A DNA stretch of 64,000 bases, from positions 239,816-303,815 of the forward strand of contig CAVYRJ010000008.1 of NCBI GenBank assembly GCA_963770935.1. The letters are read 5' to 3'. A program made the position numbers and the translations under genes. Of the stretch, positions 1-64,000 are shown piece by piece. Under the pieces are notes generated by a model, which was given only the letters and a program-made list of their open reading frames with translations, did no database searches and was not told where the DNA came from. The stretch comes from Candidatus Bathyarchaeota archaeon. Lineage in GTDB: Archaea > Thermoproteota > Bathyarchaeia > Bathyarchaeales > Bathycorpusculaceae. Numbering within the stretch: the stretch's first letter is position 1; each line of letters opens with the position of its first letter.

Positions 1-2
1 AC

Positions 3-584
3 CTAACTGACCAATCAGGGCAAACCAAAATATTCGTCTCCAGAGGAGACAACTCCGGAACACACAGTAAAGAGCAAAGCCTATGGAAAGCAGCAGGCTA
101 CAACTATACAGAAATCTCAGCGCAACCTTGGTATGCAAGCGTTGGGCAAGGCATGGGCGCAACTTTAACGGTAGCTGACGAAAAGGATGCTTACACATTG
201 TCAGACATAGGAACGTTCCTTAAGTTTGAGAAAGACGCCACCATATCTTCAGTTGCTCTCTTAACAGAGGAAAAATCTCTTCTCAACGTCTACAGTGCAA
301 TGGCAGTAAACCAAACGGTACCAGCCAACCAAACTATTCACGACAAGATAAATTACGTTGACGCGATGGATTTTATAAAATTCTTAGCCTCGCCTGAAAC
401 TCAACAGTTCATCGAAGACTACGGCAAAGCAGACTATGGACAAAGCCTATTCTATGGTGCAGTGCAACCATTAAAAAACAATGCGCCCCAACCAATTGTT
501 GGGTGGATACAAAGCGCCGCGTTCTTTGACAGTTCCGAATGTCCTCCACAATACAGAAACGGCTACTCAGAGCTCTACACTTAG
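3..584 (+). CDS. tupA: Tungstate ABC transporter substrate-binding protein (5'-truncated by window edge)
   Basis: Frame open from nt 3; FVSRGDNSGTHSKE, GQGMGATL and YTLSDIGTF motifs of TupA; followed by permease and ATPase. Confidence 0.85.
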   Translation, partial: LTDQSGQTKIFVSRGDNSGTHSKEQSLWKAAGYNYTEISAQPWYASVGQGMGATLTVADEKDAYTLSDIGTFLKFEKDATISSVALLTEEKSLLNVYSAMAVNQTVPANQTIHDKINYVDAMDFIKFLASPETQQFIEDYGKADYGQSLFYGAVQPLKNNAPQPIVGWIQSAAFFDSSECPPQYRNGYSELYT

Positions 585-596
585 AGGACAATAATA

Positions 597-1316
597 TTGG
601 TTGACATAGTCAGTGGAATGGCCGAAGCTGGGCGGTTAATATTAGAAGGCGACCCAACGCTTTATGGAATCGTCTTCCGCTCTCTCCTTTTTTCTGGAGT
701 AGCAGTAATTTTAGCTGCACTTTGGGGAACACCCATTGCTATGGTAATAAGCCTAAAAATTTTCAAAGGAAAAACAATCGTTAAAGGCTTCTTTACTTCA
801 TTGATTGGTATACCAACGGTTGTATTAGGTTTAGTATTGTTTCTTCTTTTCTCGAGAAGTGGTCCTCTGGGTTTTCTAGGGCTACTCTACTCTCCAAGTG
901 GCATAATAATTGGCGAAGCTATACTTGTAACACCTATACTAATCAGCATAATGATAACATCTATAGAAGCAGTCGATCCAGAAATAATGAACCTAGCAAA
1001 AACATTAGGTGCTTCAGAATCGCAAGCAGCAATCGCAGTTTTGAAAGAAGCTCTTAACGGTGTTTTACTGTCAAACATTGCGAGCTTCAACCGAGCAATC
1101 GCCGAGTTAGGGGTAGCGTTGATGGTAGGTGGAAACATTGCTGATTTAACTGATGTTTTAACCACGGCTATTTCGAGATATACTCAAATTGGCGATTTTG
1201 GTTATGCCATAGCTTTAGGAATATTTTTAATGGCAATAATTTTCTTGATAAACACGCTCATAATTGTGGCTCGAAAAGCAAAGTGGTTGTACACAATATG
1301 GAGAGTCCCACAGTAA
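597..1316 (+). CDS. tupB: Tungstate ABC transporter permease
   Basis: Hydrophobic; LFSRSGPLG, AKTLGA and RAIAELGVALMVGGNI motifs; TTG start. Confidence 0.85.
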   Translation: MVDIVSGMAEAGRLILEGDPTLYGIVFRSLLFSGVAVILAALWGTPIAMVISLKIFKGKTIVKGFFTSLIGIPTVVLGLVLFLLFSRSGPLGFLGLLYSPSGIIIGEAILVTPILISIMITSIEAVDPEIMNLAKTLGASESQAAIAVLKEALNGVLLSNIASFNRAIAELGVALMVGGNIADLTDVLTTAISRYTQIGDFGYAIALGIFLMAIIFLINTLIIVARKAKWLYTIWRVPQ

Positions 1317-1332
1317 TTTCGGAGCTTAAAGA

Positions 1333-2394
1333 ATGGCAACAATTGTTGAATTGAAAAATGTAACAAAAGCCTACGCAAACAAAACTGTACTAGATAACGT
1401 TAGCCTGCAAGTCAACCAAGGAGAAATATTGGCGTTAATTGGACCGAACGGTTCAGGCAAATCAACTATACTAAAAATTATGGCTTTTCTTGAAAACATC
1501 TCAAACGGTGAAGTAAAATTCGAAAACGAAAACCTTAGCGCTAAAAATGCTGAAAAACTTCGGATGCAAAGCACTCTTGTATTTCAAAAAACAACTCTAT
1601 TTGACTCTTCAGTGTATGATAATGTTGTTTATGGGTTGAAAATTAGAAAAGTTCCAAAAAATACGCATCGTGAAGCAGTAAAAGTCGCATTAAGGATAGT
1701 AAAGTTGGAGGGTTTTGAGAATCGTCCTGCAAGAAAGCTTTCAGGTGGGGAACAACAAAGAGTAGCAATAGCTCGAGCTTTAGTTTTAAAGACGAAACTT
1801 TTGCTTTTAGATGAGCCAACAGCAAACTTGGATCCAAAGAACGCGCAGATAATTGAGGATGTTATATCGACAGTAAATCATGAGTTAAAAACTACGATTG
1901 TGATGGCAACACATAACATGTTCCAAGCGAAAGCCCTGCCTACGCGCATTGCGCTAATAGAGGATGGTAAAATCACTGAAGTTGGTCTACCCGCTGATGT
2001 TTTCGGCAAGCTTTCTCGTAACCTTTCAAGTTTTGCAGCTGTTGAAAACAGGTTCTCTGGAAAAGCTCAATTGACAGCAGAGGGTACAGCGCTTGTGGAC
2101 ATTGGCAATGGTGTTTTGGTTGAAGTTACCGCTCAAAAACAAGGCGAAATATCCATCTTTATCAGCCCACAAGATATAATATTATGTAAAACCACCATCC
2201 ACTCCAGCGCCAGAAATGAATTCAAAGGAGAAATAGTTGAAGTTGCCGATTCGGATTCAGTTGTTAAGCTTAAGGTGGATGTTGGCAAGGTTTTTGCTGT
2301 TCAAATAACTAAGAAATCTTTCAAGGAAATGGAACTTAATTTAGGCTCAGATGTTTATATTGCATTTAAGGCTTCAAGTGTTAATGTTTTTTAG
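1333..2394 (+). CDS. tupC: Tungstate/molybdate ABC ATPase with C-terminal TOBE domains
   Basis: GPNGSGKS, LSGGEQQR, LLLDEPT; SSARN..G TOBE signature. Confidence 0.85.
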   Translation: MATIVELKNVTKAYANKTVLDNVSLQVNQGEILALIGPNGSGKSTILKIMAFLENISNGEVKFENENLSAKNAEKLRMQSTLVFQKTTLFDSSVYDNVVYGLKIRKVPKNTHREAVKVALRIVKLEGFENRPARKLSGGEQQRVAIARALVLKTKLLLLDEPTANLDPKNAQIIEDVISTVNHELKTTIVMATHNMFQAKALPTRIALIEDGKITEVGLPADVFGKLSRNLSSFAAVENRFSGKAQLTAEGTALVDIGNGVLVEVTAQKQGEISIFISPQDIILCKTTIHSSARNEFKGEIVEVADSDSVVKLKVDVGKVFAVQITKKSFKEMELNLGSDVYIAFKASSVNVF

Positions 2395-2396
2395 GT

Positions 2397-2624
2397 TCAA
2401 GATTTCAGCTCAGGTTTCAATTCACCGAGAATAACAATTGCTTCACCAAGCGGCATCCCCAACCGCTGCGCAAGTTCAATAGCGGAAATATCCGATTTCT
2501 GCGGCAATATGCTGTTGCGGGTGTATGCTTTGTGAGTTGGATACATTACGGAGGCATGGACGGCTTCTACAAGTAAATGCCAAAGTTTCTCTTTAGTGTA
2601 TTCATCCAAGTTCATAGGTAACAA
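2397..2624 (-). CDS. Small hypothetical protein (possible HTH)
   Basis: 75-aa ORF, ISAIELAQRLGMPLGEA resembles an HTH. Confidence 0.5.
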   Translation of the reverse strand: MLPMNLDEYTKEKLWHLLVEAVHASVMYPTHKAYTRNSILPQKSDISAIELAQRLGMPLGEAIVILGELKPELKS

Positions 2625-2664
2625 CCATTTGATATACTGAAATGGGTTATTAGTCTACCGCAAG

Positions 2665-3055
2665 CTACGGTAGACGTCGTTATAAACGCTGGAAAGGAAG
2701 ACGTACCCAAAGCTGTCAAACAACTAATTAAGCTGGTTCTGATTTTGTGATTGAAGCAGCAGGAACCAAAGCGACAGTTGAGCAGACACCTTTTTGGTGC
2801 GGAAAGCGGGCAAAGTCGCGTTAGTGGGAGAGTCTGAAGGTTATTTGAATTTGGGAGATGCTGAAGAAGCCCAGTTCCTCACGATTTACCTTTCACCCGT
2901 TGAGTATCCAGAGGCAGTTGAGCTAATTGCGCGAAAACTCGTGGACGTAAAAGGACTAATAACGCACAGGTTCAAACTTGCCGAGTTTGAGAAGGCATTG
3001 AAGACGGCGGATAATCAATCGGAAAACCTCTGAAAGTAGTTATAACACAACAAAT
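2665..3055 (+). pseudogene. C-terminal remnant of a zinc-binding (MDR) alcohol dehydrogenase
   Basis: Reads VDVVINAGKEDV..GSDFVIEAAGT..LVRKAGKVALVG..LITHRFKL across indels; N-terminal catalytic domain absent. Confidence 0.7.
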
Positions 3056-3143
3056 AGTCCTCAAGATGGTTAACCACAAGGTATATTTCTGTTAGAGAAG
3101 TGTTAACCCCAAACCACCCTATGTATAACGGAGCTTAACAGTT

Positions 3144-3818
3144 TTGGCAATAGAAGCGGTAATTTTCGATTTAGATGGAACACTCGCCCATTTCAACTTA
3201 GACTACAAGGCTTTGCGATCTGAAGTCAGAACCTACCTGATGAGCAAGCGCGTTCCTGCATCTGTTCTCGACGTTAACGAGAGCATATTTGAGATGTTAA
3301 AAAAAGCCGAGATTTTTGTTAAAAATAATTCGAAATCCCCGGAAGCTTTTGTCGAAGTTCGCACACAAGCGTTAGGTATTGCCGAGAAATACGAGATGGA
3401 AGCCGCCACAACCACGAACCTGCTTGCTGGAGCAGTTGAAACACTCAAAGAATTGCAGAAGATGAACCTGAAATTGGGTTTATGCACAACCAGCAGCGAT
3501 AAAGCAGCAAACTATATTCTGCAACGATTCAAAATTGACAGTTTCTTCAAAGTTGTTGTTCCACGAGACAAAGTGAAATATGTAAAGCCCCATACGGAAC
3601 AATTTGAGGTAGCGCTTAAAACACTAGGTGTTCACGCGAAAACCGCGCTAATAGTTGGTGACAGCATTGTTGACATGCAGAGCGCTAAAGAACTAAAAGC
3701 CATAGCTATCGGGTTGCCCACCGGCTTAACCACAACAGAGCAATTGATGAGTAACGGAGCAAACTACATCATAACCTCATTAACTGACTTGCCACTTCTA
3801 GTAAAGAAAATAAAATAA
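3144..3818 (+). CDS. HAD-family hydrolase (phosphoglycolate phosphatase-like)
   Basis: IFDLDGTL motif I, KP motif, VGDSIVD motif IV. Confidence 0.85.
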   Translation: MAIEAVIFDLDGTLAHFNLDYKALRSEVRTYLMSKRVPASVLDVNESIFEMLKKAEIFVKNNSKSPEAFVEVRTQALGIAEKYEMEAATTTNLLAGAVETLKELQKMNLKLGLCTTSSDKAANYILQRFKIDSFFKVVVPRDKVKYVKPHTEQFEVALKTLGVHAKTALIVGDSIVDMQSAKELKAIAIGLPTGLTTTEQLMSNGANYIITSLTDLPLLVKKIK

Positions 3819-3820
3819 GA

Positions 3821-6800
3821 TTAAGCAGCAGTCACAACGCCATCTTTACAGACGAGTTTTCGCTCTCGCACCAGCCGCTTGAACACTTCAGAGAACACTG
3901 CGTTGGCTCCATCGCCTGAATGATTTATCCCAAATACTTTTGCGGTTTCTGCAATCAGCGAATCATCGCTTATACCTAAAGCATACTGAGCAACTATTGT
4001 CATAGCTGATTCAACCTCTTCAGGTGCAATGTAATCGGCTTTGCGCTTTGATTCTGGAAAACCCTGAATTGGCACTCGAATAGGCGTTTCGCTAAGTCCA
4101 ATTGGCCACAGAAAACTGCCTTTGATAATCACTTTCTGCATCTTAATCAGGTTGTTTAATGCCTCCCTTACAGCGTGAGCGATTTTTGGAGTTACCCGTT
4201 TTATCCCCCAGGCAGCCGCTAACCGTTCAACTGAATAGTCAAAGTGCACTGGACCTTCGTTTTGAACCAGTTCTGCGAGGAGTTTGGTTTGGTTTTCTCG
4301 GTTTTCTGGAAAATGGAACTCGTTTTTTTGTTTAGAGTCATATTTAGATTTGGCTGTGGCGACCTTGATGTAGGGATTGTAGGTTGCTTTAAGTGGGTAG
4401 ACTTTGTAGGGAACCCCGATTTTCTCGATGCCTGCAAATGTGTTTTTCCGGACATCTGTTTGAGATGCTGAGCCTTCTTTGATGTCTATGATGGGTTTTT
4501 GGGCGTCTTTCTCAAGTTGAATTTTTTGGGCTTGTTCAAGGGTTTCTTTTAGACGCCTGATTTCTGAGTCACGTCTTGCAACCCATGCTGGTGACCATAT
4601 GCGGTGCATGCGCCAGCCCAGTTGCCGCAGGACTTGTTCGCGAAGTCTGTCCCTATCACGGGCGCTGCTGCTTGACTTGTATGTGGCGCCATCGCATTCT
4701 ACACCAAGAAGGAAATTTCCAGTGTTAACGGGGTCAACAACTCCGATGTCAATTCTACAACCGCTACAACCTACTTCTGGAACGACCTCATAGCCCAGTT
4801 TTTTGATTTCCGCTGCTACATCTTGGTCTAAGGATGAATCAAAAGCGCCTTCCTTTGATTTAGTCGGTAAGGTTTCAGGTCCAAGCTCAGCATAATCAAG
4901 ATAGGTGCGCAGTGTTTGTACTCCCAGTGCTTGAGTGTCTTTATCAATATCAGAACCTTTAATGGAAGTTATCATCACGACTTTCTCTCGAGCGCGTGTA
5001 ACGGCAACGTTTAGGCGCCGTTCGCCGCCTGGTTTGTTTAAGGGTCCAAAGTTCATTGTCATTTGTCCCTGCTGGTCAAAGCCGTAGCCAACACTAAAAA
5101 AAATGACGTCGCGTTCGTCTCCTTGCACGTTCTCAAGGTTCTTTACGAAGAAGCCTTCTAAACGGTCTTCTTTAAAGAAGAGTTCGAAGTCAGGTTGTTC
5201 TTTTCTTCGGCGATCGATAGCTTCTTCAATGGCATCCATCTGTGCAATGCTAAAGGTTACGACACCCAATGTTTTCTTGGGATAGTTTTTGAAATGCTCA
5301 AACACAAGGTCGACGACTTTTTCTGCTTCTTTTAGGTTGTTTCTTGCTCCGCCTCGGTCATAAATTCCGTCTGGCACATGGACGAGTTTTACGCCTAAAC
5401 TGTCATTTTCTGCTTTTGCAGCTGGGAACGTTATCATGGTGTCATCGTAGAAGCGGTGATTGGAGAACGCGATGAGCTCTTCGTGTTTGCTGCGGTAGTG
5501 CCACCTCAGCGTTTTTACTGGCAAGCCTATGCCTAAACATTCGTCTAATATACTGTCGAAAACTTCTATGTCGTCATCGCTAAGTTCATCCCAGTCGACA
5601 TCGCCGATTAAGTTTTTCTGGAAGAAGCTGGTAGGCGGCAGCTGCTTGTTATCGCCTGCAACAACAAGCGTTTTGCCCCGGTAGATAGCACCTATGGCGT
5701 CTTCGGGAACAAGCTGCGATGCCTCATCGAAAAGAACTAAGTCAAACTTGCTATCTGGAGGCAAAAACTGGCTAACGGAGATGGGGCTCATCAACAGGCA
5801 AGGCTTTAGTTTGACAAGTAGATTTGGAATCTTTTGCATCAGCGTACGAATCGGCATAAGGCGCCTTTTCTTTGCAGCCTCTTTGAGCAAAATGTTTGCT
5901 TCGGTGTCGGCTGCTTGTATCAGGATATCTTGGGGTTTTCTTGCTATTCGCTGATTCAATAACCATACTGGATGTGAGGTAGATTAATTCTTGGTCGAGT
6001 TTTCGGAAGTCAGCGATTAACTGCTCATGGTTCTCGCGGCGGAATCTGCCCAATTTCTGGTCTTCGTTATATAGATTGTTTATCCATTCCTGGTAAACAC
6101 TCTTCCGGAAAACCTCACCCAAGTCGGCTGCTGAAATATGCTGTTCAACTAAACGGCTAAAGAACTGATCTAGATTTCGTAGATTGAAGCGATTCTTAAC
6201 GTCTCTAAAGTCGATCCAAACCTGCAAATCATCCACCCGGTCGCGGAGTACTTGGATTCGCTCGATTATTACTTTGATTTCTAATTCCTTTAGATTTTGG
6301 TTTCGGTATTTCATCTCAGTTTCGAAACGCTTTTCAAAATCCGCCAGAACCTTAAGCGAACTCTCGTTTTGCTGCTGTTAGTTCTGAGTTGGATGGCGCT
6401 GCAACCGGTCCTTGAGCGGCAATGTCTGCAAAAGCTTGGGGTACAGGGATGTCGCGAAATGCGGCTTGCACTTTTTTGCTCCATTCAAGCACAAAGACAA
6501 TGTCTTGCCAATTGGTTTCTAATTCGTTGAAGCGACTGCCAAATTTGGTTTGCAACTGGACTCTTTCGCCTACAATCCGGGTTTCCTGTTTTCGTATATC
6601 TTCAGCGTTTTTGAGGTCTTGTATGAGTTGTTTGAAGTTTTGGGGTTCTTGCTTGCAGGTTGCTAAGGTGTCTCTTGTTAGTGCGCAGAGGAGGTTTTGC
6701 TGTTTTTCTAGGTCGTTTGCCCATTCCTCAAGCGTTGAAAGCGCAGTTTGTGTAATTGGCTTATCGGATTTTGGAATAGTTGGTGGAATTAATGATTCTA

Positions 6801-9508
6801 ATTCCTTGCTTTGTTGCTCCCATCGATCAACAGATTCTTGCATTTCCAAACCCAAATTCTTAATCATAGGCGATGGGCTTGTTGAACTGGTGAGCAATTT
6901 TAGAAGAGATTCAGGAATTTGGGTTCCCCATGACAACTTTTTAATTTCGTCGATTAGCGCTATGGCTTTTTCTGCGCCTTGGAAGTCCGTTCGGGTCTTG
7001 TGGTAATAGCGACCCATTAAAGTGCGAACAGATTCAACTGAATCCTCAATCTTCGCTTTCAGTTTTTTGACTTTCCGAGCGTCGATAAGGTCTTGTTGTA
7101 TTGTTTTTGGGACTTTACCTTCGTTTGTTATCCGAGCAATAGCTTTTTGGTCGTTGCGGTACGTTGAATTGAAGATTTTCAAACCACTCTGGTATTCTCC
7201 ACTGTACCTTTCAATTATTCCGTCCAAGTCTAACTCGTAGATGCCGTCGCTATAGGTTTCTTCTATCCTGCTCTTTGTCAAGTTGTATTCTAGATAGAGC
7301 TGCTTTGCCTTGGAAACGGTTTCTTGGACTTGCTCAAGGTATTTAGCGTCAAACCATTCTGGCTCTGGCTTATCATCAGCAAAGCACAGCAGTGCTATCC
7401 GGGATAAACTGCTTTAGCTGTGTAACCGTCAAGTCGCCGCCGTCTAAACCTAGTAGCTGAGCGAGTACTTGAGAGGTTTCACGCCACTTTCGGGAAGCCA
7501 ATTGAGTATTTCGGGAAAAAGCCAAGAATTTTTCACGTTTCCCCAGCAATTCGCCTTCTTCTACGTTGATTTGCTGGAAGCAGGTTACCCAATGCTGATA
7601 CTGCCTGCTGCAACTCGGCTGACCTGTTTAAGTCCAGAGCGAACAATGATGGTTGGTAGCGTTCCATGAGGTTGGCGCGAGTGCTTCTTTATCCAGATGC
7701 TGGTTTGAAGGTAGTTTTGTGCTTCGTTTAGGAGTTTGTCAAGGTTTGTGTTTGTTAACCAGTTACTTTCGGGCTTAGGACTCTCAAAGAGGAGTCTGCT
7801 GACGTCAAGGAGCCATTGTATTCGCGCAAACGTTTCAGGTGGAAACACACCCAGTTTGGCGGAAAATTCTTCGGTTTCCAGCTGCAAACTACGTAATTTT
7901 TCATTAATTTTAACAAGCGTTGTGAGGAGTTCGCTTCGGATTTCAAGGTTGTATTTGTCAGCGCGGTAGCCTAACCAAGGAAAATCGGGCTCCTCGATTA
8001 CCTGCCAAACTTTGCTTAGCTGCGAAACCAGTTCCTCAAGCTCACGCATCTTTTGCGGAGTCAACGTTCCCAACTCCGTTAATCCCACGGATACAAACGG
8101 AACGCGCTCGAGGCTTGAGATTATGCTTAGAACGTCATAGACGCTTCTCTGCAGGTACGGACGCTTATCATGCAACGCGGTGACGTAGCCGTTTAAGGCT
8201 TCACGGTATTCTGCCAGCCGCTCAAACTCATGTGCCGAGGGTAATTTGCGCGGAACAAGGTTTTCGTCGAGGCTGCGTTTGAGTTCCGCCACGACTTGCT
8301 GCTTGTTGGCTTTGCTACTGTGAAGTTCAAGGCAGAAATGCGCCAAACCCACCTGGCTAAGCCGTTTATAAACAACTTCCAATGCCGCCATCTTGTCACT
8401 GACAAAGAGCACGCTTTTGCCGTTAGCGATGCATTCGGCAATGATGTTTGCAATCGTCTGGCTTTTGCCTGTGCCGGGGGGACCTTTCATGACAAAGCTT
8501 TGTCCACGCAGGGCGTATTCGATGGAGACCCGTTGGCTGCTGTCAGCGTCGAGGACCTGGTAGGTTTTGGCTGGTGCCTCAATCTTGTCAACGTCTTTCT
8601 CGTCGGGCAAACCGTTCAAAATCAAGTTGTCTTCTTTGATGCCTGCTATTGCTTTGATTATAGGATGTTGGGTAACCAGAGCAGCGTTAGATTCTAAATC
8701 TTTGTAGATAACAAGTTTCTGGAAGGAAAAAAGCCCCAAATCAACCGATGGCTCAGTCTTCCAGCCCATTTCCGCCACTGCAGCCTCAACCAGCTTAAAG
8801 TAGTCAGCTAACTTTGATTCTTCCCACTCCTCAGGCAACGACGGCAACTCGATTTTGTAGTCATTCTTCAGTTTAGCCTGCAACGCAGGGTTTAAGACAG
8901 CTTCATCTTCAACAGGAGGCACAGCGATGCTGTAGGGTTGTCTAATGGAATCGCGTCTCAACTCCAAAGGCACAAGAATTAGGGGCGACTGGACATTTTC
9001 TTTTGTTTCCAAATCCACCCAGTTAAGCGTCCCAAAAGCCGCATGCAAAATGCGGACACCCCGTTCCATGTAATCCAGCAAGGGAACGACTTTGCAGATT
9101 TTTTAGAACACGTTCAAGGTCCATGTGATTTAAACTGCCGCTAACCAACTGATTTGCTGTAGGGCGTTTTATTTCATCAGGGGTGGTGGCTGGTATGAGG
9201 GCAGATTTTGCCGTTTTGGGTTCGGTTTTGGTTTTGCCCTTGCCTTTGGCTATTGTTTTTTCGAGTTTTTCTGGGTTTTTGGTTTCTTCTTGAGGTTGCC
9301 AGAATTCTAACTGATTCTTTTTTATGACGAGTGCGTCGAAGATTTTTTGTTGGTCAGGTTGGGTGATTTGGAGGCTTCCACGTTTGCCTTTGTGGAAGTA
9401 GAGCAGGTTGTTTTTTCTTGAGAGGTCAATTAACCTAGATTTCCAGTCTTCAACACGCTTCATGGGTGAGGAGGAAATAGTTTCAGTCATGTAAAGGCAT
9501 ATCCCCAA
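3821..9508 (-). CDS. Large DUF4011-SF1 helicase-Vsr/MTES_1575 nuclease-DUF3320 protein (Hhe-like), split into ORFs by several indels
   Basis: WKSRLIDLSRKNNLL (DUF4011), GPPGTGKSQT, FDEASQ, GDNKQLPP, HYRS, ENVQGDERD, RRLNVAVTRAR, IDIGV..GVECDG..ARDRDRLR..LGW; consecutive ORFs in shifting frames. Confidence 0.85.
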
Positions 9509-9608
9509 GCGATTCGGTAGGATTATTGTGTGTAGGGTTGTTTAATACTTACGGTACTTTAACTTGGTTTCAAACATTCAGTTAGCCCATTTCTTGGAGC
9601 AAAAAGAG

Positions 9609-10230
9609 TCAGTTGATTCTACATGCTTGGTCTATTGCATCCAAAACTACCTGTTTAACGTTCCCGATGCCTACTTTTCTTATTTCAAGAATCTTAAGGC
9701 CCATCCCTGACTTCTCAATATCTTCTCTGCATTTTTCCGCGTCTTCGCAGGTATCCAAAATTACCGCGCCCTTAATACCGCTGAACATGCCTGTAAACGC
9801 TGCCTCGTCAACTCCTTCTTTTAGCATTTGTTCTTTAGCGTACTTAAAGAACCCAATCATGCCTGGACCCATGAACATGAGGTTGTGGTCAGGGTCAGCC
9901 TCTAACGATTTGCCTTTGCCGCCTAATTGGCAGTCGATACAGTTCACCGCATCTACCTTCACTATGCCATATTCTTGCGATAACTTTTTCATTTCGTTGT
10001 CTTGCCCAAGACACAGGTCACCGTAAACGAGCACGACTTTGCCCTTGAATCTTTTAAGGGTTTGTTCTAGAACTTTACGCAGATTTTTCTCAAGTGCCGT
10101 GTAGTCGATGTGGAAAAACTTACTCACAAAAACCAGTTCAGCATCAAGTTCACCTTGCTTGACTAAAATGCTCGAGTTCTTCTCTTAACACACTACAGGA
10201 AACCAGACAAACCTTGGGTTTTTCAAACAA
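9609..10230 (-). CDS. DUF1638-family protein (indel near 10170)
   Basis: TTG at 10230 gives MFEKPKVCLVSCSVLREE; YGDLC and NCIDCQLGG motifs. Confidence 0.65.
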
Positions 10231-10353
10231 ACTTTCAGCTTCTTAATAATCATAGTTACCAATTTACCAATAAAGTTTTGCGATAGTGAAAAAATGGTTT
10301 TAGTCTTAAAAATTTTAAACTTTATTTAATCGCACAAACACGCACTGGTCACT

Positions 10354-10752
10354 CTATGGTTTAAAGCAGTATCGTTGCCATTGCGGCCATTGCTGCGTTG
10401 TTGTGCAGGTGCCAAAGTCTAAAGTTAATTCCATGCCTATCTTCAGTTGCCCCTGAGTTACATCCTGAATCATTCCAGGGATTCTTAAGCCGTTTTCAAA
10501 TTCTATAATGCCAACGGAATAGGGCGTCAAGGCTTGGAACTGCGCAGGTGCGATGCTGATAACTGTGTAAGTAAGCAGTTTGCCTTTGCCGGAAACGTTG
10601 ATCCACTCGAATTCTTGGGAATAGCAGTTGTCGCATAGGGGTCTTGGTGGCAAATGGATTTTTCCGCATTTTAGGCATTTTCCAGCCTTCAGCTTGCCCT
10701 GCTGAAGAAACTTGTAGAACTGCTCAATTGTGAAAGGCTCATGAGTAATCAT
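10354..10752 (-). CDS. DUF35 Zn-ribbon/OB-fold protein, thiolase partner
   Basis: CLKCG..PPRPLCDNC, GKGKLLTYTVI; overlaps the thiolase stop. Confidence 0.9.
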   Translation of the reverse strand: MITHEPFTIEQFYKFLQQGKLKAGKCLKCGKIHLPPRPLCDNCYSQEFEWINVSGKGKLLTYTVISIAPAQFQALTPYSVGIIEFENGLRIPGMIQDVTQGQLKIGMELTLDFGTCTTTQQWPQWQRYCFKP

Positions 10753-11927
10753 TGTTGTGCGCTCCTGTAGAGGTGAACTACTGATGTAGCGCCTGAACCG
10801 CCTACGTTTTGGGTTAAGCCTATTTTAGCGTCTTTAACTTGACGTTTCCCCGCTTGATTGGTAAGTTGCAGATAGATTTCGTAAGCTTGAGCCGTTCCTG
10901 TTGCACCAACTGGGTGACCTTTAGCTTTTAAGCCCCCGCTTGTGTTTACTGGAACTCTGCCTCCAAGACGGGTTTCGCCGCTTTCGATTAATTTACCGCC
11001 CTCGCCTTTCTTGCAAAATCCGAGGTCTTCGTATGCCATGAGTTCCGCGAATGTGAAACAGTCGTGAACTTCAGCCAAGTTTACCTGTTGTGGTGTCACT
11101 TGAGCCATTTCATAGGCTGTTTTCGCCGCTATCTTTGTTGCGTTTAGTGAGGTGAAGCTTTCTCGTTCGTATAATCCGATGGTGTCACTGGCTTGTCCGC
11201 TACCAACAATATGGACTGGTTGGTCAGTGAATTTGCTTGCCAACTCGGGTTTGGTTAAGATTATGCAGCTTGCGCCGTCAGTTATGAGTGAGCAATCGTA
11301 GAGTTTAAGAGGCCAAGCTACGTAACGGGAAGCCATAACGGTTTCCAAGGTGATTTCTTTTTGCATATGGGCCTTCGGGTTGAGACTGCCATGGTAATGG
11401 TTTTTGACCGCTACCAAGGCAATCTGCTTCTCCGTAGTGCCGTAAGTGTGCATGTGGGCAGTCGCCATCAACGCAAACAACCCTGGGAAAGTGATGCCAT
11501 GAAACTGTTCAAAAGGATAATCGGATGCCATAGCCAAGTACTCGGTAACTTCAGCTGTAGTGCGATGCGTCATCTTCTCTACACCGCCTACTACCACCAC
11601 ATCTGCTAGCCCAGACATGACCGCGTAAATGCCTGAACGTAAAGCAACGCCGGAAGAACCACACGCTGCCTCTGTGCGCGTTGCTGGAATTCCGACAAGA
11701 CCAGCCCAATCCGCAATTGCGCTACCAGTGTGCCCTTGATGTTCGTAGGCTTCACCCATGTGCCCGATAAAGAGGGCTTTAATGTCGCGTTTCGGTTCCA
11801 ATTTGGGGCAGCGACTGAACGCTTCACTTGCCGCCTCGCTGAAAATTTCTCTTGCAAGTAGACCATCACGTTTGCCGAATTTGGACATGCCTGCGCTGAT
11901 TATACTGACGAGCGGTTTCCCATTCAA
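10749..11927 (-). CDS. Archaeal acetyl-CoA acetyltransferase (thiolase)
   Basis: EAACGSSG, EVHDCFT, GHPVGATG, QNVGG; likely TTG start at 11927 rather than the ORF-track start. Confidence 0.9.
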   Translation of the reverse strand: MNGKPLVSIISAGMSKFGKRDGLLAREIFSEAASEAFSRCPKLEPKRDIKALFIGHMGEAYEHQGHTGSAIADWAGLVGIPATRTEAACGSSGVALRSGIYAVMSGLADVVVVGGVEKMTHRTTAEVTEYLAMASDYPFEQFHGITFPGLFALMATAHMHTYGTTEKQIALVAVKNHYHGSLNPKAHMQKEITLETVMASRYVAWPLKLYDCSLITDGASCIILTKPELASKFTDQPVHIVGSGQASDTIGLYERESFTSLNATKIAAKTAYEMAQVTPQQVNLAEVHDCFTFAELMAYEDLGFCKKGEGGKLIESGETRLGGRVPVNTSGGLKAKGHPVGATGTAQAYEIYLQLTNQAGKRQVKDAKIGLTQNVGGSGATSVVHLYRSAQQ

Positions 11928-12152
11928 ACCATTATGCCTCTTTATGATGCCTATACATTGATGCCAACCCAGAATAAAAACCCACATCGTATTTTTGACT
12001 CTTAGAAAGTCAACCCTTTCCAAATAATTCGATATAGAGTGATGACCTATGCCACAATCACATTTCATTAAAAATTATCTTAAACAATGGATAGCAAGTA
12101 AAACTGTGCATTTGTTGAGACCCCCTTAAGGGGTAATAGTCAACTCCGAACG

Positions 12153-13125
12153 CTAGAGTCCTGCGACATAGATGCGTAAAGCAAAAATGGGCACCACAAC
12201 AACTAACCCAAATAGAGCAGCAGTTACCGTCATCACCCGTAAAGCCTTCGGAATGTCTTCAGGTGAAATCCCATGGTCATCACCAAGGGTGTAGTAACCT
12301 TGTTTTTCAAGTTGTATGTTTAAGGCTCCTGCCATGGCGGAGATGGTGTAGCCCGCGTTTGGGCTTGCAGTTTTGTGTTTGTCACGTTGGAGAATGCGAT
12401 AGGACTCTCGCCAGTCTTCACGCAGAATAAACGATGCTGCAACCATCAAGTAAGCAGTCAACCTAGCGGGAACGTAGTTAGTTATCGTATCCATTTTAGC
12501 TGAGAACCAGCCAATATTCTTGAATTCAGCGTTCTTGTAGCCAACCATCGAATCCAAAGTGTTGATTACACGATAAGCAAAAGCACCTGGAACTCCAAAC
12601 AACGCAAAAAAGAAGAACGGAGCGGTTATGCCATCAGTGGTGCTTTCAGCGATGGATTCGACGGATGCTGAAATAATTTGGCGTTCATTAAGGGTGTTTG
12701 GGTCACGTCGGACAATGTAGGGCAACCATTTCCTCGCAGCAGCTAAATCGTTCCGTTTCAATGCTTTAGCAATGGGTTTTGTATATTGTCCCATGCCTGA
12801 AATGGCGAACGTTGCTTTGAACAGGATTGCACCTATAACAATGTAGAGGATATTCTCCGTATGGAAGAGTTCTGAGCCAGAAAAGCAGTGCAAAAACGGG
12901 GAGCGCAACAATCAGAATTATAACCAATGCCATTAAGACGCCGTTTGCTTTTTCCACTTTTGGATTTGGGTTTTTGGCTTTGCGCTTCAGGTAGGTGATT
13001 ATTTTTCCGATGCCTATAGTTGGGTGAATTCTATCAGGGTACTCGCCCAAGAACAAATCAATCAAAAAGGCTAATGTGAAGATGAGAGCGGAATCGACAA
13101 ACAAAGAAACGTCAAACCAAAACAT
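12153..13125 (-). CDS. cbiB: Adenosylcobinamide-phosphate synthase (indel near 12850)
   Basis: GEYPDRIHPT, ESIAESTTDG, YRVINTLDSMVGY, SPNAG motifs over two ORFs. Confidence 0.88.
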
Positions 13126-13128
13126 AGG

Positions 13129-14265
13129 TCACGACTCAGATTGCTTTACTAACTGTCTGAATGCGTTAATCATCCGCTCATTTTCCTGGTGTGTTTTTAC
13201 GGCAACCCGAATGTAAAACTCATCGAGCCCCATAAAGGAGGTGCAATCGCGAATCAGAATACCTTGCTTTAGCATTTTGCTCTTTAACTCGGCTGCCGTG
13301 AAGCCTGACTTGCGAACGTCGATGAAAAAAAAGTTGGCGTCAGGTGCAATAAATTTGAATCCGACAAATTTTCCAAATTCCCCAATTAACCATGCCTTCT
13401 CTTTTTGGATAAGCTCAACGGTAACTCGCAAGTGTTTTTCATCATTTAATGCAGCAACCGCAGCAGCCTGTGCTATACAGTTAACATTCCAAGGAATCTT
13501 GGCGCTTGAAAGCACATTTATGATTTCGGGGTTAGCAAGCCCATAGCCAACTCGCAAGCCAGTTAAGCCAAAAATTTTTGTAAAAGACCGCAAGATGAAC
13601 AAGTTGGGATATTTGTTAATTTTGTTGATCATTGAAAGAGATTTTTCGTTGTCAACAAACTCCAGAAAGTCTTCGTCGAGGAAAACAAGCGTATCCTGCG
13701 CCAGCGTTGTCTCAATTATTTCTTCCAAGATTTCTTGGGAAATGAGCATACTGGTCGGGTTGTTGGGGTTACAAAGGAAAACAAGTTTGGCACCAGCCAT
13801 CTCACGTTTGAACACTTCTGGCTCAATCATGAAGGTTTTGCCCAGCTTGACGAATTTTGTTATTTCTCCAGTTTTGCATACAGCACTAGCGTATTCGCCA
13901 AATGTCGGCGCTGGCATAACCGTCCTGTCACCTTTTTTCACGAAAACCTCAGCGAATAGGTACATAAGTTCGGTGGAGCCATTGCCCACTATTATATTGC
14001 CCTTATTCATGCCAAAATGACTTGCAATAACTTGCCTTAGCTCGTTGGAGTTTGAGTCTGGATAAGCCGCAATTTGGTTGAAGGCTCCTCTGGCAGCATC
14101 AAGCGCTTTTTTTGACGGACCCAACGGATTGACGCTGGAACTAAAATCCAAAATGTTTTGCGGTAAAAGCCCACTTTCTTCTGCGGCACCTAAAACCTCT
14201 GCGCCGTGAACACAGGGCTTAAGATTTTTAACGTTATCCCTAATTAGGCTCTTGATGGGCTTCAT
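13129..14265 (-). CDS. cobD: L-threonine-O-3-phosphate decarboxylase (HisC-like PLP enzyme)
   Basis: DFSSSVNPLGP, CNPNNPT, RSFTKIFGLTGLRVGY; directly upstream of cbiB. Confidence 0.8.
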   Translation of the reverse strand: MKPIKSLIRDNVKNLKPCVHGAEVLGAAEESGLLPQNILDFSSSVNPLGPSKKALDAARGAFNQIAAYPDSNSNELRQVIASHFGMNKGNIIVGNGSTELMYLFAEVFVKKGDRTVMPAPTFGEYASAVCKTGEITKFVKLGKTFMIEPEVFKREMAGAKLVFLCNPNNPTSMLISQEILEEIIETTLAQDTLVFLDEDFLEFVDNEKSLSMINKINKYPNLFILRSFTKIFGLTGLRVGYGLANPEIINVLSSAKIPWNVNCIAQAAAVAALNDEKHLRVTVELIQKEKAWLIGEFGKFVGFKFIAPDANFFFIDVRKSGFTAAELKSKMLKQGILIRDCTSFMGLDEFYIRVAVKTHQENERMINAFRQLVKQSES

Positions 14266-14417
14266 TTGGCTTATTCCTTCGCTACGCCGCGAAATTCCAT
14301 GGTTTCTCTTTAACGTAAATCATATAAATGTTTGGTCGGATGTTCCATCCTAAAGACTTATCAGTAAAAGGGTTTTTGAGAAAGCAAAACAATGATACAA
14401 TGAAAACGAGGAGATTT

Positions 14418-14603
14418 TTGTTGAGCGACAAGTTAGACAAACACAAAATTCAAGAATTAAGAGAAATGGTAAAAGAAAAAGCTCCAGATCAACCAGTTGA
14501 GAAGGTTCTAGCAGTCTTTTGCGAACGCCACGGACTCACATCCGGAACATGCAGGTACTACTACAACCTTTTAGTTGAAAACGGCGATATTAAAGAAAAA
14601 TAA
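14418..14603 (+). CDS. Small hypothetical protein
   Basis: GAGGAG RBS then TTG; 61-aa ORF. Confidence 0.55.
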   Translation: MLSDKLDKHKIQELREMVKEKAPDQPVEKVLAVFCERHGLTSGTCRYYYNLLVENGDIKEK

Positions 14604-14644
14604 GTTTAAGTTTAAACCCTCAATTACTCTACAAGGGCTCACAG

Positions 14645-15442
14645 TTGAATGAACTTATCTTCATAGGTTTAGGCTTAAACGACGAGAAAGGTATCACGGT
14701 CAAAGGCTTAGAAGAAACCAAGAGTGCGGACGCGGTTTTCATGGAAACATACACAAGCCTCATGCCTGACTTTAGCCTGCAGCGATTTGAGACTTTGTGC
14801 GGCAAAAAAATTCAAGTGGTATCCAGATTTGACTTGGAAGAAGAGAACGGAACCCTAATACTCCAAGCCGCCAAAGTTGGCAAGACCGTGCTTCTTGTTC
14901 CAGGTGACCCTTTCATCGCTACAACTCATGTCACCTTGCGGATCGATGCGAAAAAACAGGGGATAAAAACGCGAATAATTCATGGAACTTCTATTATGTC
15001 AGCAATAATCAGCTTATCGGGTTTGCATAATTACAAATTCGGAAAAACCGTTACTGTGCCATTTCCCGAAAACTTTTCTGAAACTCCCTATAACGTTATT
15101 GTTCAAAACAAGAAACTTGGTTTACATACGCTTTGCCTGTTAGATTTAAAGGCTAAAGAAAAACTCTTCCTATCAATTAACCAAGCCCTCAAGATGCTAA
15201 GGGAAGTTGAAGAAAAAAAGAAGCTGGGCGTGATTTCACAAGATACGGTTGCGGTTGGAATAGCAAGAGCAGGAGGTAATAATGCCACCATAAAAGCCGA
15301 TTTCGTTAAAGACTTGGAAAATTTTGATTTCGGGGAACCGCCTTTCAGTCTGATTTTTCCAGGGGACTTGCATTTTATGGAGGTTGATTCGTTGATTGCT
15401 TTTGGGGGTGCGCCAACCAGTTTTAGGAGGCTAGACAAATAA
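14645..15442 (+). CDS. dph5: Diphthine synthase
   Basis: FIGLGL, ETYTS, GDPFIATTH, YKFGKTVT, LHTLCLLD. Confidence 0.95.
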   Translation: MNELIFIGLGLNDEKGITVKGLEETKSADAVFMETYTSLMPDFSLQRFETLCGKKIQVVSRFDLEEENGTLILQAAKVGKTVLLVPGDPFIATTHVTLRIDAKKQGIKTRIIHGTSIMSAIISLSGLHNYKFGKTVTVPFPENFSETPYNVIVQNKKLGLHTLCLLDLKAKEKLFLSINQALKMLREVEEKKKLGVISQDTVAVGIARAGGNNATIKADFVKDLENFDFGEPPFSLIFPGDLHFMEVDSLIAFGGAPTSFRRLDK

Positions 15443-15475
15443 GCCTCGAAACATTGACATGCGAAGTACATTTCG

Positions 15476-15724
15476 ATGGCTGAAAGAGTTTTTAAGGAAA
15501 TTAAGCGAACCCAAACCCCAATTAACCTAACAGAGGAGTCGGTGGCGCATGTTTTAGGGTGGGCAGCTGATTACTTGGAGGATGCAAAGTATTATAAGGC
15601 TCAAGGCAACCTTGAAACAAGTTTAACCTCAGTAGCTTACTGCGAAGGGCTACTTGATGCTTTAAGATTATTGGGCGCAGTGAACTTTGAATGGCCAACA
15701 AACCAAGAAAAAAAATTGTCTTAG
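15476..15724 (+). CDS. DUF357 protein
   Basis: YLEDAKYY..SVAYCEGLLDALRLLG; usual neighbour of dph5. Confidence 0.85.
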   Translation: MAERVFKEIKRTQTPINLTEESVAHVLGWAADYLEDAKYYKAQGNLETSLTSVAYCEGLLDALRLLGAVNFEWPTNQEKKLS

Positions 15725-16149
15725 CATCAGGCGTTTTTGACCTGCTTCATCTTGGTCACGTGAGGTTTTTGGAAGATGCCAAAAGGGCAGGCGGAAAAAA
15801 CGCAAAACTAATCGTCATTGTTGCAAGGGACAGCACAATAGAAAAAACTAAGGGCAGAAAACCAATTATGACTGAGGACCAACGTTGTGCCCTGGTTGAA
15901 TCGCTTAGGGTAGTTGATGAAGCTGTTCTTGGTTATGAAGGTCTTGAAATCGGCGAAGTTATAGAAAAAATTAAGCCGGATTTTATCGCGTTGGGCTATG
16001 ACCAAACGGAGATGGAGAGGGAAGTCAAAGAGTACATTGAAGCCCATAAACTGCCTGTTTCGGTTGTGAGGATTGGCAAGTATGGGGAGAATGCTTTAGA
16101 TAGCTCGTCTAAGATTAAACAGAAAATAATCGACAAACTCGGCAAATAA
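15691..16149 (+). CDS. ribL: FAD synthase (cytidyltransferase family)
   Basis: GVFDLLHLGH, VARD, ALGYDQ, SSSKIK. Confidence 0.88.
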   Translation: MANKPRKKIVLASGVFDLLHLGHVRFLEDAKRAGGKNAKLIVIVARDSTIEKTKGRKPIMTEDQRCALVESLRVVDEAVLGYEGLEIGEVIEKIKPDFIALGYDQTEMEREVKEYIEAHKLPVSVVRIGKYGENALDSSSKIKQKIIDKLGK

Positions 16150-16162
16150 CGGTTGCACATTT

Positions 16163-16772
16163 ATGGGTTGCGAGAAATACAAGCCAACATACATTCTAAT
16201 CGCATTAAACGTAGCTATCTACATTTACGGTGCAATCGTCGGCGGAAACGCATTCACCACACCCGACAGCGTCGTGTACCAGTGGGGACAAGTTAACCTG
16301 TATGTTTTCCAAGGTGCCTACTGGCAACTGTTCACATCCATATTCATCCACGCCTCGATAGTTCACCTTGTCGGCAACATGCTCTTTCTATTGATTTTCG
16401 GTTTGCGGGGAGAAGAAATGTTTTCGCTTCCAGAATTCCTCGCAATCTATCTCGTTGGTGGCTTAGTCGGCAATGTCCTTTCTTTAGTGTTCGGACCACT
16501 CTTTGTTTCAGTTGGAGCTTCAGGAGCGATTTTCGCAATGTTTGGGGCCTGCGTCATTTATGGTAGGCGTTCAGTTCGGCAATCTATTCTGGGTGCACTT
16601 AGTTTATGCGTTCTTCCTATTCTTTATCAACACCGGGGAAAACGTCAACATCTTAGCGCATCTAGGAGGACTGGGGTTCGGTCTAATTGTCGGCTACTTA
16701 ATTGCAGCAACCCGCAAACCAGACCATCAGGAAAAGATTAGACAGTCGTATTCTGTTGCCATGCCTTTTTAG
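16163..16772 (+). CDS. Rhomboid intramembrane serine protease (indel near 16600)
   Basis: HLVGNM, GASGA catalytic Ser, AHLGG catalytic His in second frame. Confidence 0.88.
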
Positions 16773-17462
16773 CTTGGTTGAGTGTAGACTTCAACTTTTA
16801 CTTTGGTGCCATCTTTAAGACACAATGCTTTTCTTAGGCAAACAGGCGCAATGATTTCTAAAACTGAAGCATCATAATGGCTCCGCAACGCCGTTACTAA
16901 GGCTCCTTTAACCTCAGTGCCAATAATGGCTGGATAACATTTTACCAATCCAAAAGTGCGGTCCTCATTTTGAAAGCCTTTAACCTCAATCGCTGGATAA
17001 GCGTCCAGTTCCAAACGTGTCTTAATATCATAATCCGATAACAACTTCAGGTTAAGTGTGCCTGGGTAAGGTTCAAAACCCAATTTCTCAACAATCTGCT
17101 TTCGATAATAATCTTTTCCCATATAGTAGGCACCTTCACCCAAACCTGTAAAAACTGTTCCTTCCAACGTCACTGAAGGCGGATAAGATTTCTCCATCAA
17201 AACCTTTATACCCGAATACAATTTCTGCAACTCTCGTGTTCCTGTGCTCTTCGATGTTGATTAGGCTGCCATCAGGAGTTATGTTGCGTTGTATCCAGCC
17301 TTTGCGTTCAAGCTCGATTAGGTAGCGGGATGCAGTCTGCTGGGAAATCCCAAGCTTTTTCGCTAAGTACTCGGTTGAAATCTTGGCAATTCGCCGAAAA
17401 GCACCCATCTCCGCGAGTTTTAGGAGCATGTAGAGGTGCTGCCACTCCTGCTTCTCAGTCAA
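16769..17462 (-). CDS. ribK: CTP-dependent riboflavin kinase with N-terminal HTH (indel near 17240)
   Basis: SQQTASRYL HTH; GLGEGAYY, PYPGTLN, EIIAP. Confidence 0.9.
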
Positions 17463-17576
17463 GGCTTTTTCTCCAGTGGATTAGAAAAGTAAGCCATGTA
17501 GCTATTTAAGCGGCTCGAAACCAAACCGCTAAATTTGTGCCATCCTAATGGTTAATTATTTGATAGGAAAAACGGG

Positions 17577-18315
17577 GTGAAGCTAATGGCGAACGTTTTT
17601 GATGAAATGGGCGTTTATTGGGCGGAAATCGCGGACAAAAGCCAAACGGAAAAGCAACTGCAATTCCTGAAAACCCATCTCAGGTCAGATGGATACGTTT
17701 TGGATATTGCTTGTGGAACGGGAAGGCACTCGATTCCTCTAAGCCAAGAAGGATATGGCATGGTGGGCTTGGATGTTTCTGTGAACCTTCTCAGGATTGC
17801 CAAGCAGCGTTCCAGCAAGGTTGCAGTGGTTTTAGGTGATATGCAACATTTGCCCTTCAAGGATGAAGCGTTTGCGGCTGCAATAAGCATAGATACGAGT
17901 TTTGGGTACTTGCTGTCCGAGAAAGATGATAGATTTAGTTTGGCTGAAGTTCAAAGGGTACTATTTCACCAGGGAGTTTTTGTTGTCGATGTTTTTAATC
18001 GAGAAGGTTTAATTCATCAAATACAGAAACGAAAAACAATCATCCAAATTGAAAGAATATCCCAGCTTTTTTCTACAACAAAAACGAACAATAAGCAAAA
18101 AGGGCGATTTGCTTTGCGATTTGTGGACCATTCGAGAAAAGGCAAGCGGGCAATTAGCGGTTTTTGAACATACTGTTCGCTTGTATGAGCGGGATCAGTT
18201 GGAGGGTTTGTTGGAGAAGACAGGTTTCTCTGTGAATCAGGTATATGGCGACTATGAAGAGGAAGACTTTAGCCCTAATTCGCCAAGGCTAATCATGGTA
18301 GCAAATGCCAAGTGA
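17577..18315 (+). CDS. Class I SAM-dependent methyltransferase (indel near 18020)
   Basis: VLDIACGTGRH, GLDVS, TSFGY; C-terminus RLY..QVYGDY in second frame. Confidence 0.85.
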
Positions 18316-18417
18316 CATTTCTGCTATGATTGTTTTAAGGGTATATGCTTATCGGCAAGCACATAAAAGTTATAAGCGCCCATAAAGACACATTGAAGAA
18401 TTAGACAGGGACAAAGC

Positions 18418-19410
18418 ATGAACGCTTGGAAACTCAGACTTTCTATGGCGGCAACTCTAGCCGCAATCTTTGGCTTAACCACCCTTGTTTTCGTAGTTAT
18501 CTTAACATGGGCTGGAATAGGCTTTAGCCTCTTAACCATAGGAGCATTCGTAGTAGTATTCAACATCGCCCAATGGCTTCTGTCTCCTTACCTTGTGGGC
18601 TTGATTTACAAAGTTAAAGAAATGCCCCAGAACGAAAACCTCCAAGTTCACCAGATGGTTAGCGACCTAAGCCGAAAAAGTGGTATCGCCAAACCAAAAC
18701 TTATGCTATCACAAATCCCACTGCCCAACGCATTCGCATATGGTTCACCTTTAACCGGTAGTCGAGTTGCCGTAACCCAGGGGCTCTTGAAGAACCTTGA
18801 CGACGGAGAGGTTGAAGCAGTCATAGGGCACGAATTAGGACATTTAAAGCATCGGGACGTTCAGGTTATGATGGTTGTTTCGTTCTTGCCAGCGTTGTTC
18901 TACTACATTGGCTACTCGCTTATGCTCTCAGGCATGTTCGGCGGGGGAGGACAACGCAAAAACGAAGGCGGAAACAACGCGTTAATCGGCATTGCTTTCA
19001 TGGCTTTCTCTTGGGTACTAACCTTGTTCACGCTTTACCTAAGCCGCTTACGTGAATACTACGCCGACAGACACAGCGCTGCAGTTGTGGAAAATGGCGC
19101 TGAGAAACTTTCCACTGGGCTTGTAACAATCGTGCAGGAAAGTAAACGAACAAATAAGCCCAATAAAGAACAGCAGAAAAGCCCCAGCTCCTTCAAAGCC
19201 CTCTTCATCTCAGATCCAGACCGCGCAGCTGCAGACTCAAATGAGCTTCATGCAAACAGAGTTACCAACAAATACGACCTGTTAAGAGAAACACTTGCAA
19301 AAAATCCCACGTCAGCCGACAAATTCGTAGAAATCTTGTCAACTCATCCAAATATAATCAAGCGGCTAAGAGCACTGCAAGAACTTAGCCGAAACCCAAG
19401 CACATACTAA
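18418..19410 (+). CDS. htpX: Zinc metalloprotease HtpX (M48)
   Basis: PNAFAYG, HELGH, SRLREYYAD, STHP. Confidence 0.92.
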   Translation: MNAWKLRLSMAATLAAIFGLTTLVFVVILTWAGIGFSLLTIGAFVVVFNIAQWLLSPYLVGLIYKVKEMPQNENLQVHQMVSDLSRKSGIAKPKLMLSQIPLPNAFAYGSPLTGSRVAVTQGLLKNLDDGEVEAVIGHELGHLKHRDVQVMMVVSFLPALFYYIGYSLMLSGMFGGGGQRKNEGGNNALIGIAFMAFSWVLTLFTLYLSRLREYYADRHSAAVVENGAEKLSTGLVTIVQESKRTNKPNKEQQKSPSSFKALFISDPDRAAADSNELHANRVTNKYDLLRETLAKNPTSADKFVEILSTHPNIIKRLRALQELSRNPSTY

Positions 19411-20031
19411 AACAGCAAATCTTTGCTTCTTCGGCCCAAGAAGGGGTTACATTCGTTTTTCTTCCCCAATCATCGAGGTCTCGCCGTGTCCAGGATAAAC
19501 CAGAAGCGAATCGGACAAACTTGTTAGTTTTTCCAGAGATCGCCTCATCTCGTTCATTGAGCCGCCTGGAAAATCTGTCCTGCCGATTCCGCCAGCAAAC
19601 AGCGTGTCGCCTGTAAAAACAAGTTTTTCTCCAACAAGACATATGCTACCAGGAGTGTGCCCAGGCGTATGCAGAACTTTGAGATTTTCACCGCCAAACT
19701 TGACTATGCTGCCATTTTCCAACGATACGTTGCGTGGAAACTTATTTTTTTCTGTGCCTTCTATGAAATGTTCATCAAGCGAGTGGATACAGATGGGAAC
19801 GTTTAGTTTTTGTTGAAAAAGCACGTTTCCCTTGATGTGGTCGTCGTGTCCATGTGTGTTAACGATATATTTCACCGTTAACTTCCCAGTGGATATGGAG
19901 CCTAGAATAGGTTTGGCTTCGGCTGAAAAATCCAGCCCTGGATCAAGCAGAATTGCTTCTTTTGTCTCTTTGGAGCTTGCAAGGTAACAGTTAGTGGATA
20001 ACATGCCGACGGTGAAGGTTTCAACTATCAT
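19407..20031 (-). CDS. MBL-fold metallo-hydrolase (glyoxalase II-like)
   Basis: THGHDDH, HTPGHTPG, GDTLF, PGHG; NPFL tail in shifted frame. Confidence 0.88.
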
Positions 20032-20131
20032 ACAAATCAACATGCAAATACGCTGTTGATAAAATAAGCATTTTCCCTGTTAATCTCAATCTATAAAAGC
20101 AAAAGTTTAGTTTAAATCTGAAAAATAAATT

Positions 20132-20353
20132 TTAAATACTAACTTCAATAGCGCTTCCGCATTTGCCGCAGCAAACAATTAATTCAACAAGCTCGCCGTT
20201 GACTAGTTTTGTATCTAAGATCTGGTAGTTCTCTTCCGAATCATCATCGGGCGATATCGACAAGCCGCATTTGGGGCACTGGAACGAGCCATCATCGCTA
20301 GCCAAGTTTATCTTGTACATCGAGGCTTTTTTGTCCAGTTTTTTCATCATCAT
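20132..20353 (-). CDS. Small zinc-finger protein
   Basis: CPKC...CGKC pairs in 73 aa. Confidence 0.65.
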   Translation of the reverse strand: MMMKKLDKKASMYKINLASDDGSFQCPKCGLSISPDDDSEENYQILDTKLVNGELVELIVCCGKCGSAIEVSI

Positions 20354-20495
20354 ATTCCTTCACTTCATTTGCTATAGTTTTTCATTGACCGTTTTTATTA
20401 AATAACGATTATGAATTTCTATTCAGTATGCGGAATCCATTTAAAAGGTTGACGCAAAAAAAGGAAAAAAATACTGATTTGTTCACCACTTTCGT

Positions 20496-22403
20496 TTAGG
20501 CTTCTGCTTCTTTTTCAAAGTTTTCAGGTGAAATGTAATCGCCATACTTCTCTTTGGCTTGGAGCAGACGTTCACGCTGCAGGTAAAGGATGCCGAACAT
20601 TTCCAGCGGCGTATCAGTTACGTTTTCTTGGTAGAATCTTTGCACCCTTTCGATTTTTGCTAGGTTTTCTGGCACGCGGATAGTGAATTGTTTGATGTAG
20701 TCTTCTTTAGCGTAGTTTTTGTTTAGCACCTGTTTGAAGAGTTTATGGAGATCCTCGTATTTTGGTATGTATCCTGTTGGGGTTTTTATGGCTTCGACTT
20801 CGTGGTGTACACGTAGTTCCATCCATTTTATCCAAACATGCTTATCCTGTGGACTGTTAAGGTATTTGCCGTTGCCAACTTCCTTCAGGAAGTAGTTGAC
20901 GCCGAAAACAATTGGTTGCTTTTTGAGTTTTCGCCCGAAATCCAAGTTGTTGTGGACGTTTTTGCCCATGGGTATCGAGATGAAGTCTTGGATGCTCATC
21001 ATGTTTATTTCAGGAACGCCTTCTTTGCCGATGGTTGCAAATGTGGTTTCGGTTTCAAGCGAGGCACCGTAAGCGACTATACCGTGGTCCCAGCTGAAGC
21101 TTTGCTGAACAGGCACGTAAGCTTTAACGTCGCGTCCGCCGTACATTATGCCGCCTAATTCCACACCTTTAGGATTATCAAGTTCAGGGTCAACGTTCTC
21201 CAAGGCTTTTAGTGCTACTGCGTAACGTGCGTTTTTGTGGGCGGCTGGAACGTCGTTGCCATTTTCGTCTTTTTTGCCTTCGTACCATGTGCCAGTGTAG
21301 TTTAAGCCTTCTTTAGGCAGTTCTTTTCCCATGCCAAGCCAGTAAGGTTTGCCGTCTTTCACCAGAATGTTAGAGAAGATTATTTCTCCCTGAGAAGTTA
21401 GCACTTTATAGATTAGGGCATCGTCTTTTGGGTTTACGTCCTGTATAATGCCAAAGATGCCTGATTCAACATTGACTGCTCGTGCGGCAGAGTCGATGTC
21501 TCGGATGTAGGCTATGTCGTCGCCAAGGATTGTTTCGCCTGGAAGCATAGCTGTTGAGGTTTTGCCGCATGCACTTGGGAAAGCTCCTGCAAAGTAGGTT
21601 TTGCGTCCGTTTGGACCAAACACACCCATGAGCAGCATGTGTTCAGCTAGCCATCCTTCGCTGCTGGCTTTGCGGATTGCCAAGCGGAAGGCAAGTTTTT
21701 TGAAGCCTACCGAGTTTCCTGCGTACTGTGTGTTGACGCTGTAGATGGTGTTGTCCATGTGGTCTATGTAGATGCGTTTTTTACTGTAATCTACGCTGAC
21801 CATGTCCTCGTTTACTTTTCCGGAAGAGTGAAGGACACGTAGGAAGTCGCTTTTTGGTCCTGCCTTCACGAATTGTTCATAGCCAGGACGGTAGAGCAAA
21901 TCTTCCGAGTGCGCTACATACCATGAGTCAGTGCATTGTAATCCCAAAATCGTAAAGATCGAGTCAGCTGGCCCCAACGAGATAAAGCGGACAATCATCG
22001 TTTTGCCAACCATAGAATCCCGTAGCAACCCTCTAACTTCGGCCAGACCCTCTTGGCGATCCATCTGGTTGAGAGCTTTAGATAAGCTAACACCTTTTGC
22101 TACGAGGTATTTGGTGTTTTGGCGGTCTCTTCCTTGGTCTTGTTCGCCATCAAAGTGAACTGTGTGTCCAGGCATGGTTAGGATGGCTTTTTCTTCTCCA
22201 TAGGCAACTGCTTGTTTTCGAACATGTGCGATGTCTTCAGCTGAGTCGCTGCAGATGAAGATTTTTTCGGCGTGGCAGAGGTCGCTTTCTTTGGCGATAA
22301 ACTCATGGACGTTGGGGTTGTCTATGGCGCTTAGTTTTTGGAAGTCTTTGGAGCTTAGTTTGGATTGTAAGGCTTCAAGGTATGGATTCATAGGTTTCAT
22401 CAT
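20496..22403 (-). CDS. pckG: GTP-dependent phosphoenolpyruvate carboxykinase
   Basis: YAGNSVGFKK, GWLAEHM, AFPSACGKTS, GDDIAY, HKNARY. Confidence 0.95.
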   Translation of the reverse strand: MMKPMNPYLEALQSKLSSKDFQKLSAIDNPNVHEFIAKESDLCHAEKIFICSDSAEDIAHVRKQAVAYGEEKAILTMPGHTVHFDGEQDQGRDRQNTKYLVAKGVSLSKALNQMDRQEGLAEVRGLLRDSMVGKTMIVRFISLGPADSIFTILGLQCTDSWYVAHSEDLLYRPGYEQFVKAGPKSDFLRVLHSSGKVNEDMVSVDYSKKRIYIDHMDNTIYSVNTQYAGNSVGFKKLAFRLAIRKASSEGWLAEHMLLMGVFGPNGRKTYFAGAFPSACGKTSTAMLPGETILGDDIAYIRDIDSAARAVNVESGIFGIIQDVNPKDDALIYKVLTSQGEIIFSNILVKDGKPYWLGMGKELPKEGLNYTGTWYEGKKDENGNDVPAAHKNARYAVALKALENVDPELDNPKGVELGGIMYGGRDVKAYVPVQQSFSWDHGIVAYGASLETETTFATIGKEGVPEINMMSIQDFISIPMGKNVHNNLDFGRKLKKQPIVFGVNYFLKEVGNGKYLNSPQDKHVWIKWMELRVHHEVEAIKTPTGYIPKYEDLHKLFKQVLNKNYAKEDYIKQFTIRVPENLAKIERVQRFYQENVTDTPLEMFGILYLQRERLLQAKEKYGDYISPENFEKEAEA

Positions 22404-22407
22404 TTCC

Positions 22408-23373
22408 TTAGAGTTCGTTAACGGTTCCTGGTACACGGGGGAATGGTTGGGTTTCAGCGATGTGTTTTACGCCTGCAATCCAACCGACTAAACGTTCCAT
22501 TCCTATACCTCCGCCAGCAGTTGGTTTAAGTCTGCCTTCTTTTGCCATTTTCAAGACTAAAGCATAGTTTTCTTTCTTAACTTGGTCGCGCTCAATCTTC
22601 TTGGAAATCTTGGAGTATTCCCATTCGCGTTTAGCGCCTGAGAGAACCTCGCCGAACTGCGGCATGAACAGGTCATAGTTGTCCCATTTGCCTGTCTTGA
22701 AGTCTTCAAAGTCATAAAATTCCCGAGGAATGTTTGTGACCCAAACAGGCTCGGTTATTTCTTGGGATAAACCTGCTTCCCAGTCACCACCGTATTTAGC
22801 TTCAAGGTCTACGCGGTCGTAGATTTTAAAGGGCGTCTTGGGCGCTTTTAGGGTGTCACAGCGACAAAGAGTTGTTAATTCGCTCTTCATTTCACGTTTT
22901 AAATCTTTAACTAAAGTGCTTATAGCTTCTTCAACCAATGCGAAAACGTCTTTTGAGGTAGCATCGCGGGCTTCAAAGTCCAGTTGTGTGAACTCGTAGA
23001 TGTGTTTGCCTGTTTTAGCGCGTTCAGCTTTTTCGATGCGTATGTTGGGTGAGAGTATGAATAGTTTGGGGTAGGCGGTTGAAGCTGCGACGAGTTTATG
23101 GATAATCATGCTGGCGGTGGTACGGACTGGTTTTCCGTATATGTCTACTTCGATTCTTTTCTCAATGGATGCACCTGGGTCTGGCCAGAGAGGGTCAGTG
23201 CTTTGGCTTAGCGCCACGGGCAGAAGCCATTGGAAGCCTTTGTTAACAAAAGTTGTTGAGAGGCTTCTTAGGGTATAAGTCATGATTTTGCCTATGCAGG
23301 CTTTTCTTTCCATTTCCGTTACTGTCAGTTGGTCTAACGGTTTTGGCATTTCGATTAATTCTTGTTTTGGCAA
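22408..23373 (-). CDS. asnA: Archaeal asparagine synthetase A (AsnRS/AspRS catalytic-core paralog)
   Basis: TDPLWPD, SMIIHK, SPNIRIE, EFTQLDFE, GEVLSG, GGGIGMERL; no anticodon-binding domain. Confidence 0.88.
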   Translation of the reverse strand: MPKQELIEMPKPLDQLTVTEMERKACIGKIMTYTLRSLSTTFVNKGFQWLLPVALSQSTDPLWPDPGASIEKRIEVDIYGKPVRTTASMIIHKLVAASTAYPKLFILSPNIRIEKAERAKTGKHIYEFTQLDFEARDATSKDVFALVEEAISTLVKDLKREMKSELTTLCRCDTLKAPKTPFKIYDRVDLEAKYGGDWEAGLSQEITEPVWVTNIPREFYDFEDFKTGKWDNYDLFMPQFGEVLSGAKREWEYSKISKKIERDQVKKENYALVLKMAKEGRLKPTAGGGIGMERLVGWIAGVKHIAETQPFPRVPGTVNEL

Positions 23374-23499
23374 TTTAGGTCACTGTAAATCTGGTTTTGT
23401 GTACTCTGTGCAGGGTAGGTAATAAATTTTTTATAATAAAAACATAGATAATTTACAATTAATGCAAGTTTTTATACTTGAAACCTGTAATAATTACAT

Positions 23500-24009
23500 A
23501 TGAGCATAAAATTAGACGAAAAAGACCTTGCGATTCTAACACTCATCCAAGAAAACAGCAAACTTACCGCCAACCAAATAGCCAAAAAAATCAGCACCCC
23601 TATCACCACAGTCTTCGCCAAAACCAAACGCATGGAAGAAATGGGAATAATAAAACAGTACCGAGCAATCCTCTCCGCAGAAAAACTCAACCTCGGAACA
23701 GCAGCATTCATCTTAGCCGCGGTTTCTTACAGAGCAAAAAACGAAGACGAAACACCAATTTCTCAAAGACAGGTAGCAGAAGAAATCGCTCGATTCCAAG
23801 AAGTACAAGAAGTCCACATAATCACTGGCGATTGGGATTTACTCGTAAAGTTGCGTGCCGAAAACGTGGAAGCAGTCGGCAAGTTTGTGGTCGACAAGTT
23901 GCGGTTGATTAAGGGATTAGATAAAACGTTGACATGCATGGTTTTCGAGACCGTAAAAGAGTCCACGAGCCTTCCTCAAACATTCAGGAAAAACCAGCCA
24001 AAACCTTAG
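23500..24009 (+). CDS. Lrp/AsnC transcriptional regulator
   Basis: LDEKDLAIL N-terminus with HTH; EVHIITGDWDLLVK; divergent from asnA. Confidence 0.92.
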   Translation: MSIKLDEKDLAILTLIQENSKLTANQIAKKISTPITTVFAKTKRMEEMGIIKQYRAILSAEKLNLGTAAFILAAVSYRAKNEDETPISQRQVAEEIARFQEVQEVHIITGDWDLLVKLRAENVEAVGKFVVDKLRLIKGLDKTLTCMVFETVKESTSLPQTFRKNQPKP

Positions 24010-24434
24010 GCTGAACTGGAATAGTAAAGCAAAGGCAAAGCCAGAAGCACCGTGTTTTTTCCCTTAGCAGTTAGAGCGTACTCCACCCGCAGGGGCGGTC
24101 CAGCTGTGATGTTTCTTGTTATGTAACCGTGGGTTTGCAGCATTTTGAGTTTGTCTGAGAGCGTTCTTGAGTTGACGGTCAGAGTTTTTTTTATTTCGCC
24201 AAAGCCGATTGCATCTTTGAGCATTAGTGTGTAGAGGATTTCGAGACTCCATTTTTGGAACAGGAAGTTAAAGCTTTCTTGGAGACTTTCTAGTTCGTCT
24301 TTGAGTTCGGTTGGGGTGATTTTTTGTTTTTCTATTATTTGGTTGAAGGTTTCTTCCACGCCTTTTAGAACTTGGTTCATACGGGCTTCGACGAGTTTAC
24401 GGAATTCTGCACTTAAAGTTAAAGGAGCACTCAT
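24006..24434 (-). CDS. HxlR-family winged-helix regulator
   Basis: KWSLEIL, RTLSDKLK, PLRVEYALTAKG. Confidence 0.88.
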   Translation of the reverse strand: MSAPLTLSAEFRKLVEARMNQVLKGVEETFNQIIEKQKITPTELKDELESLQESFNFLFQKWSLEILYTLMLKDAIGFGEIKKTLTVNSRTLSDKLKMLQTHGYITRNITAGPPLRVEYALTAKGKNTVLLALPLLYYSSSA

Positions 24435-24535
24435 GTACTTTACACTCGGTGTGGTTTTGCTTACTTCATTATTTATTAAGCTTTACATATACAACAAGGT
24501 ATACAAAGTAAAGTTAATAGTGGAGGATCAATCAC

Positions 24536-25897
24536 TTGGAAAAATATGACGTCATAGTCGTTGGCGCAGGAACAGCAGGCTGCCTTGCAGCAAAAACCAT
24601 CGCTGAAAAAGGCTTAAAAGTATGCTTAATTGAAAAGAAAAAACGCGAAGAAATCGGAGAAAAAGTCTGCGGCGATGCCCTAGGCGAGCACCACCTAAAA
24701 TTCCTGGGACTTGAGAAACCCACGGGCGGCGAGTTAGAAGCAAAAATCGACGGCATAAAAATTTACTCTCCCGACGAAAACACTGTTTTCACCATTGCCG
24801 ACAAAGACTTCATCGGCTACCTACTCAACAGACGTCTATTCGGGCAATGGCTCTTAAACAAAGCCACTGAAAAAGGCGCAATCCTCCAAGACAACATGAA
24901 CTTCCGCGCACCCATCATTGAGAAGGCTGCAGTAGCAGGAATCACTGCAAAAAACATGAAAACAGGCAAGGTTTCTGAACTTCGAAGCAAAGTTGTGGTT
25001 GACGCCAGCGGCTACTTCGGCATGGTACGCAAACAATTACCAGCGGAAATGGGCATAGACCGCGACATAGCAAACCAAGACGTCGAAGCATGCTACCGAG
25101 AAATCCGTCAACTAAAACAGGAAACCGAAAACACCCGTTTCTGCGAAATTTACCTTAACCAAAAAGCTTCACCAGGCGGTTACATATGGATTTTCCCCAA
25201 AGGCGGAGCACGAGTAAACGTCGGCTTAGGCATCTGCATGCGCAACAACTACCCTAATCCCAAACAGCAACTCTACGAGACTGCTTTCAAGAAACCGATC
25301 TTTGATGGCTCCTTGGTTTTAACTGCGGGCTCATGGTTTGATCCAGTCCGCAGACCTTTAGACAACATGGTTTCAAACGGTGTCATGTTAGTTGGCGATG
25401 CTGCTTCGTTAGTTAACCCGATTCATGGCGGCGGCATAGGACCTTCAATGCTAAGCGGTTACTTTGCAGGACAACAAATCGTTGAAGCACTAAACAAAGG
25501 CGAACCCACTAAAGAAGCACTCTGGGGCTACAACAAGAAATATATCGATACCTACGGCAAAAAACAAGGCACCCTTGACATTTTCAAAATGTTCCTCTTA
25601 TCTTGCAGCGACGCAGATCTAAACTACGGCATGAACGAGAAGCTCATGACAGAAGACGATGTGCTCAAAGCAGGTATGGGCGATGACTTCCACCTTAACA
25701 TTACAGAAACCGCCAAACGAGTCTTCAGGGGCTTACGCCGCGTCGGATTCCTCAACAGGTTACGCTTGACCGTTATGATGATGAAGGGTTTACGCGCACA
25801 CTACAACACATACCCAGATACACCAGCGAACTTTGAGCCATGGCGCCTACAAACAACAAAACTTATCGAAGACGCCAGAGCAAAACTCGTAGATTAG
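24536..25897 (+). CDS. Digeranylgeranylglycerophospholipid reductase (GGR family)
   Basis: VGAGTAG FAD motif, CGDA, PGGYIWIFPKG, GDAA..PIHGGGI. Confidence 0.88.
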   Translation: MEKYDVIVVGAGTAGCLAAKTIAEKGLKVCLIEKKKREEIGEKVCGDALGEHHLKFLGLEKPTGGELEAKIDGIKIYSPDENTVFTIADKDFIGYLLNRRLFGQWLLNKATEKGAILQDNMNFRAPIIEKAAVAGITAKNMKTGKVSELRSKVVVDASGYFGMVRKQLPAEMGIDRDIANQDVEACYREIRQLKQETENTRFCEIYLNQKASPGGYIWIFPKGGARVNVGLGICMRNNYPNPKQQLYETAFKKPIFDGSLVLTAGSWFDPVRRPLDNMVSNGVMLVGDAASLVNPIHGGGIGPSMLSGYFAGQQIVEALNKGEPTKEALWGYNKKYIDTYGKKQGTLDIFKMFLLSCSDADLNYGMNEKLMTEDDVLKAGMGDDFHLNITETAKRVFRGLRRVGFLNRLRLTVMMMKGLRAHYNTYPDTPANFEPWRLQTTKLIEDARAKLVD

Positions 25898-25992
25898 GCA
25901 AAAAAGACAAATCTTCCCTTCTTCATTTTTATTTTCCTGTTTCTGAAATGCTTAAATTCACAGCCTACATGCATACTAATTGGTGAAAAAAG

Positions 25993-26346
25993 ATGGTTTA
26001 CTGCTCTAACTGCGGAACAAAATTAGATGATGACGCATATTTCTGTTATAAATGTGGAACAAAGACTCAAGCAGGCAAAAACGCCAAAGCTATGTATCCC
26101 TCTGACGAGTTGCGGGATGCTTTCTACCAAGTGGGGCTTGAACTTGAAAAGGCATTCACTTTAGCTGCAAAAGAGACGCAGGCAGCGTTTAAGAAAGTCA
26201 GCGAGAACGCGCAGCAAAAAACCGCTTCTAGCCCCCAAGGAAATGTTGTCTGCTCAAGTTGTGGATCCAAAAACATTTCGGGCGCTGTTTTCTGTCAAAG
26301 CTGCGGCGCCAAGGCAGCGTCTGAAGAACCTAAAGGAAGCAAATAG
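25993..26346 (+). CDS. Double zinc-ribbon protein
   Basis: CSNCG..CYKCG and CSSCG..CQSCG. Confidence 0.8.
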   Translation: MVYCSNCGTKLDDDAYFCYKCGTKTQAGKNAKAMYPSDELRDAFYQVGLELEKAFTLAAKETQAAFKKVSENAQQKTASSPQGNVVCSSCGSKNISGAVFCQSCGAKAASEEPKGSK

Positions 26347-26350
26347 AGAA

Positions 26351-26825
26351 ATGAGCGCAAACAAAACCCTCATCGCCTACCAAACTAAAAGCGGCGCCAC
26401 AGAAGAAGTACGCTAGAAAAATCGCAGATGTGCTTCGCTCAAAGTTTCAGTTGGAAGTGGACTTAGTCGACTTGGAAAAACAGAAAATGATAAATTGCTC
26501 TCTGTACCAAAACTTTGTTATCGGCGGCGGTGTGAGAGCTGGCAAAGTCTACGATAAAGCCTTAAAATGCCTTGAAAACAAATTTGAAGGTAAAAGAGTG
26601 GCGTTTTTTGTTTCAGCTGGCGAAGCAGGCGACCCTAAAACTTACGAAAGTGCAAAAGCAAAGTTTGCCGAAAACACCTTAACACGTTACCCAAACATTA
26701 ACCCCGTAGGCTTGAACGCTTTTGGTGGACGCATGAAAATCCTTGGCAAATCCATCTTCAACAACATCGATTTATCCAAGGCAGAAGCTTGGGCAGAAGA
26801 GCTTGGAAAAAAATTCACCCAATAA
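26351..26825 (+). CDS. Flavodoxin-like protein (indel near 26410)
   Basis: LIAYQTKSGATEE..ARKIA N-terminus joins the 26430 ORF; FGGR and W-containing C-terminus. Confidence 0.75.
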
Positions 26826-26835
26826 GTCAAATATT

Positions 26836-27042
26836 ATGAAGGCAAACGCGCTTCTTTGCCCAACCTGTTGCGTTGAATACGTTGAGGTAGAATTTGATTT
26901 CGAAGTTGACGGTGTTATACTACATAACGTGAAAGCGTTAAGATGCCCAGAATGCGAAGAAGAAGCATTTACGCCCCAACAGATTGAAGCGATAATGAAA
27001 AAACCCACCTCTATTTCCCTCAATTTTTGGCCATTAAGTTGA
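26836..27042 (+). CDS. YgiT/MqsA-type zinc-finger protein
   Basis: CPTC..NVKALRCPECEE..FTP. Confidence 0.7.
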   Translation: MKANALLCPTCCVEYVEVEFDFEVDGVILHNVKALRCPECEEEAFTPQQIEAIMKKPTSISLNFWPLS

Positions 27043-27298
27043 AGCCGTTTCTTTACTCTAACAGTGAAGGGCGAGCAACATTTGAGTCTGCCCCATGGAT
27101 AGAGGGGAATAGGTCTTTTAGAGTAAGGTCTTCAAAGTTGTGCTTTTCCGCTTTTCTATACGGGAACAATAGTTTTTTCCTGAGCCCATTGTAATGGCAC
27201 TTTAGTTTTTTGTGTAAGCTTGTTTTTGTTGGTCAAAAGCTTTTTATGTTTGGCTATTGTGTCTATGGTTTGCAACAAACGGGATTTGACATAAAAGT

Positions 27299-27607
27299 AT
27301 GGTCAGAAAAGCAAGAATACGCCTCACAAGCACAGATTACAGTAAATTAGAAGAGGTATGTGGAGAACTAAAAAGCATCGCCTCAAAAACAGGCGTAAAA
27401 ATGAACGGCCCAGTACCGCTACCAACCAAACGCTTGCGAGTTCCAGTCCTTAAAGGTCCATCAGGCGAAGGCACAGCCACGTGGGACCGATGGGAAATGC
27501 GCATACACAAACGCTTAATCGACATCGACTCCGAAGAACGCGTAATGCGCCGAATCATGCGTATCCGTGTTCCAGAAGAAGTCCACGTCACAATCGAACT
27601 TATCTAA
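27299..27607 (+). CDS. rpsJ: 30S ribosomal protein S10 (uS10)
   Basis: [36 protein letters not shown]. Confidence 0.97.
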
Positions 27608-27715
27608 ACGCTGTTTAGATTTTTAGCATTTTATTTTGGGTTTTCGTTTTCTAGCCTTTTTAGCAACCTCTTAAAATTCCCAATGAACGCCTCAAGTGCT
27701 CAAGAGGTTAAAACA

Positions 27716-27882
27716 ATGATACAATGGCGAGGCATTAAAGTTGAACACCAAGATTTTGTGAGTCAAGCAATTGAAGAATTGGAAGATCAAGATTAGCGAC
27801 TTCACATTTATTCAACAGCGGGAATGGGTGGAACATACAATTACACTGTAAACATTACTTGCTCTTCGAAAGAAGACAATAA
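27716..27882 (+). pseudogene. Small DUF4177-like ORF with internal TAG and an indel
   Basis: GAGGT RBS; MIQWRGIKVE..ELEDQD*RLHIYSTAGMGG..(N)HYLLFERRQ. Confidence 0.45.
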
Positions 27883-27921
27883 ATTTGGGTTGACCTCAGG
27901 ACTGCGTTTTCGTTTTCGCAA

Positions 27922-28752
27922 CTAGTAACCGAAAGTTTGCAGGTAAGTAAGGATGGTTAAAGCGGCACTTGCAGTAAAGGCTAAAGCCCAAATCTTCTTA
28001 TTAAAACTGAAGATTTTGTAGCCATCTAAAATCCCAAATGGGATCAGATTGAAAACCGCCATAAAAGCGTTGATGTAAGCAGCCAAAAACAACATAATGG
28101 CAAATGTACTAGGCATTAAAGTGAACGCTAACCCCAAAAGAGCACTTGAAAAAATGATGTTGGTTATTGGTCCAGCAAGCGAAATCTTCAGGATGTCTTC
28201 GCCACTGGGTATTGAGCCGCCAATCATCATTGCACCTGGAGCAATCATCCTGAAAGGCAAAAATATGGAGGCAAAAGTTAAAATCGCGCCCCATGTGGTT
28301 AAGCGAAATTCAGCCCATAGACCTTTCTTTTGAGCTATAACTTTGTGGGCTATTTCATGAACCAGAAAAGAAGAAGTCATAACAACGGCAAAAACAGCCA
28401 TGACATCCCATGTCCAAGCAGGAAAGAAGCCTCCAAAAAGATTCCCATACAGTCCGATGGAAAAGCCAATACCGATTACGAGCAACGCTGCAATTGTTAT
28501 GTGTTTGACTTCTTTTTGGCTAAAGATTATATGGTGTTTGCGTTTGTATGCATCTTGTCCAAAAACGTAACTGTAATTGTAAGAGTTGTAGGATTGTGGC
28601 GTTAGTACTTGCCCTTGCCTTTGGGCGCGCGCAACGTCGATTTTTGGGCATGCATGGTTCTCTGGCAAACGGTGTAAACTGCAGAATTGACCACCGCAAT
28701 GTTGACAAAGAAATGGAAGGAGAGTTTCCTGCATACATGCTTGACATTTCAT
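27922..28752 (-). CDS. AN1-type zinc finger fused to M50 (site-2) membrane peptidase
   Basis: CQAC..LPFLCQHCGGQFCSLHRLPENHAC; HEIAH; LAGP; NLIPFGILDG. Confidence 0.85.
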   Translation of the reverse strand: MKCQACMQETLLPFLCQHCGGQFCSLHRLPENHACPKIDVARAQRQGQVLTPQSYNSYNYSYVFGQDAYKRKHHIIFSQKEVKHITIAALLVIGIGFSIGLYGNLFGGFFPAWTWDVMAVFAVVMTSSFLVHEIAHKVIAQKKGLWAEFRLTTWGAILTFASIFLPFRMIAPGAMMIGGSIPSGEDILKISLAGPITNIIFSSALLGLAFTLMPSTFAIMLFLAAYINAFMAVFNLIPFGILDGYKIFSFNKKIWALAFTASAALTILTYLQTFGY

Positions 28753-28907
28753 GTTAGTCTGGCGCCTTGCACACTAAACTGTACATGGTGGTTTATATTT
28801 TTCCCCTCAAAAAGCAAAAAACCAGCTTAAACTCAAACATACATAAACTCTTTAAAACAAGCAAACCAACTATCAGAGCACAGGGGAAACTTAGGAGCCT
28901 CGCCAGT

Positions 28908-30110
28908 TTGAAGCCGTTTAGCTTTGTTCACGCTGCAGACTTGCACTTGGGATATTCGCAGTATGGTTTAGAAGCAAGAAGGCAAGACTTTGACAATGCA
29001 TTCAAAGAAGTCGTGGATAGGACAATTGAGTTGAAACCCGATTTCATGATTATCGCAGGCGACCTTTTCCATCAGGCAAGACCATCCAACCATACCTTGG
29101 AGAACACAATTCGAAGTTTCAAGCGTCTAAAAGACGCAGGCATTCCCGTTTTAACGGTTGATGGCTCTCACGATTCCGCCCCAAACACCATAACCAGCAC
29201 CATCCTCTATCCTCTTGACAGCGCAGGATTAATCATTCATTTGCCAAGGCACCAGGGAGCATGCTGGAGCAAACCCGATTGCTGCTACGTTTACGGTATC
29301 CCAACCTACCATAACAGGCATAAAACCCAGGAGGCGCTTCCCAAATTTATAGCGGACAATCCTCCAACTCCAAAAACTGAATTAGCCAACATTTTTGTTT
29401 TCCATGGTGCACTGGATTTGCCAAGCGTGAAGGGACCTTTTGAAGCCGAAATATTGCCTGACGAGGTGCCTAATGGCTTTTGTTATTATGCGGCAGGACA
29501 CGTGCATGAACGGTATCTTGGCAAGTTCAAAGATGGCGTTTTAGTTTACAGTGGCTGTACGGAAACTGTTAGTTACAGTGAAGCCAAGTATCTAAAAGGT
29601 TTCTACCACGTTATGGTTAACGGGAAAGGTCAGGTTGAACCAGAATTAATCAAATTAGCTTCGCCCCGCAGATTTGTCGTCGTGGAGCAAGATTTCTCTG
29701 GCAAGCAATCCGCCAAAATCACCGAGCTAGCTACACAGATGGTTAAGGATGCTGACGAGGAAGGTGCAGTGGTGATTCCTGTCCTAAAGGGAACAATGCC
29801 GATGGAAGCAAGCCGCACCGAAATCGACATAGCAAAAATCCGAGCAGCAGGCGAAAGAGCACTACTAGTTCACCCAATCGTGCTGCTTAAGGAAACCGCC
29901 GTTTCAGACGAGATTGTGCGTTCCATTTTTGAGAGCGGATTTAAGGACCTTAAAACTAAAGCCTTCGAGTACTTCCTCCAGATTTTTGCAGAACGGTACG
30001 GAAAAGAGGAAGCTGAAAGAATCGCAAAAAGCGCCCTTAGCTTAATCGAACCCTTAACACGAAAACAAGACGAAAAAGTAAAGCAAACCATTGAGGAGCT
30101 CGCGAAATGA
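28908..30110 (+). CDS. mre11: DNA double-strand break repair nuclease Mre11
   Basis: ADLHLG, AGDLF, GSHD, AGHVH, YSG; GGAG then TTG at 28908. Confidence 0.9.
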   Translation: MKPFSFVHAADLHLGYSQYGLEARRQDFDNAFKEVVDRTIELKPDFMIIAGDLFHQARPSNHTLENTIRSFKRLKDAGIPVLTVDGSHDSAPNTITSTILYPLDSAGLIIHLPRHQGACWSKPDCCYVYGIPTYHNRHKTQEALPKFIADNPPTPKTELANIFVFHGALDLPSVKGPFEAEILPDEVPNGFCYYAAGHVHERYLGKFKDGVLVYSGCTETVSYSEAKYLKGFYHVMVNGKGQVEPELIKLASPRRFVVVEQDFSGKQSAKITELATQMVKDADEEGAVVIPVLKGTMPMEASRTEIDIAKIRAAGERALLVHPIVLLKETAVSDEIVRSIFESGFKDLKTKAFEYFLQIFAERYGKEEAERIAKSALSLIEPLTRKQDEKVKQTIEELAK

Positions 30111-32198
30111 AAATCGAAATCGTGCAGCTGGAAAATATCCGAAGCCATGTCAAATCTACTGTACCTTTCACCCATGGATTCAACTGTTTAGTTGGCGGAG
30201 TAGGCTGTGGAAAATCCAGTGTCATGTACGCGGTGGATTTTGTGTTGTTCGGCGACACAATTGGGAGCAGAAGTTTTGAGTATCTGATGCGGGAAGATGC
30301 TGATTGGTGCCGAGTTACTGTGCAGTTTAGCCACAACGGCGCCTGCTACAAGTTAATCCGCGGCTTGAAGCGTAAGGGCAAAAGCATCATTCAAGACTTT
30401 GAGCAACTCAAACTCTACGAGGATGAGCGACTGGTTGCAAGCATGAAAACAGAAGCCATAACTGAACAGTTTAAAGCAATCACTGGCCTTGACAAGGACC
30501 TTTACCGCGAAATTGTTTGGTTTAGGCAAGAACACCTCAAAGACCTTTTGGATGCTAAACCTCGAGATAGGCAAACGCGTTTGGATGAATTGTTCGGCTT
30601 ATCTGACTACGAAGCTGCTTGGAATAATATCGGTCCCTTTAAACGAGACTGCGAGAACGAGTTGTCTTTTTTCCAGAAAGATGCGGATGTTAACGGCTTA
30701 GAAAAACTCAGCAATGAATACAACAGAGCAAGCGAAGAATTCACTCTCTTAGAGTTGGATTTGGAGAATTCGACGCAGAAAATGGCAGATTGCAAAGAGA
30801 GCGCTTGATGAAGCGAACCTGAAACTAAAGCATCTTGAAGATAAAAAAATCGCTGTAGAAGAACTTAAACGCAAAGAAGCAAGACTTAACGCCAACATTC
30901 AAAACATGACGGGCACTTTGGCTTCGCTCAGCCAACGTATAGAAGGAAAAAAAACCATCGTGGATAACCTTCGCCAACGCCAAAACTCGCTTGAATCTCA
31001 GATGAAAATGTGCCAATGCAAACTGGAACAAGCAGGACTACCTGCTAGTCTGCCCATGGAACAGTTGGGTTCTTGTTTGGCTGGGTTTGACGATAAAATC
31101 AGCAGTTTGAAAGCTGAGCAAGAAGCAACCAGTCGAAGTATGCAAACCGATAAGAAAAGAGCTGTGGACCTTGCACAGGAAAGTAAATGTCCTCTTTGTG
31201 TTCAACCCTTATCTGGGGAATACAAGACTGGGTTGATGCAGAGGATTCATCAGGAAAACTTTGAGCGGGAAAAAACGATTAATCAGTTAAGAATCGACGT
31301 TTCGGACATGCAGAAAACCAAGGCAACTGCTTCTGAAGTATACACCGCATTGCAAACCTGCGTTACACGGGAAGGAGATTTGAAGGCTAGAATCAGCGAG
31401 GAGGAAAACAACCTGTCTAACCTTTTGGGCGAGTTTGAAGAGAAACAAAAATTTGAAGCCGATTTGCATTCACAGCTGGAAGTTGTGCTGTTTGAAATCA
31501 GCAAATTCAATCTTCAAGACGTTGAAGCTGCAAGAACGAAGCGGGAACAGGTTTTTAGACAATACTATGTTGTAGAATCGGATTTACGCACCAAAGAGAA
31601 CCGTAAAAAAGATCTCGGCCAACGCTTAGACGATACCAAAGAACGCATCAACCTGGCACAGGAAAAAATGGAGCGCATAGAAAAAATCCGCAGAACCATC
31701 GGAGTACTTGGCGCCATCCGCGACGCATACCGCAGCATCCAACCAAAACTGAGAAGCGAGTTTGTGAAGCTTTTGCGTAACTATGTTCAGCAGGTGCTTG
31801 ACGGCTTGGTCGGCGGAGAAGGACCGATGCTTAACGTAGTTATCGATGAAACTTACACTCCTTACGTGAAGAGCGAATCGGGTGTGGACCGTGAAGTCAG
31901 CAACCTCTCAGGCGGTGAACGCACGCTTTTAGCCTTTGCTTATCGATTGGGATTGGGGCAACTTATTATGCAGTCAAGGACTGGACACGGTTTGGGCATG
32001 TTGATGCTTGATGAACCCACGGAGAACTTGGGAAGCGAAGACGGTAGCATAGAGCGGTTAGCTGAAGCCATCAGCCGTTTTAAAGCCATCGAACAAATCA
32101 TCGCGGTTACACACAGTGAAGCATTTGCAGCGAAAGCTGACCACGTGATTACTCTTGAGAAGGAATCTGGGGTTAGCAAAATCTCAATTGAGCGATGA
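30107..32198 (+). CDS. rad50: Rad50 ATPase (indel near 30790)
   Basis: ENIRSH, GGVGCGKSS, coiled coil with CPLC zinc hook, LSGGE, LDEPT, VTH. Confidence 0.9.
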
Positions 32199-32297
32199 CT
32201 TTAGTTAGTTTATATGTCTTTCTTAAGCTTCTTAGCGCTTACTGGAAAAGCTTATATCTAATTTCATTTAAAGAGAGAGCCAGAAATTGGTGATTCG

Positions 32298-32828
32298 ATG
32301 AATAAAAAGACAATATACATAATCGTTGCGGTTTTAGTCGTCATTATTGTCATTGGAGCCGCTGCATATGTCCTGATGAACAATGGTGGAAACGGTGGAA
32401 CAACTCCCACACCTACGCCTTCACCTACTCAGGCGCCGACCGTAGTTGACGCATCAACATTGCAGTTCAGCGTTACCGAGACTACCAACGGAGTAGCATT
32501 AAACTACAACTTTGCAGCTAAGAACGTCAACACCACTACTGAAGTAATGCGAATGGACATAATAGATGCTGCCGGTAACTACAGCTACGTAATAGACCTA
32601 GGAGCTGCAACATCGTTCCTAAAGATTAATGATGGAGCATGGACTGCAAGCGACTTCAACACCGATGTGTCTTATATCGTAGCGTTTGCTGACTATCAAA
32701 CTGCCCTTGTCAACTGGGATGGTCATGCTGAAACCTATTCGTACACTGCTTCAAGCGGCTCTGCAATAGTTATCTCTGCAATCCACGTGAATCCAACATT
32801 AGCTGATTCGCTTTTCGCAACCAGTTAA
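32298..32828 (+). CDS. Membrane-anchored surface protein with Pro/Thr linker
   Basis: N-terminal KK plus hydrophobic helix, TPTPTPSPT linker, beta-rich domain. Confidence 0.7.
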   Translation: MNKKTIYIIVAVLVVIIVIGAAAYVLMNNGGNGGTTPTPTPSPTQAPTVVDASTLQFSVTETTNGVALNYNFAAKNVNTTTEVMRMDIIDAAGNYSYVIDLGAATSFLKINDGAWTASDFNTDVSYIVAFADYQTALVNWDGHAETYSYTASSGSAIVISAIHVNPTLADSLFATS

Positions 32829-33139
32829 GCAAACCGCAAAAATTGTTGGCTCTAAAAACCAACCTATTCTCTTTTTTTAATTTACTACAGAAGTCGAAGA
32901 AAGGGTATCAGTTTGTAATGCACAAATTAAACTGTGATATTGAACGTCAAATGGTTTGTTGCACTTTGACTCATATATTTCGGCGTAAGGAAAAAAATGA
33001 TTTTCTTTCTAGAAATTACTGCAAAATCTTTTTTTCCGAAGTTGCTGGTTTAGTTTTTGCATTTTTGCAGAAGCTTTTTTATTAGAATTTATAGGGTGGG
33101 TTGTTATCTGAATCTAACAATTAGGAGGGCTACTGTACA

Positions 33140-34003
33140 TTGGAAGAGGTAATTACGATCCGAAACTTGACAAAGAAGTACAATGATGTTTGTGCTGTAG
33201 AAAATTTGAATCTCGGTGTAAATTCTGGTGAAATCTTTGGTTTTCTTGGACCGAACGGAGCGGGTAAAACGACGACTATACGTGTTCTAACTACGTTGAC
33301 TAAACCCTCTTCAGGATCTATTTGGATTTCTGGATTTGAAGTAGAAAAAGAACCCGGGAAAGTCAAAGAACTAATTGGAGTAGTGCAGCAGCACTTAACG
33401 TTTGATTTAGACTTGAACTTAAGGGAAAACATGGAGCTTCATGCCCGCTTGCATCATATCTCCTCAAGCGAACGCAAACAACGAGTTGCTGAACTCCTTG
33501 AATTTGTTGGTTTAGCCAATCAGAGTGAAAAGATGGTTGAAGAATTGTCAGGGGGGATGAAGAAAGCTGCAATGATTGCTCGCGCTTTAATACATAAGCC
33601 AAAATTGCTTTTCCTCGATGAACCTACAGTAGGGTTGGATGTTCAGGTTAGACGGCGGATGTGGGATTTGATTCGCAGTTTAAGTCGAAACGGCACAACA
33701 ATTTTTTTGACTACTCATTACATCGAGGAAGCGGAAGCGTTGTGCCAAAGAGTTGGCATCGTTCACCAAGGACACTTGATTGCGTTGGGAAAGCCCTCGG
33801 AACTGCGACAAACAGTTGGTATGGTGACCGTTGAGGTTCTCGTTGATGGTGCCTTTACACGTTATGAACATTTTGCTGATCGCGAGGCTGCCACCCGTTA
33901 TGTCCAGAGCCTTTCTTCCGACGCTGGAACTATTATAATTCGTGATTCAAGCCTTGAAGATGTGTTTGTTGAATTAACAGGGAAGAAGGTAGGTGAAGGT
34001 TAA
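33140..34003 (+). CDS. ABC-2 exporter ATPase (DrrA/NodI-like)
   Basis: GPNGAGKTT, LSGGM, LDEPTVGLD, TTHYIEEAE, SLEDVF. Confidence 0.9.
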   Translation: MEEVITIRNLTKKYNDVCAVENLNLGVNSGEIFGFLGPNGAGKTTTIRVLTTLTKPSSGSIWISGFEVEKEPGKVKELIGVVQQHLTFDLDLNLRENMELHARLHHISSSERKQRVAELLEFVGLANQSEKMVEELSGGMKKAAMIARALIHKPKLLFLDEPTVGLDVQVRRRMWDLIRSLSRNGTTIFLTTHYIEEAEALCQRVGIVHQGHLIALGKPSELRQTVGMVTVEVLVDGAFTRYEHFADREAATRYVQSLSSDAGTIIIRDSSLEDVFVELTGKKVGEG

Positions 34004-34753
34004 GTGCTGCAAACTCTTCGAGACATATACGCTGTCGTGTGGGTTGACCTGCGTTTTCTAAGACGCAACTTGGGCAAAACTATGGCTTTAACGTTGGTTG
34101 CGCCTATTCTGTATCTTTTGGCGTTTGGGTATGGCTTGGGAAGAGGTGCTAGTATTGAGGGTTTTAGTTATCTTCAATTTGTTATTCCTGGAATCTTGGC
34201 GCTTACGGCAATGACAACGGCTTTTAATACTTCAGGGTTGAAGCTTCATGTGGATCGCTTATTCTTCAAGTGTTTTGATGAAACTTTGATGTCGCCGGTT
34301 AGTGCTTTTTCAATAATTACAGGTAAGGCTCTGATTGGGGTGGTTCGTGGGCTTTTGAGTTCAGCGGCTCTGCTTTTGGCATGCCTTGTTTTTTCTCCTC
34401 TGCCTGCGGTAAGTTTGCTCTTTCCGCTAAGTCTAGTCGTGACTTGTTTTGCATTTTCGTTTTTGGGTGTAATTGTTGCTTTGTTAGCTAAGACCCATCA
34501 GGACATGACTTTGTTTATGAGTCTGGTTGTTCTACCTATGGCTTTTCTGAGCGGTACTTTCTTTTCCCTAAGTCAAGTTCCAGAAGCATTAAGCATCATC
34601 CTTTCTATATCGCCATTAACCCATGCCTGTCTTTGTCTGCGAGCTTCCGCCCTTGGACAACCGTTCCCATGGGGGTCTCTTTTAGTTCTAATAGGTTTTG
34701 GAGTTGCATTCTTTGTTCTTTGTTTTGCTGCTCTTAAAAAATCCAATAAATGA
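34004..34753 (+). CDS. ABC-2 exporter permease
   Basis: YLQFVIPG, FLSGTFF, SPLTH; multiple TM helices. Confidence 0.88.
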   Translation: MLQTLRDIYAVVWVDLRFLRRNLGKTMALTLVAPILYLLAFGYGLGRGASIEGFSYLQFVIPGILALTAMTTAFNTSGLKLHVDRLFFKCFDETLMSPVSAFSIITGKALIGVVRGLLSSAALLLACLVFSPLPAVSLLFPLSLVVTCFAFSFLGVIVALLAKTHQDMTLFMSLVVLPMAFLSGTFFSLSQVPEALSIILSISPLTHACLCLRASALGQPFPWGSLLVLIGFGVAFFVLCFAALKKSNK

Positions 34754-34799
34754 CAATTTCCAAACTGGAATGAACCAGAAAAAATCAATCACAACTCTA

Positions 34800-35498
34800 C
34801 TAAAGCAATGCATAGACAATAATTAAGATGCCGAAAACGATGCTTATTGAACCTGTTAAGGCTTTAATTATTTTGTGTACTTTCTCAAGATTTGACGCTG
34901 TATAAGCTATAACGGAGCCTACTAAGCAGGCAATGCCAATCATACCTAAGATTACACCCACTCCAAAAAGACAGATGAAAACCAAACCTACCCCGACTGA
35001 ATTCACAGTTGATAATGTTACTAACATTAAAGCGGCGCTGCCTCCGAGTCCCTGCAGAGCGCCTGTAAGCGCTGACTTACGCAAGTGAGCATGTCCATGA
35101 TGGTTATCTTTGGTGTGGTCGTGTGGATGTGAATGCGGATGCAATTGCGGGTGGGAATGGGTATGTTCATGATTAATTTGGTCAGGACGGATTCTTTCGG
35201 CAATTAACGGTCTAATTACAAGTGCACCGAGAATTATCAGCAAAACTCCAGCGGCTGAATCGAACAGTCTGAGGACGGATTGGGGAATTACCAAGCTAAG
35301 AGTGAGGACAAGTAATCCAATTATAAACAGCACCGTTGAATGCCCAACACCCCAAACAGTTGCTGAAGTGATGGATTTGCGGATACTCTTATTATTGCAT
35401 AATAAAGTAGAAACAGCAACAACATGGTCTGGATCAAGCGAATGCGCGAAACCTAACCCTATTCCCGTTAGAAGGATAAAGATTATTGACAAATCCAT
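34800..35498 (-). CDS. Ni/Co permease (NiCoT/UreH-like)
   Basis: HSLDPDH signature, WGVGH, His-rich loop, GLGGS. Confidence 0.78.
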   Translation of the reverse strand: MDLSIIFILLTGIGLGFAHSLDPDHVVAVSTLLCNNKSIRKSITSATVWGVGHSTVLFIIGLLVLTLSLVIPQSVLRLFDSAAGVLLIILGALVIRPLIAERIRPDQINHEHTHSHPQLHPHSHPHDHTKDNHHGHAHLRKSALTGALQGLGGSAALMLVTLSTVNSVGVGLVFICLFGVGVILGMIGIACLVGSVIAYTASNLEKVHKIIKALTGSISIVFGILIIVYALL

Positions 35499-35556
35499 AG
35501 GTAACGCATACCATTTGATGGAACAGTAATACTTTTCTATACTTTAAAAGTAATAC

Positions 35557-36672
35557 TCATAAAGAGTAAGTGTTATTTGAGCAGGCTTTATTGAGGACAG
35601 CTCGCAAGACACATTTTGAAAATGGACCTAGTTGCGCTTCGTCTCCGGGCTTTATTTTGTTGAAGGCAAATTCTGAAAAATCATCCGAAGAGCACCTCAC
35701 CGCTGATTGAACAATCGCCTCAAACGAAACTTGATCTACCGTGTCAGCTGTTTTTTTAGGGATTAAACCTTTCGCTAAATCTTCATCAAGTCTAAGAGCT
35801 GCGATAACAAGCGACGCGATTTTCCCATCAAACAGGATCGATTCAAATTGTTTCCGAAGTTGCTGGAACTCAGAGCTTTCACTAGTTATCATTCCATCAG
35901 AAACCTGAGAAATAACCGTTTCAAGAGATAGACATCTATCCGTCAACCTTTCAACAAGAGGTCGGTTTGGCGAAATATTTTCTTGCTTGTAAATGGCCGT
36001 TTTCACACCCTCCCGTACACACCGCCCAATTAACTCGCCCAGAATTGTGAAGGTTCCAGCATACTGTATTGGTTCGCCTTTTTTGGTGCAACATACTGCA
36101 ACGCTATCTGTCAATGTCCCGGTGGCGAGGTCGCCCGAAAAACGACTTCTAATATCTAATTCTCGTATGGCAACAGTTTTTGCTTCGGTAGCTGTTTTAA
36201 CAGCTTCAACCATGCAACCTTCAGTTAAGTTACCGTCAACAAGTATTATGATGTTTATAGTGCCGATTTTTTGGAGTTGACTACTCCTTGAAGCTGCCGG
36301 TTCACCAGCTGTAACCGCAACAGTGGCCCCAGCCGTCACAAAAACTGTCAAAGTTACGCCATCATACTTTTCCGTGAGTGCAACTACGTTTTTCATCTGG
36401 GCAGCAGTCATTAACCCGACCACTTTGTCATTTGGCAGCTGTAGCCCTTGCACTACTTTTTTCAAGAAAGCTTCGGGACCGCTCCAGTGCATATCGTTCA
36501 TGTGGCTTCCAGAGCCTTCAGGAACCTGGACGTTAATTATTCCATTCGCCTCAATCAAACCACCATTCAAAAGGGCAGAACTAAGAATCTTCAAAGGCGT
36601 TTTAGACCAGATAACGAGGGTTTGGTTTTTGATTTCAGCGTTAATGTTTTCGATTTCAACATTCAATTTCAT
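35557..36672 (-). CDS. cbiZ: Adenosylcobinamide amidohydrolase with C-terminal CobZ-like extension
   Basis: LSSA..NGG, GLMTAA, TAG, GTINII, TEAK, ATGTLTD. Confidence 0.85.
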   Translation of the reverse strand: MKLNVEIENINAEIKNQTLVIWSKTPLKILSSALLNGGLIEANGIINVQVPEGSGSHMNDMHWSGPEAFLKKVVQGLQLPNDKVVGLMTAAQMKNVVALTEKYDGVTLTVFVTAGATVAVTAGEPAASRSSQLQKIGTINIIILVDGNLTEGCMVEAVKTATEAKTVAIRELDIRSRFSGDLATGTLTDSVAVCCTKKGEPIQYAGTFTILGELIGRCVREGVKTAIYKQENISPNRPLVERLTDRCLSLETVISQVSDGMITSESSEFQQLRKQFESILFDGKIASLVIAALRLDEDLAKGLIPKKTADTVDQVSFEAIVQSAVRCSSDDFSEFAFNKIKPGDEAQLGPFSKCVLRAVLNKACSNNTYSL

Positions 36673-36801
36673 GCAGTAGGCCTGCTTTTAAATTTGAATG
36701 GAAGTTGAATTTTTGGTTATATAAGGCTTGGCTTGGAATACACTTTTCAAGCTTCCTGTATTTGCTTGAAGTTCAAGCGGATATACAAACAAAAGAATTG
36801 T

Positions 36802-37434
36802 CTAATCTATTAAGAGCAAAGCGAAGGTTTCTGGATTCTTTTCAAAAGGCAAGGTAAACTTAAAGCCAGCTTTTTCCGCAGTTGCTTTAACATTAACTCC
36901 GACACCTTCCTCTGAGTAACGTTTCATCGTTGGATGGATGCAGATTCCTTTTTCCACGTTGCATTTTTCGCATATATGACATGCTCCAGAGACCAAGCCT
37001 ACAGCAAGCAGAAAGCCGTCTTTAGCAGCTGTTTTTTCGAGTTCATGAACAATTTCAAGCAATTTTTTCATCTCATCCTCCCAGCCAGACCAGAATTTTT
37101 CAACTTTCAATTTCATCTCGGCGGAGACAGAGGGGTCATCAGCTTTGGAAAGGTACTTTATAAGTTCTGAATCTCCTTCGACCTGCGTTTTGAACTTCAT
37201 GAACATGGCATAATGGTATTCGCTGACGATTTTTCGAAATTCTTCTGGTGTGGGAGCATAAGGGGGGCATGCTAAGGTTTTTCCGTATTTTTCGCAGCCT
37301 AGTTTGCATTTGAAAACAACACGATCTTCGATGACAATTCTTTCGACGGGAATTATCTTTGCTTCTACAGCACCAAATTCTACTGCTCGTTTTCTAAGGA
37401 AATCAAGCGAATCCATCTTAGCACTTTTTGTCAT
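36802..37434 (-). CDS. DUF2284 Cys-rich predicted metal-binding protein
   Basis: KCKLGC..YGKTLACPP, GACHICEKC..CIHP..RYSEEGVGV. Confidence 0.82.
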   Translation of the reverse strand: MTKSAKMDSLDFLRKRAVEFGAVEAKIIPVERIVIEDRVVFKCKLGCEKYGKTLACPPYAPTPEEFRKIVSEYHYAMFMKFKTQVEGDSELIKYLSKADDPSVSAEMKLKVEKFWSGWEDEMKKLLEIVHELEKTAAKDGFLLAVGLVSGACHICEKCNVEKGICIHPTMKRYSEEGVGVNVKATAEKAGFKFTLPFEKNPETFALLLID

Positions 37435-37440
37435 GTCAAC

Positions 37441-38556
37441 TCACCATCTAAACCTTTGATCAATTGCCAACCGTGCGGGGCGGTAAACACATGCTGGGTC
37501 CTGGTTTAAGCTGCCTTTGCTATAGATGTAAGCGCGGGCGCGGCAGCCACCACAGATAATTTTGAACTCGCAGGCGCCACATTTGCCCTTCAGGTTATTG
37601 CGGTCTGCCAAGGTTCTAATTTTTTCGGATGTGCGCATTCGATCCATGATTTGCTGAATGCTATCGGTTCTTATATCGCCGAATTCTAAGTTTAGTGGGG
37701 CGCATGCATAGGCTTTTCCGTCTTCTAGAATTTCTAACCACTCGTATTTTGTTAGGTTGTCGCACATGCTGCATGTGCTTCTTAATTCCCGCCATGGCTC
37801 CTTTGTCTTCAGCAAGCGGTTGTTGAACATTTCATATGGAACTATGAGGATTTTGTCCTGGATTTTCTTGTTAAGTTCGTAGATTTCGTTTAGTTGATTT
37901 TCCCTTTGTTGTGGCGTCGGTTCCAGCGGACCTAGAATCTTTAGTTGGTTTTCAACGTCTATCGGTTGCGGAATTAGCGATGCAAGATGGAAGCTTCGTG
38001 CTCCTAAATCCATGGCAAGCTTAACTAAAGCTGAAACTTGGTTAGCAACATACTTTGTGTTGATAACGCTTATGGCAAATGGAATATCAAATTCTTTGCA
38101 TAAATTAACAGCGTTAATACTATCGTCAAATGCGCCTTCCCCACGCAGTTTAGCGTCCGTTTCCTTTAGCCCTGCAAAGCAGATAATAGCCTTACAGTTC
38201 GCTGCAGCAAGTTCCTTTGCAACTTTTTCGGTAAAGTGCCAACCGGTAACTTTTACGTAAGGCGACAACTTTAACTCTGCAACGTAGCGAATTAGCTCTA
38301 TGAAGTCCTCACGCATCAGGGGTTCGCCAGTCCAGCCAGCGCCAGAAATGAACAGGTTATCGACTCCGAAGTCTGCTACTTTCTTTAGCATAACTTTTGC
38401 TTCAGTGGTGGTAAGCTCGTTTGGCAGAGGCTTTCCATCACCGAGCGAAAATGCATGCTTTACATGATACGCTCGGGTGCAAGACCATATAAAGTGGTCT
38501 AATCTTTTGCCACGTTTTTCGGCGCCAAAAACTAGTTTCTGGTCTACTTGCGACAA
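37441..38556 (-). CDS. Radical SAM/SPASM-like protein lacking the CX3CX2C motif
   Basis: NELT, GEPLMRED, LRGEGAF; SPASM KCGACEFKIICGGCRARA..DPAC; N-terminal TRAYHVKHAFS. Confidence 0.8.
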   Translation of the reverse strand: MSQVDQKLVFGAEKRGKRLDHFIWSCTRAYHVKHAFSLGDGKPLPNELTTTEAKVMLKKVADFGVDNLFISGAGWTGEPLMREDFIELIRYVAELKLSPYVKVTGWHFTEKVAKELAAANCKAIICFAGLKETDAKLRGEGAFDDSINAVNLCKEFDIPFAISVINTKYVANQVSALVKLAMDLGARSFHLASLIPQPIDVENQLKILGPLEPTPQQRENQLNEIYELNKKIQDKILIVPYEMFNNRLLKTKEPWRELRSTCSMCDNLTKYEWLEILEDGKAYACAPLNLEFGDIRTDSIQQIMDRMRTSEKIRTLADRNNLKGKCGACEFKIICGGCRARAYIYSKGSLNQDPACVYRPARLAIDQRFRW

Positions 38557-39918
38557 CTAATTTCCATCCTTGGGATGACGCTGACGCATAAATATTTTGG
38601 CAGCTTCTTTTATGTGACCTGGAATATCGACGTTCCCTCGTTTACGCAGTTCAATTAAATCATGCGTGGCGTTAACTAGCGTCGGCAGCTCGGAGGCATG
38701 CTTGATAAATATGGCACCAAGCTTTTTCAAATCCGCGAATATGGCGGTTGCTTTGCCATCGGTGAAATCTCGACCTTCTATGGGCACTTCATCGATAACG
38801 TAGGTTCGGATGCCCTGATTAACAGCTTCAAGTGCAGCCTCTAAGTTAGCAAGGTTACCGTAGCCAAATGGAACGGAAGTTATGACAACAATAGCGGCTC
38901 TATTTACCATTTCCAGATTTTCGCGCTTACTTTGTTCGGTTATAGGCGAAAAAGGTGCTTCGCTTATTGTGGGGATTTTGAGGAGTTCAGCTGTCTCATA
39001 ATCAGTGTCTAGCATGTTAAGTACGCCAGCGGTCACTATGTAACCTTCGTCGACCAAAGCTTTCATTATCAAGGTTCCAGTGCCTGCTCCACAGATAAGA
39101 TGGATGGCGCATTTGCGTTCCAAAGAAGGTTTCTGAGGAGACAGCGGAATGATGTAAGGTGAATTTGTGACTGGGCTTTTTTTGACGATGGCGTCAACGT
39201 GAAAGACACTCTTTATGTTTTCACTCGTCAAAACTTGTTCGAGGGTTCCTGCAGCAAAAACCTTAGAATTTTTTAGAAGAATAGCAGAGGTGCAGTAGCG
39301 TGCTGCCAAATTCAAGTCGTGAATAACTGCCAAAACAATCAAGTGTTCCTTGGCGCATAGTTCCTTAACTAAATCCATAATTTCTAACTGGTTTATCATA
39401 TCCAAGTGCGTTAGGGGTTCATCAAGCAACAAAACCTGCGGCTCCTGAGCTAACGCACGGGCGATGACTACTCGTTGTTTTTCTCCACCGCTTAACTCAT
39501 TTATGGGTCTATCCGCTAGATGCCAAGTGTTGGTTCGGTTCATCGCTTTTCTAACAATGGTCATATCTTTTTCTGATTCCATCTGGAACCGTTTCATGTG
39601 GGGGTTTCGACCCATCAGAACAATATCTAAGGCGGTGAAGCTGAAGCCGATGTTGCTTTCCTGAGGAACGATGGCCATGTGCTTTGCAAGGTCAACGCTT
39701 TTCATGCTGTAAATGTCGGTTTTATCGAGAAGTATTGTGCCTTTGTAGGGTTTGAGGGTTCTGCTGATGCTTTTTAGCAACGTAGTTTTCCCTGAACCGT
39801 TTGGTCCAAGAATACCTACGAAGTCACCTTCGTTAACAGACAGGCTAACATTCTCTAAGATTTTAACTGAACCATAGCGGCATTCGACTCCATCGACACT
39901 AAGTAATACCATGTCCAA
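38557..39918 (-). CDS. btuD: Cobalamin/iron-chelate ABC ATPase with archaeal C-terminal extension
   Basis: GPNGSGKTT, LSGGEKQR, LDEP, HDLNLA; HLICGAGTG extension. Confidence 0.85.
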   Translation of the reverse strand: MDMVLLSVDGVECRYGSVKILENVSLSVNEGDFVGILGPNGSGKTTLLKSISRTLKPYKGTILLDKTDIYSMKSVDLAKHMAIVPQESNIGFSFTALDIVLMGRNPHMKRFQMESEKDMTIVRKAMNRTNTWHLADRPINELSGGEKQRVVIARALAQEPQVLLLDEPLTHLDMINQLEIMDLVKELCAKEHLIVLAVIHDLNLAARYCTSAILLKNSKVFAAGTLEQVLTSENIKSVFHVDAIVKKSPVTNSPYIIPLSPQKPSLERKCAIHLICGAGTGTLIMKALVDEGYIVTAGVLNMLDTDYETAELLKIPTISEAPFSPITEQSKRENLEMVNRAAIVVITSVPFGYGNLANLEAALEAVNQGIRTYVIDEVPIEGRDFTDGKATAIFADLKKLGAIFIKHASELPTLVNATHDLIELRKRGNVDIPGHIKEAAKIFMRQRHPKDGN

Positions 39919-39928
39919 TCATTACATC

Positions 39929-41011
39929 CTACAGTGAGTAACTTGTTTTTCTTTTCCTTAGCAGATAGATAAAGAATGGGGTTCCAGCCAAAGCAGTTAT
40001 GACGCCGACGGGCAACTCAGAAGCCCCAGTTGCTACACGCGCAACAGAATCGCAGAGTATAAGGAATATTGCTCCGACAATTGCAGAGGTAGGCAAAAGA
40101 ATCCTGTGGTCAGGTCCAATGACAAGTCGTGTCATGTGAGGAATAATGAGACCTACAAATCCGATAACCCCACTGATAGAAACTACAGCTCCAGTTATTA
40201 AAGAGCCTATGAGTAGAAGAATTTGCCGTACTCTTTCCGTGTTAACTCCCAAATGTTGCGCGGTGTCATCACCCATCGAAAGCATGTTGAGGTCTTTTGT
40301 GAAGAAATATGCAAGGATCGTTCCAGTTAATACGAACGGAAAAACAACGTAAATGTGGGTCCATGTAATGTTTGAGAATCCGCCAGCTATCCAGGCAACA
40401 ATACCAATGAGCGCCTTGCCTGAGCGTAATTCGAAAACTGTTTGCAACGCCAAAATAAATATGTTCACAACTATTCCAGACAGCAGAAGCGTAGTTATCG
40501 GAACCTTGTTTCCTACACGTGACATGAAATAGACAAGAAAAACCGTTAAAACAGCACCCAAAAAAGCAACTATTTGAAAAATCCCAAGCCCAAAGAAATT
40601 GAGGACTAGCGAGCCAGCAAATAATGCAGCTAAGGTGTAACCGAAAGATGCTCCCGCTGAAGCCCCTAAAAGGTAGGAGTCAGCCATTGGGTTTCTGAAG
40701 ACGCCTTGATACATAACTCCAGCTGCAGCTAAGCCGGCGCCAACTAGAGCACCTGCAAGTATTCGGGGTAGACGGATTTGAAGAATTATTGCTTCGTTAA
40801 CAGTGGTGATAGATGAGGAGTTGACATACTGGTTTAGAAAGGGAATTTGCTTGCCTAATATGGTGAGGATATCTGAGAAGTTGATCGGAGCGAAGCCTAT
40901 ATTTAGGCAAAGAACCACAACGGCTGCAAGCAACGCTATCAAAAGTAAGACAATTAGCTTCCATCTTTTCGAACGTTTGGAATATTTCTCTTTAACTTTA
41001 TCTTGCATCAT
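39929..41011 (-). CDS. btuC: Cobalamin ABC permease (FecCD family)
   Basis: IRLPRI, FRNPMAD, GFVGLIIPH, LPVGVIT. Confidence 0.88.
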   Translation of the reverse strand: MMQDKVKEKYSKRSKRWKLIVLLLIALLAAVVVLCLNIGFAPINFSDILTILGKQIPFLNQYVNSSSITTVNEAIILQIRLPRILAGALVGAGLAAAGVMYQGVFRNPMADSYLLGASAGASFGYTLAALFAGSLVLNFFGLGIFQIVAFLGAVLTVFLVYFMSRVGNKVPITTLLLSGIVVNIFILALQTVFELRSGKALIGIVAWIAGGFSNITWTHIYVVFPFVLTGTILAYFFTKDLNMLSMGDDTAQHLGVNTERVRQILLLIGSLITGAVVSISGVIGFVGLIIPHMTRLVIGPDHRILLPTSAIVGAIFLILCDSVARVATGASELPVGVITALAGTPFFIYLLRKRKTSYSL

Positions 41012-41031
41012 ATATTAACACAGAAAAAGGG

Positions 41032-42009
41032 TTAGGGAGAATTAAAAAGTTCTGGGTAGAACGCTTTGGCAGCAGCTGCAATTTGGTCACCGATTCGTGG
41101 TCCAGCTTCGGCGAAGAGGTCCCCGCTAACGATAATTACGCGATCGTTTTGTATTGCGCTTATTGAACTCCAGCCTGGTCTCGCTTTAACGTCGTCTATG
41201 GTTCCATAGAATGGGGCTTCCCCTGTGTTTGCCATTTGAGAGGGCAGAAGTATAACATCAGGGTTCTTTTGGACAATTGTCTCGGAACTGATTACAGGAT
41301 ACTGTTGGCTTTCGTCCCCAAAGATGTTAATTCCTCCAGCCTTCACAATCACATCATTTATGAACGAAGTACCACCAGCAGACATCAGTGGAGGAGTCCA
41401 GACTTCATAGTAAACTTTTGGTTTAGGCAAGTTAGCGTCTGCTATTTTAGCTTCTATGGCGCTAATTTGACTGTTTAGAGAATTCACTAACGTTGCCGCA
41501 TTTTGGTCTGCGCCTGTTGCTTTACCAACCATTGTAATGTCTTTGAGTATGCCGTTGACGTCATTAGGGTTGAGAACCAGAACGTTATAGCCTAGGTTTC
41601 TTAGCGTGACAACATCTGGATCGTTAACGGGTGTGGCAAGAATCAGATCTGGGTTCAGTGATGCGATAGTTTCTTTGTTAGGTGTTGAGAAGCCTCCGAT
41701 GCTTGTCATGTTGCCTGCTTCAATCCAGGCGGAGAAGTTGTAAGGGTAATGGTCGTAGTCCGTTACGCCAACAACTTTGTCGCCAACACCTACTGCAAAG
41801 AGGATTTGGGTGTTGCTAGGAGCAAGTGAAATAATTCGTTGGGGAACCGAGGTTAAGTTGGTTGTGTAGCCTTCGTCATCGATAACCGATATGTTTTTTT
41901 GAGTATTTGTTTGGTTAGCTGCGTTGTAGTTGTTGAAGATGAAAGCGGCGGAAACGACTGAGATAATGATTATTGCTGTTGCAATATAGAGTGCGTATTT
42001 TTTGTTCAT
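41032..42009 (-). CDS. btuF: Cobalamin-binding protein
   Basis: PQRIISLAPSNTQIL, VVGVTDYD, GPR; N-terminal anchor; cbiZ context. Confidence 0.82.
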   Translation of the reverse strand: MNKKYALYIATAIIIISVVSAAFIFNNYNAANQTNTQKNISVIDDEGYTTNLTSVPQRIISLAPSNTQILFAVGVGDKVVGVTDYDHYPYNFSAWIEAGNMTSIGGFSTPNKETIASLNPDLILATPVNDPDVVTLRNLGYNVLVLNPNDVNGILKDITMVGKATGADQNAATLVNSLNSQISAIEAKIADANLPKPKVYYEVWTPPLMSAGGTSFINDVIVKAGGINIFGDESQQYPVISSETIVQKNPDVILLPSQMANTGEAPFYGTIDDVKARPGWSSISAIQNDRVIIVSGDLFAEAGPRIGDQIAAAAKAFYPELFNSP

Positions 42010-42283
42010 TTCCTTTATACCCCTTATTAGCTGGATGGATTATCCACCCAATATATAAACCTTAACTAGCCACTCACAAAAAAACACAGCATCATTCAGC
42101 AGACCAATCCATCAATTCTCCAATGTTTAACGTATCAAAATAAAGGGCATTATAACTGACAGTTATCACAATGAATTTTTGATGTTGTTGCTGTATCGGT
42201 ACAGCCACTCACGTTTAAGAAGGATATCGCTAACCATTAAAATAGTTTAGTTGATCAGATTTTGATCGATAGGAGGTGGATTT

Positions 42284-42487
42284 ATGGAAGCAACAGAGAA
42301 GAGTGGTAAAGTAAAATTTACTTTTGAAATGGAGTTAAACCAGCCTATAATGGAGCTAGTTAGGCAAGACATTGATATGATGATGGATTTAGCTTCTCAG
42401 GGTGCGGACATTTGGAGGAAAAATATGGGTGAGAGAAGAAAGCAAGGACACGGTATGGGCATGATGATGCACAAAGGGCAAGAATAA
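42284..42487 (+). CDS. Small Met-rich hypothetical protein
   Basis: Strong GGAGGTGG RBS, 67 aa. Confidence 0.6.
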   Translation: MEATEKSGKVKFTFEMELNQPIMELVRQDIDMMMDLASQGADIWRKNMGERRKQGHGMGMMMHKGQE

Positions 42488-42493
42488 ACTTGC

Positions 42494-43270
42494 CTAAATA
42501 TTTTCTAAATTAAAAGCACGTTCATCAGCCACCGAACCAATAATCTGCTCCGCAAACGCCTCTTGTTCTTCTTCACCTGTGACAGCAATCCAGCATGCGC
42601 CTTCTGCACCACAAACGCCGCCAGCAGCAATTAACTCCACATCAGCGGCTGTTAAAGCCTTCAAGGCGTCCAATTCAGTGAACACTTCTCCGACAATAGG
42701 CAGCAAACGGTATCCACCTGCACCTGGCGCATTTAGTTTCTCTGCTAGGGTGTATAAATCGCACGCTTACGCGTTTTTCCAAACCCACGGGTATTATGAG
42801 TCTTACTCGACGTCCCACAATGGCGGGCAAAGCTAAACCTATTGTTCCACCTTTGGGGTGACCAATCAAAATAGCCGCTTGCCTACGAGTTAAATCCAGT
42901 GCGTTTGCTCCTTTCAAGATAACATCGCCTTCCTTGAGGTCGTCAATTACATCGGCGATTGTTTTTCCTTTCTGAAAAACACCTTTAGTTATGACAACGT
43001 CGCCTGGGAACTTGCTCTCGTCGGAGAGTCTTCCTTCAGCGTTACTGCTTTGTTGGGAGGCATGGTTATGCCGCGGAAGAAGTGCTTTCTTGAGAAATCG
43101 TTTGCTATATTGTGGGTTCTCAGGATTTCTTCAGCTACGTAACCATTCGTTGTTCCAGCAATAATTACAAGAGTCCCTTTTTTCAATACTTTAATTATGG
43201 CTGGATGATTTGCTATTGTTCGTGCGATTAATCGTTTACCTGTCGAGGGTGTTATAAGAAACTGTTTCAT
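42494..43270 (-). CDS. Conserved hypothetical protein (split by indels)
   Basis: [44 protein letters not shown] over three ORFs. Confidence 0.7.
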
Positions 43271-43402
43271 TTGAGCACCTTCTCCAGCTTCATTAATCGT
43301 TAAGGGCAATAAAAGTTTTAACCATAAATTTATTTAATTTTAAAAAAACACATGTCTCCCAAAGGTTGAATAGCGCAGATTTAAAAGCAAGCAAACCTTA
43401 CA

Positions 43403-43696
43403 ATGGAAGGTTTAATGGTGAGTATTTTGTCCCAAAAAGTTCAAGGAAGAATTACTAATTACCGCACTGGAATTAGAGAACAAACATCAAACGAGTGTTT
43501 AATAGAATTTGAAAATGTAACTTCAGCGGGCCTAGCAAGCAAGCTAGTAGGGCAAAAAGTTGCTTGGAAAAATGGAAAAACTAAGCTTATTGGTAAAATC
43601 AGGGGTCCACACGGCAAGAATGGCATGGTTAGAGTCAGGTTTACGCGTGGAGTTCCAGGTCAAGCAATTGGTTCAATTGTTGAACTGATAAGCTAA
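43403..43696 (+). CDS. rpl35ae: 50S ribosomal protein L35Ae (eL33)
   Basis: NYRTG, GKIRGPHGKNG.VRVRF..GVPGQAIG. Confidence 0.92.
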   Translation: MEGLMVSILSQKVQGRITNYRTGIREQTSNECLIEFENVTSAGLASKLVGQKVAWKNGKTKLIGKIRGPHGKNGMVRVRFTRGVPGQAIGSIVELIS

Positions 43697-43739
43697 ATAA
43701 TTTTTTTTAAAAAATAATGAAAATTTTGTAAAAACTGTT

Positions 43740-43910
43740 TTATAATTCGCCTACGTCCGGGCCTTCATAGACGTATTCGATTATTTCGGTTTTTCCATCT
43801 TTAACTATTACTTGGTAGTCGGCTTCGCAAATTGGGCAAGCAACTATTTCGCCATCTTTTAGTCCATCGCGTTTGAAGGTGTTTCCGCATTCAGTGCATT
43901 TTAGAATAAT
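43740..43910 (-). CDS. LysW-like zinc-ribbon protein (not in ORF track; apparent ATT start)
   Basis: IILKCTECGNTFKRDGLKDGEIVACPICEADYQVIVKDGKTEIIEYVYEGPDVGEL; GGAGG RBS overlapping the aIF-1A stop. Confidence 0.72.
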   Translation of the reverse strand: MILKCTECGNTFKRDGLKDGEIVACPICEADYQVIVKDGKTEIIEYVYEGPDVGEL

Positions 43911-43924
43911 GACTTAATAGCCTC

Positions 43925-44233
43925 CTACTCCATTTTGAGGTAGTTGTGGCTTCGGAGCCAATCGGATTGGTTTTTGCGGTAACGCCAGAAAATGTCTCCT
44001 CGTGTGTCAGATTGGAAATCCCATGGTGACACCAAAACAATGTCTCCTTCTCTTATCCAAACTCGCCTTTTTAGTTTGCCGCGAACTCTACACATTCGTT
44101 CCTTGCCATCTTGGCATTTAACTGTAATTCTTTCTGCGCCAAGCATCTTGACAGCTACGCCTAATACGTCGTTTGAGGAAGGTAAAACCATGCTGTCGAG
44201 ACTGCCCTCGTTTGTAATTTTTCTTTTACCCAT
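43925..44233 (-). CDS. eif1a: Translation initiation factor aIF-1A
   Basis: MLGAER, CRVRGKLKRRVWIREGD.V.VSPWDFQ..RGDI.WRY; GGTGA RBS before ATG at 44233. Confidence 0.95.
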   Translation of the reverse strand: MGKRKITNEGSLDSMVLPSSNDVLGVAVKMLGAERITVKCQDGKERMCRVRGKLKRRVWIREGDIVLVSPWDFQSDTRGDIFWRYRKNQSDWLRSHNYLKME

Positions 44234-44602
44234 TTTATCACCCATTTTGGCTTGCGCCAATTATAATCAGAATAGTTTTGAGAAAAAGCGTATTGTCGGT
44301 CTAACTCTTCCTCTTAAGAATTCTAACCATTATTATTAAGGAAAACAGCAGGTATATTAGCATAGCTTACGTTTGGAGTTTTTTTTCCATAAGTTTTGGG
44401 TATTTTTTAAATATATTTTATATTATTGACTTGATTTTAAAAAATCGGCTTGAAATTTAAATCATTTTTCAAAATAGGCTTTTTTTATCTATTCCTTTAT
44501 AAGTACGAAACTACATTGATGGGTGAAGAGTTTCTTTTATCCTCTTGGATAATCTGATTGAGTAACGGATCCTTTTCAAAAAAACAAATGAGGTAAACAC
44601 CT

Positions 44603-44737
44603 TTGTGTATGTTAAGAGCAGGTTTAGTTAAAAATTGCCGCAGATGCAAGTCATCCGTCAGGCTAAATTGCGTCCTAAGAAAGAAATCCGGAAAGAAAGA
44701 TTACACTGACAATAAGAAACGAACTGGCTCAGACTAA
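44603..44737 (+). CDS. Small basic Cys-rich protein (44 aa, not in ORF track)
   Basis: TTTATAAG TATA at 44496, GAGGT RBS, TTG; MCMLRAGLVKNCRRCKSSVRLNCVLRKKSGKKDYTDNKKRTGSD; hairpin and T tract after stop. Confidence 0.55.
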   Translation: MCMLRAGLVKNCRRCKSSVRLNCVLRKKSGKKDYTDNKKRTGSD

Positions 44738-44757
44738 AAATCCGCGGCGCAAAAAAT

Positions 44758-44795
44758 AACGAGTTTTGACTCGTTCCTAAATTTTATTTTATTCA
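44758..44795 (+). terminator. Hairpin plus oligo-T terminator
   Basis: AACGAGT-TTTG-ACTCGTT followed by TTTTATTTTT. Confidence 0.5.
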
Positions 44796-44917
44796 TTAAT
44801 TTTTGCAATTATATTATTTTCATAATCGCTATCTTGTGTCGTGGAATCAATTGCTTAGAAATAATTAAAAATAAAAAAGAAAATAGTTAAAGATTGTAAA
44901 GATGCTTAGCTATACGC

Positions 44918-45058
44918 TTAGTATCTTCGTGGTGGTCTACGTTTTGAGTAGCACTCTCGGCAGTAAACTGGCCTTGTACCGTCTGGCTTGAAAGGAACTT
45001 CACATTCTTTTCCGCAGTCAGCGCAAGTTGCCTTGTGCATCTCTTTGTTATTATACAT
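44918..45058 (-). CDS. CxxC-x17-CxxC zinc-ribbon protein (46 aa, not in ORF track)
   Basis: MYNNKEMHKATCADCGKECEVPFKPDGTRPVYCRECYSKRRPPRRY; GGAG RBS. Confidence 0.9.
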   Translation of the reverse strand: MYNNKEMHKATCADCGKECEVPFKPDGTRPVYCRECYSKRRPPRRY

Positions 45059-45085
45059 TCGCTATTTCAACTCCTACTACTTTGG

Positions 45086-45142
45086 CTGTGCAAAAGGTCT
45101 CTTTTACACAGTATCATCTAACTAATCATCGATGCTTATAAA
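45086..45142 (-). promoter_or_regulatory. TATA box and 5'-UTR hairpin of the 44918-45058 gene
   Basis: TTTATAAG (45142-45135), then CTGTGTAAAAG-AGAC-CTTTTGCACAG 11-bp stem with one G-U pair. Confidence 0.6.
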
Positions 45143-45410
45143 TTGAATGCTTTGCCGAATTTGATTAACCATCGAATTCACAAGGGAGCAGCTTATTCTT
45201 TAACAAGAGTACTGTGCTTTGATGGTGCCGACACAATATGAAAACGGGCTAAAGCCAAAATTTGGGTAAACATTATTTTTTATCGTCAACCTAATATAGT
45301 TAACATTGCATTATTAGGTAAATATTCGGGGTAATAGAGAAAAAGTATGAAACGGCATCTCTACAGTTTCTTTTTCTCGGAACTTTGACTAATAATTTGA
45401 GAGGGGTAAT

Positions 45411-46067
45411 TTGAGACAGAAAAAATCAACATTAGGCGAGCATCTTGCGCTTCTTTCGGTAAAATACAACATTTACCCTAACGAAGTTTTTCAAGCATTA
45501 ATCACCGCAAGAAACAATGAGAAAGCGGTCTGCGGCAACCTAACAGTAGAATACCGCGGCAAAGTAAAAGGTGAAACAATTTTCCTTATAACAAAAGATA
45601 GCGCCGTTGTTGCTCAATTCCGTGTTGGTGAAGAGTTCCTTCTAAGAAAAGATAATCCCTTCGAAAGTTGGATGAGCACTGATAAGATTCGCAAGAAAAT
45701 CGCAAAACAAAACACCGAATCAATCTACACATCCATTCACGACTTAAGGGCAGGCATGAAACGGGTCAACTTGAAAGCGGAAGTTATTGAAATTCCTAAA
45801 CCAGCTCAGGTTCACACACAATTCGGTAACACAGTCATGGTAGTCAATGCATTGGTTGGGGATGACACTGGAAAAACTAAACTCTGCCTCTGGGAAGGAC
45901 AAATCGGCGCAATCGCTGTTGGAAACAACATCGAGTTAAAAAATGCACAGGTGTGCGTTTTTCGGGGCGAGAGGCAACTGCGGCTTGGGAAGAACGGTGT
46001 TCTTAACGTTTTGTCAAGCTCTCCCGATGTTGTAAAACAACAGTTGGCTGCCGCAACAGTTAGATAA
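45411..46067 (+). CDS. SSB/RPA-like OB-fold protein with N-terminal extension
   Basis: IHDLRAGMKRVNLKAEV..VGDDTGKTKLCLW..FRGERQLRLG resembles the crenarchaeal SSB OB fold. Confidence 0.8.
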   Translation: MRQKKSTLGEHLALLSVKYNIYPNEVFQALITARNNEKAVCGNLTVEYRGKVKGETIFLITKDSAVVAQFRVGEEFLLRKDNPFESWMSTDKIRKKIAKQNTESIYTSIHDLRAGMKRVNLKAEVIEIPKPAQVHTQFGNTVMVVNALVGDDTGKTKLCLWEGQIGAIAVGNNIELKNAQVCVFRGERQLRLGKNGVLNVLSSSPDVVKQQLAAATVR

Positions 46068-46108
46068 AGAGTTCTTTTTTAAAAAAAACCTAAATTTTAT
46101 TTTTAAAA

Positions 46109-46318
46109 CTATTTCCAGTCGGTTCTTCGTCTGGACCATGCCTGGCTTCCGTTAGAATCAGAACTTGACCCTTTATGTTCGGTTCCTCTTGGGGTACTAT
46201 GTTTAGCTAGACATTCTCTACAATAAACGGGTTTACCTGCTGTTGGTTTAAAGGGAACAGTGGCGGCTTTGCCGCAGTCACTGCATTTAATTTCGGTTAC
46301 ATTTGATCTTTGGGACAT
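46109..46318 (-). CDS. CxxC-x17-CxxC zinc-ribbon protein
   Basis: CSDCGKAATVPFKPTAGKPVYCREC. Confidence 0.88.
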   Translation of the reverse strand: MSQRSNVTEIKCSDCGKAATVPFKPTAGKPVYCRECLAKHSTPRGTEHKGSSSDSNGSQAWSRRRTDWK

Positions 46319-46644
46319 TAAATTACTCCATACTATGTGAAAATTCGGGAAAAGTTTCCTTATTTTTCGAGTATTTAAAAGTGGAAGGTTGACTTAAACG
46401 TTTCCATAATTCTGCATGCTCCTGTATTACGGATAGGAAATTTTGCTTTTGCCTTCCATAAGCGACCGTGTAAATTCTACTGATTGTTGTTTGGAAGAGA
46501 AAATCTAAAACAGCGAGTTGAGTTAAAGCCTGGAATAACCGCCTAAAACAGGTTTTTTCCAAGTTTTTATCGCCGTTTTAGGAAGACAGTTTTTATAGAT
46601 GTATGAAGTATTTGGTTGGACAAGAGAAGAGGGAAAACAGTTAA

Positions 46645-47301
46645 TTGACGCTTATAGTTGATGACGCTGGCAGCGGAGATTTGCTTCACGGAGTTGTAGT
46701 CGGCGCATACCATGAAGAAACAGGCGAATTCAAATATGACCTAATCGACGTCAGATTCTACCAAGACATCTTCCGCGAAAAAGAATATTTGCAAGAATCC
46801 TCACGTGTCGTCTCCAAACTTGTCTCCCGCTTCAACCTAAAGCCCGACGAAGCCATCCACATTTGCCAAGGCTGCATTTTCGACGTTGCCGCAGAAGAAC
46901 TCCAGAAAGTTTACGGCGAAGATCGCGTGAAACGGATAAGAGTTATCGGAGAAGCTCAAAGGCTTGTAGAAATCGCTTATTTGGACGAAATACGCAACTT
47001 GGGCTACGAACCCCTCGCTGAACGGGAAGAAAAAAGAGGCAAAAGCTTCTTCCACATGATGCGATGGCTAAAAGACAACCCAGAAATGCTACGTTACGCC
47101 AAGACAGGGTGGCCACGCCTAAAAAACTACCAGATGTTCAAACAGTACCACTCGCTACAAGCCTTCAACGCTATATGTAGCGAATGCGGAACCGAATGCG
47201 AAGTCCCATTTAAACCCAAAGCAGACAAACCGGTGTATTGCCGAAAATGCTGGTCAAATCATAAACCTGTTCACGGAAAAGGAAAAGCAATAAAACATTA
47301 A
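46645..47301 (+). CDS. RNase HII-like fold protein fused to a CxxC-x17-CxxC zinc ribbon
   Basis: N-terminal IVDDAGSG..GVVVG (cf. GIDEAGRG..GP.VV); C-terminal CSECGTECEVPFKPKADKPVYCRKC. Confidence 0.7.
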   Translation: MTLIVDDAGSGDLLHGVVVGAYHEETGEFKYDLIDVRFYQDIFREKEYLQESSRVVSKLVSRFNLKPDEAIHICQGCIFDVAAEELQKVYGEDRVKRIRVIGEAQRLVEIAYLDEIRNLGYEPLAEREEKRGKSFFHMMRWLKDNPEMLRYAKTGWPRLKNYQMFKQYHSLQAFNAICSECGTECEVPFKPKADKPVYCRKCWSNHKPVHGKGKAIKH

Positions 47302-47317
47302 ACTTGATTGGTGAAAA

Positions 47318-47638
47318 TTGACAATGAATGTAATATTTGATTTTAACTCAAACTGGTATATACTCTTATTCGCCTTCTTAGGAGCATGGGCAGTTCTGCT
47401 GGTTGTTCGCCGCAAATGGATAGCAACACACGAAGTCAAACAACAAATTTTCCTAGCGTTTGGCGGGATGATTTCGCTGGCACTTATGGAGTTCTTCGCA
47501 GTATCCACCGGACTTTGGAATTATACTCCAGGCAACTGGCCTGTGATTTTATGGCCCACTTACTTCGCGGCCATACTTTTCGGCTATCAACTACTTAGAT
47601 CAATCGAAAGCCTAATCCCACACAGACCAGTCATCTAA
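47318..47638 (+). CDS. Small membrane protein
   Basis: Three hydrophobic helices; EFFAVSTGLWNY. Confidence 0.65.
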   Translation: MTMNVIFDFNSNWYILLFAFLGAWAVLLVVRRKWIATHEVKQQIFLAFGGMISLALMEFFAVSTGLWNYTPGNWPVILWPTYFAAILFGYQLLRSIESLIPHRPVI

Positions 47639-47903
47639 ATTTATTTTAACCCAGTTAAAACAAATGAATTAAAGTTGGCATTGAAAATTGAAGACGACTC
47701 GAATCAGCTTTACTACTCAAGACCTGAATAAAAAGTGCTAATTGTCACAGACCTAACTGACTGAGTTTAAATGTTTGCTCGGATGGGATTATTCAGCAAT
47801 TTTCAAGAATCAGCATAGATGAGCTTATCGAAAGAACCGGGAAAGACTATAAGATGGCTGAGCAAAACCACTAATAATCTTAGCGCTTAAATACGGATTA
47901 CCA

Positions 47904-48420
47904 ATGAATACAGTGAGCCTGTTTTGGTTGAGCTCTAACAGCAAGCAAATTGTCTGGTATGGAAAACCCTAGATTGTTCCAGCAGCCCCCATCCGAACCA
48001 CCATAATAATCGCGGTTGCAGTAATTATTTTATGGCTTGAACTTTTCTCTGGGGTAGCGTCAAAAGGTTTATTCTGGTTGGCCGGTTTGGGGTTGGACAT
48101 TACTTGCATTTGCTAAGATTTGGCTAATTGGAATACTTGACCTTCTTATTTTCCGATTAGCCTATACCTACATCCTACGCAAGACGACTTAGAAGTCAAA
48201 TGTGGTATCCTACTACAATCCTTTATTGTCGCACCTGCAGGATTCTGCGACTTGCTATTCTACCAATCCATCGGCAGCAGAATATTCGACTACTGCAACT
48301 TGTTGGTTAACTCGCAAGGGGAGCGCAAAACCCAGATCAACTTGTCCACTCACCCAAGAAAGTGGCGGATACTATGCGGGACATCATGGGCAAACCAGTC
48401 GTCCGCACTAGTCAATGTTT
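47904..48420 (+). pseudogene. Degraded membrane protein with bacterial PH (bPH_2)-like domain
   Basis: WYGKP*IVP, TM segment, LEVKCGIL..QSIGSRIFDY.NL.VNSQGE; internal TAG and several frameshifts. Confidence 0.5.
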
Positions 48421-48762
48421 AGAAAGTACCGTTTCGATTTTACGCTTGAGCTCAAAAAAGGAAACGTTAGCGCATGTATATACATGCATATTACATAGCC
48501 TTATAAGCAGATTTCGCCGATGCACAAAGCCCCAATGGAGGCGAAAAAAAAGTGTTGAGTAGAGACTGCGACGGCTGCACCCTTCTGCACATGTGTAGTG
48601 AAAGGTACAGGCGTGTTGGCAAAGATGAAAAAGTTTACTGTCCAGACGGAACAGCTCACCTAGTAGACCAAAACTAAGTCCTATTTTTTCTAAATTTTTT
48701 GTTGTTTTTTGGGGCAAAATAGAAATGCAAGCAACCCACAATTACGCCTTATTGGTGATTGA

Positions 48763-49293
48763 ATGGACAAAGCCGAGTTTTTGTTGTGGAGCCGCAAATA
48801 CGACAAGGCGTTTGGTTGGCAGGCGCAGCGGGAGCGGGAACTCGGCAGCAAATTCCGTAAAAACAAGGCATTAACCTGCAAGGATTTGGCTTCAATTGTC
48901 GAGTGGAAGTTTAAGGATGACGCCGAGAAGAAGACGCGAAGTCTAGAGCTTGTTGCCCACAATGATGAGGCAAACGTTAACAGGTTATCCAGCCAAGCAC
49001 TAAGTATCCCCGGCTGCGAAGACAGCTACCGAATGAGTTGCCTCACTCTTCTGGAAGGCATAAGCCCGGTCCTTGCCAGCATCATCCTCACATTCTTTGA
49101 TCCTAAACAATATTGTATCCTTGACCAACACACTTGGAAAGCTCTTCTTGGCAACATCCCGCCCAACATGCAAACCACACTAAATTACCTTAAACTCCTC
49201 GCCGTCATCAGAAAATCCGCAGCCAAACAAAACCTCGATGTAAGAGTAATCGACAAAGCTCTTTTCAAGAAAGGAATAGATGAATCCAACTAA
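48763..49293 (+). CDS. Hypothetical protein, helix-hairpin-helix glycosylase-like
   Basis: VEWKF, LEGISPVLASIIL..DP..Y.ILD, DKALF. Confidence 0.6.
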   Translation: MDKAEFLLWSRKYDKAFGWQAQRERELGSKFRKNKALTCKDLASIVEWKFKDDAEKKTRSLELVAHNDEANVNRLSSQALSIPGCEDSYRMSCLTLLEGISPVLASIILTFFDPKQYCILDQHTWKALLGNIPPNMQTTLNYLKLLAVIRKSAAKQNLDVRVIDKALFKKGIDESN

Positions 49294-49916
49294 TTGGTCA
49301 AGTTTTTGGTGACCTTTTTTAATCTTGCAATTTGTGAGGAGTTCATTTCTATTTTTCTGCTTTCGAGGATATTTAGGAATGCTTGCTTGTTTTCTGAATC
49401 TATAGCAGGCAGGATGCTTTCAGCGTGAATGGGCACATCGCGTGGAAGGCACTTCTTGAGTTGTGAGATGAGGAAGGGAAAGATTTTTTGCCCATAGTTT
49501 TTGTCTGCGGCTGCAACTTTGGCAAGGGCTTTTGTGCCCCAAACAAGGGTGATTAAGGTGCCCTTATTCATGGCAACGGTGACATCTCCTATTTTGGCGT
49601 AGATTTCGTTTGGTTTTTTGTCTGCGATGGTTGCGAGGGCTATCATGGCGCCCCAGACCATTCGGTTATTCTTGCTTTTTAGCAGGGTTAGAAAGTCCTG
49701 TATGTAGTCGGTTATGAGGTCTGGTTTTAGGTAGCCGATTTCGTAGAGGACTTTTAGGCAGTCGCTTTGGATGTTTTGGTTTTTGTTCTGCAGATTTTCG
49801 GCAATTTCCTTTATGCCTGCGATGTTTTCTGTTTGGGCAAGCTCTTTGGCAAGCTGTTGGTTTGGTACTTCATCGCGTCGGTTCTGGAAAAAAGCAATCT
49901 TATCTAACACAGACAT
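49290..49916 (-). CDS. Conserved helical-repeat (HEAT/ARM-like) protein
   Basis: RRDEVPNQQLA, SDCLKVLYEIG, NNRMVWGAM. Confidence 0.65.
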   Translation of the reverse strand: MSVLDKIAFFQNRRDEVPNQQLAKELAQTENIAGIKEIAENLQNKNQNIQSDCLKVLYEIGYLKPDLITDYIQDFLTLLKSKNNRMVWGAMIALATIADKKPNEIYAKIGDVTVAMNKGTLITLVWGTKALAKVAAADKNYGQKIFPFLISQLKKCLPRDVPIHAESILPAIDSENKQAFLNILESRKIEMNSSQIARLKKVTKNLTN

Positions 49917-50145
49917 ACCTAATTTAACCTGATTAGAGCATTACTGTTAGGCGGATATAAGTTATTATCAACGGCAAATTGAAGGTAAAGAGGGCAGTAA
50001 CGTTTCTCAAAAGGGTTCACTTGTCTTCAATGAGGATTGGTTGGGGGTCTGTATCAGTCTGTTCTATTTGATGTTTTAGATTTTGGTTGGAAAGCCTTTA
50101 AAAGCATGACACGTGTCATATAATATGTTTGAGGAACAAACAACC

Positions 50146-50955
50146 ATGAAACTCAAATCTATTGTTACATTCGCAATAATAACAATACTTCTAACAACCA
50201 TCGCAACAACAACAGCCACCGCCACCAGCACCCTCAAAGTAACCAGCCTATCAGGCGAGACCTACACCTTCACTGAACAACAACTCAAAGAAATGCCACA
50301 AACCACCATATCTGCCGTACTCTACTGCTACGGGACCCTCGTAACCAGCGGAGCTTGGAGCGGAGTCCAAGTTTACTATCTACTAACACAAACAAACGTT
50401 AACTCTGAAGTTCATTCAATCCAACTCTTAGCCTCAGACGGCTATACAGTCACCTTACCCATCGAATTAGCCATGGGACCAAACACAATTATTGCTTACC
50501 AAAAAGACGACGAACCACTAGATGGACTAAGACTGGTCCTTCCATCATATAATGGCGCATCCTGGATTAACCAAATCATCAGTATAAACATGAGCGGCAT
50601 TGAGGCCCGTACACCGGCAACTGAGACAGAATCATGGTTAAGCGGTAATGCAGTATTAAACATGAATCAAAATAGACAGCCATCTCCAACGCCAACTTCT
50701 ACCCCCAAGCCCGTACAGCCCACAACCACACCCACTCCCACCAACACCCCATCTAATCCAACTTCTCCGCCGGCAAACACAAACGAGACTAACCAATACC
50801 CCCAACAACAAAACATACTTAACCAATCAATAGGATTAGACTTCGGCATCATAGCTGTGGTAGCAACCATTTTCACACTCGGTTTATCAATTGCAATAAT
50901 CTTAACCCATAGCAAAAATAGACTGAAAGACAACACACATGCAACAAAGAATTAG
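50146..50955 (+). CDS. Secreted, C-terminally anchored molybdopterin-oxidoreductase-domain protein
   Basis: Signal peptide; LYC..WSGV..ASDGY..IAY..LRLVLP..W (sulfite-oxidase fold); Pro/Thr linker; TM tail. Confidence 0.72.
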   Translation: MKLKSIVTFAIITILLTTIATTTATATSTLKVTSLSGETYTFTEQQLKEMPQTTISAVLYCYGTLVTSGAWSGVQVYYLLTQTNVNSEVHSIQLLASDGYTVTLPIELAMGPNTIIAYQKDDEPLDGLRLVLPSYNGASWINQIISINMSGIEARTPATETESWLSGNAVLNMNQNRQPSPTPTSTPKPVQPTTTPTPTNTPSNPTSPPANTNETNQYPQQQNILNQSIGLDFGIIAVVATIFTLGLSIAIILTHSKNRLKDNTHATKN

Positions 50956-51086
50956 GGACTCTCTTGCTCACATCGCCAAAGCACTCTACAAAAAAGGAAA
51001 CAAAATACTAACGCATAAACATCTATCTCAACCTTCAACACCTAAATCCCTCTTAAAACGACTTCCTTCAAAAACCGAATGAAGTA

Positions 51087-51403
51087 GCGGTGGACCACTG
51101 CGGTTTGACGCCTAGACTCCGTCTGAAGCCTCTAAACCCTACACTCTTACCCGCACCCCCTTGAGCGCATAACGTCCAAACTTAGGTTGCTCTCTCCCGA
51201 GCCTAGCCAGGTTCGCCTGGTAGACAACGAAGTAACTTCCCTACGGAAGCCACCCATTGACCGCCAGCCCCAAAGGACGGATAGTCACTGGTTCGGAAAT
51301 GGAAGTTCAAGCGGCCTTTGACGCCTCATCCGCAGATGTCAGCCCGTCATGTAGAGGATTTACGGTACAATGGACCCCTAACCCACCGCTTAAGATCCAC
51401 CGC
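51087..51403 (-). ncRNA. ffs: Archaeal signal recognition particle (7S) RNA
   Basis: 5' GCGGTGGATC pairs with 3' GGTCCACCGC; helix 8 TAGG-CTC-GGGA-GAG-AGCA; helix 6 GCTTCC-GTAG-GGAAGT; BRE/TATA upstream. Confidence 0.9.
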
Positions 51404-51426
51404 CGCACATAGATGGATTAATCGGA

Positions 51427-51440
51427 CTTTAAAACTTTCC
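51427..51440 (-). promoter_or_regulatory. BRE-TATA promoter of SRP RNA
   Basis: GGAAAG-TTTTAAAG about 25 nt upstream of the RNA 5' end. Confidence 0.65.
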
Positions 51441-51464
51441 CAGTGGTGGCAGGATTGTTTCAGG

Positions 51465-52280
51465 CTATTCTACGGTTTTTGTTGCTGATTTTAGTTCTTG
51501 TGCAGTTTCTTTTAGTTGGTTTAGCATGGCTGGGATGTTTTGACCATTTTTTTGGATGATGTTGATGAATGCGCTTCCGACGATGGCTGCATCTGCGCCC
51601 GCTGCAATGATGCGCTTTACATGTTCGGGTTTTGAGATGCCAAACCCAACTGCTAACGGGATTTTTCCAGCGGTGAAAGGCAAAACATGTTTGATAAGTT
51701 GGAGAGTTGAGTCTTCGACTTTTGTTTTTGCGCCTGTGACTCCATAATGCGAAACCAAATAGAGGAAACCTGACGAAGAACCAACTATTTTGCTTAAGCG
51801 TTCGTTAGAGGTAGATGGCGCAACAAGAAAAATAGTGTCCAAACCATGTTTTTTTGAAGCTTTCTTATAGTCTGTGGCTTCTTCCACGGGTAAGTCTGGA
51901 ACAATAAAGCCGTCAACCAGGCATTCCTTCGCTAAACGACAAAACTTTTCAAGCCCAATTCTGAACATCGGATTATAATACGTCATAATCACAACTGGCA
52001 CATCATGCTTGGACTTGATTTCCTTGGCGATTTCCAGCACCTTCAGTGGCGAGGTTTCAGCAGCTAAAGCACGCACGCTAGCAGCCTGAATTGTTGGTCC
52101 ATCTGCAATAGGATCAGAAAACGGCAACCCCAACTCAAGAATGTCGACTCCACCACTGATGAGGGCGTCAGCAATTTGTGATGTAAGGTTCGGGTTTGGG
52201 TCTCCAGCCATGATGTAACCAACTAAGGCTCCGTTTCCATGTGCTTTTGCTTTTTGGAATGCTTTGGCCAGGTTGTTCAT
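51465..52280 (-). CDS. trpA: Tryptophan synthase alpha chain
   Basis: [27 protein letters not shown]. Confidence 0.96.
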
Positions 52281-53473
52281 ATTTTCGCCCCAATGTATTT
52301 TGCGATAGTTTCCACGTCTTTATCTCCCCGTCCAGACAGAGTAATAACGATTGACTGAGTCTTCTTCATCTTCAGCGCAAGTTTCATGGCGTATGCCACT
52401 GCATGCGAGGATTCCAACGCTGGCAAAATCCCTTCTTCCTTTGATAATGTCAGGAAAGCATCTACTGCCTCTTTGTCGGTTGCAACAGTATATTGGGCGC
52501 GATTGGAGATTTTTAAGAAAGAGTGTTCTGGTCCAACTCCAGGATAGTCTAAGCCTGCTGAAATACTGCTTGTGCTCTCGATTTGCCCGTTGCTGTCTTG
52601 GAGAATATAGGTTAACATACCGTGGAAGACACCTTCTGCTCCTGCACCAAGCGATGCAGCGTGTTTGCCTTTTTCTATGCCTTCGCCTGCGGCTTCAACA
52701 CCGTAGAGCTGCACTGAGGCATCGTCTTCGAAGGGGTAGAATGTTCCCATGGCGTTGCTTCCACCGCCCACACAAGCCACTAACGCATTAGGCAATCTGC
52801 CTTCCTTCTGCTTGAATTGCTCTTTGATTTCGTTGCCGATTACGCTTTGGAAATCTCTAACAATCATCGGGTATGGATGTGGACCCACCACTGAACCAAT
52901 TAGATAGTAAGTGGTCTTGAGGTTGGTTACCCAATCGCGGAAAGCCTCGTTAATGGAGTCTTTGAGGGTTTTGGATCCTGTCTCCACTGGATGCACTTGA
53001 GCGTTCAAAAGTTTCATCCGGAAAACGTTGAGTCGTTGTCTCTTGCAATCCTCGGTGCCCATGTATACTTCCGCCTGTAAGCCTAAAGCTGCACACGCTA
53101 TGGCGGTTGCTACGCCATGTTGCCCCGCTCCTGTCTCAGCTATAACGCGTGTTTTGCCCATACGTTTGGCTAGCAACGCTTGCCCTATTGTGTTGTTTAT
53201 TTTGTGTGCTCCACCGTGCGCTAAGTCTTCTCGTTTGAGGTAGATTTTTGCTCCTCCTATTTTCTTCGTTAAGTTTTCAGCGAAGTAGAGAGGCGTTGGT
53301 CTGCCCACGAACTCTGAAAGGTAATAGTCCAGTTGCTTTCGGAAAGTTGGGTCTTTTCTTGCTTTCTCATAAGCATATTCAAGTTCCGTTATAGCTTCCA
53401 TCAGGACTTCTGGAACAAAGCGTCCACCGTACTTTCCGTATTTCCCGTCAACTGGGTAGTTGCTCAGTTTCAT
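52277..53473 (-). CDS. trpB: Tryptophan synthase beta chain
   Basis: [39 protein letters not shown]. Confidence 0.97.
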
Positions 53474-54246
53474 GCTTCTACAAACTCCTTCACTTTTTCT
53501 TCAATGTTTTCTGTTAACATTATGCTTGAACCAATGAGGAAAGCCCTTGCACCGCAGTCGCGGAGAAACTGCAAGTCGTCTTTGGTTTTTATTCCGCTCT
53601 CACTTATGACAATTTTGCCATTGGTTTTTTGTTTTTCCAGGATTGCTTTGGTTGTGTTCAGGTCGATTTTTAGAGTTGCAAGGTTTCGGTTGTTGATTCC
53701 AACAAGATCAGCGTCGGTTTCGACAGCTGATTGGAATTCCTCTTCGGTGTGAGTTTCAAGCAGAACCTCAAGTCCTTTTGCATGAGCAAAAGCTATCATT
53801 TTGTCAACACTCATTTCACAGTAGCCTTTTTCGAAAAGAGCTTCAATCAGCAAAACTGCATTTGCTCCTATTTGTGAGGCAACTTCTATTTGCTCAGGAA
53901 TTATGATTATGTCTTTCATAAGGATGGGCAGATTTACCGCTGCACGCGTTTCCACAAGGGTCTGCAGTGAACCATTGAAGTGTTTTGGTTCAGTTAAAAC
54001 CGAAATTCCAACTGCACCACCTCTTTCCATGGCTTGAGCGATAAATTTGGGGTTAAATTGGCTCCTGATTGTCCCGAGAGATGGCGATGATGCTTTAATC
54101 TCAGTTATCACAGGGTTAGCTTTGCATTCTAAGATTGCTTTTTTTAGGCTAATCTTTGGCTGATATGTGGTCATCGAAGTTTTATAATATCCACTATCGA
54201 TAGTTTTAGTGGCATCCATTGCCAATGTTTCAAGAAAATCACCCAT
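53470..54246 (-). CDS. trpC: Indole-3-glycerol-phosphate synthase
   Basis: [28 protein letters not shown]. Confidence 0.95.
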
Positions 54247-55297
54247 ATTTAGCTTCCAACTCCTCTAGCTTTTGCAAGTTTCCTGCTGAAGCTTTTACCA
54301 AATTCTTAAGCTTGCCATAAGCAGCACCACTTAGAATTGATTCACGAGCCATCTCCATACCATCTTTGAAGTTTTCCGCTTTACCACCGACAATGACTCC
54401 TGCTGCACTGTTAACGAGAACAAGCTCTGCCTTCGCATTGTCATCTTTGTTACCGCTTAGGATTTTGAAGATTATTTCAGCACTTTCGTCAGCTGTGGAT
54501 GATTGCAAATCAGCTATTGCGGCCGTTTTTACACCAAAATTGCTAGGAACAAAATCTAGTTTCATTACGTTACCTTTCTTTAAGTGGGCGATGACTGTTT
54601 TTCCGACAGTTGAAATCTCATCTAACCCATCAAGACCATGAACAACCATCGCTTCGAGGCAACCCAACTTCTCGAGCACTGAAGCGATCGGAACTACCAG
54701 TTTAGCATCATATACCCCCAGCAATTGGGCATTGGCACACGCCGGGTTGGTTAGCGGTCCGAGCACATTGAAGACCGTTCGGATTCCAATTTCGCGTCTG
54801 GATTCTGCTGCGTACTTCATAGACGGATGAAAAGCAGGAGCAAACATGAAGCCCACACCAACCTTTTCAATTATGCCTTCCACAGCTTTGGGCTCTAAAT
54901 TTATGTTTAAACCTAGTTTTTCAAGTACGTCCGCACTGCCACTTTTGCTAGTAATAGCCCTGTTCCCATGTTTAGCCACCTTAACCCCTGTACCTGCAAT
55001 TACAAACGCCGTTGCTGTGCTAACGTTGAAAGTTTTAATTTTGTCTCCGCCGGTTCCACACGTGTCGACTAGGCGTCCTTGCACTTTGGGATGAATTGTG
55101 CAGCAATTGGACCTCATGACTGAAATGAATGCAAGTAATTCTTCAACTACTTCTCCTTTCATACGCAATGCAGTTAAGAAGGCAGCGGTCTGAGAATTTG
55201 TTGCTTTCCCCGACATAACTTCCCGCATGATTTCGCTTGCTTCTTCAAAAGTCAAGTCTAAGCCTTCGATAAGTTTTTGGATACCTTCCCGAATCAC
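54239..55297 (-). CDS. trpD: Anthranilate phosphoribosyltransferase
   Basis: DTCGTGGD, KHGNR, SGSAD, GLDE. Confidence 0.96.
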   Translation of the reverse strand: MIREGIQKLIEGLDLTFEEASEIMREVMSGKATNSQTAAFLTALRMKGEVVEELLAFISVMRSNCCTIHPKVQGRLVDTCGTGGDKIKTFNVSTATAFVIAGTGVKVAKHGNRAITSKSGSADVLEKLGLNINLEPKAVEGIIEKVGVGFMFAPAFHPSMKYAAESRREIGIRTVFNVLGPLTNPACANAQLLGVYDAKLVVPIASVLEKLGCLEAMVVHGLDGLDEISTVGKTVIAHLKKGNVMKLDFVPSNFGVKTAAIADLQSSTADESAEIIFKILSGNKDDNAKAELVLVNSAAGVIVGGKAENFKDGMEMARESILSGAAYGKLKNLVKASAGNLQKLEELEAKYG

Positions 55298-57272
55298 TGC
55301 TTGCCCTCCAAGAAATTCTTGATTATAATCTTACCGTCTTCACAAAGGATTGATTCAGGGTGAAATTGCACACCATAAATGGGATAATTAACGTGGCGTA
55401 TGCCCATGATTTCGCCATCGTCTGTGGCTTCGGCGGTAATCTGTAAGCAAGATGGAATTGAGTCTCGTTCACCTGCAAGTGAGTGGTACCTTGTTGCGTT
55501 GAAGGGGCTTCGGACTCCTTTGAATAGGTCTTTTTGGTCGTGTTTTATCACACATGTTTTGCCATGCATAAGTTTTTTAGCATGAATAATTTTTCCGCCG
55601 TAAGCGTGGATTATTCCTTGGTGACCTAGACAAACGCCCAATGTTGGAATGTTAGGGCTGAGGTTACGAAGGATTGCTGTGCAGACGCCAAAATATTTTT
55701 CGTCCTCTGGTGTGCCTGGACCTGGTGAAATCACGATTCTATCGGGCTTAAGTTTGGCGACTTCTTCAAGTGTGATTTCGTTATTTCGGTAAACAACTGT
55801 TTGGGCGCCTAGTTCGCCTATGTACTGAACAAGGTTGTAAACGAATGAATCATAGTTGTCGATGACAAGGACCTTTAGGGGTTTTTTTCCTGCCGCGATT
55901 TCGAGTGCCCTCATCAATGCCTCCGCTTTATGGTCGGTTTCCATCCATTCGCGTTCCGGAACAGAATCCGCAACAATTCCTGCGCCTGCTTGGAGGTATG
56001 CTTGTTTCTTGTCTGCGAAGAGAGTGCGGATGGTTATAGCAAAATCAGCATTTCCATTGTAGGAGAAGTATCCAACAGCACCAGCATAAGGACCCCTCCG
56101 TGACTGTTCAAGTTCATCGATGATTTCCATCGCTCGCACCTTAGGAGCCCCAGAAACTGTTCCCGCAGGAAACACAGCACGGACCGCATCATAACTTTGC
56201 AGTTCATCCTTTAATTCACCTACAACTTGAGAAACGATATGTTGTACATGGCTATACTGGTGTACCTTCATAAATTCAGGCACGCTAACGCTTCCATACT
56301 TGGAGATTCTGCCCAAATCATTACGGGCTAAATCAACAAGCATAACGTGTTCGGCGCATTCTTTGGGGTCAGCTAAAAGTTCACCGGCTAATCGGTTGTT
56401 TTCGGCACGGTTTTGCGCTATCGGTTTTGTTCCCGCAATTGGGAATGTTTCAACCATGCGGTTATCGACTCGGATGAGCATTTCAGGGCTGGAACCCACA
56501 ATTTGGTGTTCGCCAAATTTTAGGTAGTACATGTAGGGTGAGGGGTTGATTGTTCGGAGAGCTTCATAAAAAGGAATTAAGCTGCCTTCAAATTGGAACT
56601 GGAATCTTTTAGAGAGGACAACTTGGAAAATGTCACCCGCAGTAACGTATTCCTTAGCTTTCTCGACAGCCTTTTCATACTGTTTCTTTTCTGTTTCCAC
56701 CCTGGGTTGAGCGAAAGAAAACTCCGCAGGCTCAGACGGTCCTTCAAGCAAGTTTTTCAACTCGCCCAAACGACTCTCGCCACGGTAATAGTAGAATGTT
56801 TGCCCCTCAACATGGTTGAAGATTAAGCCATCATCAAAAATCCCCATCTCCACATCAGGAAACCCTTCAGCCGCGAATTTCTGCGGCAGCTTTTCCCAGT
56901 AGCGCACGGCATCGTAGGAGATATAGCCTACTGCGCCGCCGATGAATCGGAACCGGTCGTTTTGAAGGGCGTCTTTTTCGAGAATTCTTTGGATAAGATT
57001 TAGCGGGTCGTCTGTTGTTTGGGTGGTTTTTTGGTTGGTTTGGTTATTGGCTATTTTGGCTTTACCGCTTGTTATTTGGATGGTTGTTTTTGGGTTAAAT
57101 CCTATGAAAGAGTATTGAGCGAGTTTTTGGGGTCCTTCGATTGATTCAAGAAGGTAAACATTTTCGTATTTGGTTAGGAGTTTTGAGAATATTTCTAGGG
57201 GCGGCTGGGTTAGAGTGATTTTTTCGATGTTAAGGGGGTTAACTTGTTTAGTTTTGATGTTTGTTGTGCCAA
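55294..57272 (-). CDS. trpEG: Fused anthranilate synthase component I and II (TrpE-TrpG); 5' start ambiguous
   Basis: Frame open from ~57290 (YLLESIEG, GYISYD, SSPE, PIAGT, LARND) running without stop into VIDNYDSF, SPGPG, GVCLGHQ, QFHPES. Confidence 0.88.
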
Positions 57273-57364
57273 AGACGATTCCCCATTTTGTTCATGCTCC
57301 GTTATAGTTCACAACCTTACAGCTATGTGTTATTTAAGGCTTATCAGTACAAAAATGTACATTG

Positions 57365-57685
57365 CTACTTGAGGACTTCACCCATCCAACCCAAATAAGA
57401 CTCAGAGCCAGCCACAATAGGAATAGCCAAAACCTCAGGAACCTCATAACTATGCAACCCCTTCACGCACTCCACCAACTCTCCAAACAAATCCATCCGA
57501 GACTTCATAATGACCAAACATTCCTCTGCACAATCAATTTTTCCCAACCAATGAAAATGGGAAGTGACAGGATTTATTATGTTGGCGCAAGCAATCAGCT
57601 TACTACCCAAAAGCTTTTGAGTTATTTTTTCTGCTTCTTCTTTGCTTGCAGTTGTAACAAAAACAAGGATAAAATCGGTATTCAT
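57365..57685 (-). CDS. cutA: Divalent-cation tolerance protein CutA
   Basis: LIACANI, HSYEVPE, YLGW. Confidence 0.92.
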   Translation of the reverse strand: MNTDFILVFVTTASKEEAEKITQKLLGSKLIACANIINPVTSHFHWLGKIDCAEECLVIMKSRMDLFGELVECVKGLHSYEVPEVLAIPIVAGSESYLGWMGEVLK

Positions 57686-57806
57686 AGTGGACCATCATTT
57701 AACTGTGAGTTCTCAAGGTAAATAAGTTTGCCAAATTAACAAAGTTGCCAGCATTAACACATTTAAATTTCCCCGATTAAGTATAAGATGTACAGAGGCG
57801 TAACTA

Positions 57807-58304
57807 TTGAAAGAATCTCACATCAAAATTCTAAAAACCATGAATGAAGCCACAAATCGCATGGACCTAAACATGTTCGCAGAAGTCATAAACTTAACTC
57901 CAAACCAAGCCATCGCAGAAGTGCAGGAACTCGCAAAAGAAGGTTTCCTACGCAAAGTTGGTGGAGGATTCGGATTAACTGAAAAAGGTAGAATTGCCCT
58001 TAAAGCTTTCACAACATACGCAAACGAAAGTTTCCATTTTTACGTTGACATAGACAAGCCACTAGGTTTCTCATCTCAGTCGATTATGGAGTTTTACAGG
58101 TTAATAAAACAAGTCACTGCTGATTCTCTGGAGTTTCACTTGTACAAGGGAGATTTTGAGAATTGGTTAAGAGAAGTCTGTCAGGATTCAGAGTTAGCCG
58201 TGACCATTGGAAACCTTAAGGTAGATGATTTGAAGGGTGAACCGCTCAGAAACGCATTGATAAAAGCTATAGATTCAAGATACGGCATTAACGAATTACT
58301 CTAG
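57807..58304 (+). CDS. Winged-HTH plus DUF5752-like domain protein
   Basis: N-terminal LAKEGFL..LTEKG; SLEFHLYKGDFENWL. Confidence 0.65.
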   Translation: MKESHIKILKTMNEATNRMDLNMFAEVINLTPNQAIAEVQELAKEGFLRKVGGGFGLTEKGRIALKAFTTYANESFHFYVDIDKPLGFSSQSIMEFYRLIKQVTADSLEFHLYKGDFENWLREVCQDSELAVTIGNLKVDDLKGEPLRNALIKAIDSRYGINELL

Positions 58305-58764
58305 TCTTTTTTTCTTCTTGCAGCTTTAGCCACCAACCGGGAACTTTAGGGTCTTCGATGATATCCAATTGGTCATAGGGCTTAATGTCCAGCACAGGCG
58401 TTCCATCAAAAGCATCCAAACCCTTAACCTTCAAAACGTTACCATCTACACCAACTAGCTCAACCACTGTTAACCCAATCGGGTTGGGGCGCAGCATTGT
58501 TCTAACGGCAAAAACACCTGTCAACGGTGTATCTACTCTTCCTCTTGGATGAACCCGCAGAGTTCTTCGCTGATCATCCGTGATTTGGTTTAGATAAAAG
58601 AGCACAAACAAATGAGAGTAACCAGTAATGCCGCTTAAACCATCGACCAATTCTCTGCGCAGAACGATTTGAGAAATCAAGACTTTGTCTTTAACTTCGT
58701 CACTGATAGCGTCGGTTTTAACATACCCAATAGGATTTAAAACGATTTTGAGATCAAACGACAT
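58288..58764 (-). CDS. tsaA: tRNA m6t6A37 methyltransferase TsaA/TrmO
   Basis: PIGYV, GVFAVR..RPNPIG, GLDAFDGTPVLDIKPY. Confidence 0.9.
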   Translation of the reverse strand: MSFDLKIVLNPIGYVKTDAISDEVKDKVLISQIVLRRELVDGLSGITGYSHLFVLFYLNQITDDQRRTLRVHPRGRVDTPLTGVFAVRTMLRPNPIGLTVVELVGVDGNVLKVKGLDAFDGTPVLDIKPYDQLDIIEDPKVPGWWLKLQEEKKTRVIR

Positions 58765-59057
58765 TAGCGCTTTCCTCTAATGTGAGTGGATTCCAAAAAT
58801 ATTTAAGGATTCAACTAAGCGTGATTTTTTCTGCAACTATTCTTTTATGAGGGATCAATCGTTTTTCGGGCATAACGCTGGCAAAGATTTACCTCCTCTT
58901 TTTAGCTAAGGCAATGTATTTTTTTCTTGACTAGCTACCCAAGAAAATCGCTCTATGCTTTAGCGGTTTTACCGAAGTGCTCTGCAAGCTCTATAAGGGC
59001 TTACGTTCTTTACAGTAGTGTTTATATTACTCAATGAAGCCCTTTTTCAAAACATGC

Positions 59058-59135
59058 GGGTCCGTAGCTCAGTCAGGCTAGAGCATCGGACTCTTAATCC
59101 GAGGGTCGCGGGTTCAATTCCCGTCGGACCCGCCA
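59058..59135 (+). tRNA. tRNA-Lys(CTT), intronless, CCA encoded
   Basis: Acceptor GGGTCCG/CGGACCC, anticodon arm TCGGA-CTCTTAA-TCCGA, GGTTCAATTCC T arm; TTTATAT box upstream, oligo-T downstream. Confidence 0.97.
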
Positions 59136-59245
59136 ACTTACGTTCACTTTTATACTGAAAACAAAATTCTTTTTTTCTTTTTTTGGCTTTTTTTAGGGTC
59201 CCGTTATAGGGGGATAGCGCGCAAAAGGAACCACGTTAACAAATG

Positions 59246-59875
59246 TCAAGAGATTGCTTGAAACACTATGCTAATCAACAAGGCTATGCCGTAAGCAGAC
59301 ATTAAAACAACAGTTGAGATAAATAAGAAACTATATTCGACATTGAGAGTATCTGAAACCATCAAAAGCAAGAAACTGAACAAAATCGGCAACATAAGTA
59401 ATATTACATTTGAAAATATTTTTCTTCTAGTTCTTTTGATTTTTAGCTCTGTTGAATGAATACTGTCGAGAGTTTCTATAAGTCGAGTTTGTTGAAGTTT
59501 TTTCTCTTCTTCACTAGTAGAAAGAAGGACACTATATCGTGTTGTTATTTTTCCGCTTCTAATATCATCCTAAACAGAAGACCCCCATTGAGGATAAGTC
59601 CAATGAGTAATGTTGTAGACATAATTAAGTGTAGACTGTTCAAGGGATAGATTACGGTTCTCTAGACTCTGAATTCTGAAAATAATTACTGCTATTGCAA
59701 TAGACAAAAGTGCGGACATACCTTGAATTACCGATCCGTATATTGAAACAGAATTTTCCTTGTTGAAATTTGAAAAGCCAATATTATAATAAACAACCCA
59801 TATTATAGCAATAAAAGAAAAAAATATTAGTGGAACGACAGTTTGAATCTTCAAGAAGCGATTTCTTGATGCCAT
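59246..59875 (-). pseudogene. AT-rich multi-TM membrane protein with one in-frame TAG at 59570-59572
   Basis: Frame continues past TAG (DDIRSGK..ILLMLPILFSFLLL..) to TGA at 59246. Confidence 0.6.
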
Positions 59876-60074
59876 TAATAATCAAATTTAAATCGTTGAT
59901 AGTTGCTTAAAAAACCTCTGCTTTTAGAATCAATGACAAGTTTAATAAAGTAACTTAGTGTAAATTATAAACCATGAAAGAAAACAATGCTTTGCGTGAA
60001 TATTGGCGTCTTAAGAAGCGTGTGCAACGTGACAAAGAAGCCAAGGCGAAGGCTTAGTCAACGGCGGCTTTGAT

Positions 60075-60245
60075 ATGGCGATCCGTGCTAGGCGTGAAAG
60101 AAACTTTGAATTGGAAGCGGAAAACCTACGTTTGGAATTAGCCCGCCTTGAATTGGTCCGCACCCGTAACGAATTGCAAGATAGACAAAGAAGGGTAGAT
60201 ACAAACGATGCTATAAGAAAACGGGACCACATAGGGGTTATGTAA
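60075..60245 (+). CDS. Small coiled-coil ORF (possible mobile-element remnant)
   Basis: MAIRARRERNFELEAENLRLELARLELVRTRNELQDRQRR heptad pattern. Confidence 0.35.
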   Translation: MAIRARRERNFELEAENLRLELARLELVRTRNELQDRQRRVDTNDAIRKRDHIGVM

Positions 60246-61085
60246 TTTGAAGGGACAATCAAAGAAATGTGATTTTTGCAAGAACGGACGCCCGTGTTAT
60301 TGGCATAGAAACGGAAAAGCGATTTTTCTTAAAGATGTTTTGAAGCGTCTTGAAGATGAACGAACTGAAGATAGCCCCGAAAATAAAGGGATGCGAATTA
60401 AACATGACTGAACAAACACCTTTAGAAACAAAAGAACAAGAACAAACCTTCCTATCACCTAAATGCCGCAAAGAAGGCTTTTAGTTAATTGAGGATGTGA
60501 AGATGCCCGATGCTTACCATTCAATTTGGAATTTTCTTTTGTCTTGAAGAAGAACTGGTGTTGCTGCTGCAAAAATGGGCGGGTTTGCTTTAAGTTGCTT
60601 TTTTAATTTAGGCTTTTGAAAAGCTTTAGTATGCGTCTGTATAAGTCGTGGTACGTCTCGGAAAGGTTGAGGAAGGCAGATTGTTTAGTGCCGTTGTATG
60701 AGAAAGTAAAGTTTGCCACTAAACTGGTTCTTTTCTAGCTAGAATAAGCAAGGACGGAAGAATCGTTATTCCCAAAGTCAATATGGACTTATTGCAAGAT
60801 AGAAAAATAGATCTTGAAGGCTATGTCGTGAATGTAACTCTAGAACCTTTCTAGCAACCTTAGTTAAGCAAAAAATATAGGGTATAGCTTCACAGAAAAG
60901 CCGATTGTTTATAGTTGGATTTGATTTTTTTGTCTTGGAACAGTTCGATCAGGGATGATCATGAGTTGGGATGAAATTTTTCTTGAGCATCCTTCACAGA
61001 TTGCTAAAGTTTGCTTTAAGTATGGGATTGGATACCGGAGATCCAAGCTGCGTCTAGACCGTGGCAATATGGGCCTAAGATATGC

Positions 61086-61415
61086 TTAACATTTTGTTGG
61101 TTCAGTCCTGATTTCACCGATCCAGAGTTCAACCGAAAAACCAGCCTGCTTGAAATCGATTTGTTTGCCTCGGATGAAGACCAGGCACCCGGCAAACGCG
61201 CCTAATAGATTCTCAATCCCTCCGGCATATACTAGTAAATCGTCGGCTGCAGTACGTCGCAAAACAAAAGAGAGGGCTGGTCGACCAGCTGGTCCAGAGG
61301 TCGACGTCATTGGTTCCAAAATACCAATGAACTGCTGCTCCTGCTCTGGTCGCTCAATGTACCATGCTTCATTCGCAAAGACTCGTTTTGGCAGTTTTCT
61401 AGGATCCATGGGCAT
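61086..61415 (-). CDS. Hypothetical protein coupled to the S8 protease
   Basis: Starts 2 nt after protease stop; 109 aa. Confidence 0.65.
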   Translation of the reverse strand: MPMDPRKLPKRVFANEAWYIERPEQEQQFIGILEPMTSTSGPAGRPALSFVLRRTAADDLLVYAGGIENLLGAFAGCLVFIRGKQIDFKQAGFSVELWIGEIRTEPTKC

Positions 61416-61417
61416 CC

Positions 61418-63205
61418 TTAGAGCAACGCAACCATAGTCCAGTATACGACCTGCGGACCAGCTGGGACGTTATAACCTTTTATTCGCAACTTCCATGTAC
61501 CTTGAGCTATTTGACCAGTTACCTGTGCCCGTTCGAAAACGCTGTTGATCGAGACGCTGAAGGCTCGTGTATTTCCAGCTGGATCAACTAAGTGCAAATC
61601 GATGTCATTGTGAGGATCAAGGGTAATCCACAAGATCCTAAAGCCCCACTCTGGCCACCACAATGCTGCATCCAATTTGGTTATTTTGCCGCCAATTGAG
61701 ATTGGTATGTCTATGTTGTCTTTATTATTGACATTAACCTTGCCCCACCAGGCCCAACCGTCGGTCGGCAAACGCAAATGGCCAGCCCCGACATCATTGT
61801 CAAACGGATAGGGCCTCTGACCAGATAAAATCATTTGCGCATAGACCTGACCAGGGTCAATGCTACCGCTGTTTCCCCGTAACCAGTTGCGTAGCAATGC
61901 AGCTGCACCAGCACCGTAAGGTGTGGCTCCGCTAGTGCCTCCAAAGTTTTGAACTGCAGTATCGCTAGCATTACTAGCTGATTCAGTATTTGTGGGTGCC
62001 TGGATATCCGGTTTGAAGCGGCTGTCCCGTGTCGGACCGCGACTCTGGTAGCTTTCAAGGTTACCGCTTTGCACATCAAAAGCTCCTACTCCGATTACTC
62101 GGTGGGCATTAGCTGGAGCATTGACGGTCTTCGCGTTTGGACCATTATTTCCATTGGCTGCAATCACTACTGCTCCAGCATTATAAGCCGCATCAGCTGC
62201 CTGAGAGATGGAACCCAAATCGTCCCCACCGTCTTGCATCTCAGCTACGATCACTCGGTCAAGGATACTTACAGCCTTTTGGAAAGCTCGCACAACCGCT
62301 GTGCTATCCAGTCCTCCGCAATTAGCTGGATAAACCTTAAGACTGTCTAGAGTAATGGCTGTGATTCCACGATGGTTGTTGGTTAGGTTATTGTTGCCTG
62401 TGATGATTGCGGCTGTACTGGTACCGTGGTTCCAGCAATCATCAGCTGGGTCAGCTCCTGCGCCAGTATTGACACTGTCAATATGGAAAGCGATATGTGA
62501 GGGGTTGTTGAAGAGGGTATGAGTGAAGCGGAGACCAGTATCTAGTAACCCAATCCAACCCGAAGTCTGTCCTAAGTTGAAGTATGGATCGGAATTGATC
62601 CGCGCCCTGCCATCGCTGATCATGCGTTGCGGTGGCTTTTGATCGGTGAAGCGCATTTCAATCGAGACGACGTCCTTTTGATCTGCCAGGCGATTAACAT
62701 ATTTCAGCGGCATTTCAACAAGAGCTGCATTGATTATCCAGAAGGTTTCGAGAACTTTGGCATTGACTCCTTCCAGCATAGAATTCAACTTGCCATAACT
62801 ATCCTTTCGTTTAGCAATGATTTCCTTGATTATCTCATTAGCGCGGCTTAACAACTTCTGATTTTTCTCGGAATCGCGTGGCTGTCGATCGTCAGGCTCT
62901 GGAAAGCGTGGAATAAGTATGTTTTCATGTAAGACAACCATCAACTCATGTCGTTCATCGAGGTTGTGGGTTTCCATCATTTTCTTAAGGACAGGGTGAA
63001 TTTTATCTCGTTTTTCAGGTGGAGTCGGTTCTGGTTCGGACACTCGTTTAGGTTTGATTTCCGTTTGCGTTACCCAGCCGCGTCTAAAAGGACGCGGGGT
63101 CAGAACTGCAGTCTTCCCTTTACGTAAACGAGCTGAAAAAACAACATTGGTTACGTCTTCATCTTCCCGTCCGACGAAGGTTTCAGGATTCAGGTGGATG
63201 GACAA
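61418..63205 (-). CDS. Subtilisin-like S8 serine protease with prodomain and C-terminal PPC-like domain
   Basis: LLDTG, NHGT, AANGN, GTSGATP; DIDLHLVDP..GTWKLRI; GGAGG RBS. Confidence 0.92.
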   Translation of the reverse strand: MSIHLNPETFVGREDEDVTNVVFSARLRKGKTAVLTPRPFRRGWVTQTEIKPKRVSEPEPTPPEKRDKIHPVLKKMMETHNLDERHELMVVLHENILIPRFPEPDDRQPRDSEKNQKLLSRANEIIKEIIAKRKDSYGKLNSMLEGVNAKVLETFWIINAALVEMPLKYVNRLADQKDVVSIEMRFTDQKPPQRMISDGRARINSDPYFNLGQTSGWIGLLDTGLRFTHTLFNNPSHIAFHIDSVNTGAGADPADDCWNHGTSTAAIITGNNNLTNNHRGITAITLDSLKVYPANCGGLDSTAVVRAFQKAVSILDRVIVAEMQDGGDDLGSISQAADAAYNAGAVVIAANGNNGPNAKTVNAPANAHRVIGVGAFDVQSGNLESYQSRGPTRDSRFKPDIQAPTNTESASNASDTAVQNFGGTSGATPYGAGAAALLRNWLRGNSGSIDPGQVYAQMILSGQRPYPFDNDVGAGHLRLPTDGWAWWGKVNVNNKDNIDIPISIGGKITKLDAALWWPEWGFRILWITLDPHNDIDLHLVDPAGNTRAFSVSINSVFERAQVTGQIAQGTWKLRIKGYNVPAGPQVVYWTMVALL

Positions 63206-64000
63206 TAAGACGCCTCCCTTAAGGATATTACATTTTCTAATATCACATGAAATTTATTTTTTTCTTGTTGTACTCTTAGCTCTATTCTCATATTATTCAA
63301 CCCTTTTTGCTAAATGAATTTGTTTCATTAAATTACAATAAAATTCCTTAGAACTCAGCACATGTTTTATTATTTTAGTAAAATTAAAAATAACTTATAT
63401 CTTATTTTTTACAAAACCCCTGTTCATATAAGCAGTTTAGACATTTCTAAGTTAAAGTAAATGATAGAAATGCTATCTTATAGCTGAAATGTTAAGAATG
63501 CTGTTTTAAATACAATTCAAGCTTATTGCAAAGATAGATTGTGCATAAACTAAGCAGGTTAGCTTTTAATGAAAACCCTATCCATCAGGAAAAATAATGT
63601 AGGGAATTTTTTTTGTAAAATTCAACTGAAGTTCTAACTGGTCTTAACAATCAATGTATCGATTAAGTAGTCAACTGCACCTGGCTGACCTTTAATTTTA
63701 ATCCTTGAAGTCTTCTATAAAACGATCAACAATCAACAATCCTTGGGCTATCTAACCTCTATTTTCAATTCTCCCTCAAAATCAAAATGTATTGAATAAT
63801 AAATAGAAATGTGACTGCAGGCTTACAACAACACTATAGGAAATTCCTAATGTACAACAAAAAAAGAACTATAGTTAAAAATAGAAGCTTGATTGGGTAA
63901 ATTTATGCTGAAAATACATCTCCCACAGAATCCCAAAATAACCTATTTGCGCAATGAAGTTCCTATGGTTCTTATATAAATGGTGGATCAAGAAAAAATA

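Follow-up and report, generated by a model that had tools for sequence, protein, structure and literature searches.

Several described systems bear on the locus analysed here. RNase HII uses four acidic catalytic residues (D-E-D-D), C-terminal extensions of DbpA- and Hera-type DEAD-box helicases usually bind RNA, LIM half-domains are protein-binding modules, SSBs acting on ssDNA have acidic tails and LysW carries its substrate on a C-terminal Glu. Within the zinc-ribbon family defined by TIGR04272/PF23477, two Methanosarcina mazei members (A00184 and A01980) were found to bind zinc by ICP-MS, and the portion of that report drawn on here gives them no known function and suggests a role in transcription (PMC12704099).

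The window is a stretch of 64,000 nucleotides from a 1.98-Mb bathyarchaeal genome (G000), in which three ribbons of this family lie among other small genes. Building on observed domain identities, folds, fusions and conservation of gene order, we favour, with a probability of roughly 45%, the reading that three gene sets with a common treble-clef finger and basic tail have come to lie side by side in this lineage, rather than forming one regulon, the ribbon itself being a portable nucleic-acid binder. The first set, an evolutionarily stable core, would consist of a free ribbon of ~46 aa (at times accompanied by another, longer ribbon) next to a long SSB-like gene. The second would be a small new family of type-2 RNase H-fold proteins that gained the ribbon at its C-terminus in this family of Bathyarchaeia, and the third a genus-limited block round one of two aIF-1A paralogs, with an AUU-start acidic zinc-ribbon protein and a basic 44-aa micro-protein.

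The zinc ribbons and their setting

44918..45058, minus strand: rib1, a CxxC-x17-CxxC zinc finger of the treble-clef type, encoded as a free 46-aa protein with a basic tail (TIGR04272, 72.4 bits)
45086..45111, minus strand: hairpin in the 5' leader of rib1, conserved at 20 loci
46109..46318, minus strand: rib2, a ribbon of 69 aa that carries a linker and, at its C-terminus, a conserved basic Trp motif (TIGR04272, 61.7 bits)
47158..47301, plus strand: third ribbon with a basic tail, fused to an RNase H-like domain (TIGR04272, 61.7 bits, residues 172-207)

Pfam and NCBIfam HMMs were run on 10 proteins of the cluster, Pfam matches being listed at E up to 0.1. The three ribbons, two free and one fused, that had been noticed in the sequence-only reading are bona fide members of TIGR04272 (cut-off 36) and of PF23477 (72.1, 59.8 and 58.1 against a cut-off of 27). 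Only four such fingers occur in the entire genome and three of them sit inside 2.4 kb, an arrangement that arises by chance with P ~1.9e-5 (simulation). The CxxC pairs are exactly 17 residues apart in all three translations, and the same spacing was seen in 20/20 related ribbon ORFs, which were themselves picked up by that pattern. Conservation of rib1 is high, with 91-100% identity over 11 genus loci (100% in five of them) and 82-93% over 15 other genera. Across the 20 loci, most changes in the arms of its leader hairpin are tolerated by G-U pairing in the mRNA, and two pairs are altered on both sides.

Spacers are AT-rich as had been noticed earlier (GC 0.24-0.37 versus 0.41-0.49 inside genes), and a putative separate promoter for each gene finds support in a TATA-like box and a conserved leader upstream of each in five to six aligned relatives. 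The three smallest genes of the cluster encode fewer than 60 aa or have no common start codon. Contigs from RNA libraries, i.e. four metatranscriptomes that carry no levels or conditions and cannot rank expression, span aIF-1A, rib1, the SSB-like gene and the fusion gene.

The ribbon as a portable tail

In other Bathyarchaeia the ribbon and its basic tail end DEAD-box RNA helicases, with the architecture DEAD, Helicase_C and zf_Tbcl_2 in 3/3 long frames examined, and one of these tails (from genome G162) shares 77% identity with rib1. The DEAD-box helicase of G000 (C9:26698-27834) ends without a ribbon, the near-identical ribbon being there a free protein. This presence at the end of DEAD-box helicases favours a portable nucleic-acid-binding tail. 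The proposal of a shared RNA-binding or docking module thus stands as far as sharing and portability go, since the ribbon recurs in helicase tails, in the RNase H-like fusion and next to SSB-type genes. With its basic tail, it would act as a portable module that binds nucleic acid, whether single-stranded or structured; RNA is the more likely ligand, a preference over DNA that comes from the helicase fusions alone. In cis, it would deliver a helicase of the DEAD-box type or the RNase H-like enzyme to its substrate, while in trans it and the OB protein would together make up a binder of two parts, like the OB folds and zinc finger of RPA.

The RNase H-like fusion protein

46645..47154, plus strand: type-2 RNase H-like domain, residues 1-170 of the 218-aa fusion protein (structure model)
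47318..47638, plus strand: hydrophobic protein of 106 aa, 3' of the fusion gene

The fusion gene (46645-47301, plus strand, 218 aa) carries the domain first called RNase H-like by eye, a label that its predicted model (pLDDT 96.9, pTM 0.91) vindicates and sharpens to a type-2 RNase H fold. Against 48,161 PDB chains, the top seven matches of the model are all RNase HII, HIII or H2A (Z 9.8-10.8, 135-160 aligned residues), T. kodakarensis RNase HII giving Z 10.8 over 155 residues with an rmsd of 3.9, and the next tier consists of integrases at Z 7.7. The domain has no match in Pfam (E up to 0.1, PF01351 included) or NCBIfam, and a PF01351 search of the genome returned the canonical RNase HII gene only. 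Profile comparison of the family with type-2 RNase H by hhalign covered the first 20 residues only, at 47% probability; the best PDB sequence match of the family profile was a weak one to M. jannaschii RNase HII (E 0.088).

Near-invariant residues of the domain are D6, D7, G11, C74, G76, Q105, E109, G120, W141, K153 and G155. D6-D7 align with the D-E pair of RNase HII and, in the weak alignment (E 0.088), C74 apparently stands in place of the third acidic residue, the Asp after strand 4. Given this altered catalytic set, the domain may not be a nuclease. These proteins represent a new, small type-2 RNase H-fold family (192 clusters among 1.8 billion representatives), whose domain has the ribbon attached in 14 further genomes of this bathyarchaeal family and stands alone in eight genomes of the family, as well as in six genomes of other families. 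Since canonical RNase HII was found in 12/13 genomes searched, they do not replace it. The 106-aa hydrophobic protein downstream, for which no Pfam or NCBIfam match was found, is a neighbour in 8/12 genus loci and in two loci of other genera.

The long SSB-like protein and its pairing with a ribbon

45411..46067, plus strand: long SSB-like protein with an N-terminal alpha/beta domain (residues ~1-100) and an SSB/RPA-type OB fold (~105-205), TTG start

This protein matches PF21473 (34.9 against a cut-off of 24) and, among PDB sequences, is closest to Sulfolobus SSB (E 8e-12); it falls below every NCBIfam SSB/RPA equivalog cut-off, the best being NF005050 with 76.2 bits against 176. In its predicted model (pLDDT 79.5), the OB domain (residues 105-212) matches human SSB1 with Z 14.4, archaeal RPA with Z 13-14 and Sso SSB with Z 12.2. 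The long form is found in 58/80 other genomes of the family, with one to five paralogs per genome.

A ribbon lies within 2 kb or less of a long SSB-like gene, judged from coordinates, in at least 20 of the 57 non-genus family genomes having the SSB-like gene; among the matches listed, no such adjacency is seen in 37/57, i.e. most of them. In the 20 loci that were fetched, the ribbon ORF was confirmed in 20 and the SSB-like ORF in 17. Outside the family, the two genes adjoin in four of 10 genomes with the long form (G138, G146, G167 and G169), and in G152 and G146 a ribbon also adjoins a short SSB. Genes of the rib2 type adjoin SSB-like genes in G084, G094, G086 and G104. Chance adjacency would be ~1-2% per genome by a rough hand estimate (~3 ribbons x 2 SSB-like genes x 4 kb / 1.6 Mb). 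Identity of the SSB-like protein is 42-55%, far below that of its slowly evolving neighbour rib1 (82-93%), which means that the main constraint on rib1 is probably something other than the SSB-like protein.

An OB domain closest to SSB, RPA and hSSB1 could also place the module on the DNA side: OB protein and ribbon would form a split RPA-like ssDNA binder, and the fusion protein would process RNA:DNA hybrids (R-loops, primers or embedded ribonucleotides) in replication or repair. This would be consistent with the predicted RNase HII/HIII fold of the fused domain, RNase HII-type enzymes acting on RNA:DNA hybrids, with an SSB-like paralog (C4:52338-52961) that lies beside ORFs resembling Ku and LigD polymerase by eye, and with the zinc fingers that euryarchaeal RPAs carry. 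However, the same ribbon terminates RNA helicases, canonical RNase HII is already present in nearly all genomes searched, the short SSBs adjoining ribbons have basic, Arg/Gly-rich tails rather than acidic ones and the SSB-like gene also stands beside aIF-1A in 3/12 loci outside the genus, which together make a DNA-side role rather doubtful.

The aIF-1A block

43403..43696, plus strand: ribosomal protein L35Ae (PF01247, 53 bits against a cut-off of 27), edge neighbour of the aIF-1A block
43740..43910, minus strand: 56-aa acidic zinc-ribbon protein, LysW-like in fold only, directly 3' of aIF-1A, ATT start after GGAGG
43925..44260, minus strand: aIF-1A of a 'type A' paralog lineage (NF003084, 128.5 bits against 91)
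44603..44737, plus strand: 44-aa basic Cys micro-protein (pI 10.3), divergent from aIF-1A

HMM scores or coding pattern agree with the original identification of aIF-1A, the SSB-like OB protein, the basic Cys micro-protein and the neighbouring L35Ae. For aIF-1A, which also passes TIGR00523 (113.1, cut-off 102.9), the start is likely the ATG at 44231-44233, upstream of which relatives have stop codons. The type-A form is the sole aIF-1A found in G000, and 21/25 genus genomes also have a copy ~60% identical. Among 15 genus loci, it adjoins L35Ae in nine and the micro-protein in 13, and rib2-type genes are near it in 13. The micro-protein evolves as a coding sequence, with 13-18 third-position changes versus 0-8 at positions 1 and 2, and 12-17 synonymous versus 2-8 non-synonymous codon changes; its start is ATG in G003, it is preceded by a GAGGT motif and its family amounts to 24 protein clusters, none with a Pfam match.

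The LysW-like protein of the sequence-only reading is real and coding, its resemblance being to zinc ribbons only and not extending to LysW itself, because it scores under every LysW cut-off (PF21344, 25.7 against 27; NF041070, 26.6 against 75; TIGR01206, 18 against 53.2). It has no ATG, GTG or TTG start, its frame being delimited by stop codons alone; the start codon is ATT in 5/7 relatives and ATG in 2/7. In five close relatives there are 14-21 changes at third positions versus 0-4 each at first and second positions, the G003 copy showing 12 first-position changes, and the junction with aIF-1A is bridged by RNA-library contigs. A LysW/ArgW carrier was considered and rejected on these scores and on the C-terminus, D-x-G-E-L in 12/12 sequences, where the invariant G-E-L takes the place of a terminal Glu.

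Gene order across relatives

The complete seven-gene set was found in 6/13 genus genomes in which the locus was read (G000 and 5/12 others), and gene order is reshuffled inside the genus. Beyond the genus, 12 aIF-1A loci contain neither ribbons nor the LysW-like gene nor the micro-protein, and L35Ae is likewise unlinked to ribbons in all 12. Around the fusion gene, neither rib1 nor the SSB-like gene was found nearby in 12 loci of other genera, and no neighbouring family recurs in more than 5/24 non-genus loci. Most parts of the supposed single module are thus scattered in relatives, and the ribbon and SSB-like pair alone holds together.

This distribution is difficult to reconcile with the cold-shock-like RNA chaperone and turnover regulon originally envisaged, co-induced under stress and including aIF-1A and L35Ae. 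The fusion of the ribbon to helicases, the basic nature of the small proteins (pI 9.1-9.7 for rib1, rib2 and the SSB-like protein), the conserved, hairpin-containing leaders of rib1 and the SSB-like gene, and the coverage of four of the genes by RNA-library contigs would fit such a regulon. However, the six core genes alternate strands and none of the 10 proteins has a cold-shock domain match in Pfam (E up to 0.1), leaving this reading very improbable.

The same reshuffling, together with a promoter-like box for each gene and the unconserved surroundings of the fusion gene, would be expected if small, highly expressed, independently transcribed genes had drifted together with no joint function. 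The ribbon would then be a LIM-like protein-docking finger or a ribosome-associated micro-protein, in line with its weak match to LIM half-domains (CRP1, E 1.7e-5), the weak match of rib2 to S27e (E 5e-4) and the conservation of rib1 at the level of ribosomal proteins. Nevertheless, the pairing of ribbon and SSB-like gene recurs across genera (at least 20 genomes) and in four further families, well beyond the chance estimate, and the ribbon was fused independently to two nucleic-acid enzymes, so we consider the absence of any joint function unlikely.

A more ambitious proposal goes the opposite way: ribbon and long SSB-like protein would form an undescribed two-subunit, RPA-like ssRNA binder of Bathyarchaeia, its zinc subunit serving also to target, as a tail, both a DEAD-box helicase and a non-canonical, Cys-containing RNase H-fold nuclease; within the genus, the system would be linked to an alternative aIF-1A with a downstream partner gene that is AUU-gated like bacterial infC. 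We hold this to be quite improbable; if true, it would amount to an archaeal system for RNA unwinding and cleavage.

Comparison with known systems

The juxtaposition of three gene sets that we favour can be set against five known systems. Like the LysW/ArgW amino-group carrier proteins, the 56-aa protein has a small zinc-ribbon globular domain and an acidic tail, but its gene directly follows aIF-1A, and the region read holds no lysine or arginine cluster. The RNase H-like domain shares with type-2 RNase H (RNase HII/HIII/H2A; PF01351) the whole-domain fold and an N-terminal I-D-[DE]-A-G-x-G strand-loop motif. It differs in being shorter (170 aa) and missed by PF01351, in having D-D instead of D-E and apparently, from the weak alignment, Cys74 at the third acidic position, in carrying a fused zinc ribbon in part of the family and in coexisting with canonical RNase HII.

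The SSB-like protein has the OB fold and sequence family (PF21473) of crenarchaeal SSB, archaeal RPA and human SSB1 (SOSS-B1), whereas it possesses an extra conserved N-terminal domain of ~100 residues and its zinc ribbon is encoded next door instead of being a finger inside the chain. As in DEAD-box helicases with C-terminal RNA-binding extensions, ribbon and basic tail extend otherwise ordinary helicases, yet in G000 the helicase is without a ribbon and the ribbon is free. Finally, the free ribbons resemble M. mazei A00184 and A01980 in being small proteins well above the cut-off of the same domain model, but here they fall into two conserved subtypes, of 46 aa with a basic tail and of 60-83 aa with a C-terminal Trp/Arg motif, and the ribbon is linked to genes for SSB-type OB proteins and, in the fusion protein, joined to an RNase H-like domain. 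Compared with the transcription role suggested for the M. mazei proteins in the portion of that report drawn on here (PMC12704099), this context would point rather to the handling of single-stranded nucleic acid.

Three zinc ribbons in a compact gene neighbourhood

Nine genes lie within positions 43403-47638 of the window (contig C8, 239816-303815), three of which encode a CxxC-x17-CxxC zinc finger (hereafter 'ribbon') of the family defined by TIGR04272 and PF23477 (zf_Tbcl_2).

Genes at 43403-47638, in order along the DNA
43403-43696 (+): L35Ae
43740-43910 (-): acidic zinc-ribbon protein (LysW-like), 56 aa
43925-44260 (-): aIF-1A
44603-44737 (+): basic Cys micro-protein, 44 aa
44918-45058 (-): rib1, CxxC-x17-CxxC finger with a basic tail, 46 aa
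45411-46067 (+): SSB-like protein, 218 aa
46109-46318 (-): rib2, ribbon, 69 aa
46645-47301 (+): fusion protein, 218 aa, with a 170-residue unannotated domain followed by the third ribbon
last of the nine (+): hydrophobic protein, 106 aa

With 62-72 bits, all three ribbons clear the TIGR04272 cut-off of 36; the genome as a whole contains only four such domains, and the chance that three of the four would fall inside 2.4 kb is P ~2e-5. The two smallest genes, encoding the LysW-like protein and the micro-protein, are real, because their changes with respect to close relatives fall overwhelmingly at third codon positions. Together with the AT-rich spacers (GC 0.24-0.37), the domain scores and these small coding genes bear out the gene and ribbon content described in the sequence-only reading. 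An additional 79-aa ORF between rib2 and the fusion gene (46323-46562, -) is conserved only in its last ~25 codons, which overlap the promoter and leader of rib2, and is probably not a gene. In one relative (G010, contig C15), an insert of ~2.5 kb separates rib2 (5614-5820) from the fusion gene (8434-9084), which are spaced by ~0.3 kb in the window. No Rfam family matched the stretch 41000-50000 (E up to 1), PHROGs returned chance-level rows only and PADLOC returned none.

A cluster conserved in pieces

It had been proposed that seven of these genes form a cold-shock-like regulon for RNA chaperoning and turnover. This is not what comparison of fusion-, aIF-1A- and SSB-centred loci revealed, since the cluster is conserved in pieces only. 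The full set is found in this genome and five of 12 other genomes of the genus, the strands alternate and no cold-shock domain was found; the seven-gene set is a recent juxtaposition, and the idea of a stress or cold-shock regulon finds no support. Full-length relatives of the fusion protein are encoded by 23 of the 25 genomes of the genus, and rib1 and the SSB-like gene adjoin the fusion gene in 11 of 12 genus loci, while L35Ae, the LysW-like gene, aIF-1A, the micro-protein and rib2 are nearby in only five of the 12. In other genera, neither rib1 nor the SSB-like gene was near the fusion gene in any of 12 loci, within the DNA fetched, and outside the genus no neighbour family is conserved (maximum five of 24 loci).

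A second piece is centred on aIF-1A, which has two paralogous lineages in the genus, separated in a tree with modest support. Type A, to which the window copy belongs (81-100% identity), is found in 14 of 25 genus genomes and type B (56-63% identity) in 21, type B not being found in the present genome, G011, G012 or G004. Of the 15 type-A loci surveyed in the genus, 14 have the LysW-like gene 3' of aIF-1A and 13 have the micro-protein next to it; a rib2-type ribbon occurs in 13 and L35Ae in nine. In other families, 12 aIF-1A loci lacked the LysW-like gene, the micro-protein and any ribbon, and an SSB-like gene was nearby in three of them. The LysW-like gene lacks a common start codon: its start (43908-43910, -) reads ATT in five of seven relatives and ATG in the other two (G010, G023), and the ATT codon sits 10 nt past GGAGG. 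The ~100 nt upstream of aIF-1A (44261-44360, -) are nearly invariant in six relatives, a conserved leader much longer than a Shine-Dalgarno site requires. Elsewhere, at G003:C1:1733235-1736318, a paralogue of the SSB-like gene adjoins two short aIF-1A-like fragments, apparently the remnants of a third aIF-1A copy.

Promoters, leaders and transcripts

Alignment of the divergent spacers revealed conserved TATA-like boxes and leaders. The 5' leader of rib1 contains a hairpin of 9-11 bp (45086-45111, -), kept in 20 loci from many genera, with changes that are mostly G-U-compatible on the mRNA strand; with the TATA-like box ~30 nt before it, the mRNA probably begins with this hairpin. The SSB-like leader (45337-45378, +) contains an inverted repeat of 9 bp free of mismatches, GAGAAAAAG ... 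CTTTTTCTC, whose loop varies; the repeat is conserved in all six close relatives, and just upstream of it is a palindrome, CCTAATA...TATTAGG. These conserved boxes, leaders and hairpin tie the genes to no common signal. A scan for bacterial promoters and terminators found no more sites than in shuffled sequence, the bacterial model not being meaningful for an archaeon. Contigs from four RNA libraries (three studies) cover aIF-1A plus its junction with the LysW-like gene, rib1, the fusion gene and the SSB-like gene, in the last case beginning 64 nt upstream of the start. Such contigs speak to presence in the libraries, levels, conditions, strands and starts being outside their reach, and the lack of cover over rib2, L35Ae and most spacers proves nothing.

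The ribbon and its OB-fold partner

The association that recurs beyond the genus is that of ribbons with the SSB-like gene. In the model of the SSB-like protein (pLDDT 79.5), residues 8-73 form two helices and a four-stranded sheet, a linker helix comes next, and residues 119-201 adopt an OB fold. This OB domain is structurally similar to human SSB1 (Z 14.4), to archaeal RPA domains (13-14) and to Sulfolobus SSB (12.2). The long form of the protein, comprising both domains (~210-230 aa) is present in 58 of 80 other genomes of the family, in one to five copies each, and ribbons in 71 of the 80. Of the 57 family genomes outside the genus that have a long SSB-like gene, at least 20 place a free ribbon no more than 2 kb from one, as judged from coordinates; in 20 loci of this kind, the ribbon ORF was recovered in all and the SSB-like ORF in 17. 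In two genomes (G084 and G094), rib1-type, rib2-type and SSB-like genes stand in a row on one strand, and in G086 and at one G104 locus a rib2-type gene adjoins the SSB-like gene. Outside the family, four of the 10 genomes that encode the long form show the adjacency (G138, G146, G167 and G169), and in G152 and G146 a ribbon gene adjoins a short SSB with a basic tail. Across genera, rib1 is 82-93% identical where its SSB-like neighbour is only 42-55% identical, indicating a constraint on rib1 more conserved than its partner.

The genome's fourth ribbon (C8:132550-132684, -) is a 93%-identical copy of rib1 with no SSB-like gene nearby. On contig C4 (50229-54929), a 50%-identical SSB-like paralogue sits between ORFs that, judged by eye, resemble TBP and, divergently, a LigD-type polymerase and Ku.

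Ribbon fusions and a portable nucleic-acid finger

Zinc micro-proteins of the CxxC-x17-CxxC type abound in archaea, and we know of no function assigned to them. In 61 Bathyarchaeia genomes, ribbons are mostly free proteins of 46-100 aa, and six lie within frames of 322-498 aa. Three of these six, all three examined, are DEAD-box helicases (DEAD + Helicase_C + zf_Tbcl_2) whose C-terminus is a ribbon followed by a basic tail, that of G162 being 77% identical to rib1; the orthologous helicase of the present genome (C9:26698-27834) terminates before any ribbon. Longer relatives of rib1 were tandem-ribbon proteins only, offering no informative fusion. A literature search combining archaeal DEAD-box helicase, C-terminal zinc finger and cold retrieved no relevant publication among the matches listed (titles and abstracts). 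Rib1 weakly resembles LIM half-domains and may therefore have a role in protein docking. Members of the family are reported to bind zinc (PMC12704099).

The helicase and RNase H-like fusions and the conserved ribbon/SSB-like pairing lend support to the view that the ribbon is a nucleic-acid module used in common by several proteins, although not as part of a seven-gene regulon. We tentatively favour, with a probability of about 0.45, the reading that the ribbon is a basic, portable zinc finger dedicated to single-stranded nucleic acid, with RNA as the probable ligand. In cis, it would serve the DEAD-box helicase and the RNase H-fold enzyme to which it is fused, while in trans it would partner the OB protein. 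The main rival, a DNA-side, RPA-like role for which the Z of 13-14 with archaeal RPA domains might be invoked, has to be weighed against the fusion to an RNA helicase and appears rather unlikely.

A small family with a predicted type-2 RNase H fold

No Pfam or NCBIfam model recognizes the first 170 residues of the fusion protein. Their family is very small: a search of 1.84 billion representatives yielded 192 clusters at E up to 0.001, and an Atlas look-up via a homologue, in which few members had a record, placed it in Bathyarchaeota and Promethearchaeota. As a lead only, the first named non-self family of a homologue stored in the ESM Atlas (P0122) was RNase_HII (0.76). An AlphaFold2 model built on a 58-sequence alignment (pLDDT 96.9, pTM 0.91) has the element order b1-b2-b3-aA-b4-aB-b5-aC. 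The seven best matches among 48,161 PDB chains are all type-2 RNases H (archaeal and bacterial RNase HII, RNase HIII and human H2A; Z 9.8-10.8 over 135-160 residues), well ahead of integrases (Z 7.7) and Argonaute PIWI domains (~7), VIA-align being the sole basis of the fold assignment. The RNase H-like fold put forward from sequence is thus supported by the predicted structure. Sequence methods detect only the N-terminal I-D-D-A-G-x-G motif (hhalign 47%). A forced global hhalign against RNase HII gave an uninformative 7% probability, and a PDB sequence search with a profile of close relatives (A1) gave nothing useful; the best PDB sequence match of the family profile was M. jannaschii RNase HII (E 0.088).

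The domain is found in 25 of 81 family genomes, the ribbon-fused form occurring in 14 besides the present one and the domain alone in eight, and without a ribbon in six of 16 genomes from other families of the order. Canonical RNase HII was found in 12 of 13 genomes searched, which argues that the RNase H-like family is an additional rather than a housekeeping enzyme. The canonical gene of the present genome (C8:223455-224058, outside the window) is split by a frameshift or assembly error into two frames that overlap and cover model positions 1-66 and 62-198, and that of G004 has a similar two-frame appearance. A paralogue of the domain on contig C17 (70310-70867, -), 25-30% identical and without a ribbon, has I-D-A-S-G replacing I-D-D-A-G, and similar paralogues occur in many genus genomes.

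Comparison with known systems

These results allow ribbon function to be approached from several sides. An OB protein of SSB/RPA type that carries an additional domain recurs as gene partner, the ribbon is naturally fused both to a DEAD-box RNA helicase and to a protein of RNase H fold, and for the latter a high-confidence model describes a small type-2 RNase H-like family, as yet unannotated, whose active site is putatively altered. We found no published description of either the ribbon/SSB-like pairing or the RNase H-like family. If the pairing is real, single-strand-binding proteins of archaea other than the known RPAs would gain a zinc-finger subunit.

Bacterial infC has an AUU start, and in the LysW-like gene a non-canonical start lies directly behind an initiation-factor gene, that of aIF-1A; by analogy, its ATT could be a sensor of start-codon stringency. 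With RNase HII, the domain of the fusion protein shares the predicted fold but apparently differs at the active site: in a weak alignment (E 0.088), the nearly invariant Cys74 falls where RNase HII has the Asp that follows strand 4, the other nearly invariant residues of the family being D6, D7, Q105, E109, K153 and G155.
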